Assembly (NCBI GenBank): GCA_041740355.1
Contig: JBGSMD010000069.1
Location: 1-27,238, forward strand
Direction: 5' to 3'
Origin: Bdellovibrionota bacterium
GTDB taxonomy: Bacteria > Bdellovibrionota_C > UBA2361 > CALJRW01
DNA: 27,238 bases
The position numbers and the translations under genes are program-made. Shown piece by piece: positions 1 through 27,238 of the stretch. Below the pieces are notes generated by a model. The model was not told where the DNA came from and did not search any database. It worked only from the letters and a program-made list of their open reading frames with translations. Position 1 is the first letter of the stretch. Each line of letters begins with the position of its first letter.

Positions 1-137
1 CCAAAAAGTAATTTACGTAAGGAAATTACTTTTTGGGGCTTTCTATCCCCCGGAGGGATAATAAAATTATATAGTTATGACAAAAAACAACTCAATCTAT
101 TTGATTTTTACGTAATTTATTTTTTGTCATCACTATA
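1..137 (+). repeat. Family A palindromic element, copy 1 (5' end truncated by window edge)
   Basis: CCAAAAAGTAATTT(1-14) pairs with AAATTACTTTTTGG(23-36). Mini-hairpin TATCCC-CCGGA-GGGATA. Module 2: TATAGTTATGACAAAAAA(70-87)/TTTTTTGTCATCACTATA(120-137), 17/18 complementary. Near-identical to 243-379 and 27110-27238. Confidence 0.93.
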
Positions 138-190
138 ATTAAAAATAAATTTTTAATTATTTCAACCACTTTGCTTATCTCGTAACGAAT

Positions 191-211
191 CTTAGATCGA
201 ACTCAGGATTA
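191..211. mobile_element. Isolated motif CTTAGATCGAACTCAGGATTA, possible remnant of an IS terminal inverted repeat (IS982-like by recollection)
   Basis: Matches CTTATGTCGAACTCAGGTTA at 6263-6282. The family assignment is from memory and was not searched. Confidence 0.4.
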
Positions 212-232
212 AATGCTATTAAATTCTTCATT

Positions 233-379
233 TATAGAAAGTCCAAAAAGTAATTTACGTAAGGAAACTACTTTTTGGGGCTTTCTATCCCCCGCAAGCG
301 TAGTAAAATCATATAGTTATTACAAAAAACAAGCTGCGCTATTTTATTTATACGTAATTTATTTTTTGGAATAACTATA
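233..379 (+). repeat. Family A palindromic element, copy 2 (complete, two modules)
   Basis: Module 1: ATAGAAAGTCCAAAAAGTAATTT...AAACTACTTTTTGGGGCTTTCTAT (234-288). Module 2: TATAGTTATTACAAAAAA(312-329)/TTTTTTGGAATAACTATA(362-379). Direct repeat of copy 1 with a 242-bp period. Confidence 0.93.
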
Positions 380-400
380 AATGCATTTGAAGCACACTTT

Positions 401-429
401 TTTAAAAGCATCCATAACACTGGTATACT
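401..429 (+). promoter_or_regulatory. Putative sigma70 promoter with extended -10 for the 542-841 gene
   Basis: TTTAAA(401-406), 17 bp spacer, TATACT(424-429) preceded by TG at 421-422 (TGn extension). AT-rich background lowers specificity. Confidence 0.4.
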
Positions 430-541
430 TTTGGACATGCTTTAAACCTAATTACTTTAGCCCTTAGCTGATAACCTAAGATTTGGTTAATTACTGGTTG
501 GCAAGCAGGTCTCTTACTTTAGCAATATTTTGGAGTTGTTT

Positions 542-841
542 ATGCAAAGTGGTGATGCTTCGGCCAGTAAAATGCCCCAGTGGGATGTAGCGTACTTAGA
601 TAATCTTGGTTACGACTCATTAACAGAATTAATGCGGGCGATTATTTTAAGATGTGTAGATGATTTTCATAATAAGGCAGAATTTAAATCAGAGGCCTTA
701 GCTTACATGGAAGATCAAGATGAAGATTACATTTTTTCATTTCGTTCGATTTGTCTACATCTTGGTTTAGATCCAAACAAGACAAAGAATGCCATAATTT
801 ATGCTAACCAAAGAATTAGCACCCGCCGACGTGCTGCCTAA
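542..841 (+). CDS. Small conserved hypothetical protein (LMRAII...FSFxSICxxLGLDP motif)
   Basis: ORF track gives 530..841, but ATG at 542 has GGAG(532-535) 6 nt upstream. The motif pattern resembles a widespread uncharacterised family (recollection). Terminator-like hairpin lies downstream. Confidence 0.8.
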   Translation: MQSGDASASKMPQWDVAYLDNLGYDSLTELMRAIILRCVDDFHNKAEFKSEALAYMEDQDEDYIFSFRSICLHLGLDPNKTKNAIIYANQRISTRRRAA

Positions 842-861
842 TGAATAATAATTCGCAGATT

Positions 862-1087
862 AAACGGTTAGAGTTTGAGTAGAGGTCGAATTAAAAAGTT
901 GGTAAAAACGCAGCTGTACTTTTGCTACAGCGAGTATTCTCAAACCAGTTAAATAAAATATTGGTTTATAACTTTTATCAGGTTTGAGTCGTAGTATGCC
1001 CAGTTGAAATGTAAACATTTCAACTTAAGCGACCCGCAAGGGTCGCTTAACTTTTTTCTTTCGAGATCTGCCAAAGGCTAAACGTTT
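862..1087 (+). repeat. Family B palindromic element, long copy with ~100 bp of nested hairpins
   Basis: Ends AAACGGTTAG/CTAAACGTTT (9/10 IR). 862-938 and ~1050-1087 align with the two halves of 1578-1699. The middle holds three extra hairpins. Confidence 0.9.
1025..1061 (+). terminator. Rho-independent terminator-like hairpin nested inside element B1
   Basis: TTAAGCGACCC-GCAA-GGGTCGCTTAA: perfect 11-bp stem with GNRA loop, followed by CTTTTTTCTTT, between two convergent genes. Confidence 0.75.
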
Positions 1088-1092
1088 GATAA

Positions 1093-1332
1093 TTATTGGA
1101 TAGTGGCAGAAGCCTGATCACTCGCTTCAATAATAGACATAATCCGATCTACTCCCTTAAGTTTTTTTGTTTTTAATTGTTTAACTTCTAGTTCTTCCTG
1201 AGGTGTTAAGAAGTTTCTTGCTTGAAAACGAGATAAGCGATCTTCTAACGCTTGATGCTCTTTATGCAATTTACTTAGCTCAAAATTATCAGCTAATAAA
1301 CTTAGTAGAATTTCCTTTTGCCTTTTATTCAT
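1093..1332 (-). CDS. DUF465/YdcH-family small coiled-coil protein
   Basis: L..EH..LE..L......LTP.EELE...LK.KKL...D.I pattern typical of DUF465. GGAG lies 9 nt upstream of the ATG at 1332. Confidence 0.85.
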   Translation of the reverse strand: MNKRQKEILLSLLADNFELSKLHKEHQALEDRLSRFQARNFLTPQEELEVKQLKTKKLKGVDRIMSIIEASDQASATIQ

Positions 1333-1577
1333 CAATCATTTCTCCGATAAAAATCCTGTTCCCAAACCTTGAATCTCAAAAAAGAAAGTTAGACCTTTAT
1401 CCTGACATCTTAATGCCAAATCTAATCAACAATTTTTGTGATTAATAAACAGGATCAATTTGTTATTTGTTTACGTCTAGGTAAAAGCTTAATTGATTTA
1501 CAGGTCTAAGTTCAAGCTAATTATCAAATCCTAAAATACCTATTCTAGAACTTAAAAGTGAAATAACCATATAATCA

Positions 1578-1699
1578 ATCGGTTTAGAGTTTGAGTGGAG
1601 GTCAAATTAAAAAAATTAGCAAAAACGCAGGTGTACTTTTAGTACAGCGAGTATTTTGCTTGTTTTTTTCTTTTGAGATCCGCCAAAGGCTAAACCGAT
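1578..1699 (+). repeat. Family B palindromic element, short 122-bp copy
   Basis: Perfect 10-bp ends ATCGGTTTAG/CTAAACCGAT. Folds as one long rod (GTGGA/TCCGC, TCAAA/TTTGA, A7/T7, AGCAAAA/TTTTGCT, TGTAC/GTACA). Confidence 0.92.
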
Positions 1700-1701
1700 A
1701 G

Positions 1702-2427
1702 CTAAATTAGCATTAAGCTTAAATTCCTACCCGACTCATTAGACTGTCGACGATACGATGAGAAATCTAAAGTACTAATTGTACAAATTTTACTCGAAAT
1801 TAGTTCAATCGAAAAAGAATTAATTTGCTTAGCGAGTGTTTCAAGCATGTTCAAATAATATTTCCCCTGCCGTTCTTGATAGACTGCATTTGGGCCAATT
1901 AAGTCTAATTCATTTTGCTTAAATTCGTAGCGTTCCTTACCGGCATGAGGTCCCACTAACAGCTGAAAATTTTTCACTCCTAGTTCTTTCATTCGTGCTA
2001 ATACTTTATTAGTAATTTCGATTTGTAGCCCCTGCCAACCACTATGAATCACAGCTACAACTTTTGGGCTATAAATTAAAATTGGCAGACAATCCGCAGT
2101 CATTATTCCTAATCCAATATTAGAAAATTTGGTAATATTTTTGATAATTAAAGCATCAGCTGGTTCCTTCCAGTCACTTAAGGTTGTTGTTGCTAATTCT
2201 TCTTGGCTAAATTCTAGGAAATGATCGGTATGATTTTGATTAAGTAGAATTAAATTAGCGACACCCTGTTCTTTAATAAATTGTTCGCGGGCATTTTGTC
2301 GATTCGCAAGATTGAAATTGTACTGCTGATTAAAGAAGGAATGCTTGATGCCTGCTTCGATCCAACGAGGGTAATAATAGAAGTTATTATTATATGCTAA
2401 ATCAATTAACTTTATATTTTTCGACAT
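1702..2427 (-). CDS. pgeF: PgeF/YfiH (polyphenol oxidase-like, FAMIN-family purine nucleoside phosphorylase)
   Basis: Motifs NQNH, ADAL, TADCLPIL, HSGWQG, ICT, FSSYRR, GRN. His-Cys-His triad present. Confidence 0.9.
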   Translation of the reverse strand: MSKNIKLIDLAYNNNFYYYPRWIEAGIKHSFFNQQYNFNLANRQNAREQFIKEQGVANLILLNQNHTDHFLEFSQEELATTTLSDWKEPADALIIKNITKFSNIGLGIMTADCLPILIYSPKVVAVIHSGWQGLQIEITNKVLARMKELGVKNFQLLVGPHAGKERYEFKQNELDLIGPNAVYQERQGKYYLNMLETLAKQINSFSIELISSKICTISTLDFSSYRRQSNESGRNLSLMLI

Positions 2428-3877
2428 ACCCGACTACTCTACCAAAGGCATCTACTTTTAACCAATCCCCATGATCCTCAATAACTAATAGTCGATCGCC
2501 ATAATAAAGAGGCATAACTTCTGCTTCAAAGGTACTTGGTTTAATATATAGGCTAGTATCTAGAACAACTCTAACTTGATAATTCTTAAACGTTGTAGGT
2601 TCAAGTTTCGCTTGACCTACTCTTTCATCAATAATTGGAGTCTTTCGTAAATGTTCATCCATCACATTATTCCCTTGAGTTTCAGGCTGATTCTCCTTAC
2701 TTGGTCTGACGGCATCCTCGGGAGTATAACCATCTAAAATATCTCTTAATTCCGCTGGTTCCACTGGACCAGTTAAATTTAAACCTTGCGGTTGGGTCAA
2801 GTCATCTAACGACTGCTTGGTATTGGAAGAACCTGAATCGGGATTTTCCAATTGATCCATAATTTTTGTAAGTGGGCTTTCGGCATTTGTCTTAGTAACT
2901 TCTGTAGTCTTTAGCACCATTCTCGGTTTTTCACGTATAAGCTCTAGCGACTCTTTTACAAAGTTTGGATCTGAAACTAAGCTAATTTGCCTTTCTCTAG
3001 GAGTATAAAAATAAATACTGGATATTAGCAGTGAGATAAAGAGCAACATTAAAATTATGGAGACTGGCTTATAACGCCTAATTGATTTTGAGCTACTCAC
3101 TTCCTGTTCGTAATCTTCAATTAATTCTGCTGGTAATTGCAGATCAGCAGTAATCAATTCTAAATTTTTATCAGTATTTAGTGAGTTTAGATATTTTTGA
3201 AATTCATCTAACTGAGATTCCTCTGGATCTACCTCAGCTCTTTGTGGGGTATCAATGAACTCAGGCACTTCAGGTAAAACAGAGTGCTTTTCTAAATGAA
3301 TAATAGTTTTTGGTATAAATGTTTCCAGCTTACTAGCCAATTCGGGATCGATCACTAAGCATTGTTCCAAGGCCAGTTTGCTTGTTGGAATAAGAATATT
3401 TGTTACTTCTAATCGTTTTTCTTCTGGTAAGTTTTGTAGTTCATCTTGCCAAATGCTGATTAATCCAAATCCAACTAAATCAGCTCTTAGAGTCTTAAGT
3501 TTTAAAGCAGAAAATGACCAATAAGATTTTGCCACAAAATTTGAAGGTTCTAAATTTATAGCCTCTTCAGAAAGCTCGGACAATCTAGTCCATTCCTTAT
3601 TCTTGAACGCCGATTCCATCGGAGATAATGGGATTTGTGGAATCTGCATAACTGGAATTATTTCTTCCAAGTGAACAACTTTTATAAGGTTCTCTTTAGT
3701 ACCCTCTCCGGCAAGAATATCTGTGGGAATAGAATTATTAGCCAAGTTCTCTTGATCCTCGTTGGCGGGAGTATTTACAACAAATTCGTGTAGATCATGT
3801 TTAGGATTTAGAAATCCATACTCAGGCAAGCTACCCTTTAAAATTTTATTTAGACCAATGTTGATTTGCTCATTCAT
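2402..3877 (-). CDS. Bitopic membrane protein with C-terminal SH3b-like domain, function unknown
   Basis: One TM segment (SIILMLLFISLLISSIYFY) preceded by basic RRYK. Low-complexity linker. C-terminus SLYIKPS...GDRLLVIEDHGDWLKV...GYV resembles bacterial SH3. Confidence 0.75.
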   Translation of the reverse strand: MNEQINIGLNKILKGSLPEYGFLNPKHDLHEFVVNTPANEDQENLANNSIPTDILAGEGTKENLIKVVHLEEIIPVMQIPQIPLSPMESAFKNKEWTRLSELSEEAINLEPSNFVAKSYWSFSALKLKTLRADLVGFGLISIWQDELQNLPEEKRLEVTNILIPTSKLALEQCLVIDPELASKLETFIPKTIIHLEKHSVLPEVPEFIDTPQRAEVDPEESQLDEFQKYLNSLNTDKNLELITADLQLPAELIEDYEQEVSSSKSIRRYKPVSIILMLLFISLLISSIYFYTPRERQISLVSDPNFVKESLELIREKPRMVLKTTEVTKTNAESPLTKIMDQLENPDSGSSNTKQSLDDLTQPQGLNLTGPVEPAELRDILDGYTPEDAVRPSKENQPETQGNNVMDEHLRKTPIIDERVGQAKLEPTTFKNYQVRVVLDTSLYIKPSTFEAEVMPLYYGDRLLVIEDHGDWLKVDAFGRVVGYVEKYKVN

Positions 3878-4249
3878 CTTTAAATTGTGCTTGGAAGTTA
3901 AAACCTAATTATTTAAGTAGTTTAGACGATTGTTCCGTAATTAAAGTTTCGATGTATCGATCAAAGTTCACACCTATTCTGGCCATTTCAATTAATGATC
4001 ATATAATAAGGTTATGTTGCTTCAGTGGCAACTTGGTATCTTCAGATAAAGAGTCCAAAAAACAACAAAGATAGTCAGCCTAACTAGAATTACGAAAAGG
4101 TTTTTTAGAAATTCATTCTTAGTTTTACTATATTTTATCTTGCCGTTTTTAAATATTCACATAAAATATAAAATATCCTTATATTACAACAGTTTGGAAA
4201 TTTTTTATTATTTGGTTTCAACTGCTTGGAATAACTTTTCATCAATATT

Positions 4250-4825
4250 ATGAAGATCTTATCACAATTACACTTAGTATTATTTTGTTTACTCAGTTCT
4301 TGTTCAACAAGCAATCTTTACCCTCCAGGAGTTAAACCAGAGGTTATTGCCTTAGCTGAGAGTAGCAATCGTGAAATAATCTTAAAAGTTACCAATTCTT
4401 TCCAATTAGACTCACTTGGTCATCAATACCTTGGAATTTTATTTCCAGCTGGTGAAATACGGCACGAATTCTTAGAACAAGCTCTACTTCAGAAACTTTA
4501 TACAGAGTTAACACTCCGAGGATTTCGACCAAGAATTGATTTAGAACGTACTCCTAACAATATTAAAATCGATCAGCTAAAAGTTGATTTAGCTAACGTC
4601 CAACTTACAGCTTATGATCTATTGATGACTCGAAAGGTCGTTTCTAAGGTAAAATTAAAAGCAGATTTTGATTCTCTAAGAATCAATGTTCCTATTTCCT
4701 ACACGATGAGTAGTGCCTACTCCGAGTATAAAACTATGCCTTTTAAGGCCCAGCTTCAGAGGATTCTTGATAAAAGCTTAGATGCGTCGATCAAGGACCT
4801 ATTAAACCAACTAAGAATTAAGTAA
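4250..4825 (+). CDS. Putative lipoprotein of unknown function
   Basis: Signal peptide with lipobox LSSC (Cys18). 191-aa ORF, first of three tightly spaced genes. Confidence 0.75.
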   Translation: MKILSQLHLVLFCLLSSCSTSNLYPPGVKPEVIALAESSNREIILKVTNSFQLDSLGHQYLGILFPAGEIRHEFLEQALLQKLYTELTLRGFRPRIDLERTPNNIKIDQLKVDLANVQLTAYDLLMTRKVVSKVKLKADFDSLRINVPISYTMSSAYSEYKTMPFKAQLQRILDKSLDASIKDLLNQLRIK

Positions 4826-4832
4826 AAAGATC

Positions 4833-5426
4833 TTGTCTCCTAAATACTTAGTTCTGCTTGTCGGGTTTTTTACTGAGGGTTTCTTAACGCTACTATGGTT
4901 CTTAGGAAAAGAATCGGCATTGATTACACCAACAAATAAGTATTATTCACTGATAGATTTTATATTATTAAGCTCTGCCTTAATACTGCCTTTATTAATT
5001 TTGAACTACTTATTGTTTATTCGATATCCGAATCAAACACGAAATGATTTTCTCCAAACTAAAGTTTATCCTTTGTGTCAAATACTAAATATCCCATCAG
5101 CCATCTTCATCTCCTTAATTGCCGGTATCGGTGAGGAATTATTCTTTAGAGATCTCCTCTTAAATTATCTTAATATTTCTCTAGGTCCATTCCTCGCAAT
5201 ATTGCTAAGTAGCTTAGCCTTTGCCCTTGTGCACTTTATTGGTCAAATTAAAAATTCCTTGCCATTAATCTTGATATACTTAGTAGTTGGTTTTTACTTT
5301 GCTTTCATCTACCTAATCACTCAATCAGTCCTAATCTGTATCACTATTCATTTTGCCTATGATCTAGTTGCAATTATGGCTTATAAATTTGCGTTAAAAC
5401 AAAAAAATAACTTTACCCCAGCGTAG
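4833..5426 (+). CDS. CPBP (CAAX/Abi) family intramembrane protease
   Basis: EELFFR, FALVH and HFAYD motifs in a multi-TM protein. TTG start. Confidence 0.92.
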   Translation: MSPKYLVLLVGFFTEGFLTLLWFLGKESALITPTNKYYSLIDFILLSSALILPLLILNYLLFIRYPNQTRNDFLQTKVYPLCQILNIPSAIFISLIAGIGEELFFRDLLLNYLNISLGPFLAILLSSLAFALVHFIGQIKNSLPLILIYLVVGFYFAFIYLITQSVLICITIHFAYDLVAIMAYKFALKQKNNFTPA

Positions 5427-5427
5427 C

Positions 5428-6018
5428 ATGACCAAACCATCAACTAACCCACATCAAATATTAACTAGCTTTAGTATTGATATGCCTGATTGGATCAAAG
5501 GATTTATAAGCAGCAAATCGAATTGCTGTTATTTAAGTGATCAGGACAAGATTAATCTTGTTTTGGACGCTCTAGAGATTCAAATTAAGATGGATACAGG
5601 CGGCCCTTTTGCGGCAATAGTATTTGATCCAAACGGTTGGATTATTTCAATAGGTGTAAATTTAGTTGTTCCTGAAAATAATTCCACAGCTCATGCTGAA
5701 ATGATTGCCTTACAACTAGCTCAAAAAACAATTGCTAATTTTTCTTTAAATTCCATTGGGAAATGTACTTTAGCGAGCTCTAGTCAGCCCTGCGCACAAT
5801 GCTGTGGCGCAGGTGTCTGGGCTGGAATCAGTAAACTACTAGTTGCTTGTTCCTCAAGTGATACAGAAGAAATATTAGGTTTTGATGAAGGTCCGATTCA
5901 CCCAAATTGGATCCAAGAATACGAACAACGAGGAATTACTGTGATTAAAGACCTAGAACGAGATAAAGCCTGCGATATAATCAAGAATTATCAGGGAATA
6001 ATTTATAACGGCAATTAA
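5428..6018 (+). CDS. Zn-dependent CDA-superfamily deaminase, NE0047-like (probable guanine deaminase)
   Basis: GGPFAA, HAE, PCAQC, plus GFDEGP and C-terminal IYN motifs that I recall from the Nitrosomonas NE0047 guanine deaminase subgroup. Confidence 0.85.
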   Translation: MTKPSTNPHQILTSFSIDMPDWIKGFISSKSNCCYLSDQDKINLVLDALEIQIKMDTGGPFAAIVFDPNGWIISIGVNLVVPENNSTAHAEMIALQLAQKTIANFSLNSIGKCTLASSSQPCAQCCGAGVWAGISKLLVACSSSDTEEILGFDEGPIHPNWIQEYEQRGITVIKDLERDKACDIIKNYQGIIYNGN

Positions 6019-6282
6019 TATAGTGAGTCCAAAAAATAAATTACTTTAAAAGACTAACGATTTTGCTTGGACTAAGTATCTATGTTGTTTTTAGCTATGC
6101 AAACTTGGATATCCGCCGTAGCTTTTGCTTTGGCGTGACAAAAATCCAAGATTTGCATTAGCCGTAATGACTCTGTTCAATTTACTAACCAGCCTTCGCT
6201 GAAGCTTCGGCTAGGCAGGCAGTAAATTATTTATTGTCATTACTAAATTACTAACCTGAATCCTTATGTCGAACTCAGGTTA
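6019..6282. repeat. Intergenic array of four abutting palindromic elements
   Basis: Element 1: 6019-6080 (TATAGTGAGTCCAA/TTGGACTAAGTATC). Element 2: 6094-6162 (GCTATGCAAACTTGGAT/ATCCAAGATTTGCATTAGC). Element 3: 6164-6243 (GTAATGAC/GTCATTAC with inner AATTTACT/AGTAAATT). Element 4: 6252-6282 (TAACCTGA/TCAGGTTA). Confidence 0.85.
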
Positions 6283-7122
6283 CTAGAAATAATTAACAAT
6301 ATTATTAATAATAGTTCTACCAACCAATGAACAATCTAGCTTTATCCCTCGCTTTAAGGCTTCTTTCTTTTCAAATGCTTGAGGATCTGTAAAATCAAAG
6401 ACCGAAACTTCTGGATGGGCCATCTGTCCAAAAATTCTTCCATTGCTACTTTTTAAACCAGCAATACCTAGCAATGATCCGTTGGGGTTATTTGGAAAAC
6501 GTTCCGTAGACTTTCCTGTGACCGGGTCAGCATATTCCAGTAAGACATGTTCACTGACAATTTTTTGCTTAATAGATTCTGAGACTGGATCGAAAGCGCT
6601 AAACTTATCACTAAATTGCAATTTACCTTCTCCATGACGACACCACAGATAAAAAACTTGATCTTCTAGCCCAGCAAAAGCAAAATGATTATTTTTTAAT
6701 TTGTGAGGGACATACGCAACACGATAACTACCACAGTCATTATGAGCAAGTGTTAAAGCCTGCTTTGTATAATTATTATCTGAGGCTGGCAGTAAGCCTG
6801 ATTTAACTAAAAGTTGGAATCCATTGCATTGTCCGTAAATTACGCCACCTTTATCGGCGAAATTCCAAAATGCCTCTGTTAAACCATTAATGTTTAATTG
6901 ATTAACTGCACACATTGCCGAACCTAGAAGATCCCCATGCATAAAACCACCAGCAATATTAATTATTTGATAGTTCTTTAGTAATTCTTTACGCTCTAGT
7001 AACTGATTAAAATGAATTAAATCTACCCTTGCCCCATTTTGAGTATAGGCTAGCTTACTTTCTTCGTGGCAACCAATACCAAGGCCATGAATAATTAAAA
7101 CTTTTACATTTTTAGAAGTCAT
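6283..7122 (-). CDS. purQ: FGAM synthase glutaminase subunit PurQ
   Basis: GGFMHGD, CNGFQLLVKSGLLP, HGEG, NPNGS and HPE give the Cys-His-Glu triad. Lies 2 nt downstream of purL. Confidence 0.96.
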   Translation of the reverse strand: MTSKNVKVLIIHGLGIGCHEESKLAYTQNGARVDLIHFNQLLERKELLKNYQIINIAGGFMHGDLLGSAMCAVNQLNINGLTEAFWNFADKGGVIYGQCNGFQLLVKSGLLPASDNNYTKQALTLAHNDCGSYRVAYVPHKLKNNHFAFAGLEDQVFYLWCRHGEGKLQFSDKFSAFDPVSESIKQKIVSEHVLLEYADPVTGKSTERFPNNPNGSLLGIAGLKSSNGRIFGQMAHPEVSVFDFTDPQAFEKKEALKRGIKLDCSLVGRTIINNIVNYF

Positions 7123-7124
7123 TT

Positions 7125-10100
7125 CTATTTAGCTCCAAAGTTATAAGTTTGATGATAAGACTCCTCTAACTTAGCTAAGTCCAATATCCAGCTTTGTTTT
7201 TTCGTAATAACCTCGAGTCCACTTTCTGTTACTTTACCGAGTGGAATTAAATGTTCCTTGGTAAATATTTTTTCCAATTTAGACTGATTGATTGGATTAA
7301 TACTAATCACAAAGCGACCTGGACGTTCAGAAAATAAAGTTTCACTTAGGGGCTGACTGATATTAGAAAGATTCAAATCCATTCCAAGCTCAGAAGACAC
7401 TAGCGATTTAAAAATTGAAGTTAAAAGTCCGCCAGAATGAACGTAAGCTGAAGATGCTAAGATATCCTCCTCAAAACAATTAGCTAATTTTTCAGCGATA
7501 AACTTAAAGGCATCAGTAGTGATTGGCGAGTAAGAACCAACATTGTTCTCTTGATTGCGATTGTTTAGAACTTCTTCCCAAGCACTTCCAGCAAAACCTT
7601 TGGCATCATCAACTTGAACCAAATAAACTAAATCTCCAGCATATTTAAAACTAGCATTTTGACATTTACGATAGTCCTGAATCTTTACAGCACCCGAAAT
7701 TAAATAAGTCGCTGGATCATGGATTTCAATTTTTTTATTACCATTATCTAAAGCTTTAATCTTTATTTGTTTTCGAAGGTTGTATGGGACTTGTTGCAAG
7801 TCAAAACTATTGTCCACTTCATAAGTACAAGAGCACTTCATACTATCTTTACCAGAGATAATAGGAATATTAAATTCTTGAACAAGCTCAGCTACGGCAA
7901 TTCCTTCCCGAACAAGATCCGCACAGTTTTTCAGGCCACTTTCTTTGTCCATTGTATAATCTGAATCGGAGTTTGGCTGACAGTAGTTTCCACATACTGC
8001 CCAGGCATCCCAACTAGCTTTGTTAAGATCAGGAAGTACCCCACCGATGGCAATAATTTTTCCTAATAGATCGTAGTAAGACTTTTGAACCGAATAATAA
8101 GGATCCAGATCTGCTAATTTAGGAGCAGCGGCCATAGCATAAGCGAGTGCTCCGTAGTCTCGATCAATTGTATCCAGTGGCTTTTGTAATGTCGCGTCAG
8201 AATCAACATTTAATTTCTTACCAAATAGTGGCGCAATTATTGTACCTCCCTTAACTGAGAAATCTTTTTGACGAAAAAACCACTCCTTGGAAGCAACGTC
8301 TGGATGAGCTAAAACTTCTGCTAAATCAGTATTTAAATCTGTAATATCTGAATCGACATTAGTATTTTGTTTAGCAGGTATGTGCCATTTCCCTTTAAGA
8401 ACCTTTCTTGGTTCGGAAGAGAACAGATAATCTATCTGAAACAGGCCAACTAATTTATCTTGATACTTAAGTTGAATTAAATTGTTATTTTCTAAGTGAC
8501 CAACATTAGATAATTCAATCTCATAAAAACTGGCTAACTCTTTAATTTTTTCCAAATTTCTTGGATGGCTTACTAGTAACATTCGATCTTGAGTTTCGGA
8601 GCAGTTAATCTGCCATGGTTGTATACCTTGATACTTAACTGGATGCTTAGCTAAGTCCATCACGAGACCATTGGTACTTCTTGCAATCTCATGGCTAGCA
8701 GAACCTAAGCCCATAGCTCCTAAGTCTGTTACTGCTGTAAATAGTCCTTGCCGTGAGGCATCTAAAATAAACTCCTTAACTTTTACTTGAATAAATGAGA
8801 AGTCAGCCTGAACGTGACCTAGGCTAATTTCGCTACTAGCCGATAAGGAACTCTCCGTAGCTCCATGAATACCATCGATTCCAACTGCCTGACCGGCAAT
8901 TAATACTTGATCACCCGGACTAGGTTCTTTAGTTCGATAATCATAACCGGTGACAGACTTAACTGGTGACCAACCAACGGCTCCGGCATAAACTAAACAC
9001 TTAGCAATATATCTGGGATCACTAAAGACCAAACCATTCAGTGTTGGAATTTGCATTTCGTTACCAGCTTCCCGAATTCCTCGAGTAATTCCCTTTAGAA
9101 TTAAATATGGATGTTTAACACCTTTGGGAAGCCATCCTTGATAATTTGGATTTCCAGTGCAATAACAAAAGAATCCCATCAAGATATCAAATGTTCCCTG
9201 CATTGTGCCCATAATGTCACGAAAGTTTCCGTTTAGACCAGTCTTCGCACCTTGCACTGGTTCAATGTTAGAAGGAGAGTTATGGGTTTCAACTTTCAGG
9301 CAATACATATAGTCCTGATCGTAATAGACGACACCAGAATTATCGGAGAACATACTTGAAATCCAGTTACAACCTCTAGCCGTAAGTCGATCGTTAACAG
9401 CAAAGGCCGGGTCTTTAATGAATGTTTTAAACATACCGCGCTCAAGTACTAATTGATTATCAACTTCTTTTAACCAGCCTTGATTAATTGCATTTTGAAA
9501 AACAGAATCAACTTCCACATCTAAAATAATCCGAGCGTTAAACTCCTTATGAAAACAATGCTCTGATCTCAAGCCAAACCAAGTTTCTAATTCTACATCA
9601 GTAGCTTTGGAAGTTAATCCAAGTTTGGTTCGGAGCTCTACAAATTCTGGATTTTTATAGACTGACTGAAAATATTTCAGCTCTTCAATTGTAGCAGCCA
9701 GTTTTCTTTCCGAATTAAGTTCTAGTAATTGTTCATCTGAAAAATTGGCAATTGCTAATTCTTGAACTTCCATTTTTGTCTGAAGTTCTACTACTGGTAA
9801 AAGAACGTTTTTCCCTGAATAAAACTCCGCACTAGTAATTATCTGACTTTCGTAAAGTTCTGGATTAAATAAGAATTTACTTACACTTAACTTCTGCTCA
9901 GCCGTTAAACTTCCTTGCAAATAGTAACTTGTAATTAGAAAGCCCTGTTCCTTTCCTGTTAAATTAATCTTGGCTGCTGCAAAAGCTTGTTCTAAAGCAG
10001 TCATCCCTTCAGCGTCGCTAGTGCCAGGTTTTAATCCTGCTTGGATTAAAAAATTAAATTCTAATTTTTGTTTAGTCTTTAGAGCTAAGCTAGTATTGTA

Positions 10101-10334
10101 ACTACAACTATTAAGCGCCGGGTCTAAGAAAGGCTTGCTAGAGGCTAGATTTGATAAATCCACTTTTCTTTCGTGAACAAAACAATATGTTTTGCTCATA
10201 AGAATTCCAGTTAAATCTAAATGTAAAAAACGATTAACTTCCTTTGTCAAATTACTTTCATTAGAAAATCCAACTTCAAAAAAAGAAACCTGAAAGTGAT
10301 TATTTGTTGTTAATAGATAACTTATTCCTGACAT
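7125..10334 (-). CDS. purL: FGAM synthase subunit PurL with N-terminal PurS-like extension
   Basis: SEHC.HK, DNSGV, KVETHNSPS, DGIHGAT.SS, D.GA.GL, SETQDRM, ISGKDSM and LFSE motifs. N-terminal KPG..D.EG is PurS-like. Confidence 0.96.
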   Translation of the reverse strand: MSGISYLLTTNNHFQVSFFEVGFSNESNLTKEVNRFLHLDLTGILMSKTYCFVHERKVDLSNLASSKPFLDPALNSCSYNTSLALKTKQKLEFNFLIQAGLKPGTSDAEGMTALEQAFAAAKINLTGKEQGFLITSYYLQGSLTAEQKLSVSKFLFNPELYESQIITSAEFYSGKNVLLPVVELQTKMEVQELAIANFSDEQLLELNSERKLAATIEELKYFQSVYKNPEFVELRTKLGLTSKATDVELETWFGLRSEHCFHKEFNARIILDVEVDSVFQNAINQGWLKEVDNQLVLERGMFKTFIKDPAFAVNDRLTARGCNWISSMFSDNSGVVYYDQDYMYCLKVETHNSPSNIEPVQGAKTGLNGNFRDIMGTMQGTFDILMGFFCYCTGNPNYQGWLPKGVKHPYLILKGITRGIREAGNEMQIPTLNGLVFSDPRYIAKCLVYAGAVGWSPVKSVTGYDYRTKEPSPGDQVLIAGQAVGIDGIHGATESSLSASSEISLGHVQADFSFIQVKVKEFILDASRQGLFTAVTDLGAMGLGSASHEIARSTNGLVMDLAKHPVKYQGIQPWQINCSETQDRMLLVSHPRNLEKIKELASFYEIELSNVGHLENNNLIQLKYQDKLVGLFQIDYLFSSEPRKVLKGKWHIPAKQNTNVDSDITDLNTDLAEVLAHPDVASKEWFFRQKDFSVKGGTIIAPLFGKKLNVDSDATLQKPLDTIDRDYGALAYAMAAAPKLADLDPYYSVQKSYYDLLGKIIAIGGVLPDLNKASWDAWAVCGNYCQPNSDSDYTMDKESGLKNCADLVREGIAVAELVQEFNIPIISGKDSMKCSCTYEVDNSFDLQQVPYNLRKQIKIKALDNGNKKIEIHDPATYLISGAVKIQDYRKCQNASFKYAGDLVYLVQVDDAKGFAGSAWEEVLNNRNQENNVGSYSPITTDAFKFIAEKLANCFEEDILASSAYVHSGGLLTSIFKSLVSSELGMDLNLSNISQPLSETLFSERPGRFVISINPINQSKLEKIFTKEHLIPLGKVTESGLEVITKKQSWILDLAKLEESYHQTYNFGAK

Positions 10335-10382
10335 AATGGAAGCCTGTAATGAGATGCAAAAAACTCTTATTTTCTATTAATT

Positions 10383-10410
10383 AGTATAGATTACCATACA
10401 AAAATATCAA
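10383..10410 (-). promoter_or_regulatory. Putative sigma70 promoter for purL-purQ
   Basis: Minus strand TTGATA-16 bp-TATACT, 48 nt upstream of the purL ATG. Confidence 0.5.
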
Positions 10411-10473
10411 GTCAGGCGTCTCGATAATACAGTTATGGAAGAATAAACCTATTGGCGAGGATGTCTAATGCAC

Positions 10474-10554
10474 ATATACTAAAACCCATTAAGTTTTATC
10501 AAATAGCTTGGTGAAATGTATGTTGTATTTTCCGCAGATCGAGTTTTAGTATAT
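10474..10554. repeat. 81-bp element with perfect 12-bp terminal inverted repeats (MITE-like)
   Basis: ATATACTAAAAC(10474-10485)/GTTTTAGTATAT(10543-10554). Confidence 0.65.
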
Positions 10555-10697
10555 TTCGTTTCTACAGCTGAATACTTATCTATTAAGCATTTCAGCCGAT
10601 GTGACCTCTAAGGTCCCATCAGGCGACTAATTTTAAAACTGTAATTTTAATTGACGCTTAGTAAATATTAGATGGAACGTCTTAATTTTAAATTTTA

Positions 10698-12221
10698 ATG
10701 TCTAAGCTACTCCTGCTACTTTCATATCTTGCTGTCTTTCTTTACTCTCTATATTTTTGGGAGCGGCCAATCTTCGATCCTGATTTAGGTTGGCATTTAG
10801 CAGGTGGCAAATGGATTTCTGGTCAAATTGCACTAGCTTGGGAACAGAACCAACTCTCTTCGGCAATGCTGATCCCACCCTTTGATTTTATCAATTCTCG
10901 CCAAGAATATTGGCACGACTATCATTGGCTCATTCAAATTGTAATGTATCAAATTTATAAGCATTACAGTTACCTAGAATTAATTTGTTTCTATTCAGTA
11001 ATTTTTAGTTTAACTTGCTTGATCATTTTTAAAATTGCTCTCCGGATTGCAAGAGAGAGAAAGCTTTCCATAATCTATCCTCTAATAGGAACCCTAGCGG
11101 CCAGCTATTTATTAAAAGATGTTTCATCTGTTCGTCCACAACTTATTTCGTTTCTGTTCATTGCAATAACAGCAAATTTATTATTACAGCCTGCGCGAAA
11201 ATTTGAAGGTCTAATATTATTTTTTCTTGCAGTAATTTTAGTTAATATTCATGTCTATTGGATTTTTATTCCTTTTTTATATTTTTGCTATCGAATTATC
11301 CCAAATTTACTTAAGAAAAAGCCAAAAGAAATAATAGCAAATAACCTTTTTACATTATTATTAATTTTGCTTGCGGGATTTATCTCTCCCTACGGAATCT
11401 TTAGTCCTTCCCAATCATTTGCAGACTACTTTCGCAATTATTATTTAATTATAGAGTATCTACAAACAGATGTTTATCTAAAAAAATTAATTACCGAGTT
11501 TCTTGGTGCATTCAGAGCTTGGTCACCAACGACTTTTATCTGTATAGCTTATCTTATTTGTTTGGCACGTTTTCTTAATAAAGAGGAAATTTTTAGGAAC
11601 TTAGGCTTACATTTTGCTGGAGCAATTAGTTTTTATCTAGTGTTGGAATCGGTTAAATTTTCAAGTATTTTTGCAATACTTGCACTTGTTTCATGGATTA
11701 GTATTATTCCCAAGGTTAATTTCTTATCTAACCAAAAATTATTTATTCCTATCCTCTTAGCCTTAAATTTAAGCTTAACCGTCGGTGTAATTTCAAGGCT
11801 TCAAAGTAAGGAAAAGATTGCCCTCGATATTGAATTATTTACACCGATGGTAGCTTGTTCCAAGCTAGCTACACTAAATTTACCGCCAAAAAAATATCAA
11901 GTTTTGACCGAATTTACTCATGGTGGGTGGTGTTATTGGGCAATATTTAGTCAGGGAGTAAATAATTTTCAAGTAACCACAGATGGTCGCACTCAAGGTG
12001 TTCCAATAGAAGATTATAAGAAATCAACTCAAATTTATACCGTCAAAGAAGGTTGGAATAAAACAATCATTGATTGGAATCCAGATTTTATTCTGGCATC
12101 TAGAGAAACATCACTGGCACATGTAATGCCGTTTTTTAAAACAGAGTGGAGTAATCTGACGATTGATCGAAGCTTTGCAATGTACATAAATAATAAATTG
12201 CTACCCTCAAATACAGAATAA
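10698..12221 (+). CDS. Polytopic membrane protein, probable GT-C-fold glycosyltransferase
   Basis: About 10 or more TM segments. DPDLGWHL after TM1, W.D..WL, RPQL, NIH and C-terminal GG...W and DGR motifs, as in a common uncharacterised GT-C-like family. Confidence 0.7.
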   Translation: MSKLLLLLSYLAVFLYSLYFWERPIFDPDLGWHLAGGKWISGQIALAWEQNQLSSAMLIPPFDFINSRQEYWHDYHWLIQIVMYQIYKHYSYLELICFYSVIFSLTCLIIFKIALRIARERKLSIIYPLIGTLAASYLLKDVSSVRPQLISFLFIAITANLLLQPARKFEGLILFFLAVILVNIHVYWIFIPFLYFCYRIIPNLLKKKPKEIIANNLFTLLLILLAGFISPYGIFSPSQSFADYFRNYYLIIEYLQTDVYLKKLITEFLGAFRAWSPTTFICIAYLICLARFLNKEEIFRNLGLHFAGAISFYLVLESVKFSSIFAILALVSWISIIPKVNFLSNQKLFIPILLALNLSLTVGVISRLQSKEKIALDIELFTPMVACSKLATLNLPPKKYQVLTEFTHGGWCYWAIFSQGVNNFQVTTDGRTQGVPIEDYKKSTQIYTVKEGWNKTIIDWNPDFILASRETSLAHVMPFFKTEWSNLTIDRSFAMYINNKLLPSNTE

Positions 12222-12222
12222 A

Positions 12223-13056
12223 TTAGTTTACGGCTAATGCAATTTGATATTGATTCACAAGCTTAACTGTTTCATCATAATCTAGAATTAAAGATTTATT
12301 AGCATCTAAAAAGATCGCTGTAATACCTGACTTGTAACAATTTTCAATTGTTTTTGGACCTATTGTTGGTAAATCAAAACGTAAATCTTGTTGTGGTTTA
12401 GCGAGCTTTATTAAAACAGCCCCTTTTCCGGACTTAAAATTTCCTGTAGTTTTTGCAACTATTCCCCCACGGAGAATAGTTGCATCTGTACCATCAACAG
12501 CTTCGACCGCGACAACGATACCTTCAGCAACAACAATTGACTGACCGATATCTAATGCACCAATTCCTTTGGTAATTGGAAAACCAAATTCATAATTACT
12601 AAGCTCTTCAGTAGAAGGTTTACGTTGACTTAGAAGACCCTTAGGGGGAACACTTTTTTTTAAAAATTGCGTGGCAGGAATAACAGTAATTCCCTTCTTC
12701 TCGATCTCCTCAGCAATTTTTCTAAGGATAACATCATCATTTAAAGATCTGGCTTTAGCCATAAGATTCATGGCGGTTAGGTCTAAAGATAGGCCATCAA
12801 ATAATTTAATCTTTTTTACACCTCCAGCAAAGGCTACTTCCTTTGCACCGGAATCAACCAATAGTTTTAGTAATTTTCCAAATTCGCCAATCTTAATGCA
12901 ATGATAAATATCAGAGTGCTTTTCCAGCTCAGGATCAGCTTCTCCTCCAAGGGCAATACTAACTATTCGATAACCTTCTTCTTTGGCATTAAGGCAAAAC
13001 TCAATTGGAAAACGACCATTTCCAGCAACCAAAGCAATTAATTTGGAATTATCCAC
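12223..13056 (-). CDS. lpxI: UDP-2,3-diacylglucosamine pyrophosphatase LpxI
   Basis: AGNGRFP, DIGQSIVV, AVEA.DGTD, KPQQDLRFDLPTIG motifs. Directly after lpxA. Confidence 0.96.
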   Translation of the reverse strand: MDNSKLIALVAGNGRFPIEFCLNAKEEGYRIVSIALGGEADPELEKHSDIYHCIKIGEFGKLLKLLVDSGAKEVAFAGGVKKIKLFDGLSLDLTAMNLMAKARSLNDDVILRKIAEEIEKKGITVIPATQFLKKSVPPKGLLSQRKPSTEELSNYEFGFPITKGIGALDIGQSIVVAEGIVVAVEAVDGTDATILRGGIVAKTTGNFKSGKGAVLIKLAKPQQDLRFDLPTIGPKTIENCYKSGITAIFLDANKSLILDYDETVKLVNQYQIALAVN

Positions 13057-13062
13057 ATTTAT

Positions 13063-13863
13063 TTAGTTAGAAGATTTTCTTGGAAGAACAATACCTCGTT
13101 CACTGTCTTTAAGAAAAAACAAGAATTTTTCAGCAATCAAATTGCCTTTGTTCTTTTCAATTTGATTTGCAAGTTTAGTGACAAATGTTCCCTCTGCTAA
13201 GAAAACATCTCGGTAAAGATTCTGAACTAAACGTTGCTCCTCAACTGTAAATCCTGCTCGCTCCAAGCCAACTTTATTAATCCCGGCTAAGCCAGCTCTG
13301 TCTCCTTGGGCCACACAATATGGTGGAACGTCTTTAGTAACCATTGCACCACCACCAATAATTGAAAAATCTCCTAAGCGGATATACTGATGATACCCAG
13401 ACTGACCACCCATGATCACATGATCGCCAATCGTAACATGTCCGGCAAGTCCGGCATTATTTACCATAATATTATGATTGCCCATCTTTACATCATGAGC
13501 AACGTGCGCTCCAGTCATAAACAAATTGTAATCACCTACTTTAGTAATCATTCCTCCGCCTTCAGTTCCCGGTTGAAGGGTAGTAAATTCACGAATTAAA
13601 TTGTTGTTACCAATCACAAGACAACTTTCTTCTCCATGGAATTTTAAATCTTGAGGAATTGCGCCAATTGAAGCAAATTGAAAAATATTATTATTATCAC
13701 CAATTGTAGTCCGGCCTTCAATAACAACATGAGAGCCTATCTTATTATTCTTACCAATTTTTACTTGCGAACCAATTACAGTGTAGGCACCAACAGTAGT
13801 ACCTTCAGCAATTTCAGCACCATCTTGGATAATTGCGGTTGGATGAATATTATGATCTGACAT
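13063..13863 (-). CDS. lpxA: UDP-GlcNAc O-acyltransferase LpxA
   Basis: IHPTA, hexapeptide repeats, PQDLKF, HVAHD, LAGHV, KDVPPY. Confidence 0.98.
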   Translation of the reverse strand: MSDHNIHPTAIIQDGAEIAEGTTVGAYTVIGSQVKIGKNNKIGSHVVIEGRTTIGDNNNIFQFASIGAIPQDLKFHGEESCLVIGNNNLIREFTTLQPGTEGGGMITKVGDYNLFMTGAHVAHDVKMGNHNIMVNNAGLAGHVTIGDHVIMGGQSGYHQYIRLGDFSIIGGGAMVTKDVPPYCVAQGDRAGLAGINKVGLERAGFTVEEQRLVQNLYRDVFLAEGTFVTKLANQIEKNKGNLIAEKFLFFLKDSERGIVLPRKSSN

Positions 13864-13883
13864 ACTACTTACAATAATGAAAT

Positions 13884-14324
13884 TTAATCGGTCTCCGCGG
13901 CCAATAGACTTGCTTTAGCAACAAGCTTACCATCGACATATGCTTCACCATCAAAGTACCAAAAAGGTTTTCTTGCTTTACAAAATTTAACTCTTATTTC
14001 CAGCTGATCTCCCGGAAGTACCATTCTTTTCCACTTAACATTGTCAGCTCCTGCTAAAAGTACGGCCTTACCTTTGGCAATTCCTTTAGAAGATTTAACA
14101 GCACAAAAAGCAGCAGACTGAGCCATTGCTTCTAAGATTAACACCCCCGGCATTACTGGGCGACCTGGAAAATGACCATTAAAGAATTCTTCGTTGATTG
14201 TAACATTTTTGATAGCAATCAAGCTCTCGTTATCAACAAAATTAACAACTTTGTCGATTAACAAAAAAGGATAACGATGAAGTAATGCTTCTTGGATATC
14301 TGTGATATTAAAAATTGTTTCCAT
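13884..14324 (-). CDS. fabZ: 3-hydroxyacyl-ACP dehydratase FabZ
   Basis: HRYPFLLID, KNVTINE.FF.GHFP..PVMPGVL..EAMAQ. Confidence 0.98.
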   Translation of the reverse strand: METIFNITDIQEALLHRYPFLLIDKVVNFVDNESLIAIKNVTINEEFFNGHFPGRPVMPGVLILEAMAQSAAFCAVKSSKGIAKGKAVLLAGADNVKWKRMVLPGDQLEIRVKFCKARKPFWYFDGEAYVDGKLVAKASLLAAETD

Positions 14325-14441
14325 TATTTATTAATAAAAAATTTCAAAAAACTTAGACGGAAAAATAATTTAGCTGAAAGTTTTTCTCACTTTAATGCTG
14401 TTTAATCTCGCCACCAAGTAATACTAGTTGTTTTAAGTCTA

Positions 14442-14951
14442 CTAAAATTTAACTCCTGACTTATTTAGCCGGACTAAAACCTCACTTGTTAAGTCTAAGT
14501 CTTCAGATACATATAAAACTACCTGTGGAGTTTTCTCTAAAATCATTGGGGATTTCTTTTCCTTAGCAAGAGTTTCTAAGATCTTACGAACCTCTGCAAT
14601 GATCTTTGTAACTTTATCGTTATTATCCTTAGTGTAAGCTTGTTGGTAATCTTGAAAAGCCTTGGTCGCAGCTTGCTCTTCCTCACGATAACTAACAATC
14701 TTTTTTTGCATAGCTTCTTGCGAAAGAACAGCAGATTGTTGCTTAATCTCTCCTTGCAGAGCCTGAAGTTTATCTCTTTGTTTCTCTAAGCTTTTCTTTG
14801 TTCCTGAAAATTTACCTTCAAGAGCTTTCTTAGCCGACTTTCCGGCATCAGACTCAGAAATAACACGTTCAACATCAACAACGTAAATGTCTGCAGCTAG
14901 TGCAAAATTACTTATTACTAATGTTAAAACTAAGAAAAGAAATTTAATCAT
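14442..14951 (-). CDS. skp: Periplasmic chaperone Skp/OmpH
   Basis: Signal peptide, I.VVDV.RV...S..GK, long coiled coil, DLT..V. Downstream of bamA, with RBS AAGGA. Confidence 0.93.
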   Translation of the reverse strand: MIKFLFLVLTLVISNFALAADIYVVDVERVISESDAGKSAKKALEGKFSGTKKSLEKQRDKLQALQGEIKQQSAVLSQEAMQKKIVSYREEEQAATKAFQDYQQAYTKDNNDKVTKIIAEVRKILETLAKEKKSPMILEKTPQVVLYVSEDLDLTSEVLVRLNKSGVKF

Positions 14952-14984
14952 ATTATCCTTGATTGATAGAAATTATCAGTAATT

Positions 14985-15104
14985 TATAGCTATTTTTTGC
15001 AAGATTATCAATTCTCCCCTTTTGGGATGTCAAACTGATTACAAATAATCGTCTCTGACTTTTTGTATCCCAAAAGGTGAGAACTTCGCAAGCTTGAATA
15101 ACTA
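14985..15104. repeat. Rod-like palindromic element between bamA and skp
   Basis: TTCTCCCCTTTTGGGAT(15012-15028)/ATCCCAAAAGGTGAGAA(15067-15083), 16/17 complementary. Inner GTCA/TGAC and GATTA/TAATC. Outer TAGCTATT/AATAACTA. Confidence 0.8.
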
Positions 15105-15143
15105 GTTACTTCGACAAACCTGCTACATTGCAAAAGGGTAGTA

Positions 15144-17417
15144 TTAATTTAGAGCTCCTCCAAAAGAAAATAGCGTAACTAAACTGCTTTCATCATCTTC
15201 AGCATCAAGTGGATGTCCAAAAGCAATGTTTAAAGGTCCAAGTGGTGAAATCCATCTAAATCCAACACCGACAGATTGACGTAGTTCTCCTACTTCAATA
15301 CTTTCTTCGTCATCAAAGGCTTCCCCCATATCGAAGAATACTAATCCTCTAAGATTTGCAGAACTAACTAGTGGGAAAATGACTTCTAGGTTATTAACTA
15401 ACTGCTTACTACCACCGTATTCATTGCCATTTTCATCTTCTGGTCCAAGAGTTCTTTCTCTAAAACCACGGACTGAGTTTATTCCACCAGGAAAATATCT
15501 TTTGAATAATGGGAACGGATCGTCTGTATTAGAATCTCCGTAACCAACATTAATTCTCCATGAGAAAACAATCTTATCAAACTCTGTATCCATCAAAGGA
15601 GTAAAGAATTCATTTCCAACTTCAAGCACATAATAATCTTCGCTACCACCAAGACCCGCAGTTTCAAAAGAAAGTGTTTGACGAGCTCCTTCTGTCGGGT
15701 TCATTGGATTATCAATGGTATTGCGTACTAGTTTTGGTGTGATACTTGAAGCAGTACTTTTTCCCACAGAATCTATAACCAATGGTGCCGCGTCATTTAC
15801 ATCTACATTATCAATTTCAATATTCACATATTCATATTTTGTGGAGAAATTAATATCCTCCGACCAGGAGGCAAACACTTCTTCTAAGGGATATCCAACT
15901 GTCACAGCACCTCCTGAGGTATTACGATCAAAATCGCTAAAATCTAATTCTCGCTTAAAGGCTTGAACACCACCTCTCCAATAAGTGTCAGCTATTCTAG
16001 GATCGTCCAAAGAAACATACAGGTTTTCACTTTTTTGACCGATATCAGCATTGGCTACGAAGCGTCGCCCCGTTCCCATAAAATTATTTTCAGTTAAACG
16101 TGTATTAAATAGTGCTCCATCAGAGCTGGAAAAACCACCTCCAATACTAAAAGATCCTGTGGAGCCTTCTTTCACGTTAACATTCAAATCGACTTCGTCA
16201 TCTTTGCCAGGAATATTTTCTGGCGTAATCGTTGCTTCTTCAAAATAACCAGTTCGCTTTAATAAAGCTTCACTGCGGTTTACTTTAGTTTTATTATATA
16301 ATTGTTGTTCTTGAACCTTGACCTCACGTCTAATTACATTATCGTAAGTTTTATTATTACCAGTAATTCTAATTTCATTAACTTTAACTGGACGTCCTTT
16401 GCTAGTATTAAATACAAGGTCAACAGATTTATCTTCAATATTAACGTTACTTTCCGGAGTAACGTTAGCAAAGGCGTAACCAAAATCACCAAACTTGTCA
16501 CTAAGGGCTAAAGACTCATTTCTAATTTTAGTGGTGTTAAAGATTTCTCCGGTCTCCAGTTTTAATGCTTCTCGTGTTTTTTCAACCGAGTTTTCAAGCA
16601 AATCACCTTTGACAGTATAATTACCAAGTTTAAATTGATCCCCTTCGTTCACTCGAAAAACAACTTTTAGTTTATTGCCCTCACGGGTGACTTCAGCATC
16701 ATTAACCTGGGCATTAATATAACCCTGATCAAGCATTCCTTGCAGTACTACGGTCCGATCTGTTTCCAGATATGCTTTATTTAAGCGACCAGATCCAGTT
16801 AACCAAGAACTAAGCCATTTATATTTAGTGCTTTGTAGCTTATCTAGGATGGGATCAAGTTTAACGTCATCTGTTTTTGTGACTATCTCAATTGATTTAA
16901 CTTTAAATTTCTGACCTTCATCAATTTTAAAGGTTAAGTCATATTTTCCACCTTCAACTTGTTCTGATTCAACAGCCACTTTGGCATCCAAGTAACCTAA
17001 AGTTTGATAATAAAGCTCAGTAGCTTGACTTAATCGTTTAGTTAGCAAGGGATCATAGTTCTTTTGATCCTTCAGATTAATAACCTTGGAAATATCTGAG
17101 CTGTCAGCAGCTTTATTACCGGTAATAAAGACTTTATTAATCCTTGGATACTCTGTGACTTTAAAAGTTAAGACGGCAGAAGTATAATCTACGACTACCT
17201 TATCAATCCCACCAACAGCGTACAGCTTTTTAAGTGAAGCATTAACTTCCTCACTGGTAATTTTTCCAGGCTTAAGGGCAACGGCCTCTTCAGCTTGTTT
17301 CTTGGAAACATTTTGTAGTCCTTCGATCTTAACTTGGGACACAGAATATGTTTCTGCCCAAATCTGTAAAGGACAAAACAACAAGCATATAAAGAAATAA
17401 ATTTTATTAATTTTCAT
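15144..17417 (-). CDS. bamA: Outer membrane protein assembly factor BamA
   Basis: Signal peptide, POTRA repeats (GN.KT.D.VIRRE, GYF), GGINSVRGF loop 6 motif, W.SPLGPL. Confidence 0.98.
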   Translation of the reverse strand: MKINKIYFFICLLFCPLQIWAETYSVSQVKIEGLQNVSKKQAEEAVALKPGKITSEEVNASLKKLYAVGGIDKVVVDYTSAVLTFKVTEYPRINKVFITGNKAADSSDISKVINLKDQKNYDPLLTKRLSQATELYYQTLGYLDAKVAVESEQVEGGKYDLTFKIDEGQKFKVKSIEIVTKTDDVKLDPILDKLQSTKYKWLSSWLTGSGRLNKAYLETDRTVVLQGMLDQGYINAQVNDAEVTREGNKLKVVFRVNEGDQFKLGNYTVKGDLLENSVEKTREALKLETGEIFNTTKIRNESLALSDKFGDFGYAFANVTPESNVNIEDKSVDLVFNTSKGRPVKVNEIRITGNNKTYDNVIRREVKVQEQQLYNKTKVNRSEALLKRTGYFEEATITPENIPGKDDEVDLNVNVKEGSTGSFSIGGGFSSSDGALFNTRLTENNFMGTGRRFVANADIGQKSENLYVSLDDPRIADTYWRGGVQAFKRELDFSDFDRNTSGGAVTVGYPLEEVFASWSEDINFSTKYEYVNIEIDNVDVNDAAPLVIDSVGKSTASSITPKLVRNTIDNPMNPTEGARQTLSFETAGLGGSEDYYVLEVGNEFFTPLMDTEFDKIVFSWRINVGYGDSNTDDPFPLFKRYFPGGINSVRGFRERTLGPEDENGNEYGGSKQLVNNLEVIFPLVSSANLRGLVFFDMGEAFDDEESIEVGELRQSVGVGFRWISPLGPLNIAFGHPLDAEDDESSLVTLFSFGGALN

Positions 17418-18084
17418 AAGTTAACCGACCCCCTGCTTCCATCTGATAGACAGTTTTAAATTTCTTAGCAAATTCCAAACTATGTGTGACTGTAATTAAA
17501 CAGATATTTTGCTCTTTGCTAATTTTCAAAATTAAATCACCAATTTGTTCACTAGTTTCAAAATCAAGACTTCCTGTTGGTTCATCTGCTAGTAACATTC
17601 TTGGCTTGTGTACCAATGCTCTAGCAATCGCCACACGTTGTTGTTCACCACCCGATAATTCACCTGGTCGGTGTCCAACACGTTCTTTTAATCCCACAAG
17701 ATCTAGATACTCTAGCGCTTGCTTATCCGCATCAGTCTCACTAAAGCCTTTGATTAGTAAAGGTAAGGAAACATTTTCAAGCGCAGTAAACTCGCCTAAT
17801 AGATGATGAAATTGAAAGACTAATCCAACTTGAGCCAAGCGATAATCCGCTAATTGATTCTCATTTAAAACCGACAAATTAAGATCATCAACAAAGATAT
17901 TTCCTGAACTTGGACGTTCAATTCCAGCTAACAAATGAAGTAATGTGGATTTCCCAATCCCTGACTTTCCAACAATAGCAATTGTTTCCGGTTGATCAAA
18001 ATCAAGATTCAATTGATTAATAACTATTAGCTCTTTAGGGCCATCGCGAAAAACTTTTGTTAAATCTTCAAATCTAATTTTCAT
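17407..18084 (-). CDS. lolD: Lipoprotein-releasing ABC ATPase LolD
   Basis: GKSGIGKST, FQFHHLL.EFTALENV, LSGGEQQRVAIARAL, ADEPTGSLD. Confidence 0.95.
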   Translation of the reverse strand: MKIRFEDLTKVFRDGPKELIVINQLNLDFDQPETIAIVGKSGIGKSTLLHLLAGIERPSSGNIFVDDLNLSVLNENQLADYRLAQVGLVFQFHHLLGEFTALENVSLPLLIKGFSETDADKQALEYLDLVGLKERVGHRPGELSGGEQQRVAIARALVHKPRMLLADEPTGSLDFETSEQIGDLILKISKEQNICLITVTHSLEFAKKFKTVYQMEAGGRLTYEN

Positions 18085-19343
18085 TATTCGTAACGTAATA
18101 TTTCACATGGACTAAGCAAGCTGGCACGTCTTGCTGGATAAAGTGTTGCGAGGAGGCAAATTACCCAGGCAATAAACGAAACAATTAAAAAATTCTGATA
18201 ATCAATTACAATAGGAAGAGTATTTGTTGGAAAGACATTCTCTGGCAATTTAAAACCAAATTCTTGTAATAGAAAACTTCCAACTAAGCCTAAAATTAAA
18301 CCTAAGATTGTACCTAAAAACCCAATCATCCCACCGATATAAATAAATATATTTCGGATCGTACTGGCCTTGGCACCAAGTGTTCTCATTACGGCAATGT
18401 CTTTGCGCTTTTCCAAAACTATCATGATTAAGGTTGTTACAATCGAGAAACTAGCTAAAACAATTAGTAACATCAAAATAATAAAGTAGGCTCGTTTTTC
18501 CAGGCTAATCGCCTCCCAAAGTCCGGAATTAATCTCAGTCCAGTCCTGAACGTAATAATTAAAATTTCCTTGTTCACGGAGTCGATCAATTAAGATATTT
18601 TTTATTTGTGGGGATTTATTCGGATCCTTTAAGCTAATCTCTAATCCACTAACAGACTTGCCCATTCGCAGGAATCTTTGTGCTGTAGCAATATTTGTAT
18701 AAGCAAAATTTTCTTCGTAGCCTGATTGACCAGTACTGTAAAAATCTAAGATATTAAAACTACTTTGCCTTGGTGCTAATCCAAATGGACCAGAGATCAC
18801 TTTTGGAGAAAGAACAGAGATCACTTGATTTTGATAAAGTGGCATTCGTTTTTTTAGCCCCTCACCAAGTAATAAGGCCGGAAGATTGGCATTCGTTCCT
18901 TCTTCTCTATTGCTGTTAGTAGTAGGAATATTCCAAAGCTTAGTGACATTAGAACTATCACTTAATTTAAAATCCTTTAAGACTTCTGAATTATCCGCCA
19001 GACCTTTTAGCATCATTCCAAAAGAGTTCTGCCCTGCGGTAACCATCACCTGTCCTTGGACATAAGGAACGATATTATTGATTTCGGTAATTGAGCTAAA
19101 ACTAGCTTCGATTTTATCCCAGTCATTAATCGGACCAGAAACATTTCCCACAAAGATGTGAGAACTACCAACCAGTTTCTTGTGTAGTTCCTGCTCAAAG
19201 CCAGTCATAATTGCCATCGTGATATTTAACACGGCCACACCTAGAGCTACGCCAAGAATTGCAAAAATGCTGACAGCATTAATGAAATTTTCACCTTTTC
19301 GCGACCAAAGGTAGCGATGAGCAATTTTCTTCACAAATTTCAT
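18084..19343 (-). CDS. lolE: Lipoprotein-releasing ABC permease LolC/E (single copy)
   Basis: IA.RYL, GVALGVA.L....IM.GF, EKRKDIA..RTLGA, LYPARRA...P...LRYE. Confidence 0.93.
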   Translation of the reverse strand: MKFVKKIAHRYLWSRKGENFINAVSIFAILGVALGVAVLNITMAIMTGFEQELHKKLVGSSHIFVGNVSGPINDWDKIEASFSSITEINNIVPYVQGQVMVTAGQNSFGMMLKGLADNSEVLKDFKLSDSSNVTKLWNIPTTNSNREEGTNANLPALLLGEGLKKRMPLYQNQVISVLSPKVISGPFGLAPRQSSFNILDFYSTGQSGYEENFAYTNIATAQRFLRMGKSVSGLEISLKDPNKSPQIKNILIDRLREQGNFNYYVQDWTEINSGLWEAISLEKRAYFIILMLLIVLASFSIVTTLIMIVLEKRKDIAVMRTLGAKASTIRNIFIYIGGMIGFLGTILGLILGLVGSFLLQEFGFKLPENVFPTNTLPIVIDYQNFLIVSFIAWVICLLATLYPARRASLLSPCEILRYE

Positions 19344-20854
19344 TAAATTTCTTCGTTAATTGCTTCCATGCTCTCTTCTTCACCATGCGCTAGAGGTTTT
19401 AACTGTGGAAATAAGATTACTTCACGAATAGTAGAAGAATTAGTTAATAACATTGTTAAGCGATCAATCCCAATTCCTTGTCCAGCTGTTGGAGGAAGGC
19501 CATATTCCAGAGCTTTAATGTAATCATCATCCATGTCGGCCACTTCATGATTACCCGCATCCTTATCAGCAGCTTGCTTTAAAAGTCGCGCCAACTGATC
19601 TTCTGGGTCATTTAATTCGGAGAAGGCATTGGCAATTTCCATTCCTACAACATACAACTCAAAACGATCGGTAACACGGGCATCTTGTTCATTTTGGCGA
19701 GCAAATGGTGAAATTACAAATGGTTGTTGAGTAATAAAAGTTGGATTAATAATTTTATGTTCAACTAATTCATCAAAGAGATTTTCGATTGAGAGACCCC
19801 AATCATTTGGATTTGTTAAATGAATATTGTATTGCTCAGCAACTTTTTTAATGTCTTCTATGGAATCAAGATTAAATTCCTTAGAAACTCCACCTAGTTG
19901 TTGAATGGAGTCCTTCATCGTCACTCGTAAGTAAGGACCTGAGAAATCTACAGTTTTATCACCAATAGTAATTGTACTATCTCCACAAACTTTCTTTGTA
20001 AGTCCCACAAATAATTCTTCAGTTAAATCCATTAAATCATTGTATGTTGCATAGGCTTGGTAAAACTCCAACATGGTAAACTCTGGGTTATGCTTTCGAG
20101 AAAGTCCTTCGTTACGAAAGTTTTTTCCAATTTCATAAACTCGCTCTAAACCACCAACCACTAATTTCTTAAGTGGTAATTCTAGGGCAATGCGTAAATG
20201 AACCTCAGTATCAAGCGCGTTGTAAAAACTTTTAAAGGGTCTTGCTATGGCTCCGCTGGCAACATCACTTAAAATCGGAGTTTCAACTTCCAAGTAATCT
20301 CGTTCATCTAAAAAGTTACGAATGTAGCGAACAATTGCCGAACGTTTTTTAAAAACTTCTCGTACTTCAGGATTAGAAATCAAATCAACATAACGATAGC
20401 GGTAACGAGTATCAACATCACTAAGTCCATGCCATTTTTCTGGAAGTGGGATTAAAGATTTAGTTAATAGTCTCCATGACTCGGCATAAAGAGTTTTCTC
20501 ACCAGTTTTTGTAACAAATGGATAACCAGAAACTTCAATAATATCACCAAGGTCAACGTCTTTAAATTCTTCATATGACTCGAGCCCGACATCATCACTT
20601 CGAACATAAACCTGTAATTTTCCCTCAATATCAATTAAATGCAAGAAACAAGCTTTGCCCATCATACGACGTTGAGTAATTCTTCCGGCGATAGTAAAGC
20701 GCGGAGCCGTTTCCGGAGTTCCCACATCTTCCAAAGCTAAAATATCCGTGGATTTAGCTGTAATCTTAACATCATTTGGATAGGCATTTCGGATCTGCCT
20801 AATCGCAGTTAATTTATCATAACGTTGTTGTTCTTGTTCGTTTCTTTGACGCAT
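19343..20854 (-). CDS. lysS: Lysyl-tRNA synthetase (class II)
   Basis: RYRYRYVDL, EVETP, FRNEG...HNPEFTMLEFYQAY, YGLPPTAGQGIGIDRL. Start set at MRQRNEQ (ATG 20854) rather than 20956. Confidence 0.98.
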   Translation of the reverse strand: MRQRNEQEQQRYDKLTAIRQIRNAYPNDVKITAKSTDILALEDVGTPETAPRFTIAGRITQRRMMGKACFLHLIDIEGKLQVYVRSDDVGLESYEEFKDVDLGDIIEVSGYPFVTKTGEKTLYAESWRLLTKSLIPLPEKWHGLSDVDTRYRYRYVDLISNPEVREVFKKRSAIVRYIRNFLDERDYLEVETPILSDVASGAIARPFKSFYNALDTEVHLRIALELPLKKLVVGGLERVYEIGKNFRNEGLSRKHNPEFTMLEFYQAYATYNDLMDLTEELFVGLTKKVCGDSTITIGDKTVDFSGPYLRVTMKDSIQQLGGVSKEFNLDSIEDIKKVAEQYNIHLTNPNDWGLSIENLFDELVEHKIINPTFITQQPFVISPFARQNEQDARVTDRFELYVVGMEIANAFSELNDPEDQLARLLKQAADKDAGNHEVADMDDDYIKALEYGLPPTAGQGIGIDRLTMLLTNSSTIREVILFPQLKPLAHGEEESMEAINEEI

Positions 20855-20886
20855 ATTAAGTAAATTCAAAAGACTTTGTGGACGAT

Positions 20887-20932
20887 ACCCTAGGACGCGG
20901 CTTATAAGGATTTCCATAAAGCAACCTAGGGT
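20887..20932 (-). promoter_or_regulatory. Stem-loop in the presumed lysS 5' leader
   Basis: ACCCTAGG/CCTAGGGT 8-bp closing stem with inner GCTTTAT/ATAAGC and GGA/TCC pairing, 32 nt upstream of the ATG. Confidence 0.45.
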
Positions 20933-21091
20933 GACTAATTTAAGCCTAATTATCAATAAAATTCAACAGCTACTTTCCTTCTCACGATTCGCCACTCTTA
21001 ATCTATCTCGAAGATATGGATGGTTTCGTAATTGATGAATTACATTTAATGATTTACAGTTAAGCTAAGAATTTAGTGATTTTTATAATTA

Positions 21092-22762
21092 ATGAAAAAC
21101 CTGCTTATTACCTGTGGTTTGCCCTACTCCAACGGCAATCTTCACATTGGCCACATTGCTGGATGCTACCTACCAGCTGATATTTATGTTCGCTTTCAAA
21201 GACTTAATGGGCGTAATGTTCGTTTCATTTGTGGATCTGATGATCATGGAGTTCCAATAAAGTTAACTGCAGATAAGGAAGGAATTAAACCAGAAGAAGT
21301 TGCCAGTAAATTTAACAAAGCTCAAAAAGCTGATTTCTCTGGGATGGGAATCAATTTTGATATTTATGGCTCTACCGCAGAAAATCCAGTACATACCAAA
21401 ACTTCACAAGACTTCTTCCTAAAATTATACCAAGAAAATTATTTTAAAAAAAAATCTTCTAAACAATTTTTTGACCCAGAAGCAAAGATGTTTCTACCCG
21501 ATCGCTACGTTAAGGGTACTTGTGAGTATTGTAATGCCAAGAATCAAAATAGCGATCAATGTGAAGAATGTGGAAAAGTACTAGATGTTGATAGTTTAAA
21601 AGAACCTTATTCAGTCCTTAATAATTCCGCCGCGCAAGTTAAAGATACTTTTCATTGGTACCTAGACCTTAGTAAATTTCAAACTGAAGTAGCTAATTGG
21701 TTAGAAAAAGCAACAACCAGAGAACAAACTAAAAACTTTGTTAATGGTTTAATTTCTACTGGACTTGTCGAACGTTCCATGACGAGAGACTTGGATTGGG
21801 GAATACCATTACCGATTGAAGATCCCGATGCTAAGGGTAAAGTTCTCTATGTTTGGTTTGATGCTCCAATCGGTTACATCAGTAATACAATTAATGCCTG
21901 CAAAGCGATTGATGGTGATGGTGAAAAATACACCGATTGGTGGAAATCACCTGATACTGAAATATTCCATTTTATTGGTGAAGATAACACAATTTTTCAT
22001 TGCATAATTTGGATTGCCATGCTTTCGGCAGAAGGAACTTTTCAATTGCCAACTGGTGTAATTGTTAATCAGTTTCTTAATTTTAAGAAACCTGGTGAAG
22101 AAGCGGAGAAGATATCCAAGTCACGAGGAACTGCTGTTTGGATTAAAGATTTTTTAGCTGAGGGTAACAACCCTGACAGCTTAAGATTTTATTTAACTTC
22201 GATTGCTCCGGAAAAAGCTCGGACTGTCTTTGCTGAAGAAGATTTAATTCAAAAGCATAATTCGGAATTAGCCAATACACTGGGAAATTTGGTAAACAGA
22301 ATTTTTAGTATTTATATTAAGAACTATGGCACGGAAATTAAATACGAGCAGGAGTTAGATCTTGAGAAGCTCCTTAAACGTATGAATCCTAACATTACCA
22401 CAGAACTTGCTGCTGAGATAAATAATTTTAATTTTAAGGCTGCTCAAGAAAAACTTTTTGACTTTATCCGTGCGGGAAATGCCTGCATTACCGAAGATGC
22501 TCCTTGGACAGTCTTAAAAACAGATCGTGAAAAAGCTAAAACAATTTTGTTGGAGTATTTAAACATTATTCAAATGATTGCTGTCATGCTTCAGCCGTTC
22601 CTGCCATTTACATCCGCTAAAATCTTACAGATGTATGGGTATAACAAAGAAGAAATTTCTAAGGGAATTTCGTGGGATCTTGCTAATGCATTAATTTCAA
22701 ATGGCAGAATCTTAAATCAACCTGAGATTTTGTTTACTAAGATCGAAAAGGAATCTGAATAA
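21092..22762 (+). CDS. metG: Methionyl-tRNA synthetase (short form without C-terminal tRNA-binding domain)
   Basis: LPY.NG.LHIGH, GSDDHG, CEYC/CEEC zinc knuckle, YVWFDA, KISKS. Confidence 0.98.
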   Translation: MKNLLITCGLPYSNGNLHIGHIAGCYLPADIYVRFQRLNGRNVRFICGSDDHGVPIKLTADKEGIKPEEVASKFNKAQKADFSGMGINFDIYGSTAENPVHTKTSQDFFLKLYQENYFKKKSSKQFFDPEAKMFLPDRYVKGTCEYCNAKNQNSDQCEECGKVLDVDSLKEPYSVLNNSAAQVKDTFHWYLDLSKFQTEVANWLEKATTREQTKNFVNGLISTGLVERSMTRDLDWGIPLPIEDPDAKGKVLYVWFDAPIGYISNTINACKAIDGDGEKYTDWWKSPDTEIFHFIGEDNTIFHCIIWIAMLSAEGTFQLPTGVIVNQFLNFKKPGEEAEKISKSRGTAVWIKDFLAEGNNPDSLRFYLTSIAPEKARTVFAEEDLIQKHNSELANTLGNLVNRIFSIYIKNYGTEIKYEQELDLEKLLKRMNPNITTELAAEINNFNFKAAQEKLFDFIRAGNACITEDAPWTVLKTDREKAKTILLEYLNIIQMIAVMLQPFLPFTSAKILQMYGYNKEEISKGISWDLANALISNGRILNQPEILFTKIEKESE

Positions 22763-22780
22763 GCAGTATCTTTTGCTCAT

Positions 22781-24499
22781 TTACAATAAATCCCACTTGT
22801 AACCACCATTCTCAAGTATAGAATCGGCTAATAATTGAATTTCAAGATCTTCATTCTTCTCAAGTCTTCTAAGCGACTGATTCATTCGGCGTTTTGCTGC
22901 CTGAGTAAATAAATCGACAATCATAATTTCTTGATGACAATCCTCAGCCCCTTTAACTTTAATCATCGAATTAACTCGTGAAAGTGTTGTTAAACCAGCA
23001 AGTAAATCAATCGTAACATTAGCGACACGCTTACTCATCATTTGTTTACCGATTATATCCTTACGATACTCCTTAACCAAGGCTTCCGAACTTCTAGCTA
23101 AGGCAAGTGCATAGTCGGTATAGATTTCTGCAAATTCCACAAGTTCAGGAACAACATTTAGTTCATTAACACCTACTCCTGTAACCTGCGCTACCTTATC
23201 GGCGGCATAGTCTTTGAGAATTCCAAATCCCTTGATTGGATCATCAAAAACATTGGAAACATTTTTCAATTTTTGCCCGACCGTATCAAATCCAGTAAGG
23301 GCAATGTAAAGTCTTAAGATTTCATTTGTCCCTTCAAAAATTCTGTTTATTCGCGAATCGCGAACGATTCGCTCATATGGATACTCTTTCATAAAACCAT
23401 TGCCTCCGGCAATCTGCAAGGCTTCATCAATTACTCGCCACATAGCTTCTGTTGCAAAAATTTTACTAGCAGCAGCTTCCATTGAGTAATCATTAACACC
23501 TGAGTCACTTAGATGAGCAACAAAATTGACTAAGCTCTCTGTTACAAAACAATCCACAGTCATCAAAGCAATTTTTTCTTTGATTAACATAAAATCTGAA
23601 ATCTTCTTACCAAATTGCTTTCTATTACTAGATTGTTCTGTAGCTAACTTGATACAATTTTTCATAGCACCGATACATCCTCCGCCTAAGCCCGTCCGTC
23701 CGCTATTTAGAATGTGCATGGCAATCTTAAAACCCTTACCTTCTTCACCCAGTAAGTTTGCGGCGGGAATTTTAACGTTACTAAATGTGATTGTGGAAGT
23801 TGCGGATCCGCGAATTCCCATCTTGTCTTCTTTTGGCCCAGAAGAAACTCCTTGATAAGCTTTTTCCACAAGAAAAGCCGACATCTTTCCAGCCTCACCA
23901 CTTTCAGTTTTTGCAAACACAGTGAAGAAATCGGCAAAAGGTCCATTTGTAATCCAGATTTTTTCACCATTTAAAATCCAAGATCCATCTTCTTGTTTTG
24001 TGGCAGTGGTCTTAACTGATGCTGCGTCAGACCCAGCACCCGATTCAGTTAAGCAGAAAGCTGCCACCATCTCCCCTGTTGCCAGCTTTGAAAAATATTT
24101 ATCTTTTTGTTCAGGATTTCCAAATAGTAAAAGTCCTCTCATTCCGATTGAACAATGTGCCCCAACAGTTAACGCTGTGGAAGCATCATATCGACCAAGC
24201 TGTTGAATTGTACGTGAGTAAGCTTTGCTACCTAAACCAACTCCGGAATATTCTTCTGGGATAATTAACCCAAATAGTCCTAACTCTTTTAGATTATTAA
24301 TAAACTCTGGCGACTGATGTGCTTTCTCATCAAACTCTTTAAACATGGCTTCCTTGCCACTTAAAAATTTATCAATAGATTCAATTAACATCCCCAATAA
24401 TTCTTGTTCTTCTGGGGTGAAACTTGGATATGGAAAGAGATTTTCCTCCGTAATTTTTCCAAGGAAGAGATTTTTGGCGAAACTTTGATTTTTATCCAT
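22781..24499 (-). CDS. Acyl-CoA dehydrogenase, VLCAD/ACAD9-like with C-terminal extension
   Basis: FCLTE..AGSDA, GEKIWITNG, EDKMGIRGS, RKQFG, GGNGFM.EYP.ER..RD.RI.RIFEGTNEI. About 170 extra C-terminal residues. Confidence 0.95.
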   Translation of the reverse strand: MDKNQSFAKNLFLGKITEENLFPYPSFTPEEQELLGMLIESIDKFLSGKEAMFKEFDEKAHQSPEFINNLKELGLFGLIIPEEYSGVGLGSKAYSRTIQQLGRYDASTALTVGAHCSIGMRGLLLFGNPEQKDKYFSKLATGEMVAAFCLTESGAGSDAASVKTTATKQEDGSWILNGEKIWITNGPFADFFTVFAKTESGEAGKMSAFLVEKAYQGVSSGPKEDKMGIRGSATSTITFSNVKIPAANLLGEEGKGFKIAMHILNSGRTGLGGGCIGAMKNCIKLATEQSSNRKQFGKKISDFMLIKEKIALMTVDCFVTESLVNFVAHLSDSGVNDYSMEAAASKIFATEAMWRVIDEALQIAGGNGFMKEYPYERIVRDSRINRIFEGTNEILRLYIALTGFDTVGQKLKNVSNVFDDPIKGFGILKDYAADKVAQVTGVGVNELNVVPELVEFAEIYTDYALALARSSEALVKEYRKDIIGKQMMSKRVANVTIDLLAGLTTLSRVNSMIKVKGAEDCHQEIMIVDLFTQAAKRRMNQSLRRLEKNEDLEIQLLADSILENGGYKWDLL

Positions 24500-24608
24500 G
24501 AATTATTAACCTAACAAAATTTTATAACCTAATTATAATTGGTTCTAAATGTAAGAATATGATGCTTTTTTACATGATGTTGATGCCAAAATACTGTAAT
24601 TTGTTACT

Positions 24609-24637
24609 TTGACATCTTATCTTATTTTATCAATACT
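24609..24637 (+). promoter_or_regulatory. Putative sigma70 promoter for the GT9-GT2/nucleotidyltransferase operon
   Basis: TTGACA(24609-24614), 17 bp spacer, AATACT(24632-24637), 30 nt upstream of the ATG. Confidence 0.55.
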
Positions 24638-24667
24638 TAGCACATTTAAAAAGCACCTACTTTTATT

Positions 24668-26377
24668 ATGAATGTTTTAATTTCCAGGCCAGATAAAATC
24701 GGTGATGTAATCCTAGCTTTACATGCGGCAAAACAGTTAAAAGCTCATCTCCCGGAAGCTAATATCTACATGCACATCGCTGATTATACTAAGAAACTTG
24801 TTGAAAATGTCAGTTTCTTAGCTGGAGTTGTAACTACCGAAGATCCACTAAGTTCTGGAGACTTTGATGTAGTTGTCGATTTAATGGCTAAGTATAAGCA
24901 TGCCTCTAAGTTTTACAATTCTAATATAAAACGCCGGATTGGTAATTCCGCTCGGATCCATTCCCTACTTTACACGACAAGCCGTTATATTCGTAGATCC
25001 AAAGCCTTGATGAATGAGGCGGAATATAATTGGCAATTAGTTTGTTTAGTTGAACCACAACTTCGATATTCTCCGTTAGTTGAGTCACTAAACTTAAATG
25101 ATTTTAAGGAAGTAGTAGAATATCAAGAGTTTGATGACTTCATGGTCTTAATGCCCAGTGTGACTGTATCTGCTATCGGTTGGAGTTTGGAAAATTGGTT
25201 AATTTGTGGAAAAACTTTGAGTCGAAGATTTCCTGAAAAGAAAATTATCTTTTTACTTGGACCAGCTGAAAGTAAATTGGAAGAAGAAATCATTCTAAAG
25301 AATCATGGTCAAGAAAATATCTTAGTCCGAAAATTTGGTAATTTTCCTGAACTATTGGGATTTCTTGCTAAAGCAAGTTTCTACATCGGAACTTCAACGG
25401 GAGTTACTCACTTAGCAGGGGTTGCAGGTTGTGAAGGAATTGCACTTTATCCTGAAAAACTTTCCATGCACCCACGTCGCTGGGTTCCATTTAATAGCAA
25501 ATTACAAGTTATCTCCCTCGATCGTAAACCTTCTCCTGAGGTCGTAGCAAATGCTTGCTTTCAAACAATTCCCGATGAACTAAACCCACTACTTCGAAAA
25601 AAACTTTCTGCTTTTATCATTTGTTGTGACGAAGAAAGAAATATTGAAAGAGCCTTAAAAAGTATTGCTTGGTGCGATGAAATTGTTGTTGTTGATAGTG
25701 GTTCCAAAGATCGAACCTTGGATATTGCCAAACAATTTACTGCTAACATCCATCACCGAGATTGGACAGGAAACAGAGATCAAAAACAATTTGCTCTAGA
25801 TCAGTGTACTAACTCTTGGGTCTTAAATATTGACTCCGATGAAGAAGTTTCCATGGTCTTACGTTCACAATTAATTGAAATTCTAACGCGTAAGAAACCA
25901 AATGCTCAAGCTTATAATATTTCCCGTTTAATTTTCTACTTTGATCGTTGGTGGGATAAAGGTGGTTGGTATCCTGAGTATCGCTTAAGATTCTTCCAAA
26001 AGGAATATATTGAATGGGGGGGGAATGATCCCCACGAGAAGGCCCTAACAAAGGGGAAAATTAAGAAACTTGATGGTCATATCTTTCATTACACATATAA
26101 AAATGTGGAACATCAGATTGCCAGTTTGCAAAAACATGCCTTAATGATGGCTAGATCACTTTATAAAGATGGAAAACCATTTCGATTGTATAATGTTATT
26201 TTAAACCCAATTTTTCGTTTTTTTAAGTTCTACATCTTAAAAAAGGGTTATCGCGAAGGACTAGTTGGTCTTTTTGTCGCTATCCTAGAAAGTTACTACA
26301 CTTTTTTAAAATACCTAGTTTTTTGGGAACTGAAACAATGTCGTAACCTAGAAAAAAGAAAGAAAGATAATAAATGA
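24668..26377 (+). CDS. Fused GT9 (heptosyltransferase-like) + GT2 (WaaE/KdtX-like) glycosyltransferase
   Basis: N-terminal half: RPDKIGDVIL and STGVTHLA (GT9). C-terminal half: DEERNI..AL, VVDSGSKDRT, IDSDE, W.PEYRLRFF, GYREGLVG (GT2, WaaE-like). Confidence 0.92.
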   Translation: MNVLISRPDKIGDVILALHAAKQLKAHLPEANIYMHIADYTKKLVENVSFLAGVVTTEDPLSSGDFDVVVDLMAKYKHASKFYNSNIKRRIGNSARIHSLLYTTSRYIRRSKALMNEAEYNWQLVCLVEPQLRYSPLVESLNLNDFKEVVEYQEFDDFMVLMPSVTVSAIGWSLENWLICGKTLSRRFPEKKIIFLLGPAESKLEEEIILKNHGQENILVRKFGNFPELLGFLAKASFYIGTSTGVTHLAGVAGCEGIALYPEKLSMHPRRWVPFNSKLQVISLDRKPSPEVVANACFQTIPDELNPLLRKKLSAFIICCDEERNIERALKSIAWCDEIVVVDSGSKDRTLDIAKQFTANIHHRDWTGNRDQKQFALDQCTNSWVLNIDSDEEVSMVLRSQLIEILTRKKPNAQAYNISRLIFYFDRWWDKGGWYPEYRLRFFQKEYIEWGGNDPHEKALTKGKIKKLDGHIFHYTYKNVEHQIASLQKHALMMARSLYKDGKPFRLYNVILNPIFRFFKFYILKKGYREGLVGLFVAILESYYTFLKYLVFWELKQCRNLEKRKKDNK

Positions 26378-27099
26378 AAGCAATGATCTTAGCTGCCGGA
26401 CTCGGTAGCCGTTTACAAAATTTAACGGCAAATAAACCAAAGGCGCTGATTGAAGTAGCCGGACGTCCTGTTATCGACCACGTAATCAGAAAAATAAATA
26501 AAGCTGGGATTAACGAAATCGTAATCAATCTTCATTACTTCCCTCAACAAATAAAGGATTACATCGAGTCCCAAAACTATCCCTGCAAATTTGACTATTC
26601 ATATGAATCAGAATTACTAGATACGGGAGGAGCAATTAAGAAAGCTCAGCATCTTTTAAAAAGTTCTGCTAGTTTTTTACTTCACAACTGTGATGTCTTA
26701 ACTGATTTTGATTTGCAAAAACTGATTTTAGAACAAAAACAAAATAATTCCTTAGCTACAATGGCAGTCTCTCCAAATAAAAGTGACCGATTCTTATGGT
26801 TTACTAAAGAAATGCAATTTGCTGGTTGGGAAATTTCCGCAACCAATTATCGTGAAGTTTATAGTGAGGAGCACGATCTTCTTCCTTTCGATTATAACTG
26901 CATGACAGTTTTTAGTACTAAAATATTATCTTATTTCTCAAAAATGCCAGAAAAGTTTAGTATCTTTAATTTGATGCTTCGAGTTATTAAACACAAAAAA
27001 AGTATTCGTGGATATGATATTGGAGATAGCTACTGGATTGATATTGGAACACCAGAAGACTTACAAAAAGCGAATCAATACTTTAATTCTAAACGCTAA
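26374..27099 (+). CDS. Sugar-phosphate nucleotidyltransferase (MurU/HddC-like)
   Basis: MKAMILAAGLGSRL..LT..KPKAL, LLDTGG, WIDIGT. ATGA overlap with the upstream gene. Confidence 0.9.
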   Translation: MKAMILAAGLGSRLQNLTANKPKALIEVAGRPVIDHVIRKINKAGINEIVINLHYFPQQIKDYIESQNYPCKFDYSYESELLDTGGAIKKAQHLLKSSASFLLHNCDVLTDFDLQKLILEQKQNNSLATMAVSPNKSDRFLWFTKEMQFAGWEISATNYREVYSEEHDLLPFDYNCMTVFSTKILSYFSKMPEKFSIFNLMLRVIKHKKSIRGYDIGDSYWIDIGTPEDLQKANQYFNSKR

Positions 27100-27238
27100 T
27101 ATAGTAAGTCCAGAAAGTAATTTCCAATAGGAATTACTTTCTGGGGCTTACTATCCCCCGGAGGGATAATAAAAACATATAGTTATGACAAAAATCACAA
27201 AACTAACTTTTGAATATTCGGAAATTAGTTTTTGTCAT
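27100..27238 (+). repeat. Family A palindromic element, copy 3 (3' end truncated by window edge)
   Basis: ATAGTAAGTCCAGAAAGTAATT(27101-27122)/AATTACTTTCTGGGGCTTACTAT(27132-27154). TATCCCCCGGAGGGATA identical to copy 1. Module 2 ATGACAAAAA...TTTTTGTCAT. Confidence 0.93.

Follow-up and report, generated by a model that had tools for sequence, protein, structure and literature searches.

At this locus two closely similar stretches of intergenic DNA lie on either side of a small DUF465 gene, which raises the question of what they are, whether they have moved, and by what means. We refer to them as B1 and B2, the two copies of family B in the window, i.e., the whole stretch of 27,238 nt that was analysed. 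Coordinates are collected in Table 1.

Table 1. Features of the family B locus (window positions).
Feature	Positions	Strand	Remarks
103-aa ORF	530-841	+	no Pfam family; end 20 nt before B1
B1	861-1088	+	family B copy with nested insert; left end TA, right end TG
B1 left arm	862-903	+	
B1 apical core	904-938	+	A-run, CGCAG, 6-7 bp stem-loop, CGAG, TATT
Insert in B1	about 939-1049 (~110 nt)	+	three hairpins (~939-988, 1002-1025, 1026-1049)
B1 right arm	1050-1087	+	
DUF465 gene	1093-1335	-	bystander between B1 and B2
B2	1577-1700	+	intact 124-bp rod; left end AA, right end TA
B2 apical core	1621-1655	+	
Cu-oxidase_4 (PF02578) gene	1702-2427	-	transcript would enter B2 antisense to the folding strand

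Two rods beside a DUF465 gene

B1 and B2 have the same orientation. They share their arms and an apical motif, as a sequence-only reading of this DNA had claimed: left arm plus core form a common block of 72 nt (87.5% identical, E 3e-13), and the right arms agree over 32 nt (94%). The paired changes listed in that reading are all present in the sequence, with A-T against G-C at alignment columns 27/216, G-C against A-T at columns 34/209, and three changed pairs at the termini (columns 9/233, 10/232 and 11/231). The fold of B1 has an energy of -76.9 kcal/mol (z -7.26) and that of B2 -52.1 kcal/mol (z -8.25); none of 200 dinucleotide shuffles was as good in either case.

Other parts of the description need to be adjusted. 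B2 is the plain rod that had been described for both copies, but B1 carries a three-hairpin insert. The insert stands in place of the first part of the right lower stem, and thus the apical loop of B1 is not closed as it is in B2. The GTAC-loop-GTAC arrangement is likewise found in B2, whereas the 3' side in B1 reads CTAC. The ends of the elements, previously placed at 862-1087 and 1578-1699, are likely to lie one base further out, where 10 of the 12 bases from three copies (the third is described below) agree with TA...TA. The B1 core has a 3x2 internal loop, two potential G-A pairs and a bulged A, and scores 33.9 bits (E 7e-6) with a core covariance model from whose training set B1 was absent. 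Cores of family B have a GC content of 30-33%. The third hairpin of the insert is GC-rich and followed by a T-run, making it terminator-like on the + strand.

B1 lies between the convergent ORF at 530-841 and the DUF465 gene, 4-5 nt from the stop codon of the latter. B2 starts 1-2 nt past the stop codon of the Cu-oxidase_4 gene, which we take to be pgeF/YfiH. BLAST and the covariance model identified no copy beyond B1 and B2 in the window, and Rfam covariance models gave no match over B at E values up to 5. At 26.2 bits, the DUF465 protein is only just above the Pfam cut-off of 25 bits. Its gene has a genome-typical GC of 0.33, and two of three candidate relatives matched it, at 95% and 72% identity, as is seen for housekeeping genes. 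The other long ORFs of the window, presumably including purL and lpxI, are taken to be housekeeping genes. The ORF at 530-841 has Atlas look-alikes at 0.93-0.94 in unnamed clusters, one of them mostly viral, with a recognition score just under the reliable range. A single 569-aa ORF at 24668-26377 combines a Glyco_transf_9 with a Glycos_transf_2 domain.

A second repeat family, A, occurs in the window at 1-138, 233-380, 6019-6245 and 27100-27238, and gave no match to the B core model. Its copies end in TATAG-type sequences, vary in their internal hairpins and contain ATGAC/GTCAT, a motif described for RPE-4, -6 and -7 (PMC3767692). Both ends of the window lie inside family A copies, which suggests assembly breaks. 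A strong intergenic hairpin at 15000-15080, between the genes at 14442-14951 and 15144-17417, is unrelated to B (11.9 bits).

A third copy and a core shared across phyla

We identified a third family B copy of 124 bp in another genome (locus L057). Its arms are the same, and it lies between sdhA and sdhB on the sense strand of these genes. Window genes from 530 to 12,200 had no match in this 10-kb locus. The genome gave one exact pattern match only, and any orthologues of B1 and B2 there are therefore absent or diverged. With the structure taken from the L057 copy, 8 of 50 pairs show a two-sided change over the three copies, compared with 3.3 in shuffles, of which 1 in 500 was as high.

The third copy bears on whether B1 and B2 serve the gene between them, either as the borders of a mobile cassette or as regulatory RNAs of the locus. 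The direct orientation around one small gene, the terminator-like hairpin in B1, and a locus (L040) with two cores around one small ORF speak for such a role. The L057 copy, however, is at an unrelated locus, where its strand with respect to the adjoining genes is the opposite one, the DUF465 gene has genome-typical GC and relatives at identities like those of housekeeping genes, no duplication surrounds the B1-B2 pair, and GTT precedes AAC at the ends, the reverse of attC. A role tied to DUF465 is thus highly improbable, and a composite element around this gene was rejected. We propose instead that B1 and B2 arose by separate insertions, each behind one of two adjacent genes, and that B1 was later disabled by the nested hairpins, which may now act as a terminator.

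The apical motif extends well beyond family B. A pattern scan of GTDB for N-CGSAG-[stem-loop]-YGAG-N'-AT, drawn so that 5-bp stems and C-G/G-C variants fell outside it, returned 81 stretches (three overlapping others, four at loci without a phylum) in 41 genomes from 8 named phyla, genomes within a lineage not being independent in these counts. The spread of the motif thus goes far beyond a single lineage. Up to 10 core loci occur per genome, and Lacrimispora saccharolytica An817 has 5. The other pattern matches carry the same core on unrelated, lineage-specific rods of ~140-185 bp. Across 36 chosen core sequences without B1 (30 pattern matches and six from other searches), two-sided changes occur in 10 of 15 pairs, with a covariation score, which ignores relatedness, of 0.464 against 0.142 when shuffled and at most 0.089 in slid controls; ~21 core positions are fixed by the search pattern. 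With the core covariance model, 84 sources gave 94 matches at E up to 1; five of these cores were new, B1 being one. BLAST, rather than the pattern, found plasmid cores in Martelella, Variovorax, Mitsuaria, Ensifer, Diaphorobacter and Comamonas, in which the loop is kept, the stems differ, and a C-G or G-C pair lies beneath the loop. What is invariant is the 3x2 loop with C-G closing pairs, two possible G-A pairs and a bulged A below.

The sequence-only reading was to be given up if no further copies were found or if the CGCAG/GAG loop varied among them; further copies were found, and the loop is conserved in them. Its broader claim of a dispersed, structured mobile element is upheld by the copy at an unrelated locus, the many further cores, and target duplications in related families, and we consider B very probably a mobile repeat.

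Rfam models gave no match over the cores in 15 of the 81 loci at the gathering score. A K-turn or loop E was rejected for the apical loop, as their consensus is absent and the pair below the loop varies. In the literature searched, which stopped short of the original RPE and ERIC papers, there was no description of a core shared across phyla; MITE catalogues (e.g., PMC11602168, supplement) may list these families.

Five copies are interrupted within about one base of the 3' edge of GAG-N'-AT, where inserts or breaks start in the window (939) and at L079 (~5000, - strand), L060 (5035), L013 (6660) and L050 (1530). Inserts in Sal-1 entries lie at the same edge. Interrupted copies at L086, L016, L018, L072, L031 and L009 are broken elsewhere. 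This edge is possibly a nicking or insertion hotspot, with the proviso that the search pattern hides breaks inside the core.

One-strand folding, target sites and the search for an enzyme

The sequence-only reading had taken a G-T wobble as favouring a fold of the + strand. This strand does fold better than the - strand with both RNA and DNA parameters, and arm mismatches point the same way. Outside the core, purine-purine mismatches outnumber pyrimidine-pyrimidine ones on the core strand by 250 to 25 (purine direction in 39 of 40 genomes, none against), and G-T exceeds A-C by 132 to 65. These counts compare left with right arms under mismatch-neutral scores, use one copy per genome in 40 genomes with four cores left out (B1 among them), and overstate independence because related families share internal loops. 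The core strand is the more stable in 39 of 41 elements with DNA and in 40 of 41 with RNA parameters, compared with 16 and 18 of 41 for flank controls.

Transcription and replication were rejected as the source of this bias. Orientation relative to neighbouring genes is even (-- 22, +- 17, ++ 15, -+ 15 and 12 undetermined among the 81 loci), as is flank GC skew (positive in 31 and negative in 34 of 65). The bias is therefore a property of the cycle of the element itself, like that of attC. Sites of the attC type, which are recognised as folded single-stranded DNA, show the same G-T and purine skew (PMC5027507). The skew itself is compatible with DNA or RNA alike.

Spread through RNA would account for one-strand folding and random orientation together. 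Read-through transcripts would fold, be cut at the base of the rod and be reinserted by a target-primed reverse transcriptase in the manner of SINEs, with the apical loop as an RNA-binding site. G-U and G-A pairs are RNA-like, copies begin a few bases past stop codons, and co-transcription followed by processing is on record for ERIC and NEMIS (PMC2229807). Nevertheless, duplication and element lengths are fixed within families, neither truncation series nor tails were seen, no reverse transcriptase was identified among 148 neighbouring ORFs and no Rfam family matched, and we regard this route as quite unlikely.

Copies occur within conserved operons, namely rplN-rplX (L030), sdhA-sdhB (L057) and dapA/dapB (L068), and the genes adjoining copies are unrelated. 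The copy between rplN and rplX (L030 4950-5150) is degenerate. In six families, T-N-A stands on both sides of 26 of 27 copies (one near-duplicate pair included, two copies skipped), the middle bases being identical in 20 and complementary in 2; the permutation p is 6e-5 when pooled and 0.12-1.0 within single 3-bp families. Identical 6-mers flank 6 of 13 Desulfobacterales-type copies (p 0.0012; 2 skipped). Duplications of 4 bp of the CTAG type are not significant (4 of 9, p 0.24, with 3 skipped; 2 of 4, p 0.5). Element ends were set by eye for all duplication tests. Family B, with three copies only, has exact TA/TA flanks in one. Element length is fixed within families (143, 159-160 and 181 bp). 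Full-length elements of distant phyla (Lachnospiraceae, Burkholderiales, Saprospirales) cluster at 156-160 bp between ends, which suggests a length constraint.

The ends of B could also be drawn further in, such that the element proper is limited to the stretch enclosed by the inner TA dinucleotides of its arms and was inserted at the centre of short palindromes, with the three terminal "compensatory" pairs belonging to the target. Three two-sided changes do crowd the outer pairs of just three copies, some related families start with GAG right after T-N-A, and YPAL inserts at dyad-symmetric sites (PMC2229807). The outer TA...TA nonetheless fits 10 of 12 bases, and Bacteriovoracaceae subfamilies with clear duplications also have two-sided changes near the ends but inside the element. 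This placement of the ends is very unlikely.

No transposase, integrase or reverse transcriptase family was identified by Pfam among the 148 ORFs nearest to the cores (cut to 500 aa). Among the collected loci, seven rows of solo ends were obtained, and the one examined (L058) lies between two ORFs that by eye are unlike transposases. Neither B2 nor the L057 copy had a real match in PLSDB plasmids or phages, and elements L019, L020, L035, L059 and L087 had none, or chance matches only, in plasmids, phages or E. coli. Plasmid and phage matches of L069, L017 and L086 are further non-autonomous copies, and no mobilising gene was found in the plasmid or phage matches. One such copy lies ~180 nt from an IS66. 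A Vibrio match (H10) was dismissed as chance, and L060, where a core is followed by an ORF, was rejected as an autonomous element, the ORF encoding DUF4143. In a Bacteriovoracaceae bin (L012, L022 and L060), three copies adjoin AAA_14/DUF4143 genes and two adjoin HNH genes.

Going by target rules (TA, T-N-A, CTAG), the families might be ordinary double-stranded MITEs, each derived from the ends of its own IS of the IS5, IS630 or IS1182 type and moved by that transposase; the common tip would be a passenger handed down with the element, or else the site of a host factor, and arm-to-arm conversion would maintain the pairing. Family-specific ends and duplication lengths agree with this, RUP and IS630-Spn1 provide a precedent (PMC2229807), and one core-less derivative retains both ends (L068 3891-3963, a Lachnospiraceae element with the whole tip deleted). 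Recognition of double-stranded ends does not explain, however, why mismatches in unrelated arms are biased to one strand or why the tip outdoes the ends in conservation. The terminal three pairs of B differ among all three copies, and neither the 148 nearest ORFs nor the collected loci yielded a matching IS. We consider this explanation unlikely.

Known repeats and a candidate mechanism

Measured against the bacterial MITE as described in PMC2229807, family B is <200 bp, non-coding and A+T-rich, forms a long stem-loop with terminal inverted repeats, and is dispersed (two copies in the window and one at the unrelated L057 locus). TA termini fit 10 of 12 bases and are exact in one of three copies, with significant duplications only in related families. 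Cognate IS ends were not found in the collected loci, plasmids or phages.

The resemblance to Rickettsia palindromic elements that had been suggested holds for RPE-5, on published sequences. RPE-5 (Rickettsia conorii, 115 bp) has the same apical motif on its reverse strand, with CGCAG or CGGAG, a stem-loop and TGAG, and an A-T, C-G or G-C pair below, by eye in ~17 of the first 41 entries of PMC2267715. Like B, it is of similar size, folds as a rod, is intergenic and has a TA-type end. Unlike B, it has a 5-bp rather than 6-7-bp apical stem, by eye different arms, and another host. The arms of RPE-4 (48 entries) and RPE-5 (41 entries) are by eye unlike those of B in the entries taken from PMC2267715. 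RPEs are hosted by Rickettsiales whereas B is not, the nearest named LpxA relatives (53-59%) being labelled Dadabacteria, Deltaproteobacteria, Bdellovibrionota, SAR324 and Oligoflexia, which indicates a host from an uncultured lineage resembling deltaproteobacteria. Sal-1 of Salmonella Typhimurium (PMC2267715) has the same core with a 5-bp stem, and small hairpins are inserted just 3' of GAG, as in B1. The arms of Sal-1 are unrelated to those of B and GC-rich.

A likeness to the RPE-1 core had also been put forward, and we retain it only as an assumption. RPE-1 elements are in-frame coding palindromes, whereas B1, B2 and the L057 copy have at least one stop in every one of the six frames, and no in-frame insertion was seen. 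An ORF of 141-247 aa spans 3 of the 81 cores (candidate ORFs only). Plasmid pRM gave no match below E 0.35 with the core model.

The repeat between rpsB and tsf in E. coli (L082) is presumably ERIC. ERIC/IRU/RU-1 share with B a rod of ~125 bp, TA-type ends and an intergenic location. In the one E. coli copy compared, ERIC has an AAGGC/AACGCA sub-apical loop in common with many related families, whereas family B has no AAGGC loop, and the ERIC apex reads GAG-stem-loop-TGAC rather than CGSAG...GAG, with no match to the core model even with filters off. A related core gave no match to E. coli. At L013 5100-5220, ERIC-like arms are joined to a B-type core, a possible link between the types. In the few YPAL/RU-2 entries compared the core is absent.

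Retention of structure over sequence, with a folding bias to one strand from G-T pairs and purine skew, is also a property of attC sites (PMC5027507). These have conserved ends and occur in cassette arrays, whereas in B the tip is conserved, the order of GTT and AAC is reversed, and relatives have target duplications. Membership in attC was rejected, since the RYYYAAC...GTTRRRY ends do not occur (GTT precedes AAC) and Pfam identified no integrase among the 14 window ORFs scanned. REP/REPIN elements, with RAYT or TIRYT, are likewise small structured repeats moved in trans (PMC3733652). B has no GTAG or CGTC tag, is a much longer single rod, and has duplications in related families; REP/REPIN was also rejected, the neighbours including no tyrosine transposase (0 of 148). 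We conclude that B is neither an RPE nor an ERIC by membership, that it resembles RPE-5 in its working, and that it is a new family of already known MITE-like palindromic elements.

The best overall reading, to which we give somewhat more than an even chance, is a non-autonomous MITE-like element of the RPE-5/Sal-1 type that is mobilised in trans. The copies present an apparently TA-bounded rod of ~124 bp at unrelated intergenic sites, with arms that keep pairing rather than sequence. Judging from related families, a staggered cut at T...A-bounded targets would insert copies and leave a short duplication of family-specific length. The statistics on mismatches and stability suggest that the selected form is one folded single strand reading CGSAG and then GAG. 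As neither neighbouring transcription nor GC skew goes with the strand bias, this would most simply be single-stranded DNA released during mobilisation. The mobilising enzyme, or a host cofactor acting in trans, may bind at the apical 3x2 loop, and this would account for a tip kept across phyla on rods whose ends vary. A single-stranded DNA fold with a protein-bound tip is, in our estimate, slightly favoured by the balance of probability. Known DDE transposases work on ends that are double-stranded, and HUH enzymes are not known to leave a duplication; thus no known enzyme fits one-strand folding plus target duplication.

A wider possibility, which we put forward tentatively and think doubtful, is that B, RPE-5, Sal-1 and dozens of unnamed repeats from at least 8 phyla form one unrecognised superfamily that is recognised by structure, with the G-A loop of the tip as its universal feature. 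If so, one widespread enzyme or host factor would bind the tip and join any rod-closing ends to T...A-bounded targets. This would be a route of transposition that combines attC-like strand recognition with target duplication, and it would explain the movement of RPE- and ERIC-like repeats without a matching IS.

By themselves, the two copies in the window are ordinary repeat insertions. The finding gains its weight from the cross-phylum tip together with the one-strand bias, and these point to a folded single-stranded substrate and an enzyme. Mobilisation of such repeats by transposases is described in a 2008 review as without experimental support (PMC2229807), and MITE cores of different bacteria have, according to a 2011 review, no common sequence or structure motif (PMC3184786). 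The tip motif provides a defined bait for pull-down and a genomic marker for a co-occurrence search for the enzyme, and one core model could annotate many unnamed repeats in genome bins.
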